Shown: piece by piece, positions 1 to 64,000 of the stretch | Layout: the number at the start of each line of letters is the position of its first letter | How positions within the stretch are numbered: the stretch's first letter is position 1 | Assembly (NCBI GenBank): GCA_963663405.2 | Contig: CAXXSM010000140.1 | Span: 1-64,000 of the forward strand | Source of the DNA: a bacterium | GTDB lineage: Bacteria; Hinthialibacterota; Hinthialibacteria; Hinthialibacterales; Hinthialibacteraceae | Length of the DNA: 64,000 nt | Reading direction: 5' to 3' | Notes under the pieces: generated by a model | The model's input: the letters and a program-made list of their open reading frames with translations, nothing else | What the model was told of the DNA's origin: nothing | The model's database searches: none | Position numbers and translations under genes: made by a program

Positions 1-809
1 CATCAGCGCGTTTCGGATTGTCTTCCGTTTATTTCCTTCCGGCGTATAGAAAACCCAATCGGATTCTGTATGGCGTTCGGTACTCTTCAAAACCTTCACT
101 AAACGGTCAGGAAGGGGCACAGATCGGAATTCACGATTTTTGGTATCCTGTTCAACGATGATTTGTTTGTTATGCAGATCGATTTTTTCCCATTTCAGAG
201 AGAGGATCTCTTTTCTTCGCAATCCAGTGTACAAAGCGATCATCACGAAGCGTTCCATTTCATCTGAATAGTTTTTCGCGGTGAGGATCAGACGTTCCAT
301 TTCGTCTTCAGACAGAAACCGGGGGGATCTTTTTTGGACGGGGATTTTACGGATTTTGGGAACCAAATGGGGAGGATACAATCCCCATTCCGCTCCTTTC
401 GGAGAATCGACACAAGAACGGTGGTTTCTTTGTTCACAGTGCCTTTGGAGACTTTTTTAAGGCGATGAATCCTGTATTCTTCGATCCTCTCTTTCGTGAT
501 GTTCTTGGCCAGTTCATTGGCGCCGAAAAAGGGAAGGTAATGGGTGTGGATATAAATCGATTCGATCTTAATCCAATCTTCCGATTTGATCCCATACGCG
601 GAATCGATGTATTTCGCGCAAAGGTCTTGGAAGGAAATCTTTCTTCCTTTTGATAGATTCCATTCCACACGAGCCGATTCATCGGTGAATTTTCGTAAGA
701 TTTCCTTCGCGATCGCTTTCTTGTTGGTCCGGCAAGACCGCCAAGCCATACGGCCATTTTTGTTGTATCGAATGTAATAGGTCTCGTTTCGTTTGACCAA
801 GAACGCCAT
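1..809 (-). CDS. Tyrosine recombinase / phage-type integrase. Runs off the left edge, with one frameshift near nt 395-400.
   Basis: N-terminus MAFLVKRNETYYIRY...WRSCRTNKK looks like an arm-binding region and is followed by a SAM-like domain (..SKGTVNKE..). The alternate frame from ~nt 390 to 1 reads EWGLYPP...RFLSEDEMERL...IALYTGLRRKEILSLKWEKIDL...DTKNREFRSVPL (catalytic Arg box I and Lys). Restoring one A in an A-run joins the two frames. Confidence 0.88.
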
Positions 810-846
810 GATCCCCATCCCTTGAAAAAGTCTAGTGACTCTTGAC

Positions 847-868
847 TGGTTACATATTTGGTTACATA
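847..868. repeat. Direct repeat TGGTTACATA x2, putative integrase arm-type binding sites
   Basis: Exact 10-bp copies at 847-856 and 859-868, between the integrase start and the att core. Confidence 0.55.
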
Positions 869-1003
869 CTATTCGAAAATCAAAGGAAATCAAGAGAAAG
901 TAGAAAGAATAAGAAGGAAAAAATGAGTTTAATAACATGCTGTATTATATATACTTATAAAAACAAAGAGGAACGAGATAAAAAAGAGGGAAAATGAATA
1001 CAA

Positions 1004-1058
1004 CTAGACTTAGGATCTAGTGTCTTCGGACGTGGGGGTTCAAATCCCCCTCCTCGCA
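1004..1058 (+). mobile_element. att site: duplicated 3' half of tRNA-Leu(TAG)
   Basis: Anticodon arm CTAGA-CTTAGGA-TCTAG, variable arm GTC-TTCG-GAC, T arm GGGGG-TTCAAAT-CCCCC and acceptor 3' strand TCCTCGCA. No 5' acceptor strand or D arm upstream. Lies ~200 bp from the integrase start. Confidence 0.88.
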
Positions 1059-1306
1059 ACCTCCCTTAAAATAACTCCTTAGATCATTCCGAAAAACTTA
1101 TTGGATCTAGATGGCTTATGAAATGCTGTGCCGCTTCGGATGGTTATTAGAAAATTCGAGAAGATTCGAATCTACAGCGTAGATTCACAAAACTGGTGCC
1201 GAAATTCACGAATATTTTCTAATAACAAAAAGGCGTCCAAACAATTCAAGGCGTCTTTTTTAATTTTAATAAATCCATAATTTTTTTATGCGCTATACGA
1301 TGCGAG

Positions 1307-1335
1307 TTGATTGATAAATTTACACTTAATATAAT
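1307..1335 (+). promoter_or_regulatory. Putative sigma70 promoter for the LRR gene
   Basis: TTGATT-17 bp-TATAAT; RBS AGGGGGG before ATG 1393. Confidence 0.5.
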
Positions 1336-1392
1336 AAGCCATCACTATATCTAACGACGAATCGTTATCGATACAAACTCAGGGGGGAAACC

Positions 1393-3963
1393 ATGTACGA
1401 ACGAAGAGCGCTCAAATTTATTCTCGCCTCGATCCTGCTCCTTGGAATTACCATAAATGTATTCTCGCAGAACATCAATACTCCCGAAAACTTTCCCGAT
1501 CCAAACTTCCGGACAGCGGTGGAAGAATTCATGGGCGTAGCCCCCGGTGGAGAATTCAAGGCGGCGGAAGCGTCGATCAAAGATGGGACATTGAATTGCC
1601 ATCATCGCGATATCATAGATTTAAAAGGAGTCGAACATTTCCCCAGTTTAACTGGACTCGACTGTGCAGGGAGTAAATTAACCAGCCTGGATATTTCTAA
1701 CAACACCGCTTTGAAATGTCTCGTCTGCAGTGATAATCAACTCACCCATCTTGATGTCTCTAACAACACCGCTTTAGAACGTCTCGAATGCAGACATAAT
1801 CAATTAACCAGCCTGGATGTTTCCAATAACACTTCTTTGGAGACTCTTTACTGTGTTTGGAATCATCTATCCAACCTGGATGTCTCAGGCGCCACCTCTT
1901 TGAAATATCTCAGTTGCGGACAGAATCTATTAACCAGTCTGGATGTCTCACATAATACTGATTTAGAGACTCTCTCTTGTTATTGGAATCAATTTACCAA
2001 CCTTGATGTCACAGGCGCGGCCGCTTTACAATCTCTAAACTGTAGAGATAGTCAATTAACTACTCTGACTATTTCTAATAACATCCTCTTGAAACGGCTT
2101 GAATGCTATAAAAATCATTTATCTAGTTTGGATGTCTCTAACAACACCGCTTTGAAATATCTCCGTTGCGAAGAGAATCAATTAACCAGCCTGCTTGTCA
2201 CCAACGACGCTGCGTTAGAGTATCTTCGCTGTAATAATAATCAATTAACCAGTTTGGATGTTTCCAACGCGACTTCTTTGGAAGAACTCGAATGCTCAAA
2301 CAATCAATTAACTAAACTGAATGTCTCCAACAGTACCGCTTTGAAGCGGCTCGACTGCTTTAACAATCAATTAACCAGTCTGGATGTTTCCGATAGCGCC
2401 GCTTTGGAGTATCTTCGCTGCTCGAGGAATCAATTACCCAGTCTGGATGTCTCCAACAGCACTGCTTTGGCTGAACTCTTGTGCGCGGAGAATCAATTAA
2501 CCAGTCTGCATATCTCCAATTCCAATACTACTTTGGAATATCTCGACTGCTATATTAATCAATTGACTAGTTTAGATTTATCCGTCACAGCTTTGACTTA
2601 TCTTCGTTGTTATAATAATCAATTAACCAGCCTGAATCTATCCGGCGCTATTGCTTTGGATAGGCTCGAATGCTACAACAATCAATTAACCAGCCTGGAT
2701 GTCACGGATTGTGTTGCTTTGGTATGGCTTGATTGTCACAGAAACCAAATTACTACCCTGGATGTCTCTAATAACATCGCTTTAGAACAGCTGGATTGTC
2801 AAAGAAACAAATTGGCTAATCTGAATGTCTCTGGCGCTACTACATTATTCTATATATACTGTCAAAGAAATCATCTAACTAACCTGGATGTCTCTAATAA
2901 TTTCACTTTGCAAGAACTCTATTGTTGGGATAATTACTTGATCAATTTGAATGTCAATAAAAATTTAAAATATCTTAACTGTCATGACAATCAATTAACC
3001 AGCCTTACAAATCTCGTTGCTAACGAACGCTTTTACTGGGTGGACATTCGCTATAATAACATAGGCTGTGATGATCCAAACACTGCTAGTATTGATATCC
3101 AAATTCTCACTGAACGACTTGGAAATAGTTTTTATTACACACCACAAAACGCATGCAACAAGGGCGTACCGGAATCACAAAATATAAATACAGCAAAATA
3201 TTTTCCAGATTTATATTTCCGTAAGGCGGTTGAAAATTTTATGAGTGTCCCACCTGGTGGATCCTTTTCAGCTGCTGAAGCCTCTATTAAAGATGGAACA
3301 TTGGATTGTTCTCATTGCGATATAGAGTCAATGACCGGAATTGAACTTTTCTCATCAATAATTTCACTCGACTGCAGTCATAATGAATTAACTAGCCTGG
3401 ATATTTCCCAAAATACTTCTTTACAGTATCTCAACTGTCTTAGTAATCAATTAACCTTCCTGGATATCTCCAATAACGCTGCTTTAGAATATATTGACTG
3501 CAGCCACAATCAGTTAACTAGCATGAATATCTCCGATAATTTGTCACATTTCGACTGCCATGAAAACCTGTTTACTAGCCTGAATTTTCCAAATAACACT
3601 GATATGATATATCTTAACTGCGCAGGCAATAAATTAACTAGTCTAATTGTCTCCAACTACACTGCTTTGCATGAACTCATATGCTCTTTCAATCAATTAT
3701 CTAATCTGGATATTTCAAATAATATCGATTTATCAAGACTCGACTGCGGACAAAATAAAATACACATACTCGACTTATCTAATAATGTCTCTTTAGTTTA
3801 TTTAGACTGTGGTCAAAATCAATTATCATGTTTAGATGTCTCAGAAAATTTAAATATTGAATCTCTTCGATGCAGCAACAATATGCTTAACAGACTAGAT
3901 ATTTATAATAACACATTATTAATTAAACTCGAATGCGCAAAGAATCGATTGTCTTACTTAGAC
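1393..3963 (+). pseudogene. 5' part of a secreted leucine-rich-repeat protein gene interrupted by an IS
   Basis: Signal peptide; N-cap FPDPNFR; dozens of 21-aa LxxLxCxxNQLTSLDVSxNT repeats in two capped modules. The frame runs into the IS left end at 3964. Confidence 0.9.
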
Positions 3964-4028
3964 CCCACATTCCGCACATCTCGGGTAGGTAATTTGAGAT
4001 TTATTTAAGTGGTTATTATAGACATAAT

Positions 4029-5708
4029 CTATTGGTAATGGGCCAGTGACACCTCCAAGAGTGTGAGAATTTTTTTCTGTGCTTTAGTGAGTTCAGCAGG
4101 AAAAATAGTAATCTTGTCACCATCGTAGACTTCATACCGTTCGACGCCGGTAAAGAATCGGACGATGTCAAACATCGTGGGCGTCTTGCATGGCCGGTTC
4201 TCTGGATAAATGGGAAGAGAACTGATTCCTTGGCTTTGCATAGCAAGCCGAAGTTTTCGCTCAATAAGCGTTGCGACCATTAAGGCCATGACGTGGATGT
4301 GCAGAAAAGCCACAACTCTCTTCCCGTTTTTCAGGTACACCGGGGCAATTTCCTGATAGGCTTTGATCTGGGAATTACGTTTTTCGAGGAACGGCTGAAA
4401 CTTGTAGATTTCAAGGATTTTTTTGGGGCGGTATGTGCTTTCGTCGAGATTGGTGATCAGGGGAAAAACGCCGTCGGTCTTTTCCGCTTTGCTTACGGCG
4501 TCCTTGTTGATCCCGAATGAGATTGAGAAAATCAGTTTCCAAGTGATCTGCGGGGCCGTCCCTGGAGTGGGACGCCCTTTTTTGGGATAGAGGCGCCGGT
4601 ATTCTCGCGCCGCGTGAATTTCGTATTGGATAAGAGTTTGGCAGTGTCGCTTCTTCAGGATTTCCTGAATTCGCTGATTGATTTGTTGGCGTCGTTTGAG
4701 GGTATACCGATTGAGTTTCGGTTGAAGCGCTCGGAGTTCTGCAAGCGCTTGTTCGAGGCGCCGTCTCCTTGTCTCGAGATCTTGCTCGGCTTTTTGCGTA
4801 CTACGGATCCAATGCAATCGATAGCCACGAGAGGTTTTGTATTTCCCCTCGGCGACATAATAGCGGTCGACCTTTGAATGGGGCTTGCGATTATTTTTAC
4901 GCGACAGGATGAACTTCCACTTGATTTTCCCGCGTCTGACTTTTTCTCGAAATTGTCCGTCTTCCTTCCAGGTTCTGGGCATCACCGTGACAAAGAGTCC
5001 CCCCCAAGCCGAGAGTTTTTGCAGATTTTCCTCGGTGGCGAGTTTGCAATCGGCCACATAGATGAAATCGACTCGCTGCAAGAGTTTCTGGAGCCGTTTG
5101 TGATTCGTGGGATGAAGGTGATCGTCCGTCTGATTCCCGTCATAAATGTGGTGCAAGATGGGCACAGACCCATCGGCTGTCACGGTTAATCCCAGCACCA
5201 ACTGCTTCAGATCGGGCCGGTGGTCCTTGTTGATTCCGTTGGTGAGTAACTCCTTGGCGCTCCAGCCCGGATATTTCCCCGCAAAGGTTACTGTGGTGGT
5301 ATCTTGATGAATCTGCGAACAATCCAGCGCAAACAGTTTGATGGCCCGCAAGGCCAGACGAAAAAAGACTTCCTTATGCCGGGAGTTATAGAAGCGGACG
5401 AGCGCTCGGCCAATACGGTCGTCCTGGACATATTTTATCTCTTCGGGGAGAAGACCCACTTGTTCCGCATCCAACGGTTTGAGCCAGTCCTGGATCTCGT
5501 ACAACGGATGGGGAGTGGTCAAAATGTTGTGGATCAAAAGCGCCAGCGCTTGGTCATCGTCGAGTTTCATGCGCTTATCCGGCCTCATATAGGCGCCCAC
5601 AATCCCACGCACGGTCAGGAGTTCCAGAAAATGTTCGATGATCGGATGCGCGCCAATCACGAATTTCTTAAGAGAGGAATCCTTTTTTAAACCTTGTTGA
5701 ACATGCAT
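4029..5708 (-). CDS. IS1634-family DDE transposase
   Basis: 559 aa with IHQDTTTVTF, GINKDHRPDLKQLVLGL, YVADCKL and YKFQPFLEKRNSQIK...APVYLK motifs typical of IS1634 (IS4 superfamily). Confidence 0.93.
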   Translation of the reverse strand: MHVQQGLKKDSSLKKFVIGAHPIIEHFLELLTVRGIVGAYMRPDKRMKLDDDQALALLIHNILTTPHPLYEIQDWLKPLDAEQVGLLPEEIKYVQDDRIGRALVRFYNSRHKEVFFRLALRAIKLFALDCSQIHQDTTTVTFAGKYPGWSAKELLTNGINKDHRPDLKQLVLGLTVTADGSVPILHHIYDGNQTDDHLHPTNHKRLQKLLQRVDFIYVADCKLATEENLQKLSAWGGLFVTVMPRTWKEDGQFREKVRRGKIKWKFILSRKNNRKPHSKVDRYYVAEGKYKTSRGYRLHWIRSTQKAEQDLETRRRRLEQALAELRALQPKLNRYTLKRRQQINQRIQEILKKRHCQTLIQYEIHAAREYRRLYPKKGRPTPGTAPQITWKLIFSISFGINKDAVSKAEKTDGVFPLITNLDESTYRPKKILEIYKFQPFLEKRNSQIKAYQEIAPVYLKNGKRVVAFLHIHVMALMVATLIERKLRLAMQSQGISSLPIYPENRPCKTPTMFDIVRFFTGVERYEVYDGDKITIFPAELTKAQKKILTLLEVSLAHYQ

Positions 5709-5771
5709 CTTGTCTCCCCCGTCATCTTATGCTATTATACACTTATTTATAGGATAAGACAAGTCAAAAAA

Positions 5772-6149
5772 ATGCCTCTTTCAAAAAAACTGAAAACAAT
5801 TATCAACCAATTGAACCAGATTCAGACCGAGCGAAATCGCGTGCTGAGTCTTTTCTCTCTCGATGAAAAACTCGTCGCGGGAACCTACGCAGAGATTCTT
5901 ATTCGCTGTGGCAAACCAACCTGCCACTGCCATAAACAAGGTGGTCACCCCGCTACACGACTCTCACGCTGGGTTGATGGAAAACTGAAAACCAAGATTG
6001 TTCGCGTCGCTGATCGAGAATGGGTAAAAGAAGCTTCAGAGCAATACAAGGCACATAAAAACGCCCTAAAACTCTTGAGGGACCTTCACAAACAAGAACT
6101 TGAGATGCTCACACGCATCCTTGAGATTAAAACGATCGACTATGGGTAA
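5772..6149 (+). CDS. Small Cys/His protein (DUF6788-like) inside the IS, divergent from the transposase
   Basis: 125 aa with motif RCGKPTCHCHKQGGH and helical flanks; lies wholly between the IS IRs. Confidence 0.75.
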   Translation: MPLSKKLKTIINQLNQIQTERNRVLSLFSLDEKLVAGTYAEILIRCGKPTCHCHKQGGHPATRLSRWVDGKLKTKIVRVADREWVKEASEQYKAHKNALKLLRDLHKQELEMLTRILEIKTIDYG

Positions 6150-6232
6150 ATTTAACAGTACTTAACCCGCTGACTTTACTACGCATAAATTCGAAAATTA
6201 GAGATCCTCAATGTGCGGAATGTAGGTTAGAC

Positions 6233-8737
6233 TTATCAAACAATTCCTTTTTGAAATATCTTGGCTGCAGTTACAATCAATTGACCGAATTAGACGTTTC
6301 TAACAACATTGCTTTAGACGAACTGATTTGTAGCGAGAACCACCTAACTAGCCTAACAAGTTTTGTAAACAATCAAGGTCTTGAGGCAGGAGATTATGTT
6401 AATGTTGAAAACAATTACATAGGTTGTGTTAATCCAGATACTGCGATGATTGATATCCAAATTCTTACAGATCGAATTGGGAAATATAGAAGTAGACAAG
6501 ATCTTTTCATTGTATACAATTCCGGTTTTAAATCATCTCCCCAAAACGACTGCGCATCCATGCTCCCCGCCTCCACCGGCTCAACCGCGCTGATCGTAGA
6601 CCACAACTGCACGGATCTCTCCACCATCTCCTCGACGGATATCGACACAGCGCGAAGCCAATTCCGGATCTGGTATGGGCATACATCGCATGGCGGTCAG
6701 ATTTTGACGGGAATGGAGACAATGAACGACGATCCATATGCATTCAGTTGGGATGGAACGGGGGGATCGCTGTCGATTCAGGAGGAGTCGACTGATCTTG
6801 GGCATGAGGGAGATTTAGGATGGGCGGACCGAACCCGCGAAGCGCTGGACGCGCCGGGGAACGATCGTAATATGATCATGTGGTCCTGGTGCGATGGCGT
6901 TTCGGACAACACAGAATCGGGGATCAATACTTACCTTAATACGATGAAACAGTTGGAGGTGGAGTATCCCGATGTGACGTTCGTTTACATGACCGGGCAT
7001 TTGGATGGGACAGGCAGCGATGGAAATCTGCATATCCGCAACGAACAAATACGGAACTACTGCCAGACCTATAATAAGATACTTTTCGACTTCGCCGATA
7101 TCGAGCGGTACGATCCAGACGGCAACGATTTTCTCGATCTCGGCGTAGGGTACGATGGGAATGACAATACGAACTATGGTGGTGGAAACTGGGCAGACGA
7201 ATGGCGCGCAAGACATCCTGGCGAAGAACCTTCCTGCACAACCGATTGCGCCCATTCCCAATGCATCAGTTGCGTACAAAAAGGGAAGGCGTTCTGGTGG
7301 ATGATGTCCCGCCTCGCCCAAAGAGAGGCGTCAACTCCTGAAAACACAATTACTCCAGAACCGTCATCCACTCCGGCGCCCACCAGCGTTCCCTCGAACA
7401 CGCCATCGCCGACGTTCACACCAACACCAACGTCAACACCAACCCTAACTCCAATTCCAACTCCAACTCCAACTCCAACTCCAACTCCAACGGATATGCA
7501 GTGTGATTCAACGATTAATGAATTGGTGATCTCGCAGGGAACTGGTGGGCAGACATTTGTCAATATTCGTAATTTTGATTCATGCGTAGGAACTGTAACA
7601 GGGATTCTGCGTTCGTTCAAAGGATTGGCGGGCGCGTTTCTTGATGCGGTAGGCGGCGGCGCTGGAAGAGCTGCATATCTTTCAACAGGCGATCTGAACG
7701 GGGACGGAAGAGACGATATCGTAGTCTCCTTCGGCCCCATCACAGCGGAAGCAACCTATCCAAACATAATTGTCGTCCGGGACGCTGGAACATGCGATGT
7801 GATCGGACACTCGTTTGAAGCCTTCCCCTCCGGCTCCGGAGCCGATGTGAATTACAACGGCGGAGAAGTCCGGACCGCTGTCGGTGATTTCATACAACCA
7901 GGCAGGGAGATCATCGCCGCCGCTCAGGGTGTTGGCGGGAACGGAATCGTACGGTTAATAGAATTTACGGGAGAAGCCGCGCCGAACGGCTGGCGGGTTG
8001 TCGGTCAGTTCAGTGGACTGGCCGGACCAGCGAAAACGAATAACACCGCCGGCGGATTAACACTGACCGCTGGAGATGTCGATGGGGATGGGAGAGATGA
8101 ACTTCTTGTTGGCCAGACAAACAGCCCTGCTTCGCAAACCCAATTCCAGCTGATCGACATCGATGACAACGGGCGAGTTGAATCGAGAACGTCTTTCGCT
8201 GGTTTTCAATTCCAGTTCCGTGGCGATGGAGGCGTCGAGTTGACCGTTGCGGATCTTAACGGTGATGGGCTCAACGAGATTATCGCCGCCAGTCAGGGGA
8301 ACAGCCATAATCACGGAGACGCAAGAGATGACGCGCCACTGAATGTAATTTCCATCATTGAACCAACTGTGGAAGATGGGCAAGTTACCGGTTTTGTTCG
8401 TCCCACCCAGAGCGTGCTCTCCGTGTGGCAAAATACGATCAATCCATCAGGATCTGTCAGTGTCACCGCGGCTGAGCTGAATGGACTTGACGACGGACAG
8501 GAACTGGTTGTTGGTACCGGCTCGTTGATTCAAGTAGAAGGCTCTAACATCCAAATCAGCTCCCCAGCCCCTCAATCGAGATACCGCCTGATCAAGATTC
8601 CCTTCGATGGAAATTCAGTAGGAACCATTTCCAACGTGGTCGGTACGCGAGACGGCTATTCAGCCTTTCTTGGACCTGCAAATCCCACAAGCGGAGCGAT
8701 CTACCTGGGAAGCCTGAATGTTCAAACCGCTGATTAA
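6233..8737 (+). pseudogene. 3' part of the LRR gene: last LRRs and C-cap, uncharacterised alpha/beta domain, Pro-Thr linker, FG-GAP/VCBS-like domain
   Basis: In frame with the 5' part once the IS and one TSD copy are removed (…LSYLD|LSNNSFLKYLGCSYNQL…). Contains YGHTSHG…MWSWC…YMTGHLDG…FDFADIE, (PT)n, and GDLNGDGRDD / GDVDGDGRDE / ADLNGDGLNE. Confidence 0.88.
7451..7492 (+). repeat. Hexanucleotide tandem repeat (CCAACT)n encoding a Pro-Thr linker
   Basis: Five exact CCAACT units plus two variants. Confidence 0.9.
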
Positions 8738-8844
8738 TCGTATAAAATCTCATGCAATGAAAAAGTAGATTGAACCTTAACCACCATAAAAATGATTTTA
8801 ACTTCTTTTCTTGTATTGACTTAGATGCGCTACCCTAAAGCGAA

Positions 8845-10209
8845 TTATGCGCTCCCGCATAAATGGTAAAACCAAGCTGATGTCATAATCCCTTTCTCAA
8901 AATCCGTTAGGCTGAATTTTTCGTTTGGGGCGTGGGCGTTGTCGTTGGGTTGACCGAAGCCGAGGAGCAAAGTGTCCAGTCCTAGTTCTTCTTTCAGCGT
9001 TAGAACGATGGGGATCGAGCCGCCTTCACGCATGAAGACCGGTTCGGCGTCAAAACCGCGTTTCAAAGCTTCTATAGCGGGATCAATAAATACGGATTCA
9101 CGGGGAACCACAACCGGCCCGCAACCGGAATGCGGCGCGAATAAAACTTTCACTGAAGGCGGTGTGATTGACTTGACGTATTGTTCAAATAATCCGCCGA
9201 TCTTATTTGGTTTCTGATTGGGCACAAGCCGCATCGTTATTTTTGCGCCCGCCCAGGAGGGGATCACTGTTTTTGAGCCTTCTCCCTGATAGCCTCCAAA
9301 AATGCCATTCACGTCCAGCGTCGGGCGGCCCCATTTACGTTCAATTGTGGTGTATCCTTCTTCTCCATGGAGCTGCGCGAGTTCCAACGATTCACGATAT
9401 GCGTCTTCATCAAAGGGCAGGGAAGACCACGCTTCACGCTCCCAATCTTCCAGCGGAACTACGTCATCATAGAAACCAGGTATCTGGATTCGGCCCTTCT
9501 CATCCTTCAATTTGGCGACGATCTCACAGAGCGCATTGGCCGCGTTATGCACAGCGCCACCATAGGAGCCGGAATGAAGATCCTGATTCGCGGCGTCTAC
9601 ACGAATCTCGGTGGCGCAGATCCCCCGCAGCCCATAGCAGAGCGCCGGTTGACCAGGGCCGAACTGGCACGTGTCGCTGATTACGGCCACATCACTGCGC
9701 AATGAATCCCGATTTTCCCGCAGGAAAATCGAGACGTGATCGCTCGCGACTTCTTCTTCCCCTTCGATGATATAAATGAGATTAACCGGCGCTGTTCCCT
9801 CGGTTTTGAGAAAGGCTTCAAGGGATTTAATATGCGCGAATAATTGTCCTTTATCATCCGTCGCCCCGCGCGCATAGACAATTTCATTATCCACACGTGG
9901 TTCAAATGGAGGGGATTTCCAAAGATCAAGCGGTTCCGGCGGCTGAACGTCGTAATGACCATAAACCAGCACTGTAGGTTTATCGGCGCCGGCGTTATAA
10001 CGCGCCAGAACGACTGGATTTCCGGCGGTGGGATGGATTTCCGCCTCGAGTCCAAGACCGGTGAACTGATCCCGAACAAATTGAGCGGCCTTTTCACAAT
10101 CGAGTTTATGTTCGCTCTTAGCGCTGACACTGGGAATTTTCAGAAATTCAATCAGCTCATCAATAAACCGTTGTCTATTTTCTTTTATATAGGTTAATAC
10201 AGAATCCAT
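8845..10209 (-). CDS. M20 family dipeptidase (ArgE/DapE-like)
   Basis: YGHYDVQP, RGATDDKGQ, EGEEE, DLHSG, GGSIP and HAPNE motifs. Confidence 0.93.
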   Translation of the reverse strand: MDSVLTYIKENRQRFIDELIEFLKIPSVSAKSEHKLDCEKAAQFVRDQFTGLGLEAEIHPTAGNPVVLARYNAGADKPTVLVYGHYDVQPPEPLDLWKSPPFEPRVDNEIVYARGATDDKGQLFAHIKSLEAFLKTEGTAPVNLIYIIEGEEEVASDHVSIFLRENRDSLRSDVAVISDTCQFGPGQPALCYGLRGICATEIRVDAANQDLHSGSYGGAVHNAANALCEIVAKLKDEKGRIQIPGFYDDVVPLEDWEREAWSSLPFDEDAYRESLELAQLHGEEGYTTIERKWGRPTLDVNGIFGGYQGEGSKTVIPSWAGAKITMRLVPNQKPNKIGGLFEQYVKSITPPSVKVLFAPHSGCGPVVVPRESVFIDPAIEALKRGFDAEPVFMREGGSIPIVLTLKEELGLDTLLLGFGQPNDNAHAPNEKFSLTDFEKGIMTSAWFYHLCGSA

Positions 10210-10218
10210 ATCTCTCTC

Positions 10219-11631
10219 CTATTCTTTGTCCTCACCTTGGATAAAGGTTTGCTCTTTATAAAAATACGCGACAAAGATAAAAATCACGGCGGTAATGAGC
10301 ATCATCCCAGCGAAGAATAGATAATACCATTCCCCTTCCAGCTTGGTGGTTCCATCAGGATTTTGGATAAAGAGATTTACTAAAGAAGTAAAAGCGTTTC
10401 CCAATGAAATGGACATCAGAAAGATCGCCATAATAACCGATTTCATTTTTCTTGGGGCTTGCGTGTAGGAAAACTCCAAACAAGTGATAGATACGAAAAT
10501 TTCAGCAGCAGTAATGCAAATATATGCAAGGATCTGCCAAGCGATGTTAGGCTGTTCTCCCAATCCGATTTGGTATTCAATCCATGCGGGGATTAAAAAC
10601 GAGGGGATTGCGATGAACATACCAATTGATATCTTGCGCAAGGGAGTCAAAGGGAATATCTTGTTGATCGCTGGATAGAGAATATAAGAAAACAGCGGGA
10701 TGAAGATCAATACAAAAAGTGGATTGAGGGCTTGGATTTGGGAAGGAAGCCATTCAATACCAAGCCAATGCCGGTCCATGTTTTCCGCTTGCAGCACCCA
10801 AGCGGAAGCGGTTTGATCGAACAACGCCCAAAACATGGCGACGAAGACGTAAATAATCATCAATTTCCCAATACACTTAAGGCCAATAGGACTGAATACT
10901 TCTTTGATGAATGTTGTTCCCTTCGCTGGAATGTGGACGAACTTGCGCCGCCCCATCCAGAAAACCACGGTCGCGATGAACATCAAAATTCCAGGAACTC
11001 CAAACGCGACATGAGGTCCGAAATATTCCATTAATATAGGCGTCAGCAGAGTCGAGGCGAAAGAACCTACATTAATGGAAAAATAGAACCAATAATAAAC
11101 TTTCTCGATCAATTTCTTATTTAGCGTTCCAAATTGATCGCCTACATTCGCGGATACGCAAGGTTTAATGCCACCAGAACCAATAGCGATTAATGTTAAG
11201 CCGATCGCGAGTCCCCACCGCGTTTGATCGATCGCCATCGCCAAGTGCCCAAGACAGTATACAATCGATAAAGCAATGATCGTTTTATACTTCCCAAAAA
11301 AGGCGTCAGCGATCAGAGCTCCGATAATGGGAGTAAAATAGACGGCGCAAACAAAGAAGTGAAAATAAGATTTCGCCGCCTCTTCCGTCATGACGTCCAA
11401 CTGACCGTCCATCCCCATTAAATACTGAGTCATGAAAATGGTCAGAATCGCCCGGTTGCCATAGAAACTGAAACGTTCGGCGGCTTCATTTCCTACAATA
11501 TAGGGAATTCCTCTGGGCATTTTTGTTGTTTGGGGAGGTATTGTCAGGTAGGGTTGCTTGCTTTTCGATGGTTTCTCTTCGGCCATTCTTGGATTCAGAG
11601 GTGGATCGTCGTAGAACGATTTATTATCCAT
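10219..11631 (-). CDS. POT/PTR family proton-dependent oligopeptide transporter
   Basis: EAAERFSFYG (ExxERFxYY-like), GSGGIKP and FYFSINVGS motifs; multiple TM helices; 9 bp from the peptidase gene. Confidence 0.93.
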   Translation of the reverse strand: MDNKSFYDDPPLNPRMAEEKPSKSKQPYLTIPPQTTKMPRGIPYIVGNEAAERFSFYGNRAILTIFMTQYLMGMDGQLDVMTEEAAKSYFHFFVCAVYFTPIIGALIADAFFGKYKTIIALSIVYCLGHLAMAIDQTRWGLAIGLTLIAIGSGGIKPCVSANVGDQFGTLNKKLIEKVYYWFYFSINVGSFASTLLTPILMEYFGPHVAFGVPGILMFIATVVFWMGRRKFVHIPAKGTTFIKEVFSPIGLKCIGKLMIIYVFVAMFWALFDQTASAWVLQAENMDRHWLGIEWLPSQIQALNPLFVLIFIPLFSYILYPAINKIFPLTPLRKISIGMFIAIPSFLIPAWIEYQIGLGEQPNIAWQILAYICITAAEIFVSITCLEFSYTQAPRKMKSVIMAIFLMSISLGNAFTSLVNLFIQNPDGTTKLEGEWYYLFFAGMMLITAVIFIFVAYFYKEQTFIQGEDKE

Positions 11632-11828
11632 GTATTCAATTCCTTCATTTTTTTATCGATAACAGTCTTTATTATGATTTGTTCGAATTTGATAGGGAAG
11701 CGGAAGGCCCTGTTTTCGAGAAAAAAGCAAAGAGCACTCATGTTTTGAGAGGAGGATCGTACAAGGAAAACGGTTGTCGTGTATAATTATTGTAAAAAGA
11801 GCTAGAGAGGAAGAGAAATTCGTCTCTT

Positions 11829-11856
11829 TTGACTTGAACTATCCTTGTGGTATTAT
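11829..11856 (+). promoter_or_regulatory. Putative sigma70 promoter (extended -10) for mltG
   Basis: TTGACT-16 bp-TATTAT with TG one base upstream of the -10 box. Confidence 0.4.
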
Positions 11857-11944
11857 TATTTTTCGATAAAGAGAATATAGTATTTTGTCCGATTATCAGT
11901 ATCCGGTTTTATGTCCGGAGCGATTACAGAGAAGGCAAAGGAAA

Positions 11945-13006
11945 ATGAAAAAGAAGATCATTTTAGGAATCGTCGCAGGTGTAGGATTGCTGGTTCTAAT
12001 ACTGGGTATTTTCGCTTTTGTAGAATACCGGAAATGGACGACCGCATGGGGAACGGATGAGGATACTTTTTATATCAATATTGAAAAAGGATGGACGGCC
12101 CGGACAATCGCTAATAGTCTGTACGAAAAGGGCGCGATCCCAAATACTGCAGGATTTCTAATGATGGCGGATCTGCGTGGATTCGCAACGAAACTGCGGG
12201 CGGGTGAATATGAGATCAATGGCGCCTCGTCTCCCATTGAGATTGTGAATATGATCGCTATTGGCTATGCGTACCGGCATAATGTGGTTGTCCCCGAAGG
12301 ATTTACCCAATTACAAATAGCCGAACGATGCGATAAACTTGGAGTCTGCTCAAAAGAGGATTTTCTCCAACAATGCCGCTCAGAAAATTACTTTCAATTC
12401 GTGATTGCTCAGGCGCCGGAAAACGCGAACGCCTCCGTCGAGGGGATTCTGTTTCCTGACACCTACGAACTGGAAAAAAACACCCCTCCTGAAAAGATCA
12501 CGAATAAAATGGTCAGGCGTTTCGAGCAAGTTTTTAATAAAATTAAGACCAAAGCCACAGAAGATAAGGAGAAAACGTGGTGGTGGATGGACGATCAATA
12601 CGGCTCGACGCAGCAGATCCACCGTGTCATCGTACTTGCGTCTCTAGTCGAACGAGAGGCAAAGCGCCCGGAAGACCGGCCTTTAGTGGCGTCAGTGTTT
12701 GTTAACCGCCTGAAAAAAAATATGCCCATGCAGGCGGATAGCACGATTCATTACGCGCTCAATGATTGGAGCCGCCCATTGACAAAAAAAGATTTAGAAC
12801 TGGATTCACCCTACAATACCTATAAAAACAATGGTCTACCTCCGGCGGCGATTTGTAATCCAGGGAAAGCGGCGCTTGAAGCGGCGTTGACTCCACCCGA
12901 TACGACATATCTCTATTTCATCTCTTTCCCCAATGGAGAAACAAAATTCACCTCAACGTACGATGAATTTCTTAAATTGAAACAACAGTTGAAGCAGGGA
13001 GCGTGA
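11945..13006 (+). CDS. mltG: Endolytic transglycosylase MltG (YceG)
   Basis: N-terminal TM; VPEGFT, EGILFPDTY, LASLVERE, VFVNRLKKNMPMQAD and SPYNTY..GLPPAAICNPG motifs. Confidence 0.95.
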   Translation: MKKKIILGIVAGVGLLVLILGIFAFVEYRKWTTAWGTDEDTFYINIEKGWTARTIANSLYEKGAIPNTAGFLMMADLRGFATKLRAGEYEINGASSPIEIVNMIAIGYAYRHNVVVPEGFTQLQIAERCDKLGVCSKEDFLQQCRSENYFQFVIAQAPENANASVEGILFPDTYELEKNTPPEKITNKMVRRFEQVFNKIKTKATEDKEKTWWWMDDQYGSTQQIHRVIVLASLVEREAKRPEDRPLVASVFVNRLKKNMPMQADSTIHYALNDWSRPLTKKDLELDSPYNTYKNNGLPPAAICNPGKAALEAALTPPDTTYLYFISFPNGETKFTSTYDEFLKLKQQLKQGA

Positions 13007-13094
13007 GATACTTTTGTATCGATTGATTTTGGCTCGTTCAAGATCAATCGTATGGTGATCTCTGGTTTTGTGCGGGGACGCTCGTGTTCCTTTT

Positions 13095-15908
13095 TTAATT
13101 GAATGGGTGGATGATCCGGTAGGGAGTTTCGTTGAGTGAGTTGGGAACGCGGATGGCGTTTCCATATTCATCGATCGCTTCCAACGCGTACTGCGCGCCA
13201 GCTGGGGTCAAGGGGAAATCTCCCGTAAACACGCCTTCTTTTCTCCGCGTCATGGTGAGTTCTTTCCATTCGATGTACGAGGGAAATGGTTTCCAAAATA
13301 ACTTCACTGACGCGATACCGGATGGATCTTCAAATTCCCCCGTTACCGTGACCTGATTTCGTGAACCGTTGATTTTATGGCTTATACCGAGCGCTCGAGG
13401 AGGCGTTGTATCATCCGTTATTATAATCGTATAGGCGTTTCCGCCTTCTCCACTTGGAACAGATAAATTGACGCCATTCACTGTTCCAAACAGATAGTAC
13501 TCAAATACTCCAGGTTTAACCTGTTCCGCTGGAATCTGCGCGTAATAAACACCCTGCATATTGGAGGATTTCATCTGCACACGGCCCGCCGTTCCAACGC
13601 TGTTTCGGTAGGAGACCAGCAATGTTCCAATATTGGCGTCTGGAGGAATTGAAACGGTGAGTAGAAGCGGTTGATCGGGTTTACTTCTTCGTAAAGGGAT
13701 ATGCCCTAGTGTTTGGATCCATTTTTTCTTGGTTAGCCATTCTTGATAGGCGTTGGTCAGATCCTGAATATCCCGTTCCGCATTGGGTGGATATTGGTTC
13801 CAGTGAAATTGAGATCCACCGATAAGAAACGTTTCAAGAAACGGGTGGTAATGAATGGTTGTATAGTTACATAATTCTGTCCACGCTTTACTGGCGGCTT
13901 GAATCTTCTCTGTCGCGATGATTAAAGAAGGGAGATCACCCCGCTTTTGAAACACACCGAGATTTACGGCGGCGGAGGCTTTGTCGCGGTAAAACCGGCT
14001 CATCGCCTCAAGCGCTTGAAAATCCAGTGTCCAGGATTCCCATTCCCGATATGCTTTCATTTCCTTCGGATTCGAGGCGTTCATTGCTAATGGGCGTCTG
14101 ATTTCGGAGACAGCCGTTCGCATTTCGGAAGCCGCTTGTGAGGCTTCGTTGGCGATGTCTGAAAGAAGAGTGAGGGGGGAGCGCCTTCCATCGGCTTGTC
14201 CGGAGATTAAATGATCCGCTTCTTCTTCAATCGACCGTACGCTGAAAGAATCAAATGACTTTGTTTTGAGGATTTCCGAGACCGGTAGTGGGGGAGAAAT
14301 TTCTGGCGCGTGGCTGCGTTTATCCGGGCCGGAGGTGAGCGCAGCGGTGATGGTGGGGATTACATGGCTGATTTTTTGAAGCGCGTTGAATATAGCGCGG
14401 CCCGCTTTTTCGCCAAAATGGTATTCAAAACTCCGGATGAATACTTGATCTGATTCTTGTGGATTGTACGCCAAACGGCCCCACATTAGAAAATAGTACC
14501 AATCCCGTTCATAAGTCCAATCGTAGTACCGGAAATCGGTCACCGCCGTATTTGAATACGCGTCTACATGAGGGTATCCTGTGGAATAGGTCTCCAGCGA
14601 AAAACCTTCCGCTTGGTACTGATTGACGCATTGCAGTGTGCGCCGGATGAACGTTAGATCTCCCCAGGGGAAGATCCTGTATGTGCCGTTCGCTTTTAAC
14701 TCAAATAGAATTGAATACTTCCGGGGCTGATTGAAATAATCGAGATAGGAGTGACTATGCCATTCCTTCATATGCCCACCCGTCACGGGATAAGGAAGCG
14801 CGAGATGATCGCCGTTGAATTTTATTTCTAACACTACATTATTGGGATACGATTGAATCAAGTTCCGCAACGCGGGTGGATCAGTCAACCAAGTTCGAAC
14901 GAACAGCGGCCGTTTCCTTTGATCCTGAGCAAGCGGTTTCAGAAAAGCTTCCTGGAAGAAATCCGGCTCCGCTCCTGATTCCCCGATACGAAATCCGATT
15001 CCATTCAACATCGGGCAATCTTCCAGCAGTTGTTTCAAGGCCTGAGAATTGTATAGAGACAGTGTATTCTGATCTGTATCGGGAATCGGATTTTGAGGGA
15101 TGGACCATGGAACGCTGTAATTCATCAAAGATACATTAATCCCACGTTTGTTCGCCATCTCAACAATGCGCCGCAGGGAGAATTTGTTGAGATCTGATTT
15201 TATCTTACCAACCCCAACTTGTGGATAATCAGATAGATATGTAAAATAGGGAAAGAGATTTGGGAATTGGGTGCTGACAAGGTCGAACGCGCCGTGAAGG
15301 TCTAAGAAATTGAATCGCGCTTTCGCGATTGTATTAAGAAAACCACTCCAGAAATCCTCGGAATGAAACCATGAAAAACGGTCTTCGAGCGCTTGTGTAT
15401 GAATAAGAAGGTTGATTCCACGAACGAGTATCGATGGCGCCAGTTTTTTTTCTTCAATCTTTAAAGTCTTCAATGATCGGTATCCACCGAGTTCAATCTG
15501 TTCGGCGATCTCGAACGCGGCGTACATCGTCCCTACATCGTCGCTGCCAATCCCGTAAACACGCGCCCCCCCTTCATGCGGAAAAAAGAGAGTCGCAAAG
15601 GATTCAGGCTGATTGGGGATCATGTTTTTGATTGCTTCTGGCCATTCGATTTTCGATTGTTCTGGATCAAAGGCCGCTATGTAAATTTCTAATTTAGGAA
15701 TTGAATTGTTCGGTTGGCCACTGCCCAGCCGAGTTTCGACTTGCCAGTCAAGAGAGGTCAACACGCGATTGACCTCTTCGATTCCAATTTCAATCGGTCC
15801 CGTTGGCATGGTCTGATAGGACACAATATACGCCTGGTCAGCGAAGCCATTGGATATAGATATCGCAGTCAATATTAATGATGCGAACAGCCATCGAACA
15901 ATTTTCAT
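13095..15908 (-). CDS. Secreted glycoside-hydrolase-like protein (GH20/GH67-like N-terminal domain plus TIM barrel)
   Basis: Signal peptide; GSDDVGTMYAAFE…RGINL…IAKARFN pattern; C-terminal Ig-like domains. Family not certain. Confidence 0.55.
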   Translation of the reverse strand: MKIVRWLFASLILTAISISNGFADQAYIVSYQTMPTGPIEIGIEEVNRVLTSLDWQVETRLGSGQPNNSIPKLEIYIAAFDPEQSKIEWPEAIKNMIPNQPESFATLFFPHEGGARVYGIGSDDVGTMYAAFEIAEQIELGGYRSLKTLKIEEKKLAPSILVRGINLLIHTQALEDRFSWFHSEDFWSGFLNTIAKARFNFLDLHGAFDLVSTQFPNLFPYFTYLSDYPQVGVGKIKSDLNKFSLRRIVEMANKRGINVSLMNYSVPWSIPQNPIPDTDQNTLSLYNSQALKQLLEDCPMLNGIGFRIGESGAEPDFFQEAFLKPLAQDQRKRPLFVRTWLTDPPALRNLIQSYPNNVVLEIKFNGDHLALPYPVTGGHMKEWHSHSYLDYFNQPRKYSILFELKANGTYRIFPWGDLTFIRRTLQCVNQYQAEGFSLETYSTGYPHVDAYSNTAVTDFRYYDWTYERDWYYFLMWGRLAYNPQESDQVFIRSFEYHFGEKAGRAIFNALQKISHVIPTITAALTSGPDKRSHAPEISPPLPVSEILKTKSFDSFSVRSIEEEADHLISGQADGRRSPLTLLSDIANEASQAASEMRTAVSEIRRPLAMNASNPKEMKAYREWESWTLDFQALEAMSRFYRDKASAAVNLGVFQKRGDLPSLIIATEKIQAASKAWTELCNYTTIHYHPFLETFLIGGSQFHWNQYPPNAERDIQDLTNAYQEWLTKKKWIQTLGHIPLRRSKPDQPLLLTVSIPPDANIGTLLVSYRNSVGTAGRVQMKSSNMQGVYYAQIPAEQVKPGVFEYYLFGTVNGVNLSVPSGEGGNAYTIIITDDTTPPRALGISHKINGSRNQVTVTGEFEDPSGIASVKLFWKPFPSYIEWKELTMTRRKEGVFTGDFPLTPAGAQYALEAIDEYGNAIRVPNSLNETPYRIIHPFN

Positions 15909-15975
15909 TCTTGAATCCTGGATCAGTGTTTGTTATCTATTATAGGATTAAACGATTGTGATTGCTAACATCGTT

Positions 15976-16827
15976 CTATCGATTGGGGATTGTTAAAGTG
16001 TAATATAGAATCTCTTCTTTTCCGTCCCGGTTCGCTTTGGCGAGGACGGTTCCATCCGCCCCGTATATTGCGCATCCCCCTTCGCATTCATGCTGCCAGC
16101 TTTTCCCGATTCGGTTGGTCACCAAGATGGGCGCGCCAATTATGGCGGCTCGGGCGCCCATATCGGTATGGTCAGGCAGTTGGACGCGATTGTTTGGATA
16201 GAATACGAGTTCCGGTTTTAATTCTTTGGCTCTCTCGATACAGCGCGGCGCTTCGCCATCCGCGCAGATGAAGCAGGTTGCTTTAATTCCATTAATTTTA
16301 AAGAGTTCCGGACCCGGTCCTGGATCGTATCGCGCCCATTCATTGCGATATCCTTTGTCTGACGCGTCCCGCCATAACCAGGATTTACGGTACCGGTAGA
16401 TGAGTCCCGCTGGATCGATAAAGGCTTGTGTGATATAGAATCGCGAATCCTCACGTTCCGATAGGCCGAAACTGATCATACAGTTCAATTCCCGCGCCAG
16501 CGCTGTCATCTTTTTTGTTGTTGGTCCAGGAACCGGTTCCGCCAATTCCTCCAGTCGAGGAGTGTAATCGGTTAAACATCCCTCATGAAACATCACAAGA
16601 CGCGCGCCGTTTTGAACCGCTTCGCGCGTCAATCTTTCCATCTGCTTGAGATTATGGCTTGTTTTTTCGGCGATTGAATCGAATTGCACAAGCGCGATAG
16701 AAAGCGTTTTCGGCGATGGATTCGGTTCTCCGATGGGATCGATCATCACACACGCTCCAAGTGAAACAAGAAGAAACATGAAAGAATACATCCCGAACCG
16801 GGATACCTGACCGTTCGATTGGAACAT
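15976..16827 (-). CDS. Carbon-nitrogen hydrolase (nitrilase superfamily), possible lipoprotein
   Basis: Catalytic triad context FHEG, YRKS, FICAD; LGAC lipobox-like motif. Confidence 0.88.
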   Translation of the reverse strand: MFQSNGQVSRFGMYSFMFLLVSLGACVMIDPIGEPNPSPKTLSIALVQFDSIAEKTSHNLKQMERLTREAVQNGARLVMFHEGCLTDYTPRLEELAEPVPGPTTKKMTALARELNCMISFGLSEREDSRFYITQAFIDPAGLIYRYRKSWLWRDASDKGYRNEWARYDPGPGPELFKINGIKATCFICADGEAPRCIERAKELKPELVFYPNNRVQLPDHTDMGARAAIIGAPILVTNRIGKSWQHECEGGCAIYGADGTVLAKANRDGKEEILYYTLTIPNR

Positions 16828-16876
16828 AGCGGTTTTCCCTCCTGGTTGATCATCTGTATGAATCTCAAGACAGTTC

Positions 16877-18322
16877 TCACTGTTTCGGATTGCGCTCCGG
16901 CATTTGCGCGCTGACGTCTTTTCTCCATGATTTGAGTAAATTCCTCAATTCAGAGGCTTTTCCGGGCATGGCTTCCACTAGGTTATCCTTTTCTCCAAGA
17001 TCCGTATTAAGATCGTATAATTCCATATGGTTATCTTCAAAATATTCGATTAGTTTCCAATGATCTTGACGAATGGCGCTGACGGGTGATGTAGTGGGAT
17101 AATAATGGGGATAATGCCAATAAAGCGTATCTCGATCCAGTTTAGCGCTTGGATTCTTCAAGAGTGGAACAAGGCTCAGACCGTCTACATCAGCATTATG
17201 CTGGGGGGCGCCGGTGAGTCCCGCAATTTCAAGGAGCGTGGGGTAAAAATCAATCGAGCTGACGGGATGATCGCAAATCGCTCCCTCTTTTGTCATACCG
17301 GGCCAGCGTACAATCAACGGCACACGGATTCCGCCTTCATAAAGCGATCCCTTACCTGAACGTAAGGGTTGATTGCTCGTGATTATCCCATATTCACTAT
17401 TTTCGAGAAAACCACCATTGTCTGAGAAAAAAATGATAACGGTTCGATCCGTAAGACCGAGTTCTTCAACTTTGGTTAGAACGCGGCCAACATTCTCATC
17501 GAGACTGGCTGCCATGGCGGCGTATTCAGGATTTTGATGACGCATACCGGATTTCAATTTTTTCCGAAAACGTTCTATTAGATCCGGTTTGCCTTCAATC
17601 GGCGTGTGAACGGTGTGGTAGGCCAAGTGGAGGAAGAACGGCTTATCTTTCATATTGTCTATCACATGAAGCGCTTCATCCGTAAGTCGATCGGTGAGGT
17701 ATTCGCCCTCTTTACCGAATTCTAAATGCGGCACGTATCGGAATTCATTCCCATATCGTTGATCGCCGCTGTAGGGATAGAAGAACGTCGCGGGCGCGCC
17801 CCATAATGTTCCCCCAATGTTAACGTCGAATCCATGCGTCTGCGGATAATATCCCGCGCCACCCAGGTGCCATTTGCCAATGTGGGCGGTCTGATATCCC
17901 GCCTTATGAAAAACCTCAGCGATCGTTGTCTGTTCATGGGGCAAGTCGCCAACCGTGATGGGGGGAATCAATTTGCGGTTCTGGGGGGGATTCTTTGACG
18001 CTTCGCGCCAGATCGTCATATGCAACCGGGCGGGATATTTGCCGGTCATGAGGGAAGCCCGTGTAGGGGAACAGACTGGACTCGCCGCATACGCGTCGGT
18101 GAATCGGGTCCCTTTTTGCGCAAGCCGGTCAATGTTCGGTGTCTCATGCAGATCCGCGCCGTAGCATCCCAAGTCGCTCCAACCGAGATCATCGGCTACA
18201 ATGAAAATAAAGTTTAACGGTTCAGAGGAATTCGCTAGTAACCGCGCAGGCGCCCCCAACGCAGCTGCGCTCAATCCTGCAAATCTAAGAAAGTCACGGC
18301 GGCCGCATCTATTCGCGCTCAT
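16877..18322 (-). CDS. Sulfatase (S1, formylglycine type) with Tat signal
   Basis: GRRDFLR; ADDLG; CSPTRASLMTG (CxPxR); GKWHLG; SDNGG; KGSLYEGGIRVP. Confidence 0.96.
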   Translation of the reverse strand: MSANRCGRRDFLRFAGLSAAALGAPARLLANSSEPLNFIFIVADDLGWSDLGCYGADLHETPNIDRLAQKGTRFTDAYAASPVCSPTRASLMTGKYPARLHMTIWREASKNPPQNRKLIPPITVGDLPHEQTTIAEVFHKAGYQTAHIGKWHLGGAGYYPQTHGFDVNIGGTLWGAPATFFYPYSGDQRYGNEFRYVPHLEFGKEGEYLTDRLTDEALHVIDNMKDKPFFLHLAYHTVHTPIEGKPDLIERFRKKLKSGMRHQNPEYAAMAASLDENVGRVLTKVEELGLTDRTVIIFFSDNGGFLENSEYGIITSNQPLRSGKGSLYEGGIRVPLIVRWPGMTKEGAICDHPVSSIDFYPTLLEIAGLTGAPQHNADVDGLSLVPLLKNPSAKLDRDTLYWHYPHYYPTTSPVSAIRQDHWKLIEYFEDNHMELYDLNTDLGEKDNLVEAMPGKASELRNLLKSWRKDVSAQMPERNPKQ

Positions 18323-18472
18323 AGGTTCTTCGCTCCTTGGATGAAATCGTTAAGCCTTATTAAATACTGTGTCCTTCAAAAATACAATGAATTCTCTTAT
18401 ATATCAATTATCCAGAAGGACAAAAGTGGGAGTTAGTAATTGACTCTCATATGAAGATTCGCCGGGAAGGAC

Positions 18473-19669
18473 GTGAAAGTGAAAAAGAAGCCCATGATAC
18501 CATTCGCGAAAGCGTATGATATTGTAATGAATCGCGCTGTCTTTTTGGGGAAGGAGCGGACACCGCTCGCGGACGCGTTGAATCGGATCTTGGCCCAAGA
18601 TGTATGTTCGGATATGGATATCCCTCCATTCAACAAATCGCTCCGTGACGGTTACGCATGCCGCCGGGAAGATCTCGGCTCCGAACTAACGGTTCTTGAG
18701 ACAATCCATGCGGGGCGGACGCCTACACAAGCGATTCACAAAAATCAATGTTCAAAAATCATGACTGGCGCGATGGTTCCTAAAGGCGCGGATTGTGTTG
18801 TTATGGTGGAGTACACCGAACATCCTTCTGAAAACACAATGCGTTTCACGGGTGGAGCTACGGAAGATAACATTAGTCCACAAGGGGAAGACATGAGCGC
18901 AGGCTCCATAGTCTTACGCGTGGGAGAGCGCATCGCGCCTCAGCATATCGCCGTCTTGGCGGCGCTTGGTTGTGATTCTCCTTTCACAGCGCGCCGTCCC
19001 CATGTTGGAATTATTGAGACTGGAGATGAATTGGTTAAGCCCAGTCAAAAACCAGATGTATCGCAGATTCGGGCCTGCAACGGTCCTTCGCTCTACGCGC
19101 AAGTAATGAAAATGGGATGCGTTCCATTCTATTTTGGAATCGTGGGAGATACAGAAAAAGAGATCGATAACCAGCTCCAAAAGGCGCTCGCCGAGAGTGA
19201 TGTGGTTCTGATTTCTGGTGGCGTATCGATGGGCGACTTGGATCTTGTACCAGACAGCATGACAAAAAGCGATCTTGATATTCTTTTTAATTCTGTTGCG
19301 GTAAAGCCTGGAAAACCAACGACTTTTGCTGTCTCTTCTAGCAAATTCTGTTTCGGTCTTCCCGGCAATCCTGTATCGACATTCATCCAATTTGAATTGC
19401 TGGTCAAACCTTTCCTTTTTAAGATGATGGGACACGAGTACCGGCCGAAGCGTGTCTTGGCTCCTATATCCAAAACGGTCTCGCAAAAAAAGGTGGATCG
19501 TGAATCGTGGATTCCAGTTGCGCTGACTGAAAATGGAGAAGCGGCGCCCTGTGATTATCATGGTTCTGCGCATGTGAACGCTTTATGCGGCGCGGATGGG
19601 TTGATCTCCCTGCCGGTTGGCTGCGCTTCGATTATGAAAGGGACTAAGACGTCAGTCCGGTTATTATAA
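18473..19669 (+). CDS. moeA: Molybdopterin molybdenumtransferase MoeA
   Basis: PPFNKSLRDGYA, IMTGA, TGDEL, SGGVSMGD, KPGKP, GLPGNP. Confidence 0.95.
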   Translation: MKVKKKPMIPFAKAYDIVMNRAVFLGKERTPLADALNRILAQDVCSDMDIPPFNKSLRDGYACRREDLGSELTVLETIHAGRTPTQAIHKNQCSKIMTGAMVPKGADCVVMVEYTEHPSENTMRFTGGATEDNISPQGEDMSAGSIVLRVGERIAPQHIAVLAALGCDSPFTARRPHVGIIETGDELVKPSQKPDVSQIRACNGPSLYAQVMKMGCVPFYFGIVGDTEKEIDNQLQKALAESDVVLISGGVSMGDLDLVPDSMTKSDLDILFNSVAVKPGKPTTFAVSSSKFCFGLPGNPVSTFIQFELLVKPFLFKMMGHEYRPKRVLAPISKTVSQKKVDRESWIPVALTENGEAAPCDYHGSAHVNALCGADGLISLPVGCASIMKGTKTSVRLL

Positions 19670-19693
19670 GAAGTTTGAACCTGGAGAAGAACA

Positions 19694-20149
19694 ATGGATC
19701 AATTATCACATACGGATGAATCAGGCCGGGCGGCTATGGTTGATGTAGGTCATAAAACTCCACAGCGCCGTACAGCGAAAGCCGCTGGCTATATCCAAAT
19801 GAAAGCGTCCACCATCCTGCTCATCGAAGAAAACAAGATGAAAAAGGGAGACGTCCTGACCGTCGCCGAAATCGCCGGCGTGCAAGCGGCGAAACGAACA
19901 TTCGAACTGATTCCATTGTGTCATCTAATTCCGATTTCAAATATTCAAGTGAAGGCGAAACTCAAAGGAGAAGGAGTGTCTGTTGAGAGCGAAGTCTCTT
20001 CAACCGGACAGACCGGCGTAGAAATGGAAGCGTTAACAGCGGTCAGTGTAGCGTTGCTGACGGTTTACGATATGTGTAAAGCGGTGGATCAAACTATGAA
20101 AATTGGAGAAATAGTCCTGCTGGAAAAACAAAAAACAGATCTTGATTGA
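19694..20149 (+). CDS. moaC: Cyclic pyranopterin monophosphate synthase MoaC
   Basis: MVDVG.K, KGDVL, LIPLCH, TGVEMEALT, YDMCKAVD. Confidence 0.97.
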   Translation: MDQLSHTDESGRAAMVDVGHKTPQRRTAKAAGYIQMKASTILLIEENKMKKGDVLTVAEIAGVQAAKRTFELIPLCHLIPISNIQVKAKLKGEGVSVESEVSSTGQTGVEMEALTAVSVALLTVYDMCKAVDQTMKIGEIVLLEKQKTDLD

Positions 20150-20202
20150 TTTGATAAGATTCATGCGTTCCATATTAAGTCAAACAGGAAAGGCGTTGTT
20201 GA

Positions 20203-21150
20203 ATGGATGACTATTCCACCCATACCGGTGAGATTGTCTCCGTTAATATTTCAACGGAGAAGGGAACTGTGAAACGGCCTGTTCCCCGGATCACTATTGA
20301 TGAACGCGGTGTCGTAGGTGACGCTCACGCGGGCAATTGGGATCGCCAAGTGAGTATACTCGCATGGGAAAGTATCGAACGCTTCTCCGTAGGAGCGGAC
20401 CGGCGATTTCAATGCGGGGAATTCGCCGAGAATCTGACCGTGCGTGGCCTCGATCTAGGCCAAACGGCGATTCTTGATACATTCCAGATTGGAGAAGTTA
20501 TTTTGGAAGTTCGTCAATTGGGCAAAGCGTGTCATGGAGACCGTTGTGCGATCTTTCAAGAGGTAGGCCGCTGTGTGATGCCGAAGGAAGGATTATTTTG
20601 CCGTGTGATCAAGGGGGGATCGATCGAATTGGGCGCCACTATTACTCATGTCATGCGTCCCTTTCGCATACGAGTGATAACATTGAGCGACCGCGTGAAT
20701 CAGGGGGAGTATGAAGATCGAAGCGGCCCAAGGATCGTTGAACGGTTGAAAGAATTTTTTCAAGATAAACGCTGGCATCCACGTATTGAATCCGTGGTTC
20801 TGCCTGACGAAGCGGCGCCGCTCCGCGATGAGATTGAAACGGCGTGTAAACGGGAGACGGATTTGATTATCACGACAGGGGGAACGGGACTCGGTCCAAG
20901 GGATATTACCCCGGATGTAGTGGCTGAAATGGCGGATAAATTAATCCCCGGTGTGATGGATTCGATCCGGTTAAAATATGGTTTGGACAATCCCAACGCC
21001 TTGCTTAGCCGATCCATAGCCGCTGTAGTGGGCTCTACGCTGATTTACACGCTTCCCGGCAGTGTGAAAGCGGTGGATGAATATCTTTGTGAAATATTTA
21101 AAACATTGGAACACACATTCTGTATGCTTCATGGTTTAGGTCACCATTGA
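20203..21150 (+). CDS. MOSC domain fused to MogA/MoaB molybdopterin adenylyltransferase
   Basis: N-terminal GDAHAG…RQVS…GEFAEN…GKACH…C…MPKEG (MOSC); C-terminal TLSDR…DRSGP…TTGGTGLGPRDITPD…LPGS. Confidence 0.92.
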   Translation: MDDYSTHTGEIVSVNISTEKGTVKRPVPRITIDERGVVGDAHAGNWDRQVSILAWESIERFSVGADRRFQCGEFAENLTVRGLDLGQTAILDTFQIGEVILEVRQLGKACHGDRCAIFQEVGRCVMPKEGLFCRVIKGGSIELGATITHVMRPFRIRVITLSDRVNQGEYEDRSGPRIVERLKEFFQDKRWHPRIESVVLPDEAAPLRDEIETACKRETDLIITTGGTGLGPRDITPDVVAEMADKLIPGVMDSIRLKYGLDNPNALLSRSIAAVVGSTLIYTLPGSVKAVDEYLCEIFKTLEHTFCMLHGLGHH

Positions 21151-21173
21151 TCGCAGTAAAGGGAGAATGAATT

Positions 21174-22106
21174 ATGGGAAAAAATCATAAACGAAAGACT
21201 GGATTAACCCGGCGCGGTTGGCTTACGAGCGCCGCGGCGGCCTTGTCGTGGAGCGTTCTGGCGCCGAAAAGTAGATCGGAAGAAACGGAGGAATCAAATC
21301 AAATCGCGCCCCCCGAAGGCTATCGGATTAAGAACGGCCGTATCAAACAAGCTGTTTATGGATGGTGTTTTCAGTCCGTCCCTATCGATCAATTTATCGG
21401 CGCCTGTCACCGCATGGGTGTCTCCGCCATAAATATCGGCCGTCAATACGTTCCCCAATTAAAAGAACGGGGAATGAACTTGGCGATGCTGAGCAGCCAT
21501 TCGTTCAAAACAGGGCCATTCAATGTGGATAATCACGCGCATTGCATTGAAAAATTGCGGGAAGGAATTGACGCCGCCGCGGAATATGGCGTATCCGATG
21601 TGATTACCTTTACAGGCATGCGGGAAAAAGGCGTCTCGGATTACCGGGGCGAGCGGAATTGTATTGAATGTTGGAAGAAAGTCATCGGATACGCGGAAAA
21701 GAAACAAGTGAATCTATGCCTGGAACAACTCAACACGCGCGACGATTCCCATCCAATGAAGGGACATCCCGGCTATTTCGGCGATGATGTGGATTTCTGC
21801 ATCGAATTGATTAAAAAGGTTGATTCCCCCCGGATGAAGCTGCTGTTCGACGTGTATCACGCGCAGGTCATGAATGGGGATGTGATCCGGCGTATCCGCC
21901 AGTATAAAGATTACATCGGCCATTATCATGTAGCGGGTGTACCTGGCCGGGGAGAGCTGGACGATACACAGGAATTGAACTTCCCTGCGATTATGCGCGT
22001 GATTCTTGAAACAGGATATACAGGTTATGTGACACAGGAGTTTATACCAACATGGAAGGATCCTCTCACGGCCTTGCGCCACGCGGTCCGTGTTTGTGAT
22101 GTCTGA
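21174..22106 (+). CDS. Hydroxypyruvate isomerase-like TIM-barrel protein with Tat signal
   Basis: TRRGWL; LEQLN; LLFDVYHAQ; HYHVAGVPGRGE; QEF. Confidence 0.88.
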   Translation: MGKNHKRKTGLTRRGWLTSAAAALSWSVLAPKSRSEETEESNQIAPPEGYRIKNGRIKQAVYGWCFQSVPIDQFIGACHRMGVSAINIGRQYVPQLKERGMNLAMLSSHSFKTGPFNVDNHAHCIEKLREGIDAAAEYGVSDVITFTGMREKGVSDYRGERNCIECWKKVIGYAEKKQVNLCLEQLNTRDDSHPMKGHPGYFGDDVDFCIELIKKVDSPRMKLLFDVYHAQVMNGDVIRRIRQYKDYIGHYHVAGVPGRGELDDTQELNFPAIMRVILETGYTGYVTQEFIPTWKDPLTALRHAVRVCDV

Positions 22107-22108
22107 TT

Positions 22109-23071
22109 TCAGGCCAAGGCTTTCTCTAAGGCCTCTTTCATTTTCTCCAAGCCGATCCGGGCGGTTTCAAGAGCGTCTTTTTGCCAGTATTCCCGGTTGA
22201 ATAATTCCAAGGAGAGGACTTTTCTTCCCCCAGTTGAGTGGTAATCGCGCAGGATTTGCGTCAATGGCGCGATCCCATCTCCCGGCATGATCCGGTCACC
22301 GTCCCGAATGGTTTCGCGTGGAGGATCGGCTGGATAATCGTTAATATGAAAGACTTGAATCATCGCGGAACTCAACAGTTTCAAACCGGAAAACGCGGAG
22401 CCGCCTTTGTAGACATGATAAACATCGGGAAGGAGGCAGGCCTTCGGATGACCACTTTCAATTGCAACGAAGACGGACTCCCCTAATCGATGCAGATTCT
22501 TTGAACTTCCCCAGACTTCCACTTGTGGAACTACGCCCATCTGATCGCCCAATTCTAATAACGCCCGATATCGCTCCGCCGCTATGAGGAGATCCAATCC
22601 CGGTTCACTCGTGGCGCCGGCGGGTGGCGCGGCGATTCGTTTTCCTCCAATTTGAGCGAGAACATCCATGTCCATCTTGGCGCCTTCCATCCCCTTCGCC
22701 CGCGTGGCTTCATCATCCACGATCCATTGATTGAAAGCGATCGCGCTTTCAATCGTCAGTCCAAGATCTTCCGCTCGATGACGAAAATCTTTGAGAGATC
22801 CTCCTTCTTTCACGTAAGAGTGGATCGAACTGGTCCACGGTTCAATCGCGTCGTAACCTGCTTGTTTCGCGATTTCGAGTTCCTTAACCAATCCCAGTTG
22901 TTGCCCCCGGATCGTTGAGGTGTTCAGGCAGAAACAATAACTCGTTCCGGCGCCCTCGCCTTTGTTTAAATTGGACGCAGAAACTTCCACCGGCCGCTCC
23001 ATCATAAGAGCCGCTAAGGACGCGCCGGATGTTGTTAACATTGCGCGTCTGGATAATTGTACATTTTTCAC
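22109..23071 (-). CDS. Sugar phosphate isomerase/epimerase (xylose isomerase-like TIM barrel) with Tat signal
   Basis: SRRAML; GYDAIEPW; DVYH; FHIND; R..PGDG; SLELF. Confidence 0.88.
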   Translation of the reverse strand: MKNVQLSRRAMLTTSGASLAALMMERPVEVSASNLNKGEGAGTSYCFCLNTSTIRGQQLGLVKELEIAKQAGYDAIEPWTSSIHSYVKEGGSLKDFRHRAEDLGLTIESAIAFNQWIVDDEATRAKGMEGAKMDMDVLAQIGGKRIAAPPAGATSEPGLDLLIAAERYRALLELGDQMGVVPQVEVWGSSKNLHRLGESVFVAIESGHPKACLLPDVYHVYKGGSAFSGLKLLSSAMIQVFHINDYPADPPRETIRDGDRIMPGDGIAPLTQILRDYHSTGGRKVLSLELFNREYWQKDALETARIGLEKMKEALEKALA

Positions 23072-23197
23072 GGTATGCTCCAGAATTGATTAAAGTTTAA
23101 AAGGAATACAGAGAACGAGAATTATTGTAGAGGAGTGTTTATTTCATAAGAAGGGCTTATCTTAAGGGATTGTTTTGCTGATTGAGGATTTTCTTTA

Positions 23198-24535
23198 TTA
23201 CGGTTCAATCTCTTCTTCCGTCTCACCAATGGGGAGGACGTCTGAGATTTCTCCTTTTGTATTCGCGTCATCAATATAGGCGCCCGTTTCTGGATCGATG
23301 ACCATGATGGGGGCCAGAATATTGGGATCTGCAGGTGTGGGTAACGCGCCAGAGCGAAGTAAGAAATAGAGAACAATATTCACAACTTCACCGGTCACGT
23401 ATGAGACCGGCGCCGTGATCCGGTACGTAATTTCCAATCCCACTTCTTCTTTATAAACCGTCGAAATCATAGATTCAATTTCAACGGTCTTGTAAGGTAT
23501 TGGAACCCAGGCATTTGCGCCTCCTGTGATGGGAAGGCGCGCAAATGCCATAAATGGGGGATGGGGATAACATATTTTCAATTGTTTATTATCCCATACC
23601 GCTTTGATTTCCCATTGATATTGGGAGGCAAAAACGTCCTCTGGAATGAGAACGGTTTGGTAAAAGGTTGTCACGAAATCACCGTTCACCTCTTCCCCGG
23701 TTTTACATAGACGAATGTGATGTCCTTTCATTAACGGGTAAAACGCGATCTGAGGGATATCCGGTTCACTCCTGAGTATAGCCGCATCAGAAATCCGGTC
23801 GGGCAGGGTATCTAAATCAGGAGAATCCAGAGGTTGCACTTCTGTACGTCTTTCGTAGAGTTCATAGCCACATAAGGGTTGGTTACGAACACGCAGTATG
23901 ACCGCGCCGAAGTGGAATGTTAAAGGAGCGCCTGTGTTGATTATTTGAATTAGCTGAGTTTGCAGAAGAGAAAAATCGATTATGAGACTAAAATTGGTAA
24001 GGCTGATGGATTTGTATTCTGGCATAGCTGGATATTTAACAAAATCAGCTGTTCCGTTAATATCAAATTCATCGACGGGAGGAAAAAGCGGTTGCGGATC
24101 GTTGTTATTGGGATGGCTGAATAATAAATTTGGATTTTTTAATAGTTCAATACCGTGATGAAAGGGAAATTCAACTTTAGTTTTTGTTATGTAATATTGA
24201 GCTTGCTCTTTGGCGACGGTTAAAAAGACGTGCGCTAAAGCATAATTACCTCGCCGGAGAAGTATCGGCAGCTTGCGGCTGCGCCAGTCTGGAAACAATG
24301 GATTCGCTGGATCAATGTAGATTGGTAAGTCTACATTCCCATATTGATCGTAAGAAAGTTTTTTTACCGAGCCAAAAGGGCCAGCCAGTCGGACGAAGAT
24401 CTGGGTTGTTTCGAGTGTTGGCGCTCCCGTTCTTTCATCGGCGAAGGCGTCATGATAGCCAGGATTTAAAAGACAAAAACATACGAAAGTCCATAGGAAC
24501 GGGCGGTAGGAAGATAATGCTCTCATGCTACTCAT
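23198..24535 (-). CDS. Hypothetical secreted protein
   Basis: 445-aa ORF with a signal peptide-like N-terminus (AFA|D) and an acidic tail; no recognised family. Confidence 0.7.
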   Translation of the reverse strand: MSSMRALSSYRPFLWTFVCFCLLNPGYHDAFADERTGAPTLETTQIFVRLAGPFGSVKKLSYDQYGNVDLPIYIDPANPLFPDWRSRKLPILLRRGNYALAHVFLTVAKEQAQYYITKTKVEFPFHHGIELLKNPNLLFSHPNNNDPQPLFPPVDEFDINGTADFVKYPAMPEYKSISLTNFSLIIDFSLLQTQLIQIINTGAPLTFHFGAVILRVRNQPLCGYELYERRTEVQPLDSPDLDTLPDRISDAAILRSEPDIPQIAFYPLMKGHHIRLCKTGEEVNGDFVTTFYQTVLIPEDVFASQYQWEIKAVWDNKQLKICYPHPPFMAFARLPITGGANAWVPIPYKTVEIESMISTVYKEEVGLEITYRITAPVSYVTGEVVNIVLYFLLRSGALPTPADPNILAPIMVIDPETGAYIDDANTKGEISDVLPIGETEEEIEP

Positions 24536-24845
24536 CTCCAGCTGGGATTAAATCTTTATTATTTTCGGTTTTAAATATATTATCTTTAGTTAAACATTAT
24601 TTGCTACGATAATCTAGAGATTCTTCTTTTATTAATTCATAAAAACAATCATGATCGAGATCACAACCTGCAAATAAAAATGAGTCGTGGAAGAGTTTGC
24701 GAATGAGATAGTTATGGAAACTCATTTTCATATAAAATTACCATATAATATTAATCCAGTCAACATATTTTTATTCCTAATAGGATGAATAACATTTAAT
24801 TTTGTTTTTAGAAAATCTGCAAACATTCTCATTTTTTCTTGAGAT

Positions 24846-25523
24846 TCAAAGATAATCCATTAGTCGTACGGTGAGGGCTTCCGCAATCGTCTCACGGGTT
24901 GGCAGAGGTTTGGAAACAGATAGTTTTTCAGAATTCTCCTTCCGCTCTATTAAATAACCAATATGTCTGTCATCACCGATCTCTTCAATCCGATTGGCGA
25001 TGACGACACGGGCTCCGCTGCGGTCCATTAAATCACTGGCGCGCCCGGTCAGTTCTTCCAGCGAGATCCGCGATTCCAATTTAAATCCAACAATCATTGT
25101 TCCCGACGCCCAGGAATGGATTTGTTCGATCAACTTTTCTCCCCGCTTTAATCGGATAATCCATTCGTCATCATGAGAGGATTTTTTGGACCGCATTCTT
25201 TCTACCGGGAAGTAATCCAGCACCGCAGCCGCCATGATAACCGTGTCAATCGGCTGTTCTTGAAGTATTTGAATCATCGAATCTTTCAATTGAGGAACTG
25301 TGCGAAAGCGTTGTAAATGGAGTCGTGGAAACAAATCGGGATCCGGCGCTTCGCTTGTTTCTCCCGCCAGCATATAGAGATTCGCTTGTTGCCGCAGAAT
25401 GGCATGCGCGATGGCTGTTCCCAACCGCCCCGTTGAATGATTGGTAATAGAACGAACCGCATCGAGAGGAGCGAATGTCGGACCAGAGGTCAGAAGAATC
25501 GTTTTTCCTTTGAGAGAAGCCAT
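24846..25523 (-). CDS. coaB: Stand-alone phosphopantothenate--cysteine ligase (CoaB/DFP domain)
   Basis: LLTSGPT…DAVRSITNHSTGRLG, MAAAVLDY, VGFKLE, VIAN motifs; no CoaC half. Confidence 0.85.
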   Translation of the reverse strand: MASLKGKTILLTSGPTFAPLDAVRSITNHSTGRLGTAIAHAILRQQANLYMLAGETSEAPDPDLFPRLHLQRFRTVPQLKDSMIQILQEQPIDTVIMAAAVLDYFPVERMRSKKSSHDDEWIIRLKRGEKLIEQIHSWASGTMIVGFKLESRISLEELTGRASDLMDRSGARVVIANRIEEIGDDRHIGYLIERKENSEKLSVSKPLPTRETIAEALTVRLMDYL

Positions 25524-25819
25524 CGTGGAGCCTTATCAATAAATCCGCTTTGCCTTTGGAGTTTTCAATCCTATACTTTATAAGATTTGCGGTCTAAATA
25601 GATTCATAGAACGCCGCTTCATTTTTATTAATCCAGTCAGTATTGAACGATCTTCATGATTTTGGATTGCGAATTTCATAATCCGCTGATCGACGGTTTC
25701 ATTTTATCGAAAAAGTGATTTCTTTTTGTCCGAATGGCGCTTTGGTCAATCGAGCGCTATTATGATACCGTCAATAATGCGGGAAAGGAATTGCAGACTT
25801 ATTTTTTTAGGTACAGACA

Positions 25820-27457
25820 ATGAAAAAAACAATCTATTGTATGGGCTTGAGTCTTTGTTTTGTTTCTTCCCTTCTTTGTCAACCGATCGATTTGAACGCG
25901 CCGCCGGATGGAACGATTCGATTTATTCGCGGATCATTGAATGGGGCGATTGGAGAGGTGGTGAGGAATATCGGGGATTTTAATGGCGATGGTTGGGATG
26001 ATTTGGCTATCAGTTCTCCAGAGAACGACATTGTATCAATTATTTTCGGTAAACGGCGTTTAAATCCAATTATCGATTTATCTTCTCTCCGTGTGGATGG
26101 GATCACCATCCGGGGAAATACGGGAACTGATTTTGGTGTGACGGTGGAACCGATCGGGGATTTCAATCACGATTTTCTCCCGGATATCGCGATCGGCGCT
26201 CCCTTCGATGGGGAGGGCGGACGGGTTTATATACTCGGTGGAACCTTTTCACCTACAAATGTTCGTGTAACAGATGAAAATCAATTTATTGCGATCGTGG
26301 AAGGGACCAATGGAGAAAATTTGGGCCGCGTACCCATGAACGGGGGAGATTTAGATAGCGATCTGTTTTATGAACTGGTGATTCCCAATCCCTATGCGTT
26401 CCAAGAAGGGGGGGATTTTCGGCAGGGCGCTGTTTACATGATTTATGGACAAGATGATTTTTCTGGAACCATCATACAAACGGATTCTTTGGATCCCGAA
26501 TTGACTCTAACGATTTATGGTCCCAAACCAGGTGGTGTGATTACACAGGATTTCGCCCAATGCGCCCATTTCATCGGAGATTATACTGGAAACGGATTTA
26601 ATGATCTCGCTCTATTCTCGGGTATCTATCAAATGGACCCCCCTGAAAGCCGCTTGGTGATTCTGCCTGGAGGGGAAAAACTCGTGGGTGTGTATGGAAT
26701 TGAGGAATTGCCCATTGCATTGGGAGACATTACCTTCCGGACACATACACAAGCCGGCATGATGGCGATTGATACAATCCGTGGCGGTGACTTGAACGGG
26801 GATGGGAAAAATGATCTGGTTTGTGGGATGCCGCGTGGGAACACGCTAGGGGATGACCGGACGGCAAGCGCCGCTGTGATTGTGCCGGGAACGCTGGCGA
26901 TTTCTGAACCTCTCGTGATCGATCAAATCCCTCATCCTCGAACCACAGTGATTAAACATTGGCAGGGGGATATCCGCTACCGGTCTTCTATTGAACTTTC
27001 AGGGAACCGGCTCGCGTTCGGCGCCCCTTCTACACCCAGCGTCTACCGGGCGACGGAAGTGACAGGCGCTGTTTATATCATTGATGGATTAAAGTTGGAA
27101 GCCGGTCAAGTGGAGCCGCGCCTATCCAGCGCCGCGTCAACGATCATCTATGGACGTGGGCATGAGAATTTGGTTGGGATTTCCTTTACTCCCGTGGGCG
27201 ACATCAATCGGGATGGGACTCCCGAGATTATTGTCAGCGCTCCAGGAGACTCAAGCTCAGATGGGGCAATCGCGTATCTCGTTTCGATTCGTTCAAGACC
27301 GGGAGACTTGAATGGGGATTTACACATCAATCCACGGGATCTGTTCTTTCTTTTACCCTATTGGAATGGAGCGGATTCGATTGGTGACTTGGATGGGAAT
27401 GGTGTAACGGATGCGATGGATCTTCTTCAATTGCGATTGAATATATCCGTGTTTTAG
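25820..27457 (+). CDS. Secreted FG-GAP (integrin-alpha-like beta-propeller) protein with C-terminal dockerin-like repeat
   Basis: Signal peptide; several GDFNGDGxDD..IGAP repeats; C-terminal GDLNGDLHINPRDL…GDLDGNGVTDAMDL. Confidence 0.88.
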   Translation: MKKTIYCMGLSLCFVSSLLCQPIDLNAPPDGTIRFIRGSLNGAIGEVVRNIGDFNGDGWDDLAISSPENDIVSIIFGKRRLNPIIDLSSLRVDGITIRGNTGTDFGVTVEPIGDFNHDFLPDIAIGAPFDGEGGRVYILGGTFSPTNVRVTDENQFIAIVEGTNGENLGRVPMNGGDLDSDLFYELVIPNPYAFQEGGDFRQGAVYMIYGQDDFSGTIIQTDSLDPELTLTIYGPKPGGVITQDFAQCAHFIGDYTGNGFNDLALFSGIYQMDPPESRLVILPGGEKLVGVYGIEELPIALGDITFRTHTQAGMMAIDTIRGGDLNGDGKNDLVCGMPRGNTLGDDRTASAAVIVPGTLAISEPLVIDQIPHPRTTVIKHWQGDIRYRSSIELSGNRLAFGAPSTPSVYRATEVTGAVYIIDGLKLEAGQVEPRLSSAASTIIYGRGHENLVGISFTPVGDINRDGTPEIIVSAPGDSSSDGAIAYLVSIRSRPGDLNGDLHINPRDLFFLLPYWNGADSIGDLDGNGVTDAMDLLQLRLNISVF

Positions 27458-27485
27458 GGATAAAAGCCGCTATTGTATTCGAATA

Positions 27486-28649
27486 TTATCCAGGGAATGT
27501 TTTTTGGTAGGCTTGGATGAATTCGTCTTCGCGGAAGAGGGTAATATAACCACGGGCGTGTTCGAAATCGTAAGCGTTTTTGGCGTGGCCCGCCCAATAA
27601 TACGCGATCCCGATCCGGCCATCGGCGAGGCGCGCCGCGCTGGGATAACCGAAATCCCCTCGTACCGGCCGGGAGAAAACGCATCGGTTATTGAGTTCCC
27701 AGGATCGTCCATTATCTTTGGACACCATGCCCAGGATCATCTTATCTTCTACGCTCCGATCTCCATATACAAGTAGAATCCACCCGTTAGATAGAAAAAT
27801 GAGATCCGCTGGATGCTGACCATTATTGGTCAAGCGCAAAGGGGAGGTCCAAGTCTGAGCGCCATCGCGGCTGTGTGTGAGATTCAAACGTCCCCCCTTT
27901 TCGGTCCGGGCGCATGCCAGCAGATGACCGTCATGCAAGCGCAGCATGGCTGTTTCATTGCATCCCGCCGCGATTAAATTTGGCTGCTCCCAGGTTAATC
28001 CATTGTCCTTTGAACGGACTAAGTAGGCATAGTCCCTAAAATTGTTTTGTGTATTGTTAACACCGGGAATTTTTTCAGTGAAAGGGCCATAGACATTCAT
28101 AAGCAAGGTGTTGTCATTACCTAAAATGATGCGCCCATAGGGAGAGCAACTTTCCAAACCAGGAATGCCCAGCGGTTTCGGTTCCTCCCATGTTTTTCCT
28201 CCATCATCCGACCACGTTACCATACACCGGGCTTTTTTTAATGAGGGATCGTATGTTCCTTCCGATGTATAACTGCCTTGTTGGTGATAGGCGAGAAGGA
28301 GCCGACCGGTGGGCGTAACGCAGAACGCCGGATTGCGGTCATCGTCTAACGTATTCGCCGCGACGATTCCTTGTCCCCAAGTTGTCCCGTCTTCCTGGGT
28401 TTGATTGAGGATCAGATAGCCTCCATGTCCTAAATGCCCCCCGCCTCCACGATAGACCGCAAACAATTGATTGCCCACACTGTTCAACACGGGGAAATAA
28501 CCGCTTTTCATTGCGATCGTTGCATGATTGACGGAGGGCAGATCGAAAACATTCAGCGTTGCAGTGACCGGGATTGACTCTTGGGATTGAGGTTGTGTTC
28601 CAAATGTGAGAAACAGGAGAATGAGAATTGATATAAGGCGACCATTCAT
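27486..28649 (-). CDS. Secreted sialidase-like BNR/Asp-box protein
   Basis: Asp boxes SDDGGKTW, SKDNGLTW, SRDGAQTW, SKDNGRSW; DRNP and GYPS; start taken at MNGRLISILILL. Confidence 0.85.
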   Translation of the reverse strand: MNGRLISILILLFLTFGTQPQSQESIPVTATLNVFDLPSVNHATIAMKSGYFPVLNSVGNQLFAVYRGGGGHLGHGGYLILNQTQEDGTTWGQGIVAANTLDDDRNPAFCVTPTGRLLLAYHQQGSYTSEGTYDPSLKKARCMVTWSDDGGKTWEEPKPLGIPGLESCSPYGRIILGNDNTLLMNVYGPFTEKIPGVNNTQNNFRDYAYLVRSKDNGLTWEQPNLIAAGCNETAMLRLHDGHLLACARTEKGGRLNLTHSRDGAQTWTSPLRLTNNGQHPADLIFLSNGWILLVYGDRSVEDKMILGMVSKDNGRSWELNNRCVFSRPVRGDFGYPSAARLADGRIGIAYYWAGHAKNAYDFEHARGYITLFREDEFIQAYQKTFPG

Positions 28650-28668
28650 TATAATCCCCTTTCGCAAT

Positions 28669-30032
28669 TTATTCGTCTTCTTCGTTCGAGCCTTCATATT
28701 CGTGCAGTTTCCGAATTAAAGTTCGTCTTCCGATTCCCAGAGCTTCTGCGGTTTTGGTGCGGTTTCCGTTATATTTTTCCAAGGTTTCCAAGATGACCTG
28801 TTTTTCGATTCGGATAACGTTGCATTTCCTGCGAGCAAGGGAGGGGAGACGGGATCGGTTTGTTGACGCAGTTCGTAGGGAATATTTTCTACGGTAATCT
28901 CCTCTTTTTGAGCCATGATGACCATATTCTCAACCATGCCTTGCAGTTCCCGCACATTTCCGGCCAGTCGTAGTGTTGGAAAATAGAGATAACCTCATCG
29001 GATACTTTCAAGGGCGCTTTTTCATTTTCTCCCGCATACTGGTTGGTAAAATGGCGGACCAGTAAAGGGATGTCTTCCAGCCGGTCACGGAGAGGGGGCA
29101 CTTCTATGGTCATGACCTTGAGGCGGTAGAAGAGGTCTTCCGGAATTTGCCTTCTTTGACAAGCGTTTCCAAGTTTTGATTGGTCGCCGCTAAGATACGG
29201 ATTATCGACCGAGATTGTTTCGGTTCCTCCGACGCGCTCAAATTTCTTTTTCTTGAAGTATGCGCAGGAGTTTGACTTGAATGGAAGCGTTGATTTCACT
29301 GATTTCATCGAGAAAGAGTGTACCTTGATCGGCGAGTTCAAAACGGCCTTTCCGTTGTTTGATCGCGCCGGTGAACGCGCCGCGTTCGTGACCGAAGAGT
29401 TCACTTTCGAGAAGGGTTTCCGATAAAGCCGCGCAATGGATTGGCACAAACAGGCGGTTAGCGCGCGGACTGAGATGATGGATCGCCTGGGCGACGAGTT
29501 CTTTGCCGGTTCCGGTCTCGCCGGTGATAAGGACTGTCGCTTTTGATGGAGCCAGTTGCGTCAGTTGCTTTTTAAGATTTTGAATCGCCGGGCTGGCGCC
29601 GATAATACTGTCTAAGCCTTCATTTCCTTTATTCTTTTCCCGGTGATATTCCACTTCCGATTCGAGCCGCCGCTTTTCAAAGGCTTGATTTAAGAGCAAT
29701 TCCAACTCATCGAGATTGATCGGTTTCGTAAGATAGTTGAAGGCGCCGAACTTCATCGCTTCGACCGCCATTTGAATCGTCCCGTAGGCGGTCATGAGGA
29801 TCACGGTGGGAGGGGCGGATTCTTTGAGGACTTCTTTAAGTAAAGTCATGCCGTCTATTTCCGGCATACGGATATCGGTCAGGACAATATCATACGAATT
29901 TGTTTTCAGTTTTGCGAGAGCCGCTTTACCGTCCGCGGCCGTGTCCACATGAAGGGAGTTGGACGCAAGGGCTTTCCGGAGTCCCTCTCGCGCGTGTTCT
30001 TCATCGTCAACAATTAAAAGTGATCGCCGCAT
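28669..30032 (-). CDS. Sigma54-dependent response regulator (NtrC/AtoC type) with about five single-base indels
   Basis: REC domain, Walker [30 protein letters not shown]. Frame-corrected 3' part gives DIRILAATN…FREDLFYRL…WPGNVREL…[17 protein letters not shown] (Fis HTH), with stop at 28669-28671. Confidence 0.88.
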
Positions 30033-30386
30033 TGGATATTCCCTGCTATCCGGTTTCCGTGTTTACACTCTAAATTTAGTATTCTAATAAGTGATTGGAT
30101 TCATGCAAGCGAGAGCCGATTTCGAAAACGTTAGACGTGATCGTTCGTATGTTTATGTGGCAAGTGTCTTGTTTCTATGATAGTGTATCTAGGTTTCATT
30201 GGCTCTTATACTTGAATTGTCTCAGACCAAAACCTTGACAGTAAACCGCTTTTTCTAAATGATTAAACCAACTTGCAATCACTCTCACCACTTTTGCAAT
30301 AGAGCCCCACTCTCATGATGAAAATATAAGAATGGGGAAAGTTATACAGATACAGAAAATAATTTAATTTACGAAAGGGGAACGAA

Positions 30387-31395
30387 ATGGTAACAAAAAA
30401 TATGTATCTATTGTTGATTGCCGCTCTGCTATCAACCTTGCCAGCTTGGAGCCAGCCTAGACGGGACATGATATCCGATTCCGATGAGATTCGTCATCTG
30501 TCGACAATCCGGATGCGGGATGTGTGTATTCTTCCCGATCCAGCCACCGAAACCTATTATATGGTTGGACCGGGAAGAAATAGCGTTCGCGTTTATACCA
30601 GCAAGGATCTTACAATGTGGCAGGGCCCCAAGACCATCTTCCGGACCCCGGAAGATATTTGGGGCGATATTCGCGTGATTGGTATTTGGGCGCCGGAATT
30701 GCACAAGTATAAAGGCAAATACTACTTGTTTCTTACATTTGACACTCGCAATAAATTTCCTGAACAATGGCGAAACTGGCTGCCCCGCGTTACGCGTGGC
30801 TCTCAAATCCTGGTTGCGGATCAGCCAACCGGCCCATTTACGCCTTTTGCCAGCCGGTCTACATTACCGCCGGATATGATGACACTCGATGGCACGCTTT
30901 GGGTTGAGGATGGAAAACCTTACATGGTTTTTTGCCATGAATGGGTTCAGATAACGGACGGTACGATTGAATACATTCCACTAAAGGATGATCTTTCGGC
31001 GATCGATGGAGAATCCACACAACTTTTTCCGGGGCAGTTACGCGCCATGGGAAGTTGGCGGTGAACAGGGCCAGCATGTGACTGATGGCCCCTATCTCTA
31101 TCAGAGCAAATCCGGAAAATTGTTTATGATTTGGTCCAGCTTTTCTCCCTTGTATACAGTTGGGCTCGCGATCTCCGACTCTGGCAAACTCTCCGGCCCC
31201 TGGCGTCAGCAGGAAGAGCCGATTATTAATAAGGACACCGGACATGGGATGCTATTCACGACCTTCGATGGAAGACTCATGATGGTTTTGCATTCACCCA
31301 ATAACTTCGGAGCGCAACCACATATCTATGAAATGGAAGATACCGGCGAAACTCTGAAATTAATCAAGGAATTCACCGGTAAAGAGGAAAAATAA
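30387..31395 (+). CDS. Glycoside hydrolase family 43 protein (one frameshift at the T-run near 31024-31028)
   Basis: Signal peptide; MRDV, WAPE, GKYYLF, LDGTL..EDGKPYMVFCHEW; continues in the next frame with TDGP…GHGMLF. Confidence 0.88.
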
Positions 31396-31601
31396 TTAAA
31401 TCAGGCGATCCCTTTTTTCCAATATATGACTTTCCACAAGCATTTCCAACATACTGTTTATCCGAGATCACCAAACATATCCGGGTTTTACCGATTAAAG
31501 ACAGTATCTCAGAAAAAAAAGTTCATTATTGAAGGTATAGACATTATATCCTAATCATTTTATATTCATTTTTGTATTATTTTATTGTATGGGGAGTATC
31601 A

Positions 31602-33446
31602 ATGATGAAGGTTTTTCCACCATGGGCCCTGAAAGCAGGGATCATTTTAGTTCTGATAATTTTGGTCGGCGCCGGGGGATTGTTGGCGTATCAAGCCCAT
31701 CACAACGCGATACAAAACGCCTTGTTTGATGGCCCTTTCGAAGTGTGTGAACGAGAATCTCCTTCCTTTTATCCAAAAGTCAATTACAACACGGCTGAAT
31801 ATACCGCCGGAGAGAACGGGCATGGATCAAGCGAAATGTGGGGCGCGTCCAAGTTTTCAACGGAGTCCGACGCAGGAGAGATCGCTTGGGTGGATGGTGA
31901 AGCGCGGGATGAAGTCGAAGAGGCCATGCGGAAACATGCGGACCGGGTGAAAGAAAATTTAGATCTCACCCGCCTGCGGTACGCGTCTGTTTATAAAGAT
32001 CGCCGTCCAAGCCAATCCCTCCAGATTGTCTTTCCCAATGATGGATCGATTTTTCCACCGAATCTATGCGCTCCCTATGTGTCGTGGGAAGATCCCACCA
32101 ACACACTGTGGCAGGTGTGTGTTCAATTCAATGAGGAAAGCGAGCCATTGACGTTTATCACGTCAAAGAAAAGATGGCGGTTCCCAAAATCTCTCTGGCG
32201 CCAAATCTGTGAAAACGCAGGAGCGGATAAACCTTGTCTTTTCGTTAAAGGGATCGAACTCGGTGAGTCAGGTCAAAAGAGTGGTTCCATCCAAGCGTCC
32301 GAAACGGTTCATTTCACAATCTCCAAGGATCCAGCGGATAACTACATTGTCTACCGGCTTGTCGCGCCTCCATTCAGTTCGTACAAGACGCCCGATATTT
32401 ATTCGCGGGATATTCGGGAAGATAAACCGAAAAGTTTTCTCTCTGCCCGCAGGCAGTATTGTTTAAATTGCCATAATTTCTCATCGAAACAGGGCCAGAC
32501 GGGGAAACTGGCTCTGCAGGTCCGTAGCCTCGTCAAAGTGGAGAACAACCTGCCGACTTATTTAGCGATTTACGACATCGACAAACAAAAGGGTTTTAAA
32601 GTCCGTCTTCCCTTTGAAATTCAGATGACCACGTTCATGTCCTGGACTCGTGATGGAAGTAAACTTGCATATTCCGCCAATCAAAAAGTCGCCGCCTTGA
32701 AGCCGATTGTTTTTGAAACTCAGCTGGCGGGAATGGCCACGTCGGATATCGCGATTTATGACCTAGATAACAATGACACCTATCTTGTTCCGGGCGCGTC
32801 GGATCCGAATTTGCTGGAAATCTATCCTGAATGGTCGCCGGATGGGAGCCAGTTGATTTTCGCGCGCAGCCCAGTGGGAGATCATCCCGCGCATATTCTC
32901 TACGATCTCTGCATATTGGATTTGAATGGGGAAAACGAACCTGTGGCGCGGCCGATTGAAGGCGCCTCGAACAATTCCCGCAGTAATTTTTATCCGCATT
33001 ATTCACCCGACGGCAAGTGGCTCTCCTTCTGTCAGAGTGATGGGGGGGATCTGATCCGATCGTCCAGCGATATCTATCTCAAAGCGGCGGATCTAACCGG
33101 CCCCGCGCGGCGGTTGGAATTCAACGTAGACAGCGCCGCCGATTCGTGGCACAGCTGGAGTTCGAACAGCCGGTGGCTGGTTTTCGCTTCGAAACGTGAG
33201 GGGGGAGTCTACGCGTATCTCTATCTATCTCACATCGATGATGAAGGCCATGCGTCTCCAGCCATTCCTCTTCCGATCGAAGAAAGACCTTTGGCGAGTT
33301 TTAATATTCCAGAATTCGCCGCGCATCTGCCAACGATCCGGGAGAAGGAACTGTTCAACGCAATCCGGGTAGAGCCGGAGCCCCGTGAGGTTCATAAACG
33401 GGAATTCAGCAAAGGCGGCCGTCATGTCCAAGAAGAAAAAAGTTAA
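31602..33446 (+). CDS. Membrane-anchored TolB/PD40 beta-propeller protein with a CxxCH motif
   Basis: N-terminal TM; CLNCH; repeats WTRDG, PEWSPDG, PHYSPDGKWL, WSSNSRWLVFASKR. Confidence 0.82.
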   Translation: MMKVFPPWALKAGIILVLIILVGAGGLLAYQAHHNAIQNALFDGPFEVCERESPSFYPKVNYNTAEYTAGENGHGSSEMWGASKFSTESDAGEIAWVDGEARDEVEEAMRKHADRVKENLDLTRLRYASVYKDRRPSQSLQIVFPNDGSIFPPNLCAPYVSWEDPTNTLWQVCVQFNEESEPLTFITSKKRWRFPKSLWRQICENAGADKPCLFVKGIELGESGQKSGSIQASETVHFTISKDPADNYIVYRLVAPPFSSYKTPDIYSRDIREDKPKSFLSARRQYCLNCHNFSSKQGQTGKLALQVRSLVKVENNLPTYLAIYDIDKQKGFKVRLPFEIQMTTFMSWTRDGSKLAYSANQKVAALKPIVFETQLAGMATSDIAIYDLDNNDTYLVPGASDPNLLEIYPEWSPDGSQLIFARSPVGDHPAHILYDLCILDLNGENEPVARPIEGASNNSRSNFYPHYSPDGKWLSFCQSDGGDLIRSSSDIYLKAADLTGPARRLEFNVDSAADSWHSWSSNSRWLVFASKREGGVYAYLYLSHIDDEGHASPAIPLPIEERPLASFNIPEFAAHLPTIREKELFNAIRVEPEPREVHKREFSKGGRHVQEEKS

Positions 33447-36402
33447 AAATCCCCATCCATCGGTTCCTCGGAATCAATGGAGCATGTGGAAAACCGCGCA
33501 AAAATATCCCTGGTTGTGGGCTATTTTATGGCTCGGAATTGTCTTACCCGCTGTCTATTATCCCACGTTCAACGCGCCTACATTGATTCTTCATGAAGAA
33601 AGCGCGCTTCGATTCCCGTTGCTTTCTCATGCGGGCAATATACCATATATTTTTACCCGCGATTTCCTGCTTTATACCGCCGGGCAATACCGTCCGTTGA
33701 GCTACGCCCTGCTGGCCATCGTGCGAAGCGTTGTTCCCGTCGAGAACGTTCTCTTCTGGCATCTCTGGTTGATGAGTTTTCATTTTATAAACGCATTGCT
33801 GGTCTTTGCGATCGTCCGGTATTTTACGCCTCGATTGTTTACGGGATTACTCGCCGCCTCCGTCTTTGCGCTGCATCCTCTTGGGACGGTTATGGTGAAC
33901 GATATCAATCAGTTTCATATCATCCTTGGATTGACTCTTTGCTTGAGTTCTATAAACGCATATATCCAATTTACAAAGCGGGGTGGTTGGATCTATTACG
34001 CCTTGTCGATCGCTCTCTTTTTTCTCGCATTGTTTACAGCCCGGTATGCGTTCGCTGTTGGAATGATCCTGCTTGCGTACGATCTCTTTTACGAGCGGAC
34101 CGGTTTGAAACGCGCCGCTGTCCGGTTGATCCCGTTTGGATTGCTCCCCCTTGCATTCGCTCCTCTCTTATTCATGACAACACCGCATCCGTTGCACTTT
34201 AAGTATGTGCAAATGCATGCAGGATCGCTCTGGCATGGTTTTTATTCAATCACCGGCGCTTCAGGATTTTTCGCAGGGGCTTTTCTTCTGGGGGCAAAGA
34301 TACCTGTAATTCTTCATGAAACCGTCGTGCAGATTTATAACTGGTCGAATATGCGGTTTCTCTTGTGGATCATGTTTGACGGTCTCCTATTCGCTTTAGC
34401 GATATGGGCCTTGATTCGTAAGCGGTGGGCCGCTTTCGGTGTGGTGATTCTTTTCCTTGGGATGGTCCCATACGCGTCGGTGGCGTATAACCAGGTTGTT
34501 GATTATGTTTCTTGGGTGTACTTGTATTTGCCCTTAGTTGGATTCGCTTTGATCGTGGGTGGATTGAGCGATCTTCTTAGTGGATGGTTGCAGCGGCGGT
34601 TTTTGAGGATCGCTGTACAGGTCATATTTATCGGCTCCGTGTTGTTTTGGGGAGTGAAAACCATCCAGTTGAATCAATACGCGCGGACACCGCAAACGTA
34701 TTGGAATCATGTATGGGAACTTAATCCCAATGGTCAAATCGCCTTGATTAATGTTGGGAAAAATTATCTCGAAAACAATCAGCTGCCACACGCTCTGCAT
34801 CACTTTTTCGCGCCGATGATTAAGGATTTAAAAGAGCCCTGTCTGACGATGGCCCGTTATTACTGTGAGAAGGGTGATTTTCTCGCTTCCGCCATCCATA
34901 TGCGTTTTGGGTCGGGGGAAAAATCGACAGGCGTTGTTCTTGAAACCCAGTGTGTAACGGCGGCGGATCTATTGGCCGCAGCGGGAGCGCCGGATCATGC
35001 GGAAGAGAATTTGGGAAAAGCCTTAATGGTGAATCCATACAATACGGCTGCGATGGCTCGTTTGGCGGAGGTCTGGTTCCTTAAAGGATTTGTCAGTGAA
35101 GCCAGGCGGATGTTAGATCGAGTGCGCGTGTTTTCTCCAAACGACAAGTATGCCGAAGCGATCGAGAAGAAATTTCAGGATTACGAACAACGGCTGCTGA
35201 AAGGCGAAAAAGCCCAAACGGTCGATCCACCCTCACCGGATTGGTTAAACTACGTCTTGAAACAGCAGCGAAGCGCCGAGATGCGCCGCCGGATTATCGA
35301 TCTTAGCTATAGGTCCGATCCAAACGACGCTGTGATTCAACTCGAAGCGGTGATCTCATTGATAGAAAATGGGCAGTATGAAGAAGCGGCGCAAAAATCA
35401 GGAAATGTTTTTAAATGTTTGAACGGATACGCCTTCGCATGCTGCGCCGTATGCGAGGCCTTGGCGCGCGGCGGCGATGTGGAACGGGCGATTCAAATTG
35501 GTCATCGCGCGGTGACTTTGGATTCGCAAAGTGAGTTGGCGTGGAAGTGTTTGGCCATCGCCTACGCGCAAAAAGGAGTAATCGATGAACAAACCCAATC
35601 ATTTATCAAAATGATTGAAAAAAATCCCCCTCTCGCGTCAATGTTTTTCTATAATCTTGGATTACAGAATATTAATAAAGGACAACATAAAGAAGCGGCT
35701 GATTTATTGGACCGCGCTGTGAAAGCGGAACCCGCCAACATCGAAGCGCAACGCGCGCTTGGTCAATGTCTTTTGGAACTCAACCAATCCAAACAGGCGA
35801 TTGCTGTCTTGAAGGAATCGCTGAAGATCAAGGCCGATGATCCCAATACCCACATGCGCTTAGGGCGCGCGCTGATGGCGCAGAATCAAGTAGAGGAAGG
35901 AATTCGAGCGTTACGGACAGCGGTTCAATTAGATCCGAAAAATCCTCTTAACCATTACTACTTGGGTTTGGCGCTCGACGCTCGGAAGAATTACGAAGAA
36001 TCCATGAAAGAATACCGCCGCGCCGTCCAATTAAATCCAAATTTCTCCAACGCCCATTTCAAACTGGGCAATTGTTATTTTCGAAAAAAACAGTATTCTC
36101 AAGCGGGCGCCGAATATCAGCGAACGGTTGAAATCAATACAAAATTCCAAAACGCGCATTTGAATTTGGGAGCGATTTATCAATTGCAAGGATTAAATGA
36201 CGACGCTGTTCGTGAATATGAGGAAGAATTGAAAAATTTCCCCCAATTCGCCGAACCGTATAACCGTATCATTCTTATTTACTGTAAACAAGAAGAATTC
36301 GAGAAAGCGAAAGACGCCGCGAGCCGCGCGGCTGAACAGGGAGTTGCGATCTCACCGGAAGCGATAAGCGCGCTACAAACTGAAGATCAATCACATGAGT
36401 AG
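33424..36402 (+). CDS. Multi-pass membrane protein (TMTC/GT-C-like) with a long TPR array
   Basis: About 10 TM segments with YRPL and FALHP motifs, then many TPRs; overlaps the upstream gene by 23 nt. Confidence 0.82.
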   Translation: MSKKKKVKNPHPSVPRNQWSMWKTAQKYPWLWAILWLGIVLPAVYYPTFNAPTLILHEESALRFPLLSHAGNIPYIFTRDFLLYTAGQYRPLSYALLAIVRSVVPVENVLFWHLWLMSFHFINALLVFAIVRYFTPRLFTGLLAASVFALHPLGTVMVNDINQFHIILGLTLCLSSINAYIQFTKRGGWIYYALSIALFFLALFTARYAFAVGMILLAYDLFYERTGLKRAAVRLIPFGLLPLAFAPLLFMTTPHPLHFKYVQMHAGSLWHGFYSITGASGFFAGAFLLGAKIPVILHETVVQIYNWSNMRFLLWIMFDGLLFALAIWALIRKRWAAFGVVILFLGMVPYASVAYNQVVDYVSWVYLYLPLVGFALIVGGLSDLLSGWLQRRFLRIAVQVIFIGSVLFWGVKTIQLNQYARTPQTYWNHVWELNPNGQIALINVGKNYLENNQLPHALHHFFAPMIKDLKEPCLTMARYYCEKGDFLASAIHMRFGSGEKSTGVVLETQCVTAADLLAAAGAPDHAEENLGKALMVNPYNTAAMARLAEVWFLKGFVSEARRMLDRVRVFSPNDKYAEAIEKKFQDYEQRLLKGEKAQTVDPPSPDWLNYVLKQQRSAEMRRRIIDLSYRSDPNDAVIQLEAVISLIENGQYEEAAQKSGNVFKCLNGYAFACCAVCEALARGGDVERAIQIGHRAVTLDSQSELAWKCLAIAYAQKGVIDEQTQSFIKMIEKNPPLASMFFYNLGLQNINKGQHKEAADLLDRAVKAEPANIEAQRALGQCLLELNQSKQAIAVLKESLKIKADDPNTHMRLGRALMAQNQVEEGIRALRTAVQLDPKNPLNHYYLGLALDARKNYEESMKEYRRAVQLNPNFSNAHFKLGNCYFRKKQYSQAGAEYQRTVEINTKFQNAHLNLGAIYQLQGLNDDAVREYEEELKNFPQFAEPYNRIILIYCKQEEFEKAKDAASRAAEQGVAISPEAISALQTEDQSHE

Positions 36403-36413
36403 TCTGTATATGA

Positions 36414-37700
36414 TCACTCAATATTCAATCCCATCTCAACCTTCCCATTGGTCTTGTTTTCGATTTTCGCTCCACCAGGGAAATGATTTCCGAAAATGGA
36501 CGCGGCCTGGACACCGCTTTTTAATTGAATGTGATTCTTACTTTCATCGATGAATTCACAGCCGTTGACGATCATTTTGCCACCTTCCACGATGATAGCT
36601 GGAGTTTCGGGATTCTGTCTCGCCCATCCCTCAAAGTGACAGGATGTAAAGATTACCGTTCCCGATCCATCAATTTTGGCGTGATAATCCGTGGTTCCCA
36701 TTCCCCAGAATCCACAGTTTGAGAATTTGACTGGGCCGCGATTTGTCTTGTTAATTTCAATACCAGCCATCATCTGACAGTTTGAAAACGCCAGGCCGGC
36801 GTGACGCTGGGAGGCGTCTACACGGACCGCCACCGGGCCGATATCGGATCCGCATTGCGTCAAGACAACGTTAGGATCTCCTGCCTCCGTGTGGACAAAG
36901 TGAAAACCAATTTTCGGGAAAATTACGAAACAATTGACCATGTATTCCCAATCGGTTTTTCCAATCCGAAAGCCAACTAAATTCTCCGGTAGGTATTTTA
37001 GCAATATGTTCCATTCTTCGCTTCCTTCGTTTGGGGGATTGGGGATGGCGGCGCGCGCCCAGGCGTGGGGATTGAAATGGACGTTCTCAATCCGTCCGAT
37101 ATCCGTGGTTTGGTTGATGAATATCCCTTCACGAAGCGGACAACCGAAGACGTTTCGGATGGTATGGAGTTCACATTGCTGGGTTCCAAGATCAATGGCG
37201 CGGTATGGATTGACTAACGTCACATCGATGACGCTGCAAAACATGCCCTGTCCACGGATCGTCCAGGGATAGGGTTGAATCGATCGAACATCTTGTTCCG
37301 GATAAAAGATCGTCATCCCTTTTAGGCAACTGCTTTGCTGCAGTGTGATAAAAGGCTCTCCCTCTTCTTTCCCTTTTCCCGCGAGAACGAATAATTGACT
37401 CCCCCGGCCAATATCCGCATGATGCATGGATTCCCATACGCCGCGCAAAGTAACGCCGGGTGGAATCACTATACGCTCTTTGAAGAGATACTGGCCCGAT
37501 GGCACGGCGGTCACGCCACCCCCTTTTTCCGCGGTGTAATCCAGCGCTTTCTGGAACGCTTCAGCGCAATCCGTTTTTCCATCCGCTTTGGCGCCATGAT
37601 CGAGAACCGACGTAATTACCAGCGGATCTGGGGCGGCGTTCGTTTCGATTCCTGTGTATAGACACAGCCAAATCAGCATTAGAATGATGGTTCGTTTCAT
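36414..37700 (-). CDS. Secreted pectin-lyase-fold (right-handed beta-helix) protein
   Basis: SVLDHGAKADGKTDCAEAFQKALD…GGVTAVPSGQY…GVTLRG (Pectate_lyase_3-type N-terminus). Confidence 0.85.
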   Translation of the reverse strand: MKRTIILMLIWLCLYTGIETNAAPDPLVITSVLDHGAKADGKTDCAEAFQKALDYTAEKGGGVTAVPSGQYLFKERIVIPPGVTLRGVWESMHHADIGRGSQLFVLAGKGKEEGEPFITLQQSSCLKGMTIFYPEQDVRSIQPYPWTIRGQGMFCSVIDVTLVNPYRAIDLGTQQCELHTIRNVFGCPLREGIFINQTTDIGRIENVHFNPHAWARAAIPNPPNEGSEEWNILLKYLPENLVGFRIGKTDWEYMVNCFVIFPKIGFHFVHTEAGDPNVVLTQCGSDIGPVAVRVDASQRHAGLAFSNCQMMAGIEINKTNRGPVKFSNCGFWGMGTTDYHAKIDGSGTVIFTSCHFEGWARQNPETPAIIVEGGKMIVNGCEFIDESKNHIQLKSGVQAASIFGNHFPGGAKIENKTNGKVEMGLNIE

Positions 37701-37881
37701 CCATACCTCCCATAGTTCTTTTAATAGTAGTAAGATCGATCGATAGAGATTACAACTGAAATAGGTTTCGATTCAAGAAACCTGTGATTTGGAAGAAACA
37801 CTGACCGAATTTTATACTCGTCTTTTGCGGTGATTTGGTTGCGCTTTTTTATAATTATCTTGCAGAAAAGGAAATTAAAAA

Positions 37882-39063
37882 ATGAGCCAACGAATAAGGT
37901 TTTGGACCGGATTGGTGTTGGGCATGTTCGCGTTAAGCGCTTCAGCGCAGACGGTGATCTTCGAGGATGATTTCAGTAGTGATTCGTCCGCCTCGTACAC
38001 CCATTTTTCTTACCCCGCGCCGGAGAATACGCTGATTGATTTTCAGTACGCATATCAGGATATTCTCAACGGATATGGAGAAACGATCCCTGTCTCGCCC
38101 AACACGCAGGACAGTGATCTCACGGCTCTGCTGGTATCATGCAATATTCTGGATACTCCAGACAATGTGAATTCGTTTGTCGGTGTGTATATCGATCAAG
38201 TGTTCGCGGGTGATTATCAAGTTGTCTTTGATTTTTACTGCAATGTTATGGATAGTGGGACGGGCACCACCAACCGGATTTCCGCCGGGATCAATCACAG
38301 CGGAGAAAAGATGGTGAATACCTACAATTCGGGGTACGACGCCAAAGGCGGTTATACAACAGAAGATCTTCAAAATACAGATGGTTACATGTTCGGTATG
38401 TCATTTGATGAGGGGGATGGCGGCACATTTAAGGACTATCAATTCACCGAAGGAACACCGGGGATTGATGATAATCAATTGGGCGTCACACCGGGGAATG
38501 AGGCCGAGGAAATTCCCGCCGTTCTTCCGGATTACGCGCCGAAGTGGTTTTCCAATGAGATTCGTGAAGATTTAAGCGAGATTTCTGTCGTGGGCTGGCA
38601 GGGAGGCGATCACCGGTCGGATACGGTTCTGGATGAATATGTCTCTCCTACGGCGGTGACCGGCGAATTGTTTAACGTTCTATTCTCGAATGAATTTGGG
38701 AATCCTCCCGCTCTGTTCGCCGGGGCTCCGGGACTGGCGTGGCATACAATGCGGATCGATTATATCGATGGAATCGTTACGGTGTGGATCAAAAGCAGTA
38801 CAATTGACGAATTCGCTTTTGAAGATTTTGACTGGATCGTTCATGATGACGATGGATTCGTGAAAATCGTGGAATACGACGATCCGGACGACACCTATAC
38901 GTCGGGCAAGGTTTATTTAGGCATGGAAGATGTATGGAGTTCCGCATGGGGCGCGCCCAGCAATCCAGACGCGCCACGCCTGCAATTTGTTCTCTATGAC
39001 AATATCCAGATTATCCAGATCGGTGAACCACCGGTCGATGTGGATCACTGGGCTCTCTATTAG
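37882..39063 (+). CDS. Secreted acidic beta-sandwich (ConA/LamG-like) protein of unknown function
   Basis: Signal peptide ASA|Q; IFEDDFS…WHTMRI…YTSGKVYLG…YDNIQI; ends VDVDHWALY. Confidence 0.7.
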   Translation: MSQRIRFWTGLVLGMFALSASAQTVIFEDDFSSDSSASYTHFSYPAPENTLIDFQYAYQDILNGYGETIPVSPNTQDSDLTALLVSCNILDTPDNVNSFVGVYIDQVFAGDYQVVFDFYCNVMDSGTGTTNRISAGINHSGEKMVNTYNSGYDAKGGYTTEDLQNTDGYMFGMSFDEGDGGTFKDYQFTEGTPGIDDNQLGVTPGNEAEEIPAVLPDYAPKWFSNEIREDLSEISVVGWQGGDHRSDTVLDEYVSPTAVTGELFNVLFSNEFGNPPALFAGAPGLAWHTMRIDYIDGIVTVWIKSSTIDEFAFEDFDWIVHDDDGFVKIVEYDDPDDTYTSGKVYLGMEDVWSSAWGAPSNPDAPRLQFVLYDNIQIIQIGEPPVDVDHWALY

Positions 39064-39114
39064 CCGGATATACTTTCAATTAGGTCTATTTTAACAGAAA
39101 ATTCATAGCGGGCA

Positions 39115-39142
39115 TTGACAGAAAACGCGGGCGAAATACCAT
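39115..39142 (+). promoter_or_regulatory. Putative promoter of tRNA-Gln
   Basis: TTGACA-16 bp-TACCAT, about 20 nt upstream of the tRNA. Confidence 0.55.
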
Positions 39143-39162
39143 ACTATTTATTCACCAGATTC

Positions 39163-39236
39163 TGGGGAGTAGACGAATTGGTAAAGTCACCGGTCTTTGG
39201 CACCGGGATCTGCAGGTTCGAGTCCTGCCTCCCCAG
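39163..39236 (+). tRNA. tRNA-Gln(TTG)
   Basis: Acceptor TGGGGAG/CTCCCCA, D loop with TGG, anticodon arm CCGGT-CTTTGGC-ACCGG, T arm GCAGG-TTCGAGT-CCTGC; CCA not encoded. Confidence 0.96.
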
Positions 39237-39398
39237 CAAATAATCCTTCCTATCTCATTATCCCTTCTTAATTTATTGTTGGTTTAAAAAATGATTCGAT
39301 GTTTTTATCCTGATTAGAATGAAGCAAGGGGATGATGTTTTATCTTGGCGAGTGTCAAAGGATGGAATGGCAGGGAATCATTGATTTATCATTGAAAA

Positions 39399-42311
39399 TC
39401 ATTGTATGATTATTTCACCTAGATTTCGTTCTTCTCCAGGCTGACCGGGTAAAATCATGATGTCCATCGTTATCCACTCGTCATTCTCATACCCTCGAAC
39501 AATACCAAGAATTCCACCTGAAACAGGCACATTCGCAATTTTAAAATTTCCTTGTTCATCCGTATACGTTTGAGGATAGGAATTCGTTAAATAGTCATTC
39601 GGAGTCAACTTTTGATCCCACATATCCTGCAAATCCGAGTTGAGTTGCGGCCGGAAGAGAACGCGGGTTTTTGAAACCGCTTGCCCCGCCGCATCGAGCG
39701 CTCTTCCGGATAGGGAAAATGTTTCTTCTTTCAAAATGATGGTGACGTTTTGCCTTGATTCGTCTTTATTTAGGTGAATTACTTCAGAAAATGCTGGAGC
39801 CATATTCTCAGCGCGCGCCATAACCACAAATGGACTGTTGGCTACTGGAATTTCATTAAACACATATACTCCATCCGGATTCGATACGGACCGCCAATCG
39901 AAGTATTTCTCTCGAAGGCTCCATGGAATTAATTCAGTTCCAGTTGGAGTCAGTTTGATTTCGTAATTCTGAATGGGTTGATCCTGCTCATCCAATACAA
40001 TCCCGGCGATGCTTCCATAATCTTCCTCTCGTTTTTGCAAAATGATCTGAATATTTTTCGCCCAGCGTTCATTGATGGTTACACTTGCGCTTTCATATGT
40101 TTCATTGGAATTTACGCGCACAATAAATTGAGTGATATCAGATGGAACCGGGCGGCTTGCTTCCACTTTGAAACGGCCTTCACGATTGGAGATCGTGTGC
40201 CCAACAAACCACTCAGGTGATTCGGAATGAACATCCAACATGATTCTGCTGACAGGCTCACCATCTTCATTCATTACCACTCCTTCAAAAGATTCATCAC
40301 CTTCTTCCAACACAAAATTGATATTGTCCAGTTCCTGATTTTCTTCGAGTACAATCGGTTGTTCCAATTTTTTGGATTGGTAGCCTCCTTTGTGGGCCCA
40401 TACTTCATATTCCCCCGGTTTGATGTACGCTTCGTAGGCGCCGTCGGAATTTGTATAAAACTCTCCCCACTTTTCTTCACTTTTTAAGTTGATCGCTACT
40501 GCTCTCAGCGGCTCTCCATCTGTATCCGTGACCAAACCCCGCACGACGGCTTTGGATTCGTAGACTAAGTCGATACCACTTAGTTCTTCGCCTGGTTTGG
40601 GTTTGATTTGCTTTCCTTTTCCATCAAGGGCTTTTCGATATGTGTTGTGATCGGTGTTGATATAGAGTTTGAAACTAGAAGAAAACACGTGTTGATTACC
40701 CTGAAAGCGATATGTTCCATCAGAGCCGGTAATCGTGGCGTAATCCCCATCATTTTCACCTTCTCCAAAAGCGATATATTGGATGAATCCATAATCCTCT
40801 CCCGTTTGTCCATCATCTTCGTATTCAGCGCGCAACCGGATTCTCGCATCGGACAAAGGTGTTCCATTATTGAGGGTGACTTTCCCCGATACGGCCCAGG
40901 AACGCTGGAGGCCGATTTCCACTCCTTCGATATCGGATTCTTCCCGCATCATAATCGTTGGCGTTTTACGTCCAAAATCAAAATGTGAAGTGAATGGACG
41001 ATATACGTATTCCCGCTGGGGGGGGACGCCGATGGTATAGGAGCCTCCAGGCAATCCTTCGAATTGGAAGGCTCCATCGGATTCGGCGCTCGTTTTCGCG
41101 TCTGGCTTTACTTCATATTTTCCATTCTTTAAATTACACACTCGTTTCAAAGTATTTATACGCTCTTCCAGAAACGCATACACTTCCACACCGCTGACAC
41201 CTTCACCAGACTGTTCGTCAAACACCCGGCCGGATACGTTGTATTCACGTTTGTTAAGCGTGAGGGTAACCTTTTCTTCACTCGATTTGATCTCGACCGT
41301 TTTTTTATTTTCAGTCTCATCCTTGAACCAAACATGCTCAGCGAAGATCTCATACAGGCCAGGAGGAATCGATTCAAAAAGCGTCTGACCGGTGGATTCG
41401 CTTGTTTCCTGAATCAATCGGAACCCCGAATCTTGAGCGAGTTGCATGGTGACTTTGGCGTGATAGACCGGCAAAGAGTTTTGATCGAGCACCGATACAC
41501 GCACTTGACTATGTGTGCTTAACGTAAGCGTCACTGTAGTTGATTGAATGGCCGCTGAGAGCGTTTTTTGTAAAGGCAAATACGATGGCGCGGATACGGA
41601 AACAATATACTCGCCCAAAACCAGTGGATTAAATGAGAACAAGCCATTGGAATCTGTTTTCTGCGCTAAGGGAGTAGATTGAGGAAGATCAAATTCATCA
41701 TTCACTGGATTGAGTCTGATCTCCGCTCCACTGACCGGTTCAGAGAAAGCATTGATCACATAGCCTGCAAGAATTGCGCGCCGCGCCGCGATAATATCGA
41801 TGCGTTCGGTATCCGCTTCGATCGTTTTCACAAACCGGGAATTATTGAAAAGGCTTGGATGGTATACATCGATTACCGCTTCCCCCACAGACAATTCTTT
41901 CAGTATTGTTTGTCCTTGATCGTTTAACTGAAATGATTGAGATTCATTGTTATTGAGGATGGTTCCACTCGCATTAGCTATTGGATGGCCCGCCGTATCA
42001 CTCACAGTCAGAGTGATTACGATGGTAGAAACGGGTGGTTCGACAATCTCTTCTTGCGAATCAGTAGCCTTTTTTATAAGCGCAGGGGTAATTAATAATT
42101 TTGGTGATTCCCTATCCGTGACACGAATGGTTTGCCCTGCGGATACACTCAGTCTTGAATCATCATCATTGGTTTGGTAATCCACTTGACCGGAAAACAC
42201 TTCTATTTCCAATCCATTTGTAGGAACTTTCGTTTTCGTTCCCAAAAAAACAGCAAGAAAAACGGCGCAAACAATGAAAAATACGAGGATGACTAAATAG
42301 TAGGTACGCAT
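39399..42311 (-). CDS. Large membrane-anchored protein with tandem carboxypeptidase-regulatory-like (CnaB/transthyretin-like) domains
   Basis: N-terminal TM; repeated xGxVxDxxGxPxxxAxV…TDxxGxFxFxxLxxGxY modules. Confidence 0.85.
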   Translation of the reverse strand: MRTYYLVILVFFIVCAVFLAVFLGTKTKVPTNGLEIEVFSGQVDYQTNDDDSRLSVSAGQTIRVTDRESPKLLITPALIKKATDSQEEIVEPPVSTIVITLTVSDTAGHPIANASGTILNNNESQSFQLNDQGQTILKELSVGEAVIDVYHPSLFNNSRFVKTIEADTERIDIIAARRAILAGYVINAFSEPVSGAEIRLNPVNDEFDLPQSTPLAQKTDSNGLFSFNPLVLGEYIVSVSAPSYLPLQKTLSAAIQSTTVTLTLSTHSQVRVSVLDQNSLPVYHAKVTMQLAQDSGFRLIQETSESTGQTLFESIPPGLYEIFAEHVWFKDETENKKTVEIKSSEEKVTLTLNKREYNVSGRVFDEQSGEGVSGVEVYAFLEERINTLKRVCNLKNGKYEVKPDAKTSAESDGAFQFEGLPGGSYTIGVPPQREYVYRPFTSHFDFGRKTPTIMMREESDIEGVEIGLQRSWAVSGKVTLNNGTPLSDARIRLRAEYEDDGQTGEDYGFIQYIAFGEGENDGDYATITGSDGTYRFQGNQHVFSSSFKLYINTDHNTYRKALDGKGKQIKPKPGEELSGIDLVYESKAVVRGLVTDTDGEPLRAVAINLKSEEKWGEFYTNSDGAYEAYIKPGEYEVWAHKGGYQSKKLEQPIVLEENQELDNINFVLEEGDESFEGVVMNEDGEPVSRIMLDVHSESPEWFVGHTISNREGRFKVEASRPVPSDITQFIVRVNSNETYESASVTINERWAKNIQIILQKREEDYGSIAGIVLDEQDQPIQNYEIKLTPTGTELIPWSLREKYFDWRSVSNPDGVYVFNEIPVANSPFVVMARAENMAPAFSEVIHLNKDESRQNVTIILKEETFSLSGRALDAAGQAVSKTRVLFRPQLNSDLQDMWDQKLTPNDYLTNSYPQTYTDEQGNFKIANVPVSGGILGIVRGYENDEWITMDIMILPGQPGEERNLGEIIIQ

Positions 42312-42439
42312 AATAGGAGCCTTATATTAAGAATAATTTAAGTTTGGAACATCTAAATCAGTATGGGTAGCAAAGGCAAGGTTTTTCATCTGCCTTTGCC
42401 TTATTTCAGATAACATTTGAGAAAGCACATTCCTCTATC

Positions 42440-42517
42440 CCCAGGATTAAAATCCTGGGCTATTTTCTTATGTCCCGGAGGGACATTGGATACTAGCCCA
42501 GACTTTTAAGTCTGTGT
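42440..42517. repeat. REP-like palindrome cluster
   Basis: CCCAGGATT-AA-AATCCTGGG, ATGTCCC-GGA-GGGACAT and CAGACTT-TT-AAGTCTG in one intergenic gap. Confidence 0.6.
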
Positions 42518-42594
42518 GAACATGGATACGCAATCTTCCATGAAAGAGAACAATTATTACTTTACGTACTCACTAATGGATGAATCATATTTTT

Positions 42595-43257
42595 TTATTC
42601 TTCGAGAATCCGAACTCTGAATTCTGTCCCAACGACCTTCACGCGGCCGTGTGGAGTTTCGATTACCATGGGATTATTGGGATTGGATTGGGCTTGGACA
42701 TAGATCTCGCCGCAATACATATGAAAGGAACGGGTGTCGGCTGGAATAAACGCCAGTTGGGTTCCCGGCTTACAAACGATTTGTGTATCGTCTTTAAGCG
42801 TAACTTGAAGGGACGTATGACTTGGAGCCTGAACCGTGAATCCATGCCGCGTTTTCCAATCGTTCCACCAACTCAGAGAAATGGAATTCTCTTCAGATTG
42901 ACAGCGAATGGATTGAAGATTCGGATTTTCCGGCAAAAGGAAAAATCCACCGCCAATGATCGCAACGCATAAGAGAAGACAAAGGCCACGGATCGCAAAT
43001 GGATGGAACACAACGCTTTCCCATTGTATACCTTGCCATTGAAACCATTTTCCTTTTCCGCAACGCAGTTCACTTCGCAATTTCCGCATCAATTGTTCTT
43101 CATCAGCTTTTGGAACGGGCATGGTATGCAGGAGATCCCGGAGTTCGCTATACGATTGAAAAAGGCGTTTTTCATCTTCATTCGCGAAATCCTTATCACC
43201 TTTTTCGAATCGTTCCGCATATGAAAATTCTTGTTCTTCAGGAATCTCGTTTCTCAT
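42595..43257 (-). CDS. Anti-sigma factor with a truncated FecR domain
   Basis: Cytoplasmic N-terminus, TM, then …LKDDTQI…GEIYV…IETPHGRVKVVGTEFRV; overlaps the sigma gene by 4 nt. Confidence 0.82.
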   Translation of the reverse strand: MRNEIPEEQEFSYAERFEKGDKDFANEDEKRLFQSYSELRDLLHTMPVPKADEEQLMRKLRSELRCGKGKWFQWQGIQWESVVFHPFAIRGLCLLLCVAIIGGGFFLLPENPNLQSIRCQSEENSISLSWWNDWKTRHGFTVQAPSHTSLQVTLKDDTQIVCKPGTQLAFIPADTRSFHMYCGEIYVQAQSNPNNPMVIETPHGRVKVVGTEFRVRILEE

Positions 43258-43817
43258 AATTCACCTCGATACTTTTCCAATCGCTGGCGTAATTTTCTTC
43301 TGGCCCGGTGGAGTTGCGTTTTGACTTGACTGAGTGGGATTTGGAGCGCATCCGCTATTTCTTTATAGGAATCACCCTTGAACTCAAATAAAACAAATAT
43401 CAACCGTTGGTTTTCTGGAAGTGAATCCAACGCGTTTGCTAGAATGGTGTGTATATCCCGTTCCCGCGCAACGCTGTAGGGGGATTCTGGAAGGTTCCAA
43501 TCGTTGTTGATTTGAATTTGCTTCTGACTTTTTGCGCGAATCGTACGCTGTCTTACTCGATCGATACATAGATTCCTCGCGCAGGTAAGCAAAAAACTTT
43601 TGATAGAACCATTATGCAAGCCAAATTGACCACTTTTTATCCGCTGGATCAATTTCAGAAATGTTTCTTGTAACACATCCTCCGCTTCATCATGATTGCC
43701 GAGAATCAAATACGCGAGACGAAACACATCGTCAGAGTGCCACTGAACCACTTGTTCAAAAGCGGAGACTTCCAGTTTTTGCAAACGTTCTATGAAATCA
43801 ACCGAATCGGATTTCAT
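43254..43817 (-). CDS. ECF RNA polymerase sigma factor
   Basis: AEDVLQETF, ARNLCIDRVR, LPENQR…SYKEIADAL…VKTQLHRARRKL. Confidence 0.95.
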   Translation of the reverse strand: MKSDSVDFIERLQKLEVSAFEQVVQWHSDDVFRLAYLILGNHDEAEDVLQETFLKLIQRIKSGQFGLHNGSIKSFLLTCARNLCIDRVRQRTIRAKSQKQIQINNDWNLPESPYSVARERDIHTILANALDSLPENQRLIFVLFEFKGDSYKEIADALQIPLSQVKTQLHRARRKLRQRLEKYRGEL

Positions 43818-43924
43818 TCTTAACTAACCTTTCCTGCATAATACACGGATATAGCCTACTCAATGTTTCAGAAAAATGAAAAAAGATGGATGGGGGCGCT
43901 TAATTTCAGACGCTGATCGATATG

Positions 43925-43950
43925 AGGGCAGGGGCGAGGATTGCCCCTAC
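43925..43950 (-). repeat. GTAG-type REP-like element
   Basis: Minus strand GTAGGGGCAATCCTCGCCCCTGCCCT: GTAG tetranucleotide followed by a GGGCA…TGCCC hairpin. Confidence 0.5.
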
Positions 43951-44061
43951 GTGAAGAGTTGAAGATACAATTTGCCTTTTATCTGGAGTCTGATAGTTTT
44001 CCAGACCAATGGTTATCGAGTCTATTTCGTTTTTTTAGTATGCTCATTTCTTACTTTGGGG

Positions 44062-44128
44062 TGCTAACGGTAAGTTCACCGATTAAGGCCGCGCAGCAGA
44101 CTTAATCCGGTGAAACGTCTTGTTAGAC
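44062..44128 (-). mobile_element. Integron attC site (attC-2)
   Basis: Minus strand R'' GTCTAAC … TTCACCgGATTAAG / CTTAATCGGTGAA (one unpaired base) … R' GTTAGCA; 67 bp. Confidence 0.85.
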
Positions 44129-44188
44129 CATACGTATTGCTCAGTTACGGCGCGCCGTTCCCCTGTTAACTGCAGCAAGTGGTTAAGC
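44127..44188 (-). mobile_element. Integron attC site (attC-1) with an imperfect R' box
   Basis: R'' GCTTAAC directly follows the TAA of the cassette ORF. Arms TTGCTgCAGTTA / TAACTGAGCAA have one unpaired base. R' reads GTATGG (GTTATGG minus one T). Confidence 0.78.
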
Positions 44189-45232
44189 TTAGTTTTCGAT
44201 ATTTGCTTTTTTACTATTTTCCAGAACTGACTGATAGTCTGTAATTTCTTTGTAAAAATCTATGCTATTACCCATATCGACCTTTTCGCAAAAAAACAAT
44301 CGTTCATAAGGTCCACCGTTATTGTTGAAATAGCAGTATATATGCGGATCGTAATAGTACTCATCACCTTCCCAATTTACTGTTTCGATAGATTCGAATG
44401 GAATTTCTCCAACTAGAAGTGCGCTAATTTCTCTTTCTTCATTGTTTTTATAATCCGTATATCTATAACCCCCTTCACATTCAGTTAAACCTACCCATCT
44501 TAATCCGACTTTTATGCCTCTGGTATATGTTTCAAGTATACCAATACGGAACCATGATGAAATTCCGGTATCTTCATCATCTGTGTTAGGGTAACCATCC
44601 ACCCTATCTATATCTCTGATTATGACATCTCCTCTAAGCTTCTCAGCTCGAATTTTAAATTCTTTTCTTAGTTTTTCTCTGTGATGAACTAACTCAACAT
44701 TTGAAGAAAATTTTGCTTCTGATGACTTAGTTTGGTTTAAGAAAGGATATAGTGCTGATTTTAAGGAAGCTACTAGAGATTTTCTGATGTTTGATTTATC
44801 CGTAAAGTTATTTGAAGAAAGTTCATACTGTATAGGCCAACGCTTGTGAGATAAATCAAAAGGCAAATTTCCCTCCGGTTTTCCAAATGCTGTGTTCATT
44901 ACATTTATAATTCGATTGTCTCTTAATGCGTTCAAAGCATAGCCGAGTTCAATCATGACATTGGGATTTGAAACAAGCTTTTTACTATCAACTGTCTTAG
45001 CGATAAATGTTATATCACCTATAAAAATATCACTTTTTTCTATTTTATTTAATATTGTAGATACAATATCAGGCGTACCCTGAACATTCTTTGTGTCGTG
45101 ATCTAGTCTAAGAGGTTCTTCAATTTTTAATTCTTCGTTTAGTAGTTTTATTGCTCTTTCAAGGCACTCTTTTATGAAGTTTCGATTGTATTTCGCATCA
45201 ATATCGCTTTGCCATGAATAGAAAATTATCAA
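44189..45232 (-). CDS. Integron cassette ORF: TIR-like/nucleotide-binding N-terminal domain plus an uncharacterised C-terminal domain
   Basis: IFYSWQSD…GTPDI..TILNKI..SDIFIGDIT…NPNVMIELGYA…LPFDL. Visibly AT-rich. RBS GAGGTG and TTG start. Confidence 0.82.
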   Translation of the reverse strand: MIIFYSWQSDIDAKYNRNFIKECLERAIKLLNEELKIEEPLRLDHDTKNVQGTPDIVSTILNKIEKSDIFIGDITFIAKTVDSKKLVSNPNVMIELGYALNALRDNRIINVMNTAFGKPEGNLPFDLSHKRWPIQYELSSNNFTDKSNIRKSLVASLKSALYPFLNQTKSSEAKFSSNVELVHHREKLRKEFKIRAEKLRGDVIIRDIDRVDGYPNTDDEDTGISSWFRIGILETYTRGIKVGLRWVGLTECEGGYRYTDYKNNEEREISALLVGEIPFESIETVNWEGDEYYYDPHIYCYFNNNGGPYERLFFCEKVDMGNSIDFYKEITDYQSVLENSKKANIEN

Positions 45233-45258
45233 TTTACACCTCTTCTTACTAATTTAAT

Positions 45259-45277
45259 TCTTAACAAGATGTTCAGT
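45259..45277 (-). mobile_element. attI-like simple site at the cassette 5' boundary
   Basis: Minus strand ACTGAAC-5 bp-GTTAAGA. GTTAAGA matches the complement of this cassette's R'' (GCTTAAC) at 6/7 positions. Confidence 0.6.
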
Positions 45278-45286
45278 AGTTACTGT

Positions 45287-45315
45287 AGTTTATACAGCAT
45301 TTTCTTGACAGTCAA
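45287..45315 (-). promoter_or_regulatory. Pc-like cassette promoter
   Basis: TTGACT-17 bp-TAAACT pointing into the cassette. The -35 lies in the palindrome TTTCTTGAC-A-GTCAAGAAA (45301-45319). Confidence 0.65.
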
Positions 45316-45571
45316 GAAAGAATCGCATTAATTTAGCCTGTATTCTAATTATTGTTAATGATTGATGCATTATAGATTGTCGAGAGTAGTTTGTGAATGA
45401 ATAGCAATAACAATCGACTCATTCGTTTTAGAGGATAAGCAGTGAATATAATGTAGTCGCTACCCGTCGCGGAAGAGACACATGTTTCCCGTTGCACCGT
45501 ATTCTTCTGTTAGAAGAAAACATAACGATATGGGAGAGTAGGTGAGGGAATTTTGTTTCAGCGGCGTTTCT

Positions 45572-46882
45572 TTACTTCTCTTCATTATTTCTATTGAAGG
45601 GGCGGTTGAAGAAGTTCTGCCCTGTAATCAATCGCGCGCCGCAGTTGCGGGTGAAGTAATGCCAGGCCCATTGGATGAATACGAGAACGCGGTTTTCAAA
45701 TTCTACGATGTACATCAGATGGACGAAAAGCCATAGAATCCAGGCGAAGAATCCACTGAATCGCAATCGTTCTCCCAGATTGGCGACGGCTGCGGAACGG
45801 CCGATGACCGCCAGAGAGCCCCTATTGAAATATTTGAATGGCTCGATTTTTTGACCTCGCAACCGTTTTTTGATACATTTCGCCAGGTATCTCCCCTGCT
45901 GCATAGCGACAGGCGCGACACCGGGTAATGGTTTCTCACCCGGATGATTGAAATGGGCGAGGTCACCGATGGCGTAAATATCAGGATATTTAGTCACACT
46001 CAGATCTGGATTGACGATAATTTTTCCCATCTTATCGAGATCCGCGCCTGTCCGGTTGCCCGCTAACCGCCCAAAGCCTGTCGTCTGCACACCTGCGGCC
46101 CATAGAACGGTTTGTGTTTTGATGATTTCAGGTTTATCGTCCGACTGAATGCGTACCAATCGTGGTTCAATATCGGTCACGCTGGTGTTTCTCCGGACTG
46201 AGATCCCAAGCCGTTTAAGGGACCGTTCCGCTTTTCGGGAAAGGAGTGGGGGAAACGCATTGAGTATTTTCTTGTTTCGTTCCAATAGAATTATACGGGC
46301 GTTGGAAGGATCGATATTGCGAAAGTCATGTCTAAGGGTGTGGTTGGCGAGTTCCGCAAGCGCTCCCGCTAATTCTACGCCGGTCGGTCCACCGCCGACA
46401 ACGACAAAGGTAAGCAGTTCCCGCTGCATTTCAGGGCTGTCTACTCGTTCCGCTTTTTCGAAGGATGAAAGGATGCGGCTGCGGATCTGGGTCGCGTCTT
46501 CAATTGATTTTAATCCCGGCGCGTTTAGAGTCCATAGATCGGCTCCAAAATAGCAATGGCGGACTCCTGTGGATAGAATGAGAATGTCGTAGGACAGTTC
46601 TCCTTCTTTTAAAATCAGCCGTTTGCCGTTTGGATCAATATCGGCGGCTTCATCCATGATAACCGTTACGTTTTTCCGCCGTTTCAGTATGGATCGAAGG
46701 GGAGACGCGATATCGCCGGGTGAGAGTCCTCCAGTGGCGACTTGGTATAACAAAGGTTGGAAAAGGTGGTAGTTCCGGCGGTCGACTAGTGTGACTCGTA
46801 TCGAATTGTCATTTAAATTCGAAGCGGCGCTTAGTCCTCCCGCTCCCCCGCCGACAATGACAACATGTGTTTCCTTATCCAT
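45572..46882 (-). CDS. ndh: Type II NADH dehydrogenase (NDH-2)
   Basis: VVIVGGGAGG, HLFQPLLYQVATG, VVGGGPTGVELAG, WAAGV, IGD, VAPVAMQQG. Confidence 0.93.
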   Translation of the reverse strand: MDKETHVVIVGGGAGGLSAASNLNDNSIRVTLVDRRNYHLFQPLLYQVATGGLSPGDIASPLRSILKRRKNVTVIMDEAADIDPNGKRLILKEGELSYDILILSTGVRHCYFGADLWTLNAPGLKSIEDATQIRSRILSSFEKAERVDSPEMQRELLTFVVVGGGPTGVELAGALAELANHTLRHDFRNIDPSNARIILLERNKKILNAFPPLLSRKAERSLKRLGISVRRNTSVTDIEPRLVRIQSDDKPEIIKTQTVLWAAGVQTTGFGRLAGNRTGADLDKMGKIIVNPDLSVTKYPDIYAIGDLAHFNHPGEKPLPGVAPVAMQQGRYLAKCIKKRLRGQKIEPFKYFNRGSLAVIGRSAAVANLGERLRFSGFFAWILWLFVHLMYIVEFENRVLVFIQWAWHYFTRNCGARLITGQNFFNRPFNRNNEEK

Positions 46883-46942
46883 AGTATGCGCTTCAATTGA
46901 CCGCTGTACAGTTCATGCGCGCCGATACGAAATCGGATGAAC

Positions 46943-47794
46943 TCATAAATACCGGTTCATAATATCCGACAAACGTTTTTTATTCAGATCCTGCTTAACT
47001 AATGGCCCCTCACGCAGAAACGGATATTGTTCGTCGAATGTTGGACGATCGCACTTATAAATTATACCAATGGGAATCCGTTCTTCCCATTCTTTGGCTT
47101 CCTTCATAGCCGCCTCCCAATCTGTTGGATCGTAGTCCGGGGGCAATTCTTGACATCGTTTTTTGTACCACGCGAATGTATTGAGTCGGTTGAATGAGAC
47201 GCAAGGGTGAAGGATTTCAAGGAACGAGAGTCCTTTGTGGGCGATCGCCTTTTGGATCATATCCGACAGATGATCTTGGGTTCCAGAAAAACTGCGGGCG
47301 ACAAAACTCGTGCGAAGCGCGATGGCGGTGGCAATGGCGTTAAAGGGTTCGGAAAAAACCCCAGTGGGCTGATATTTCGTTTTTAGCCCTCTGGCCGAGG
47401 TTGGACTCGCCTGTCCTTTGGTCAATCCATAAATCTGGTTGTTATGAGCGAGCAGAGTTAGATTGACATTCCGGCGCAGAGCGGCGAGGAAGTGATTGCC
47501 TCCTTCCCCGTAAATACAGCCATCGCCACTTTCCACAATCACATTCAGTTCCGGATTGACAAGTTTCGCGGCTGTGCCAATCGGCAATGCGCGCCCATGA
47601 AGGCCATTGAACACGTTCGCGTTCAAGTAATGCGGCATTTTCGCCGCCTGACCGATCCCTGAAACCATCAACAATTCAGATGGCTTGATATTACTGGCGG
47701 CCAGAGCGCTTTTCAAAGTTTTTAGAATGGGGAAGTTCCCACAGCCGGGGCACCAGCTGGTTTCGTATGCGCCAAAATCTTCAATCGTTACCAT
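46943..47794 (-). CDS. 2-oxoacid:ferredoxin oxidoreductase beta subunit
   Basis: WCPGCGN, GLHGRALP, SGDG…EGGNH, NNQIYGLTKGQASPT. Confidence 0.95.
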   Translation of the reverse strand: MVTIEDFGAYETSWCPGCGNFPILKTLKSALAASNIKPSELLMVSGIGQAAKMPHYLNANVFNGLHGRALPIGTAAKLVNPELNVIVESGDGCIYGEGGNHFLAALRRNVNLTLLAHNNQIYGLTKGQASPTSARGLKTKYQPTGVFSEPFNAIATAIALRTSFVARSFSGTQDHLSDMIQKAIAHKGLSFLEILHPCVSFNRLNTFAWYKKRCQELPPDYDPTDWEAAMKEAKEWEERIPIGIIYKCDRPTFDEQYPFLREGPLVKQDLNKKRLSDIMNRYL

Positions 47795-47811
47795 GATGGT
47801 GATTTCCTTGT

Positions 47812-49500
47812 TCAGGATTCCAGTTCACGAAGAATCGATTCGGGAGTGATGACTCGCCCGTCATATCGAAGGATGCGTTTGGGGATATGAAAACCTGTTT
47901 CCCGCCGAATCAGCCGTGTGAATTGCGCTGTCGCGTTTCCTTCCACACAGATGACTTGTTCCGCGGATTCCAACCGGGCAAGAAACTGTTCGGGAACCAG
48001 CGGCCAAACTTGGGAGAAATGAAGCGCCGCGGCGGATCTCCCCTTTGCAGAAAGCTGGGCGGCCGCTTCGATCGCAGATCCTTTTGTTGATCCCCAGGAG
48101 ACGAGTAGGATACTTGGATTTTCGTCGCCAATGAATTCGGGCGGTGTAGTTTCCTGCCGAAGCGCTTCTTCTTTCTTGGCGCGTTTTTCAACCATCTGTT
48201 TGCGAACACTTGTATCTTCGGTGATGTGACCCGCTTCGGTATGTTCGTGACTGTCCGCGACAACAAGATGTTCACTCATTCCAGGAAGAAGGCGGGGGGA
48301 GATTCCGTTATCCGTCAGGGCGTACCGGCGATAGGGCGCTGTGATTGATGCGGGATCGACTCCACATCGAACTGGAGAAAGATTCTCAATGTCGAATGGA
48401 TCAGCCGCGCGGTAGGAGTCAGCGAGAAATTGATCGGTCATCAGAAAGACCGGCCCTTGATAACGTTCCGCTAGTTCGAACGCTTTTCGTGTGAGATGGA
48501 AGCATTCTTCCAACGATCCCGGCGCGAAGATACAACGGGGGAAATCCCCGTGACCGGCGTGAAGAACCATTTCAAGGTCACCTTGTTCGGTGCGGGTCGC
48601 CATCCCTGTCGCGGGGCCGGGACGTTGGGCGATGACGATGACTACGGGAGTTTCCGTGATCCCTGCAAGACTAACTGATTCAACCATCAAAGCGAATCCG
48701 CCGCCGGAAGTGGGAACCAAGCTGGGAACACCGGCGAACGAGGCGCCGATCGCCATATTCACGGCGGCGATTTCATCTTCCGCCTGCTCAATAATCACTC
48801 CCATATCCGCCGCGTAAGCGGTCATGTTTGTGATAATGGATGTCGCCGGTGTCATAGGATAATACGAGCAGAATTTAACACCCGCTGAGAGAGCGCCCAG
48901 GACAATCGCTTCATTGCCGTGAATCATAAGATGGGGGGAGGATTCAACGGCTTTGGCAACCGGGAACGGGGATGTCTTGCCTTGTTCTTTCTGCCAGTGA
49001 TACGCTTGTATCAACGCTTCCCGATTGGCTTCACCAATTTTAGGATCTTTTTTTCCAAATTGTTTCTCGACAATTTGCGAAACTGTTTGGAGATCGAGAT
49101 CAAGCAAAGCCGCAGTAACGCCTAAGATGGCGATGTTTGCGTATTTAGACGCGCCCAAATCTTTTGTGGGGATACTGTATATACCATCATTCGATTCTGT
49201 TAACGCTTCATCCGCTAAAACGAGACCGTTCGGAGACAAGGCTTCCCGATCTTCCGTTAGAGAACGAGTATCCAATGCGATCAGATAGTCGATGGATTCG
49301 CATGGCGCGGCTACTTCAGATGAATTGAAACGAATCGCGAACGTATTGTGACCACCCCGAATGCGGGAGTAATAACTTTGTGTCACTACGATGGAATAAC
49401 CGGATCGGACAAGGCTTTTCGCGAGCAGATATCCGACGGTGGCGACTCCTTGTCCCGCCTCTCCACCGATGACTATATTGAGAGAATCCTCTTGCTGCAT
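47812..49500 (-). CDS. 2-oxoacid:ferredoxin oxidoreductase alpha subunit (gamma-alpha fusion)
   Basis: GGEAGQGV, SRIRGGHN, YPMTPAT, QAEDEIAA, TSGGGFALM, QRPGPATG. Confidence 0.95.
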   Translation of the reverse strand: MQQEDSLNIVIGGEAGQGVATVGYLLAKSLVRSGYSIVVTQSYYSRIRGGHNTFAIRFNSSEVAAPCESIDYLIALDTRSLTEDREALSPNGLVLADEALTESNDGIYSIPTKDLGASKYANIAILGVTAALLDLDLQTVSQIVEKQFGKKDPKIGEANREALIQAYHWQKEQGKTSPFPVAKAVESSPHLMIHGNEAIVLGALSAGVKFCSYYPMTPATSIITNMTAYAADMGVIIEQAEDEIAAVNMAIGASFAGVPSLVPTSGGGFALMVESVSLAGITETPVVIVIAQRPGPATGMATRTEQGDLEMVLHAGHGDFPRCIFAPGSLEECFHLTRKAFELAERYQGPVFLMTDQFLADSYRAADPFDIENLSPVRCGVDPASITAPYRRYALTDNGISPRLLPGMSEHLVVADSHEHTEAGHITEDTSVRKQMVEKRAKKEEALRQETTPPEFIGDENPSILLVSWGSTKGSAIEAAAQLSAKGRSAAALHFSQVWPLVPEQFLARLESAEQVICVEGNATAQFTRLIRRETGFHIPKRILRYDGRVITPESILRELES

Positions 49501-49667
49501 TTTTTTTAACCTATGAGGAGGATTGGTAGATAATGGAGCGGCTGAAACCGTATCCAGGTTGTTCTCCGTTATAGGAGTGAAAGTTAATTATAAGATATTT
49601 ATATTACTTTTCTGGGATTTCAGCCGCTTTGTCATTAATAAAAATTTATGTTCAAATCGTGGGGTTA

Positions 49668-50129
49668 TTAACTCCATTCCGGATCCAATATGCGATCGTC
49701 GTATTCGAGTTCAAAACGGAGTTTGTGCTTGGCTTCTTCCTGAGCCAACGCTAAGAGTGTTTGTTTCAGTTCTTCATCATTCGTTGTTTCCGCCAGATCC
49801 GAATAGAGTTTGAAAGCCGCTTTTTCTGCTTTCATGGCGATAATCAACGCGTCTTGATAATCCATGTCACTGCTGGCTTCACCTTCAACTAGATAATCTC
49901 CGATTTTGAGATCCAGCACTGTATCCTTGAAGGTCATTTTCAGATTGCCCGATTTTACCGCGAGGAGTTTCGCTTTATGACCCTTTTCTTCCTGCGCGAA
50001 TTCTAAAAAGATCTTTTTCATCCATTGTTTTTTTACTTTATCTGCCAGTTCGGTATAGAATTGCGCCGCATCTTCTTCATTTTTAATCGCGAAATCCAGA
50101 ATTTCATCGACGGATTGAAGGTTTGCCAT
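49668..50129 (-). CDS. Rubrerythrin/ferritin-like diiron protein
   Basis: Duplicated AIxxExxAxxFY…ExxH motifs (EEKGH, EEAKH); start MANLQ. Confidence 0.9.
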   Translation of the reverse strand: MANLQSVDEILDFAIKNEEDAAQFYTELADKVKKQWMKKIFLEFAQEEKGHKAKLLAVKSGNLKMTFKDTVLDLKIGDYLVEGEASSDMDYQDALIIAMKAEKAAFKLYSDLAETTNDEELKQTLLALAQEEAKHKLRFELEYDDRILDPEWS

Positions 50130-50709
50130 ATTATCTCTCTCCTCGTTTTTAATCTTTTTGCTATAAATTTTCATTTCAATTGCGGCGGATCTACGCCGCG
50201 TTCCTCTCTTGAAGAATATCGCATTCCCGCATGATTTCGAAGGTGTCCCTAAAAAAAATAAAGCCGATTTTCTGAAATTAAGGGGGAATTATTGGGAATC
50301 GGCTGATGGATGCGCTTGAAAGGGAAAAACGAAGCGGAAGTAGACTTTAGTATTGATCGCAAAGCCAATAAAAATGGTTCATCCAGTAAGTGGATAATTT
50401 TAAACTATAAAAATAGTATAATTATCTACTATAAACATAATTGTACATTTTATGATACGTTTTTTAGATTTATTTATTTTCCCAAAACCAAAAATTGAGA
50501 AAAAAAAATACGAATCGGCGGAAGAAATAGAGTATATTTGATCTTCTAAAATATCTTAACTATTTGAAATATATATATTTATATGTTGATAAAAAAAATA
50601 TGATTATTTTGTTTATGACTCTAGAAATCACTTTTGATCTATGTTAAAACCATATGAAATACCTTTTTAAAAGGTATTCATATTCATTATTAGAAGGGGA
50701 GATACAGAT

Positions 50710-52593
50710 ATGAGGAAGAAACTTGTATCCGCAGTAGCGATCCTGACGTTTGCCTCGATCGCGCCGGCGTTTGCAGCGATTGGCATTTTTGACGCCAATG
50801 TGGACGTCGACAATGGTAGTCTCGGAGCGGCGGGAAGCGCAACCTATGACGCCGATTCTGACACCTACACTATTGAAGGCAGCGGTCAGGACACCTGGAA
50901 TGACGTTGGCAGCAATTTCCATTTCGTCTACAAAGAATGGAGCGGCGATTTCAACTTGGTCGCTGACGTCACTGTAGGTGGAAACGAAGGTCAGGATTGG
51001 ATTAAATCCATGCTGATGTGCGCTCAAGGCTTAGGCGGGTGGGACAATTACATCACGACCCGTGTTCGCCGGGACGGTCAGTACAGCACCCAGTGGCGTA
51101 CGGGAGGCGAAGGTTCGGATGGTAGTACCGCTTCAGATCTCCGCGTATCGGGTTTAAATCCAGCCACGCAGCGTTTGGAGCGTGTTGGTGATACGTTTAC
51201 TACGTATTACAAAGATGAAACCGGCGCTTGGGTTGTGATCGACAGCAATGAATGCGTGTTGACGGATCCAGTACTGGTCGGTTTTGGTGTTTGCGCTCAC
51301 GATTTAGGCGCGATCGCCACTGGCACATTCAGCAACGTGTACCTCGGTGTCAACGCGGTCGACGCGCCGGTGGGCGTGTTCGAGAATACCGTTACGCTGG
51401 ACGCGCTTGAGTACGATAATACCCCGCTTGCAGGTAGCATAACGGAAGCCGATGGTGTCTATACCATCTCTGGTGATGGCCGCGACATCTGGGACAATGG
51501 CGATGAAGGATTCTTCGCCTACACAGAACTGTCCGGCGCCAATTCCATTTCCGCTAAAGTGAAATGGATCAATGGTGGTATTGGAAATGACTGGTCTAAA
51601 ATTGGTGTGATGGTTCGTGAAAATGGAAACGATCCTGCGTCGAAACATTATTGGATCGAAATGCGGAGCGGCGCTGAAGATGCAGATGGTAATGCTCTTG
51701 GTGATCGCACTGACGCCCAGTGGCGTGATGCAACCGGACAGTCTTCTGGCAATGTCGAAATACCTTCGGATGGCGCAAATATGGCTTCAGTTGACGGAAT
51801 GTGGTTCCGTGTAACCCGTGAGGGCGATAACTTCACTTCTGAATATTCGATGGATGGAAGTGCGTGGTCCGTCGCCAACACAAGGTCTATTCCGATGCAG
51901 GATGAGGTCGCTTATGGTGTGATTATCACATCGCACTGTACAACGGCCGTAGAAGGCAATGAATTAGTCACAGCGGAAGTGAGTGATGTGCAGATCGAAG
52001 CCATTCCGGTTCCGGGCTATCGTTTCGATCATCCCGAATGGGTTCTCGAAGATGGCGTGATGAAAAACATCTCGACTGAACGTTTAGATCCCAAACACCT
52101 TTGGGTCAATCAAGACATTCCACAAGATTGTACGCTCAAATGTGATGTCAAAGTTGTGGAATGGAACGAAGGCGATGATTGGAGCCGTTGCGGAATCGGC
52201 GGACGGTTAGCGCCCGTAGACGGTAGAGTGGAAGGTCTCAATCTTCTCTTCCACCAAAATGCGGGTAACGTTCAATTCCTGAATGACTATTCCGGATGGG
52301 GACCGAATGCCGCTATACCGTGGGCGCCGGGAATCTGGTACACCTTGACATTGAATATCGAGGGAACCATGTTGTCAGGCAGTTTTGGCGTCAAAGGCGC
52401 TCCCCCGGTTGAAATGGAACCATGGGAATCCGCGGGAACTGTTCGTACGGGAACTGGATTCGGTCTGGCTGGCAACTCCGACGTGGGTGTAACCTATTAT
52501 GATAACTTCTCAATCAGCGTTGATGGCGAAGTGATCTTCAGTGATTCATTTGATGATCCTTCCTCTATGGCGAATTGGGAAATATTACAGTAA
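50710..52593 (+). CDS. Secreted protein with tandem ConA-like beta-sandwich domains
   Basis: Signal peptide AFA|A; two GxGxDxW…FxYxExSG…WxK…LxRxGxxF modules plus a third sandwich; ends SSMANWEILQ. Confidence 0.8.
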   Translation: MRKKLVSAVAILTFASIAPAFAAIGIFDANVDVDNGSLGAAGSATYDADSDTYTIEGSGQDTWNDVGSNFHFVYKEWSGDFNLVADVTVGGNEGQDWIKSMLMCAQGLGGWDNYITTRVRRDGQYSTQWRTGGEGSDGSTASDLRVSGLNPATQRLERVGDTFTTYYKDETGAWVVIDSNECVLTDPVLVGFGVCAHDLGAIATGTFSNVYLGVNAVDAPVGVFENTVTLDALEYDNTPLAGSITEADGVYTISGDGRDIWDNGDEGFFAYTELSGANSISAKVKWINGGIGNDWSKIGVMVRENGNDPASKHYWIEMRSGAEDADGNALGDRTDAQWRDATGQSSGNVEIPSDGANMASVDGMWFRVTREGDNFTSEYSMDGSAWSVANTRSIPMQDEVAYGVIITSHCTTAVEGNELVTAEVSDVQIEAIPVPGYRFDHPEWVLEDGVMKNISTERLDPKHLWVNQDIPQDCTLKCDVKVVEWNEGDDWSRCGIGGRLAPVDGRVEGLNLLFHQNAGNVQFLNDYSGWGPNAAIPWAPGIWYTLTLNIEGTMLSGSFGVKGAPPVEMEPWESAGTVRTGTGFGLAGNSDVGVTYYDNFSISVDGEVIFSDSFDDPSSMANWEILQ

Positions 52594-52619
52594 TTAGTAT
52601 CTCTTAGATTGCATTCATA

Positions 52620-52651
52620 CGGCCCGGTTTATATACCGGGCCGTTTTGTTT
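52620..52651 (+). terminator. Intrinsic terminator
   Basis: CGGCCCGGT-TTATAT-ACCGGGCCG followed by TTTTGTTT, between convergent genes. Confidence 0.8.
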
Positions 52652-52689
52652 GAATGCTATATTAAAATCTCTGAGTGTGTAATCAACCA

Positions 52690-54594
52690 TCACTCACTGG
52701 AAAGTTGTATCGATGAGTTCCATTCCACGTTTTGATCCGTCGTACGAACCATCAGAAAACTCATTTGTTGGTTGGCTGGATTATCGGGGCATACGCCGAT
52801 GAAAAATTCGAATGGGCGCTTTGATTGTGTTTGGATTGTCAACGTTCCGGGAACATCGCGCAGCTGATACGTTAAAGAAATCGTTTGAGCCACAGTTCCC
52901 GTTTTAATGTCCTTTAACATATCATAGCCCTGCCGCTGCTCAAAACCATCATACGGTTTTTGGGGAAGGGAACATTTGATTAATTCGCCCCGGAAATGAT
53001 AAAAGAGATCATATTGATGTTCGTCTTTGGATTGAGCGGTAACACGATCGAGAATTCCGTCCGATTGCAGAGTGATAGAACGGCGAATATCAACTCCATC
53101 GAAGGCGTCTTTCACACCCGCCTCGACATGAGTAGGGCTGTAATCAATATAATACCCATCACAACGCTTCTGCCGCTTCTCATCCACGATCAATAGATTA
53201 TGAGACGCCGGCGCGCGGAACCATTTTCCATTCAGGGGAATCCCGTATCCGGAGGTGCCTAAATCGGGGATAATGAATCGGCCGTTACCGAACAGAATCA
53301 GATTCAACCGATCATAATGATCGTGACCACCACCATATGGGCTGAATTTCAGAAGCGCATTGACTGATTCATTTCGCAGAATGGCGATCCCGGATTCTTT
53401 AAACAGAACGCTTTCAAGAGGCAGGTCTTGATTTTTAGGGATCTCAGACGGGCCATACAGAAGAGCGTTCAACGAATCCCGGGATTTATTCCGGTAGATC
53501 GCGGCCAATGTTGAGAGGAATTGAGAATCATGGGTCATCGCATAGGCGGCTTCAAAGTACGAATCCATGTTTTCAATATTAATGCGAGTCCAACCATCGT
53601 TCATCGCTGGAAATTCACCGTTTGGAAACGCGAATTGGATGGGGGCGGAGTACATACGGAAAAATTTCCCGGTTCCTTCAAGTGGATAGTTTTGCGCTTT
53701 CGCCGCAAGATATAATGGCTGCATCGATTGGATCGTATAAAAATGATATCCGATGGAGCCTTCATACCAAAATCCATCTTCGATGATCCCTTTTTGGATT
53801 TGCTGTTTTAAACCATGCGGTCCGTCAATTGCTTGTTGTACCAATTCACAATCGCCCACAGCGAAACCAACCAAACCTACAGCTGAATTGTGCCAACTGT
53901 GAATATTGTGAATACGATTTGTCTGTTGATGAATGAATTTCGCATCGGGAATTAAAAATTTCGTGGTGATTGTTTCCCGGTCTTCGCCGCATAAATCTTT
54001 GCAGATATCCCAATACGCATGGGCTAAACGTACCAATTGCGTCGCTTCATCCAAAGATTGTTCGCGAATCCAGCCTTTTCCAGCATGATTGCCATGCGAT
54101 TCAAATTCATTGAAATGAACGGCGTACCAGAGCAGCGTTTCTTTGACGTAATTGAAATACTTTGTATCGCCTGTAATGCAATAGAGCGCTCCGGCTTGTT
54201 CGGCGGCGGTGGCGATACTGCTATGAACGAGAGACCGCCAGCAGTCATCATATGGAGAGCCGCTGTATACGTGGCCGCATTGGGGGCAGACGTGCTCATG
54301 CGGCTTTTGTGGATCAAATCGCAACCGGTTCGCGTCTTCATCACAATAATATTCATGCAACCAGCCCGTCGTTCCCAATGGGGGAGTTTTGTGCAACGAT
54401 TGCGTTCGATTTACATTGCGTTTCAGATCCTCTACGATCGCTTGCGCCCATGCCCAGGTCTCGATTTTCTGTCGTACTGCTTTCCAGTCGATCCCTCTCG
54501 AACCAGGATCGGAGAGCGGAGCGGAAACGGAAGTGGATGCGAAAAAAAATGCGATCAAAAACGATTGGATAAACGATTTGTATGTCATTGCCAT
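52690..54594 (-). CDS. Heparinase II/III-family polysaccharide lyase (oligo-alginate-lyase-like)
   Basis: Signal peptide; IHNIHSW, DGFWYEGSIGYHFY, GGHDHYDRL, DLGTSGY, ASHN. Confidence 0.85.
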   Translation of the reverse strand: MAMTYKSFIQSFLIAFFFASTSVSAPLSDPGSRGIDWKAVRQKIETWAWAQAIVEDLKRNVNRTQSLHKTPPLGTTGWLHEYYCDEDANRLRFDPQKPHEHVCPQCGHVYSGSPYDDCWRSLVHSSIATAAEQAGALYCITGDTKYFNYVKETLLWYAVHFNEFESHGNHAGKGWIREQSLDEATQLVRLAHAYWDICKDLCGEDRETITTKFLIPDAKFIHQQTNRIHNIHSWHNSAVGLVGFAVGDCELVQQAIDGPHGLKQQIQKGIIEDGFWYEGSIGYHFYTIQSMQPLYLAAKAQNYPLEGTGKFFRMYSAPIQFAFPNGEFPAMNDGWTRINIENMDSYFEAAYAMTHDSQFLSTLAAIYRNKSRDSLNALLYGPSEIPKNQDLPLESVLFKESGIAILRNESVNALLKFSPYGGGHDHYDRLNLILFGNGRFIIPDLGTSGYGIPLNGKWFRAPASHNLLIVDEKRQKRCDGYYIDYSPTHVEAGVKDAFDGVDIRRSITLQSDGILDRVTAQSKDEHQYDLFYHFRGELIKCSLPQKPYDGFEQRQGYDMLKDIKTGTVAQTISLTYQLRDVPGTLTIQTQSKRPFEFFIGVCPDNPANQQMSFLMVRTTDQNVEWNSSIQLSSE

Positions 54595-54909
54595 TCTCCT
54601 CAGTTATTATATTGATTTCATACCAATTTGATGGAGTTCTTAAATCCTATAGAGGATAGCAAGAAATCAAAGTTTTTGGACAGGGAAGGGAATTAGGTCC
54701 GGTACTGATTCATCATGAGAGAGATATCCTCATTCTATTCGATTGATTCTGCAGATAAAAAACAGAGAAAACTTGTACTCCTTATAAAAAGTGAGTACTC
54801 TTGCTAAATAATTACTTTTAAATTCGTTTTCGATTGATCTTACTCGGTTTATTGGAACTTATTCTTTGTATGAAAAGAATCCGTCCAGGTGAAAGAAACT
54901 CAATACATC

Positions 54910-56097
54910 ATGAAAAAGAAAAACAATTCATTTCCTACATCGGAAGAGATTGTAGAGATCCTTAGTAAAAAAAATGAAGCTCTTGCTCGATTGTTGACGG
55001 ATGAACTTCTTGAATTAATGATGGCGAACGCTGTGGTGAAGCGGTATCCCGTCGGCAAAGAAATTATTAAGCAGCATAAACCATCTGATTCTCTTTATAT
55101 CGTTTTAGAAGGACGCTGTCATGTGTTAATCAATGATGAGTTGATCAGCCAAATGGAAACGGGAGATTTATTTGGTGAGATGGGCGTGATTCAAAATATG
55201 CCAAGAAGCGCGACAGTCATTACGACGGAAAAAACCCGCGCGCTTCGAATTCCCGGCGCCGATTTTAAAAAGATGTTATATAATCCGAAATTGGCTCAGT
55301 GGATAATGGTTCTCCTGACCGATCGCTTAAAACGCAGTTCCCTTGACGCTGTCCGCGCAATGAAAGAAAAAGAGGAGATTCTTCAGGACCAAATAGAACT
55401 GGCGCGCGTGCAACGCTCGCTATTGCCCAATGAACTGCCAACCGATATGCGTGTCCGGCTGCAAGTGCTGTATTCTCCCTGTACATACGCCGGAGGGGAT
55501 TATTATGATTCGATTTTACTCGATCATGATCGTCTTCTGCTAATCGTCGCGGATGTCACAGGACATGGGGCCCAAGCTTCCATTTCCATGGCGATTGTGC
55601 GCTCCTTTATTCATCAGCCCAACATAGGAAAAAGAGCGTCAACCATTCTCAAACGATTGAATAACTATCTTTTGGAATACGGTCCCTCACAACATTTTGT
55701 CACCGCGCAGGTTGCAATCCTGGATTTAAATACGCGGAAACTCCAATACGCGTACGCAGGGCATCCTCCGATTTTGCTTTTGCGGAATGGTGTTTGCAAA
55801 CCACTGCCCGCGCCCCGCGCTTATTTTCTCCGTTTTCATTGGGACGCGTCATATGAATACTCGACAATTTCATTGAAACCTGGAGACCGGATCGCCCTTT
55901 TCACGGACGGAGTTGTCGAGACCTTCAATCCTTCGGGCGCGATGTTCAACATGGAAGGATTACAGAATTTAATCGTGAATACACGAATGAAATCCCTTCC
56001 GGAAATTCCTTCTCTATTAGAAGCGGAACTAAAACGCTTCCGGAAAGGCAGTCCCGTAGAGGATGATATTACATTTCTAGTGGCGGAAATACAATGA
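54910..56097 (+). CDS. cNMP-binding domain fused to a PP2C (SpoIIE/RsbU) phosphatase
   Basis: GDLFGEMG…PRSATV (cNMP); GGDYYD, ADVTGHG, AGHPP, FTDGVVE, DDIT (PP2C). Confidence 0.92.
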   Translation: MKKKNNSFPTSEEIVEILSKKNEALARLLTDELLELMMANAVVKRYPVGKEIIKQHKPSDSLYIVLEGRCHVLINDELISQMETGDLFGEMGVIQNMPRSATVITTEKTRALRIPGADFKKMLYNPKLAQWIMVLLTDRLKRSSLDAVRAMKEKEEILQDQIELARVQRSLLPNELPTDMRVRLQVLYSPCTYAGGDYYDSILLDHDRLLLIVADVTGHGAQASISMAIVRSFIHQPNIGKRASTILKRLNNYLLEYGPSQHFVTAQVAILDLNTRKLQYAYAGHPPILLLRNGVCKPLPAPRAYFLRFHWDASYEYSTISLKPGDRIALFTDGVVETFNPSGAMFNMEGLQNLIVNTRMKSLPEIPSLLEAELKRFRKGSPVEDDITFLVAEIQ

Positions 56098-56140
56098 TGA
56101 CAGGTGGGCCGCTTTACCTATTCACATTAGTAGAATTTTT

Positions 56141-56818
56141 TTATGAATTCTTCGCGGTGATCTGGCTGTAGTCCAATCGGATTTCAATTCTCCGGTTGAT
56201 TTTGGATTCGATTTTATCTTCGAGGGGCTGGTATTCGCCATAACCGATCGCGGAGATGCGATTCATTTCTAATTTTACATTTGTATTATCCTCTTGAGAT
56301 AGTTGGTGAAACAAGCGGACAACCGCTAAAGCCCGTTCACTGGACAATTCCCAATTATCCTCGTAGCGGCCACTATGGATAGGCAGGCGGTCTGTATGCC
56401 CTTCCACTTCAATTAACAACTTGGGATGACCATATTCGGTTAGAAATTGCGCGAGGTGGGTTAAGACTTCCCTTCCTCTTGGTTGTAGATTGGCTTCCCC
56501 TTTCACAAATACAATGTCAGCAGAGAAACGTAATCGTTGTAAACTGCCTTTTCTCTCTTCTGTAATGGCGCCTTTTTCAATGGCTTCTTGAAAGATTGAG
56601 TTTTCTCTGAACTGCCGCCAAAACAACTCTTGTTGCTGTTTTCGTGTGAGTTCATCAAAAACCTGGGACAATTCCAAGAACTGCGCGACTAACATAAAGA
56701 CAAAAAACAAAACGAGAGCCATGGAAATATCCGAAAAGACAGGCCATACATCATCCGTGCTTGAATAGGCGCTGTCAATGAATGGATCGTGTCGATATCT
56801 ATGGTTGCGTTTGCTCAT
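56141..56818 (-). CDS. ZorB/MotB-like protein (TM helix with conserved Asp plus OmpA-like peptidoglycan-binding domain)
   Basis: WPVFSD (Asp30) before the TM; IEVEGHTD, NWELSSERA, GYGEYQP, NRRIEI. Confidence 0.88.
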   Translation of the reverse strand: MSKRNHRYRHDPFIDSAYSSTDDVWPVFSDISMALVLFFVFMLVAQFLELSQVFDELTRKQQQELFWRQFRENSIFQEAIEKGAITEERKGSLQRLRFSADIVFVKGEANLQPRGREVLTHLAQFLTEYGHPKLLIEVEGHTDRLPIHSGRYEDNWELSSERALAVVRLFHQLSQEDNTNVKLEMNRISAIGYGEYQPLEDKIESKINRRIEIRLDYSQITAKNS

Positions 56819-56826
56819 GAAAACAT

Positions 56827-58683
56827 TTATCTTTTCGGTTTCAAAAATGTAAATAGATTAGAAATTCTCTGTCCCCATCGTATGTTTTTCTCACGGATCG
56901 ATTGAGTAAGAAGCAGAAGCGCTTGTGTTGTTTTTCGTAATTCCGCATGCAATGAATCCTGCTCTTGATTGGTTTCAGAAGATTGTTTTGTTCGCGTGGA
57001 TTCACTGATTGACGTTGACAATTCATTGGATGGCGCATTCGGAATGTTAGCAAGGTTTGTTTGATTTACATTCATTTCATCAACGCTGTCTTTTAATAGA
57101 TTCCATGATTCGATTGATGTGGAATCACGATTGATCCGCTCTAAAATCTTGGCCGCTTTATCCATTTTCTTGTGTATCGCGATCATTTCTGTTTTGATTT
57201 CAATCAGTGGATTCACAATTACATTCGGGAAGACCGATAATTTGTTATTCAAGTTTTTCAGTGGGAAGTGCGCCGCTTGTTCTTCCAATCCTTTTTGCAA
57301 AGAATCAACATGTTCCCGGATTGATTCCACCGTGTGTGCAAGAAGCGCCGCTGGTGGACGAAATTCGGCAGTGAATCTATCTGATTGATCGGCCATCCAC
57401 GCTTTCATGTCATCCAATCGGATTTGTACATCACGTATCGTAGTCTTTAAATCGGATAGATTCGAGATCCCCTCGTTTTGAATTTGTGATAAATTGACAT
57501 CCATGTCAGAAGACGCCTGATCAATGCTGGATTGCAGGCGGTTCAGCGCAGGAACAATTTGCTGTATTTGTTCTAGTTCTTTGCTATTGAATTCTGTAAT
57601 TTGTGACCAGTGTTTCGCAAGTTCCTGCTCCAACACCTTTCCGATTGTTTTAACGACTTCTAACCGGAGTTCACTTTCAGGTGTAATTTTCGCGATGGTA
57701 TCATTGAGCTGATTGATACGTTCGCGCATAAAACCGAGTACATGATTTGTTTTTTCCGCGGCGTCAGAAAAATAACCGGCTGCGTGTTCTAAGCGATCGA
57801 TGACTTCTTGTATATTGATTTGTCGATCCGCCGCAGTTTGTACAGCGGAGACCAATTGCACGCAGAGTTGGTTGATCGCATTGGATGTGCTTTCCACTGT
57901 TTCTGTGAAGGTCTTTTCCACTACTTGGCGGCTGACGGTTTCCACCATTTCTCGAATCGATTGCAGTAAATCATCATTATCCGGCGCCGCCAGTGGCACA
58001 ATGGATGTAGTCAAGATCGTATCCACTTGTTTGAGTAAATGATTGTTCATCCAGCGGGAAGCGATTAAAAGCGGTGATAGAACCACTGCGCCGATGACTC
58101 CAAATAATGTGGTTGTAAAGGCCGTGCCCAATCCGGAAAGTGTATTTCGTAATGGTTCACGCAGGTTTTCAATACTTGTGAGGGATTCGATATCAAAATA
58201 TACATTTTGAATAGCCATCGTGAGACCGATCAATGTGCCGATCAGGCCTAATAAAATACACATGCGTTGAAACAATTGTAACAATCCTACAGGCTTGTAA
58301 CGCGCAAGGCTTAATTCCACGACATCATCGACTAACCGGCGCGCAGAATGGCGATCAAGCCGTTCAATCATTCGAATTGCATTTTTAAGGACAGGGACAT
58401 GCCAACAGATTTTTCGCAATCGTGCAATTGTATCTTCTGTGCCGGAAGAAGTTGAATTCATTTTTGAAATACGGCTATGAATCCAACGGATAGCGGCGAT
58501 CGTATATCCCCGCCATGAAAATTGAATGAGAAATAGGATAAATCCTATATCCACTATCCAGCGGATTATAAAAATAATGTATTCCGCTTCAGCAGATAAA
58601 GAAGTGAAGATACTTTTTTGAAAGTCAATTGGCAAAAAAGAAAACAAAAAATCAGTCAGCATTGAACTGTATCCAGTTGACAT
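56827..58683 (-). CDS. ZorA-like MotA/TolQ/ExbB channel with a ~400-aa helical cytoplasmic tail
   Basis: Three TM segments (about aa 36-57, 142-158, 186-207); LLGLIGTLIGL and GLGTAFTTTLFG motifs; long heptad-rich tail. Confidence 0.82.
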   Translation of the reverse strand: MSTGYSSMLTDFLFSFLPIDFQKSIFTSLSAEAEYIIFIIRWIVDIGFILFLIQFSWRGYTIAAIRWIHSRISKMNSTSSGTEDTIARLRKICWHVPVLKNAIRMIERLDRHSARRLVDDVVELSLARYKPVGLLQLFQRMCILLGLIGTLIGLTMAIQNVYFDIESLTSIENLREPLRNTLSGLGTAFTTTLFGVIGAVVLSPLLIASRWMNNHLLKQVDTILTTSIVPLAAPDNDDLLQSIREMVETVSRQVVEKTFTETVESTSNAINQLCVQLVSAVQTAADRQINIQEVIDRLEHAAGYFSDAAEKTNHVLGFMRERINQLNDTIAKITPESELRLEVVKTIGKVLEQELAKHWSQITEFNSKELEQIQQIVPALNRLQSSIDQASSDMDVNLSQIQNEGISNLSDLKTTIRDVQIRLDDMKAWMADQSDRFTAEFRPPAALLAHTVESIREHVDSLQKGLEEQAAHFPLKNLNNKLSVFPNVIVNPLIEIKTEMIAIHKKMDKAAKILERINRDSTSIESWNLLKDSVDEMNVNQTNLANIPNAPSNELSTSISESTRTKQSSETNQEQDSLHAELRKTTQALLLLTQSIREKNIRWGQRISNLFTFLKPKR

Positions 58684-59924
58684 GAATGTGTTTTGAGCAC
58701 AGGTAGATAAGCGATCGAATGATCCCGCCTGTTATGTATTGTGATAATATCGGTCCATAAATCCTGCGAAGGTCTACAGGGAAGATACAAGGTTGTTCGT
58801 ATTGGATCAGAATCGTCCATTTCTACTTCTGTATTTTCTAATTCTGGTGGGAAATAGAATAGTAAATCCATACCATCTCCACGAACATCATTAATGGATT
58901 TGACAAGAATAGAGACGATCTGATTGTCCGTATTCCAATTGATCAAAGGTGGAAAAATATTGAGTCTTTGACGCTTAGGGAATTGAATGATGCGCTTGCG
59001 ATTTGTGATAATCGTTTCATCTGTTTCAACAGTTACGTTATAGGAAAATATATCTGAGTCACGACCGCAGGAAAGTTCGATTGTATTAATCGGAGAAGTG
59101 TTAGACAATAATAAATCTTGTTTTATGTGCGTCTTTCCACCCTTTTTCCGTATCCTCGCTTTAACAGGCCGTTCTCCGATTAATTTTAATCTTAACGTAT
59201 ATCGATCGAGATGCTCATCATCAAATTTATCCAACTGATGTTCTATCGTAACCATTGGCGATTGCAAGAGAAAGACAATAGTTGTTTCGAGTTCTGGAAT
59301 TGATAATCGGTAACGTATAGGTAAATTCGTTGTCGGTAAATCTGTATTCGTTGGATATCGCACTAAGAACGTATTTTTTGTAGTCTTATCACACTCAATA
59401 TAGAGACCCAGCGGATTTTTATTAAGTAAATTCAGTAATAAAGGCTGTGGCATTGAAATCAGAAAACCAGGATTAAACATAACATAACTTAAAATTCCTC
59501 GAGAATATAGATAAACATTATGCCGAATTGAGGGGAGAGGGCTTGATAGACGTTTTTCATTCGTAACAATTCCAATTTTTAGATCCCTTATTACTTCATC
59601 AAATCGCAGCCAAATCCCTTCCGTTGAGTCCCACTCGTATTGGATCGGATAATCCTGTATATAGCCATTCCTATCTAAAATGTATTTACCTGCAATCCAT
59701 CGATTTTTAGAGAGCGCTCCAATACAGAATTGACCATTTCCACCAGTTACCAATGTTAGCTCAGAATGAGATTGGAGACGAACCTTGTATGTTTCGGATA
59801 GAGGCAATTTCGGTGGGATATGACCTAAAGGTTCTAGTTGTAAACGATCGATATCTACGGGTGTGGCAATGACTCCCGAATTGGTCCAGATTGTTTCATT
59901 CAATGAAAAAGATATGTCATTCAT
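58656..59924 (-). CDS. Hypothetical beta-rich protein in the ZorAB-like operon
   Basis: 422-aa ORF, 8 bp from the upstream gene and overlapping the zorA-like start; no signal peptide or known motif. Confidence 0.75.
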   Translation of the reverse strand: MNDISFSLNETIWTNSGVIATPVDIDRLQLEPLGHIPPKLPLSETYKVRLQSHSELTLVTGGNGQFCIGALSKNRWIAGKYILDRNGYIQDYPIQYEWDSTEGIWLRFDEVIRDLKIGIVTNEKRLSSPLPSIRHNVYLYSRGILSYVMFNPGFLISMPQPLLLNLLNKNPLGLYIECDKTTKNTFLVRYPTNTDLPTTNLPIRYRLSIPELETTIVFLLQSPMVTIEHQLDKFDDEHLDRYTLRLKLIGERPVKARIRKKGGKTHIKQDLLLSNTSPINTIELSCGRDSDIFSYNVTVETDETIITNRKRIIQFPKRQRLNIFPPLINWNTDNQIVSILVKSINDVRGDGMDLLFYFPPELENTEVEMDDSDPIRTTLYLPCRPSQDLWTDIITIHNRRDHSIAYLPVLKTHSCQLDTVQC

Positions 59925-59932
59925 GAGCGCAA

Positions 59933-61420
59933 TTATACTATCTCTACATCAGGTTTACGAAGAATTTTTTTGGTTGATCGCCAGTAGAATCCTCTGTGTA
60001 TGACTCGTTTGATACGCCCATTTGTTTTAGGATCAGCCCAGGTTACTAATTGATGTTGAGCAGGATTGAATGGCTCTCCATGAGAAGGTTGCATGATTTC
60101 AAGATCAAACAATTCGGCAATCTCCAGAAAATGATGAACAAGGGTAGTATAGAATTCTTCGGCTTCTATTGTGTCCTGTTCCTGTTCTTCCCATTGATAT
60201 ACATAATTTAAAAAATATTTCTGCACGACGGTTGGAAGAAATTGGTTTTTCTGAGCGAGTGGTTTACGTGTGCGAATCGCTTTGGAAAATGCTTTGTCAA
60301 TAATAACAAATATGTATTGCATGAATCCACTTTCATCACGAGTAAGAGACATCGCATGTCGATATTCTCCATGCTGATAAAGCAGTTCGCGATAATCGTT
60401 GAAATCCGATAAAAATTTTCCAAATTCTATCATTAAATCATCCGCAGACAGTTGAAAAGGCAATACAGGTCCGATATTGGAAAGAAATTCATACAAATTA
60501 TCTCTAAAGTTTGTTACGAAGGAACTTGCGGATGGATTCACTCTGAGAAGTATCATGATAGCGCCATTTTTTTGATCCACTTTGTTAAAGAATTGTATCG
60601 CAATATCAAAATCCTCCACATCGACGCTGCAATAATTCTGAATATCCTGTGTTTCCAATTTCCACTTGGCATTCATAAACTCAGTCAGATCGTTGCACTG
60701 CTCACGAACACGCTCTACAGGTGATTGCGCGCGAAACTGGAAAGATTGAGATTGATTGTCAGTTTTCATCAAAGAAATCGATTCAGATATAGGTTCAGGT
60801 TCTTCATGCTCTGCAGATGAATACCGATCGTTTACGATTTTCCCTGTAACTTCTGGATGTTGAGTAATAAGTTTTTCTAGAATCTGAGATAGTTTCTTCT
60901 CCCGGTTAAAAAAAATCCAAATCATAATAAACCAGGAAATCATTATAATGCAAATAAGAATAGTAAATATTATTAAGTAAAAAGAAAAATCGGAAGTACC
61001 GGCTGTGTCGTAGTCAGTAGAATTATCACTTGGTACTTGTCTTGGCTCCGGTAATGGTTTCAATTTATTTTCATTTATGAATATCAGTATAGGATAATAA
61101 CCGGAAGGGATTCCATATAAAGCGTACGTCTTTGTATTCAAAACACACAAAGATGGAAAAAGAGAGGATAAAATCGATGAAGGGACATTCAACCAAAAGG
61201 AACTTATATTATTCTGAAAATCTATGGTTGAAGATGAATTGATTATTAGAGAAGATATGACTGGACTCGGTGACTGTATTTCAGTATGGTTTCTTGCAGT
61301 ATTATCGTGATTCTCAACTGCATAAGATTGATGGAGAAACAGAGGAATGAAGAAGAAAGAAAACAGGAAGCATAAATACATGATTCGAACAGTTTTTGTA
61401 TACCCAAGCGATCTATACAT
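59933..61420 (-). CDS. Membrane-anchored protein with a C-terminal GrpE-like head
   Basis: Signal-like N-terminus, TM at about aa 147-171, C-terminus GEPFNPAQHQLV…GRIKRVIHRGFY…ILRKPDVEIV. Confidence 0.78.
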   Translation of the reverse strand: MYRSLGYTKTVRIMYLCFLFSFFFIPLFLHQSYAVENHDNTARNHTEIQSPSPVISSLIINSSSTIDFQNNISSFWLNVPSSILSSLFPSLCVLNTKTYALYGIPSGYYPILIFINENKLKPLPEPRQVPSDNSTDYDTAGTSDFSFYLIIFTILICIIMISWFIMIWIFFNREKKLSQILEKLITQHPEVTGKIVNDRYSSAEHEEPEPISESISLMKTDNQSQSFQFRAQSPVERVREQCNDLTEFMNAKWKLETQDIQNYCSVDVEDFDIAIQFFNKVDQKNGAIMILLRVNPSASSFVTNFRDNLYEFLSNIGPVLPFQLSADDLMIEFGKFLSDFNDYRELLYQHGEYRHAMSLTRDESGFMQYIFVIIDKAFSKAIRTRKPLAQKNQFLPTVVQKYFLNYVYQWEEQEQDTIEAEEFYTTLVHHFLEIAELFDLEIMQPSHGEPFNPAQHQLVTWADPKTNGRIKRVIHRGFYWRSTKKILRKPDVEIV

Positions 61421-61443
61421 AATAGAATCCTAAATAGAAGTAA

Positions 61444-62943
61444 TCATCCAAGTCTCACCGTAGGTTTGCGAATGGGATTGCCTTGGATCCGTTTGACTCC
61501 TCGTCTTACGATCGATTGAATACGGCCTGAGTTAGAACTCGATTCCTGTGCAAATTCTTCCAGCGTATGTTGAAGAGGATCAAAAGTATCATGGATTTTT
61601 ACATCCGTCAGTTCCATTCCCAGTGGTTTTAATAAAGAACTTAGATAATCCGTAAGGATCGGTGATAATTCGGGAATTGTGTTGCTATATTTCTTTTCTA
61701 AAATTTCAAGTTCATCAATATGTTCCATCACATCAACTTTCGCGATCCGATTCAATTCTTCCGTCAGCGTTTCGATAGAAATGTGTGAGGATTGAATTTC
61801 ATGAATCGCATCCAATAGAATTGTATTATAAAAGGAAAATACATAGTGACGGTAGGCAATAACTGGGTCCAATCGATCGTTCGAAGGGATATCTTCTTTC
61901 CCTATCAATCCCACAATCGTATGATAATAATCCGAATGAAGAAACTCGTTATATTTTTTGGGATTCTGATCAGTAAAATTAGGTATTTTTGTCACTCCAA
62001 ACATGGCGTTGTATTTAGACTGGATCTGCTCGCGAAATCCCCCTACTTTAAATTTGAAGGCGGAATGGGATTGTTCAATAGTTTGAATCGCAGGATTATC
62101 CGGCGAAAAAGAATTGATAAGCGTGTTAAACGCAATGAAAGCGGGATGATTTTCTAAGTCTGGAATCAAATTCAATTGCGCTTCCCGGATGCATTTATAT
62201 TTATTAACAGAAAACGCACGTTTTACAAGTTCTATAAATTCCTGGTAATCCTCTTGCGCTTTACGGTGATCGCTTACAGACAATAAATCATGTTTAAGAG
62301 AACGAATTTCATTCTGAAGGATGCGATTGTATGTTTCACCAGTCTCAATGGTTGATAGTTTTGAAAAGAGTTTGTTAAATGATAATTCTGTTTTGGAAAT
62401 GAATTCAACTACTTTGCTATGTTGATTGTTGAATTGATTCAGAAAACCTTTGTAGCTTACAGACAACGCGTTCAGTTGTTCTGATAGATATGTGAATTGA
62501 TCCGATGAGTTTGTTGATGGAAATGAGATTATATTTTTTTGCTCTGACTTATAATCAGATGTTGTATTCATGGATAAAGATATTTTTACTATATATTTGC
62601 GATCAATTGGATGTGGCCAAATTTGTAGATTAAAATGTACTTCATCAAAATCTTCCGGCTTTGATAATTTAATATAATATCTTGATTTGAAGATACCATT
62701 ATAATAACTTAATGGACATTTTTGTTTGTTTTTGTTTAGGATAAAATGGCCATCCACAATATTAAAATCATTAGTGCGTTGAATTTTAGGAATCAATTGT
62801 ATATAGTTACTATGTTCGTCTGGGATAAAATCGATGATGCCTTTCTTAACGATAGGAGAATTGTGATTTGCGCGTAAAATTTCATAAAAAATAACATATT
62901 CTCCTATTATTATTGTATTTTCATAACATTTCATTGGACGCAT
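61444..62943 (-). CDS. Soluble coiled-coil protein with a C-terminal GrpE-like head
   Basis: C-terminus LKPLGMEL…HDTFDPLQH…GRIQSIVRRGVK…PIRKPTVRLG; helical middle; no TM. Confidence 0.78.
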   Translation of the reverse strand: MRPMKCYENTIIIGEYVIFYEILRANHNSPIVKKGIIDFIPDEHSNYIQLIPKIQRTNDFNIVDGHFILNKNKQKCPLSYYNGIFKSRYYIKLSKPEDFDEVHFNLQIWPHPIDRKYIVKISLSMNTTSDYKSEQKNIISFPSTNSSDQFTYLSEQLNALSVSYKGFLNQFNNQHSKVVEFISKTELSFNKLFSKLSTIETGETYNRILQNEIRSLKHDLLSVSDHRKAQEDYQEFIELVKRAFSVNKYKCIREAQLNLIPDLENHPAFIAFNTLINSFSPDNPAIQTIEQSHSAFKFKVGGFREQIQSKYNAMFGVTKIPNFTDQNPKKYNEFLHSDYYHTIVGLIGKEDIPSNDRLDPVIAYRHYVFSFYNTILLDAIHEIQSSHISIETLTEELNRIAKVDVMEHIDELEILEKKYSNTIPELSPILTDYLSSLLKPLGMELTDVKIHDTFDPLQHTLEEFAQESSSNSGRIQSIVRRGVKRIQGNPIRKPTVRLG

Positions 62944-62953
62944 TTTATCAACC

Positions 62954-63974
62954 CTACTGCATTAATATAGGAAATTCAAAATAGTCTACAAAACGGCCAA
63001 ACGAACCAGTCAGGCAAGTTTGTACACGCCCATCCATAAGGCGATGAGATTCCAGTACAACCTTTTCGGGAGCCATATACAATCGGCGCTTTTTTAGGTT
63101 TATGGTTTTAAGAGGATGCAATGCTATACCCGGATAGCCGAACCAAAATTCAACAAACGGGATTACACCGTTGGAAGAAGTGAGAGCATCTATCCGGCCT
63201 CCTGTAATTGGATCTTCTTCATGAATTAAAGGCAGAAAATCCCACAATCCATGACGAATACCAATCGCTCCATTACGACGGATCGATATTGTACTAAATC
63301 CACTACGAATTTCATCTAAATATAAGGAGACATTTTTGAGAGCTTGCTCCGTTGTTGAATCTAAAATGAAAGGTACAGAACTGGAAAGATCTCGAGAAAA
63401 TACAAGAAAACGGTTATGCGCGTTCTCACTCGATTCATCCCGAAGTTGGTGTTGAATCACTGCTTCACTATGCAAATTATTATGCTGGACAGTAATCCAT
63501 GACGCTTCAACTACACATTCCCGCTGGCGAAGAACGATAATGGAATCATTGTGATTATTCTCCTTGATAGCGGCTAATGCAAATAATGGCGCGCCATCCG
63601 CGAAACAACACTCCCCCTTTCCAGCCCAAATGAGTCAGGAGTGAACTAAGGGATTCTTGAGTCGATGTTGATACTCCAGTAGGGAGCATCATAACTAGCC
63701 AATCACTTTCATTCATTTGACGATTTTTTAGAGCGCGTGAAAAAAAGGGATGAAGAGCGGCGGCGATTTCGCTTGATGGTAATGTATCTATGAATTGCGC
63801 AGGATTTGAAATTACCACTCCTTCATAGGATGAGGGGGGCCACGGACCGCCATCCCAAATCAATCCCTCTTCTGTTTTACGTCCAAGCCAGCTATCAGGA
63901 ATGTGGCCGGAATTTCCATCGGAATCGGCCCATGCTGGATTTACGGGACAAAAATCAAACACGAGTGTAACCAT
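62954..63974 (-). CDS. Degenerate Hsp70/actin-fold-like protein (~339 aa after removing one extra base at the C-run 63613-63617)
   Basis: MVTLVFDFCPVN…WLVMMLPTG…QESLSSLLTHLGWK, then in the adjacent frame GECCFADGAPLFALAA…IIVLRQRECVVEASWITV, which is continuous with ORF 62954-63475. Confidence 0.55.
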
Positions 63975-64000
63975 GATCGGCTCAACAATCGGAAAGGATT

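Follow-up and report, generated by a model that had tools for sequence, protein, structure and literature searches.

A two-module bacterial operon encoding a ZorAB-like stator pair with Hsp70-, GrpE- and tubulin-like proteins

What might a Zorya-type stator pair do when the genes around it encode chaperone-like proteins? This question is raised by the right-hand end of the window, the 64,000-nucleotide stretch of DNA analysed here. Six co-oriented genes occupy positions 56141–63974 of its minus strand, with those for ZorA-like and ZorB-like proteins coming last; ORF coordinates bear out this arrangement and the intergenic gaps listed in a preliminary description (8, −28, 8, 23 and 10 bp, counted backwards from the ZorB-like end). 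That description also predicted that the operon continues past the right edge, and it does: a 1071-aa Hsp70 with intact ATPase motifs is encoded there. The six genes are best explained as the second, downstream half of a two-module operon with some 10–11 genes. Module 1, mostly beyond the window, would comprise Zn-ribbon, DxSxS-motif membrane, small transmembrane (TM), FtsZl1, Zn-ribbon/Hsp70 and SBD-like proteins; module 2, inside it, would comprise the GrpE-like exchange factor(s), an Ig-like adaptor protein, ZorA and ZorB. In our opinion, which we hold with evenly balanced confidence, the operon links a stator unit of the Zorya type with a chaperone and cytoskeleton-like module of its own and may serve in a Zorya-type, envelope-triggered defence.

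The ZorA/ZorB-like pair

The 225-aa ZorB-like protein (56141–56818, minus strand) combines a single TM segment (residues 23–55), bearing the motif WPVFSD (D30), with a C-terminal, peptidoglycan-binding OmpA domain (Pfam OmpA, E = 1.8e-13); the motif and the OmpA domain are as the preliminary description had them. PADLOC matches it best to ZorB3 (E = 1.1e-24) and also to ZorB1 (E = 4e-21), and its orthologs in three relatives are 57–58% identical to it. The 618-aa ZorA-like protein is encoded at 56827–58683 (minus strand) by a gene whose 5′ end overlaps the preceding 422-aa gene, which accounts for the −28 bp gap. The three TM segments, GT and AFTTT motifs and helical tail of about 400 aa earlier ascribed to it were recovered by computation. 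Its hydrophobic segments lie at residues 33–57, 134–161 and 184–212; the residues of its motifs, GLIGTLIGL and GLGTAFTTT, are invariant across six orthologs from two phyla; and its helical tail of 406 aa, with 4.4% Pro+Gly, has a hydrophobic period of 3.6 residues that exceeds 200 of 200 shuffles. The protein matches Pfam MotA_ExbB (E = 1.9e-6), PADLOC ZorA1 (E = 1.1e-9) and PADLOC ZorA3 (E = 1e-7), and none of the NCBIfam MotA/TolQ/ExbB models at E ≤ 0.1; of the seven MotA_ExbB matches in the genome, it is the sole one within a long frame. These matches uphold the assignment of the pair as ZorAB-like rather than ExbB-, TolQ- or MotA-like. Long-tailed motors of the ZorA type are, in the partial text of the source, so far known from Zorya defence only (PMC11946911).

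The same data bear on the possibility, in our view improbable, that the operon encodes an energy transducer like ExbBD, TolQR or AglRQS, powering surface-structure assembly, export or movement, with Hsp70 and GrpE as its substrate-handling chaperone. The A subunit does belong to the MotA/ExbB/TolQ superfamily; a periplasmic loop is part of one of the GrpE-like paralogs, and Ig-like domains occur among the partners, including the Hsp70 of a distant relative. Yet it is the PADLOC ZorA and ZorB models, and not the NCBIfam TolQ, ExbB or MotA models, that match; the ZorB-like protein keeps its peptidoglycan-binding domain; and the A subunit carries a Zorya-type cytoplasmic tail, not a periplasmic partner. 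Moreover, TonB/TolA-like, secretin, pilus, flagellar and gliding genes are absent in or beside the operon in all of the loci read.

Chaperone-like, tubulin-like and other partners

The GrpE heads proposed for two partner proteins are real. The soluble 499-aa protein (61444–62943, minus strand) consists of an N-terminal domain, a helical middle and a C-terminal GrpE β-domain, and matches the PDB GrpE 3a6m at E = 0.01. The membrane-anchored 495-aa protein (59933–61420, minus strand) matches Pfam GrpE at residues 427–494 with E = 4.5e-4, which is under the curated cut-off; its TM segments (10–31 and 140–174) flank a periplasmic loop of about 108 aa and place the C-terminal GrpE head in the cytoplasm. 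Itself a member of the family alignment (A1), it matches the family profile at E = 1.8e-134, and it is an extra paralog seen in the window's genome only. This profile, built from nine sequences and searched against 1.84 billion representatives, yielded 45 matches at E ≤ 1e-3; among the 37 non-family matches scanned, 32 were Pfam GrpE proteins above cut-off and five had no family. At the level of sequence, the GrpE homology of both proteins is solid. GrpE-like relatives accompanied by neither ZorAB nor the Hsp70 gene occur in four other genomes, as does a second copy in the window's genome; the link between this family and the motor is thus not a fixed one.

The Hsp70-like gene (minus strand, contig positions 63982–67197) reaches the window with its 3′ end only (63982–64000). 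Its product matches Pfam HSP70 (E = 2.5e-8) and DnaK models (E = 2e-11) and keeps both phosphate motifs and the adenosine motif, with GIDFGNTN, DFGGGTID and GQSS invariant in four orthologs; to judge by these motifs, it is apparently active as an ATPase. The suggestion that an active Hsp70 or an effector would be found beyond the edge was thus correct for the Hsp70 and not for a recognisable effector: no nuclease, protease, NADase, pore or other known effector could be recognised in any locus read. Complex models of the soluble 499-aa GrpE-like protein with the Hsp70 nucleotide-binding domain reached a median score of 0.72 against 0.00 for the best control (three runs: 0.00, 0.75 and 0.72; contacts shared at least 0% by the tool's figure, partner pLDDT at least 54). 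Of 80 solved complexes, 58 attain this score mark, as do 2 of 110 mismatched pairs. The modelled interface sets the GrpE β-domain against two lobes of the nucleotide-binding domain, although in scoring well the model may simply be reproducing DnaK-GrpE complexes that have been solved.

Contact with two lobes is likewise a feature of the DnaK-GrpE cycle, and the C-terminal 70–100 aa or so of the window's proteins are homologous to the GrpE β-domain. These proteins are 2–3 times longer than canonical GrpE and carry either TM anchors or an N-terminal domain that is unrelated to it. The operon's Hsp70 differs from DnaK in its length, in the Zn ribbon at its N terminus, in having some 360 additional residues and in an acidic insert, roughly 100 aa long, within the GrpE-contacted lobe. 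No J-domain protein was seen.

Also beyond the window, at contig positions 67280–70297, lies the gene of a 1005-aa FtsZl1 protein (Pfam Tubulin_2, E = 2.1e-22). Upstream of it, to about position 73505, follow three more genes, which encode a small TM protein, a membrane protein with a DxSxS motif and a Zn-ribbon protein. By its motif only, the membrane protein is a putative vWA protein; Pfam and PDB profile searches for this identity found nothing.

Inside the window, the first of the six genes is broken into two ORFs that do not share a frame (62954–63475 and 63555–63974, minus strand), whereas relatives have a single gene of 337–344 aa. The window has one extra base at 63603, which is missing in both covering contigs from other sequencing runs (at depths of 3.3 and 2; one of these runs may come from the same sample as the window). 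Positions 62954–63974 are one gene of about 340 aa, split here by an extra base near 63603. The preliminary description took its product for a pseudo-Hsp70. This is borne out only in part: the C-terminal domain alone appears Hsp70-like, resembling a substrate-binding β-domain in a low-confidence AlphaFold model (mean pLDDT 46.6; VIA-align to DnaK 1dg4, Z 8.6, rmsd 3.0 over 100 aa; to 5gjj, Z 8.6; to 3n8e, Z 8.0).

The soluble 422-aa protein (58656–59924, minus strand) has no Pfam, PADLOC or NCBIfam match, and a word-based search returned only the protein itself. Orthologs of 23–24% identity are present in the same three genomes that bear the Hsp70 gene. Its AF2 model (mean pLDDT 45.4, higher over residues 223–413) shows the C-terminal half as two Ig/FN3-like β sandwiches, with generic matches up to Z 10.

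Conservation, distribution and neighbourhood

Other genomes share this gene order, as the proposal in the preliminary description requires. It is kept in three genera of the window's small phylum (phylum A), being seen in genome G006 and in an intact 56.8-kb metagenome contig, and, at 22–25% identity, in two genomes of a second small phylum (phylum B; G225 and G056), whose loci also give PADLOC ZorA/ZorB matches. Both halves of the operon co-occur in all four phylum A carriers, in one of which (G014) the modules lie on separate contigs, and in none of the 31 other genomes; the Hsp70 and 422-aa genes have strong matches in exactly these 4 of 35. These relatives are few and not independent, as they span three genera in phylum A and two of the four genomes come from one genus. 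Domain identities, gene order and module co-occurrence are direct observations. For the small and the 422-aa protein, cross-phylum conservation is one of position and size only, hhalign giving no alignment (probabilities 0.15% and 0.14%).

Conserved synteny largely refutes the notion, very improbable in our estimate, that the genes are chance neighbours or a decaying remnant. It could draw on the split small gene and on three upstream genes of the window's contig, each of which matches its G006 counterpart in two or three frames. However, both other contigs covering position 63603 lack the extra base, and related strains differ in these upstream genes by single-base indels at seven further places, which fits assembly errors near a low-depth contig end. 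Against decay also speak the tight or overlapping gaps, the co-occurrence of the modules even where unlinked, and the remaining ORFs of the window, which are long and intact.

The distribution is patchy: 4 of 35 genomes in phylum A, and 3 of 14 in phylum B for the Hsp70 type. HMMs detected Hsp70/ZorA genes in 2 of 19 FtsZl1 loci from other lineages. Searched viral contigs held no relative, and plasmid records none for the ZorA or tubulin-like gene. The three middle genes diverge fast (16–30% identity, versus 50–58% for the tubulin-like and ZorB genes). The operon had been described as more AT-rich than its flanks, which is so mainly for three genes, the two GrpE-like genes and the 422-aa gene (34.3, 36.0 and 37.6% GC versus 46.9% for the genome), and not for the operon overall: the Hsp70 and tubulin-like genes have the GC of the genome. 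In phylum B, a resolvase together with a PemK/MazF pair occurs in the flanks, as does a NERD/dual-kinase protein with matches to the mad6, PD-T4-6 and PglW models. We take the patchy spread, the fast-diverging, AT-rich middle genes and these flanks as pointers to a role in conflict.

A serious but less probable reading is that of a non-immune machine for the envelope, an accessory cell-biology function of these lineages, in which an anchored motor, an FtsZl1 polymer and Hsp70/GrpE shape, repair or vesiculate the inner membrane. Membrane remodelling has been proposed as the function of FtsZl1 operons that include vWA, GTPase and OmpA-family genes (PMC2875224, in the part of its text consulted). 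In keeping with this, a toxic effector is not recognisable in the loci read, operon GC equals that of the flanks in three phylum A genomes, and the window's flanks consist of ordinary genes for metabolism or the cell surface. None of 13 neighbouring proteins in the window's genome had a convincing match to a defence model, the only matches being to a cNMP-binding domain. The low cross-phylum identity with kept order further suggests old vertical or ancient inheritance. However, presence in so few genomes of the two phyla means that the function cannot be a core one, the long-tailed motor is so far a mark of Zorya defence, defence- and mobility-associated genes flank the phylum B loci, and the fast-evolving middle genes look exchanged in the window's genome.

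Related systems and a proposed mechanism

The ZorB-like protein's nearest plasmid-borne relatives, at about 31% identity, are OmpA genes of DUF3348-DUF802-OmpA-DUF2894 operons. We take the DUF3348, DUF802 and DUF2894 genes of such Burkholderiales operons to be ZorF, ZorA and ZorG. The sole support for this equation is the canonical zorFABG order (PMC11946911). Type III Zorya (zorFABG) shares with the window an A subunit of the MotA family that has a long tail and precedes a B subunit with an OmpA domain, the ZorB3 match and partner genes devoid of an enzymatic signature. It differs in that the window lacks ZorF and ZorG (DUF3348, DUF2894) and has GrpE-like and Ig-like partners upstream, plus the six-gene Hsp70/FtsZl1 module; the ZorA head is 29% identical to a DUF802 protein over 83 aa only. 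Types I and II share the ZorAB core, as seen in the ZorA1 and ZorB1 matches, and the long ZorA tail, a feature of every Zorya subtype and a requirement for defence (PMC11946911). In contrast to these types, the operon has no recognisable ZorC, ZorD or ZorE and neither a nuclease nor a helicase. PADLOC models match none of the partner proteins, and the reported absence of ZorC, ZorD, ZorE, ZorF and ZorG agrees with this model search of the operon.

FtsZl1/OmpA neighbourhoods had already been noted by Makarova and Koonin (2010, PMC2875224). The two-module unit overlaps with these and shares with them a Tubulin_2 protein of about 1000 aa with a large C-terminal extension, accompanied by membrane, DxSxS-motif and OmpA-family proteins. 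The partners named in the consulted part of that text are vWA, GTPase, kinase and OmpA proteins; Hsp70, GrpE and MotA-family proteins have 0 occurrences in it, while the unnamed families B1–B9 of its supplementary tables may already include the window's neighbourhood. Unlike those operons, the window's shows no GTPase. DO-GTPase (GAP1-N2) systems of actinobacteria and firmicutes (Kaur et al. 2020, PMC7159879) have GTPase pairs and GAP1 at their core. They share the operon's list of parts, for which regulated assemblies are predicted there: Hsp70, GrpE, a second reduced Hsp70-like protein, FN3/Ig-repeat proteins, tubulin homologs and vWA-type membrane proteins. The theme of Hsp70, GrpE and a second Hsp70, and that of tubulin, have been predicted to be conflict modules (PMC7159879), which we take as a further pointer to a conflict role. 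In that source, as far as consulted, tubulin and Hsp70/GrpE are non-overlapping themes and MotA, MotB, ExbB and TolQ have 0 occurrences, whereas the operon has both themes jointly, a ZorAB motor and no recognisable GTPase.

For the Zorya-type defence reading, we infer the trigger, direction of signalling, final effect and conflict role as follows. ZorB would anchor the complex to peptidoglycan, and an envelope disturbance, for example phage entry, would switch on the ion-driven ZorA/ZorB unit. The long ZorA tail might then relay the signal to the membrane-proximal GrpE-like and Ig-like proteins, and the GrpE head would drive nucleotide exchange on the operon's own Hsp70, which could remodel or nucleate the FtsZl1 polymer and its membrane partners at the site. 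A ZorAB motor encoded with Hsp70, GrpE and a tubulin-like protein is a combination not described for Zorya.

Stator pair and the operon around it

Six head-to-tail genes occupy the minus strand at the right end of the window (56141-63974), with gaps of 8, -28, 8, 23 and 10 bp, and the last two in the direction of transcription encode a stator-like pair. The 618-aa ZorA-like protein matches Pfam MotA_ExbB weakly, though above threshold (E 1.9e-6), as well as the PADLOC models ZorA1 (E 1.1e-9) and ZorA3 (E 1e-7); none of the NCBIfam MotA, TolQ or ExbB models matches it at E<=0.1. Hydrophobic segments at residues 33-57, 134-161 and 184-212 and the motifs GLIGTLIGL and GLGTAFTTT are accompanied by a tail of 406 aa, in which Pro and Gly make up 4.4% of residues and the strongest hydrophobic period is 3.6 residues. 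The windowed power of this periodicity is 1.17 vs 0.36 +/- 0.08 in shuffled sequences, none of 200 of which reached it. The window's genome holds seven MotA_ExbB matches, six of them in frames of 183-408 aa (38-113 bits); the A subunit (29.7 bits) is the only one in a long frame (634 aa). Judged from its sequence, the protein is a ZorA of the Zorya kind, i.e., a MotA/ExbB-family subunit with a long, predicted-helical cytoplasmic tail. The 225-aa ZorB-like protein, whose gene is separated from the ZorA gene by 8 bp, matches Pfam OmpA (E 1.8e-13), and its best PADLOC model is ZorB3 (E 1.1e-24). Its single TM segment (23-55) includes WPVFSD, with D30 inside; the predicted product is therefore what ZorB is in Zorya, a MotB-like subunit whose gene directly follows that of ZorA and which combines an aspartate in the TM segment with a domain for peptidoglycan binding. 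The convergent neighbour of ZorB (54889-56097, plus strand) encodes a cNMP-binding domain fused to a SpoIIE/PP2C phosphatase, and PADLOC Pycsar and TIR effector models match it solely via the cNMP-binding domain.

The contig is 73553 bases long, and the window covers its first 64000. The preliminary description expected the operon to continue past the right edge, and the remainder of the contig bears this out: it holds an Hsp70 that retains all ATPase motifs and is predicted to be active, an FtsZl1 gene and three more genes. The Hsp70-like protein (1071 aa; contig 63982-67197) is encoded directly upstream in the operon and consists of an N-terminal Zn ribbon, ~360 further residues and the Hsp70 ATPase domain. 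Pfam HSP70 matches it above the cut-off (E 2.5e-8), and DnaK and HscA models match at E 2e-11 to 3e-7, with scores well short of the cut-offs for full-length matches. Residues D403-N408, D614-D621 and G878-S881 of the motifs GIDFGNTN, DFGGGTID and GQSS are invariant in four orthologs; by these motifs, the protein possesses the phosphate-1, phosphate-2 and adenosine elements of an actin-like ATPase domain. Next upstream (contig 67280-70297) is the gene of a 1005-aa Tubulin_2 protein of the FtsZl1 family (PMC2875224), with E 2.1e-22 and 80.3 bits against a cut-off of 27; its orthologs match Tubulin_2 at E 1e-30 to 1e-43. Of the three further genes, which relatives carry intact, one encodes a small TM protein, one a TM protein of ~580 aa that has a D-x-S-x-S motif, and one a Zn-ribbon protein of ~510 aa. 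W46, D47, S49, Q50 and S51 of the ~580-aa protein are invariant in three orthologs, making it a vWA candidate by motif, with no match in Pfam, NCBIfam or PDB profiles. A PDB profile search with the Zn-ribbon protein found nothing. Promoter- and terminator-like sites did not delimit the operon, because they are no more frequent than in shuffled sequences (32 vs 35.2 and 14 vs 17.6, respectively).

Several reading frames are interrupted near the contig end. The gene of a small, ~340-aa protein (62954-63974) is present in the window as two ORFs in different frames (62954-63475 and 63555-63974), and three upstream genes match their counterparts in the related genome G006 in two or three frames; elsewhere in the window, ORFs are long and uninterrupted. 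In relatives, one gene of 337-344 aa spans both pieces of the small gene. Logan contigs of four public runs were compared, and both contigs covering the site, which come from two studies, are without one base at window position 63603 (position 7604 of contig stretch L002); coverage is thin (depths 3.3 and 2), and the window's own sample may be the source of one run. In upstream genes, related strains show single-base indels at seven more sites (L002 14611, 14858, 16360, 16380, 16514, 17092 and 17493), in runs of low depth (2-8) and in a stretch near the contig end. Together with the base at 63603, these indels split the small gene and the three upstream genes. We interpret the breaks as errors of assembly or differences between strains close to a poorly covered contig end. 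Pseudogene decay, at first considered as their explanation, was dropped after the comparison with contigs of other runs.

GrpE-like proteins and the partners without a family

The two long GrpE-like proteins differ in topology. TM segments are present at 10-31 and 140-174 of the 495-aa protein, and Pfam GrpE matches it below threshold at 427-494 (E 4.5e-4); the 499-aa protein lacks TM segments and Pfam hits alike. The same C-terminal stretch gives a sub-threshold GrpE match in four of the six family members scanned. A profile of nine members, searched against 1.84 billion representative proteins, yielded 45 hits at E<=1e-3, of which 37 were scanned with Pfam (hits P0001-P0007, presumed members of the family itself, and P0010, a fragment of 75 aa, were left out); 32 of these are GrpE above the curated cut-off and five have no family. 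In the PDB, the best match of the profile is the GrpE of 3a6m (E 0.01), and 8gb3 ranks third (E 0.06). Because the profile retrieves bona fide GrpE proteins as well as PDB GrpE entries, the C-terminal β-domain is homologous to GrpE; the N-terminal domain and helical middle are not GrpE-like.

A complex model of the GrpE-like C-terminal region with the Hsp70 nucleotide-binding domain scored a median of 0.72 vs 0.00 for the best control, passing a mark that 58 of 80 solved complexes and 2 of 110 mismatched pairs also attain. Scores of the three individual runs were 0.00, 0.75 and 0.72, with contact agreement of at least 0% and partner pLDDT of at least 54, and the modelled interface joins GrpE residues 399-410 and 453-499 to Hsp70 residues 431-482 and 770-830. 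Since DnaK-GrpE complexes have already been solved, the pass indicates likeness and is not proof. Docking of the GrpE-like C-terminal region on the Hsp70 nucleotide-binding domain is a model-based prediction.

The long GrpE-like family is rare: the 1.84 billion representatives include about twelve relatives of full length, and the family occurs in 8 of 35 genomes of the window's phylum (hereafter phylum A). Solitary members (~480-515 aa, with a well-conserved N-terminus) are found in G012, G009, G011 and G001, all without the ZorAB/Hsp70 system, and in G012 and G009 a B12-binding radical SAM gene adjoins them. A second GrpE-like copy is also present in the window's genome (G000:C88:31262-32743; L012 10260-11747). 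On a distant metagenome contig (L050 732-7413), the gene of a 969-aa Zn-ribbon/Ig-like/Hsp70 protein (Pfam HSP70 E 6e-40) is followed by two TM-anchored long GrpE-like proteins of 640 and 621 aa (GrpE E 2.2e-5 each); no ZorAB was seen in the 9.7 kb of this contig. The association of giant Hsp70 with long GrpE is therefore wider than the link to ZorAB.

The small protein had been described as a pseudo-Hsp70, a label that is plausible for its C-terminal domain. It has no sequence match in Pfam, NCBIfam or the PDB, a PDB profile search gave nothing relevant, and comparison with the large Hsp70 gave nothing by BLASTP and a probability of 0.5% by hhalign. Its AlphaFold model is poor (mean pLDDT 46.6), with block means of ~56-81 over residues ~232-344. 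For that C-terminal part, five of the top six structural matches are Hsp70 substrate-binding β domains: hHsp70 (5gjj, Z 8.6, rmsd 3.6 over 108 aa), DnaK (1dg4, Z 8.6, rmsd 3.0 over 100 aa), mortalin (3n8e, Z 8.0), Ssz1 (5mb9, Z 7.0) and BiP (5e84, Z 6.7), where Z ~8 is the noise limit of the comparison. These modelled matches make it plausible that the C-terminal domain is Hsp70-related. For an Hsp70 nucleotide-binding domain, sequence methods give no match, and residues 1-171, modelled at pLDDT <50, give only weak and mixed fold matches (MreB Z 4.6, Arp Z 4.4, OmpA-like Z 4.6). In the ESM Atlas, 29 of 30 hits are DUF5716_C clusters of Bacillota (score 0.91), which share 123-136 features only and serve as a lead only.

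The 422-aa protein (58656-59924) has no family in Pfam, PADLOC or NCBIfam, and a word-based search of 5.8 billion proteins returned only itself; overall, such searches returned 1, 4 and 2 proteins. Orthologs in three relatives are 23-24% identical, and ESM Atlas scores are at most 0.80. The AlphaFold model is poor (mean pLDDT 45.4) except for predicted tandem β sandwiches at 223-318 and 319-414, with generic Ig/FN3-type matches only.

Distribution in two candidate phyla

The large Hsp70 has strong matches in exactly four of the 35 phylum A genomes (the window's own, G006, G019 and G014), two weak extras being ordinary DnaK-sized genes, and the 422-aa protein is present in exactly the same four. 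G006 and the 56.8-kb metagenome contig L049 carry all ten genes intact and in the same order. The ZorA-like gene is broken in the G019 contig (L018 7094-8921) yet intact, at 608 aa, in L049 (16881-18707), a separate assembly 99.7% identical to that contig across the 4.2 kb compared. In G014, the half from the Zn-ribbon gene to the small protein lies on one contig and the GrpE-like, 422-aa, ZorA and ZorB genes on another. Co-occurrence in four genomes, together with the unlinked arrangement in G014, therefore shows that the two modules stay together in a genome even when not adjacent; the count is small, because the four carriers represent only three genera.

Tubulin_2 was found in 26 of 401 genomes sampled, and 19 loci from other lineages were fetched. 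HMMs built from the orthologs of the Hsp70 and ZorA types matched in two of these FtsZl1 loci and in none of the other 17. The two loci, in genomes G225 and G056 of a second small phylum (phylum B), share the order Zn-ribbon, D-x-S-G-S, TM, Tubulin_2, Zn-ribbon Hsp70, ~403-aa, GrpE-like, ~390-aa, MotA_ExbB and OmpA. Their Tubulin_2 matches have E 2e-43 and 2e-42, and their long MotA_ExbB proteins (797 and 869 aa) and OmpA proteins also match the PADLOC ZorA and ZorB models. The TM-anchored GrpE-like proteins are 250 and 335 aa long, with a Pfam GrpE match on the former (E 2.7e-5) and none on the latter. This Hsp70 type occurs in 3 of 14 phylum B genomes, the third of which shows module 1, the Zn-ribbon-to-small-protein half, up to a contig end. 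An extra gene of 255-269 aa without a family match overlaps the end of the ZorB-like gene in phylum B (L105 2614-3423 and L107 4640-5407) and has no counterpart in the window's lineage.

Between the phyla, identity is 22-25% for the tubulin-like protein, Hsp70, ZorA and ZorB, and hhalign gives a weak alignment for the C-termini of the GrpE-like proteins (E 9e-4, probability 23%). Neither the small nor the ~400-aa proteins could be linked by hhalign; for this reason, only their position and size can be called conserved. Elsewhere the system is scarce. Apart from the known relative, a scan of genome contigs with the Hsp70 alignment gave nothing but four weak generic Hsp70 matches, and the scan of metagenomes yielded a single near-identical relative of G019 plus a distant contig. 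Viral contigs gave no relative, and plasmid tblastn gave none for the tubulin-like gene or ZorA. Gene order is thus kept, as the preliminary description required, in three genera of phylum A and in G225 and G056 of phylum B, and that it has held at ~22-25% identity argues that the system works. The system is real, conserved across two candidate phyla, and rare.

Relation to Zorya and possible role

Zorya protects against phage and contains a 5:2 ZorA:ZorB rotary complex; to our knowledge, it is the only immune system built on a flagellar-stator-like motor. [quoted passage not shown] The earlier statement that none of these is recognisable here holds: PADLOC models match none of the five partner ORFs at E<=0.1, nor the upstream and phylum B partners at E<=0.01 or 0.001. 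Because the type-specific partner is lacking, the system is not a member of Zorya types I-III; from its sequence features, the ZorAB pair is nevertheless predicted to work like a Zorya core. The nearest annotated B subunits are the OmpA genes of DUF3348-DUF802-OmpA-DUF2894 operons, a likeness to type III, since we take these operons, by gene order and an assumed correspondence of DUF and Zor names, to be of the zorFABG type.

The 1005-aa protein is a feature shared with the FtsZl1 operons (Makarova and Koonin 2010, PMC2875224). An FtsZl1-OmpA neighbourhood was noted there in 2010, and Hsp70, GrpE and MotA do not appear in the text; the present genes may figure among the unnamed families of its supplementary tables. 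Characteristic of the DO-GTPase GAP1-N2 systems (Kaur et al. 2020) are paired TRAFAC GTPases with a GAP1 protein; among the operon proteins here, the general Pfam and NCBIfam models matched no GTPase family. Two Zorya structure papers and one on stator evolution were covered by term: PMC11890865 and PMC12505986 mention neither Hsp70, GrpE, tubulin nor DnaK, and PMC11946911 does not mention "chaperone". The full-text literature covered, which includes few subscription journals, contained no description of this combination, whether for Zorya, for MotA-type motors or under the name of a type IV Zorya. We rate the system as a ZorAB motor whose partner set is new and includes no nuclease, merging two predicted themes that were previously separate.

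Whether this motor serves immunity is, in our opinion, close to evenly balanced. Presence is patchy (4/35 and 3/14 genomes), and the middle three genes diverge fast, with 16-30% identity vs 50-58% for the tubulin-like protein and ZorB. Defence- or mobility-type genes flank both phylum B loci. Upstream of one is a 1132-aa protein with NERD and two kinase domains (L096 2369-5767, minus strand; mad6 E 1e-74, PglW E 1e-62, also PD-T4-6); the other is preceded by a resolvase with a PemK/MazF and RHH pair (L095 3335-4607) and followed by an ankyrin-repeat protein (L105 3420-5123; PADLOC candidate PDC-M72A, E 7e-86). The same parts list is predicted as conflict machinery in PMC7159879. Against a conflict role, there is no recognisable effector and no PADLOC match for any partner, ordinary genes flank the operon in the window, no copy occurs in viral contigs, ZorA and the tubulin-like gene were not found in plasmid records, and genomes that lack the system can still carry a solitary GrpE-like relative. 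A less probable reading, to which we give about one third, is that the operon encodes a membrane-remodelling machine with no immune function.

Base composition bears on both sides. All six genes had been described as AT-rich, which is correct for the two GrpE-like genes and the 422-aa gene (58656-62943; 34-38% GC vs 46.9% for the genome), but GC is intermediate in ZorA and ZorB and close to the genome value in the Hsp70 and tubulin-like genes. The AT-rich middle of an operon that is otherwise not AT-rich favours conflict, and these three genes may be a cassette swapped in the window's genome; in the three other phylum A genomes, however, operon GC equals that of the flanks, which speaks against such a role. 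Recent transfer of the whole operon is rejected on the same two observations. Elsewhere in the window (44189-45232, minus strand), a 347-aa protein with a TIR-type-like N-terminus (weak Pfam CAP12-PCTIR_TIR match, E 0.0085) adjoins an ECF-sigma-like pair and has no PADLOC hit.

By analogy with Zorya type I, as described in PMC11946911, envelope disturbance would activate the peptidoglycan-anchored ZorAB unit, and the GrpE-like and Ig-like proteins near the membrane would receive the signal through the ZorA tail. The dedicated Hsp70 would then be switched by nucleotide exchange and would act on the FtsZl1 polymer and membrane partners. No killing or DNA-degrading activity is recognisable among the operon proteins for the steps after the motor. 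The architecture in the original interpretation has stood, namely the ZorA and ZorB model matches, the GrpE head and the conserved order, but the function it proposed is still hypothetical. That the system is a fourth kind of Zorya, in which a proton-driven ZorAB is read out by an exchange factor to a giant Hsp70 and a tubulin-like polymer at the membrane, and which provides immunity by means other than a nuclease, is a tentative proposal that we consider rather unlikely as a whole. If true, it would describe an immunity chain running from mechanical signal to chaperone to cytoskeleton, and the OmpA-family genes beside some FtsZl1 genes would be Zorya-type stators.

All known carriers of this rare system belong to uncultured lineages, and it is relevant to research on Zorya, Hsp70 and the bacterial cytoskeleton. 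Gating of nucleotide exchange on Hsp70 by movement of the tail is a clean and directly testable biochemical hypothesis. FtsZl1, an uncharacterised family, would gain a concrete, testable context, and the ZorAB tail would be able to address machinery quite different from the known Zorya partners.
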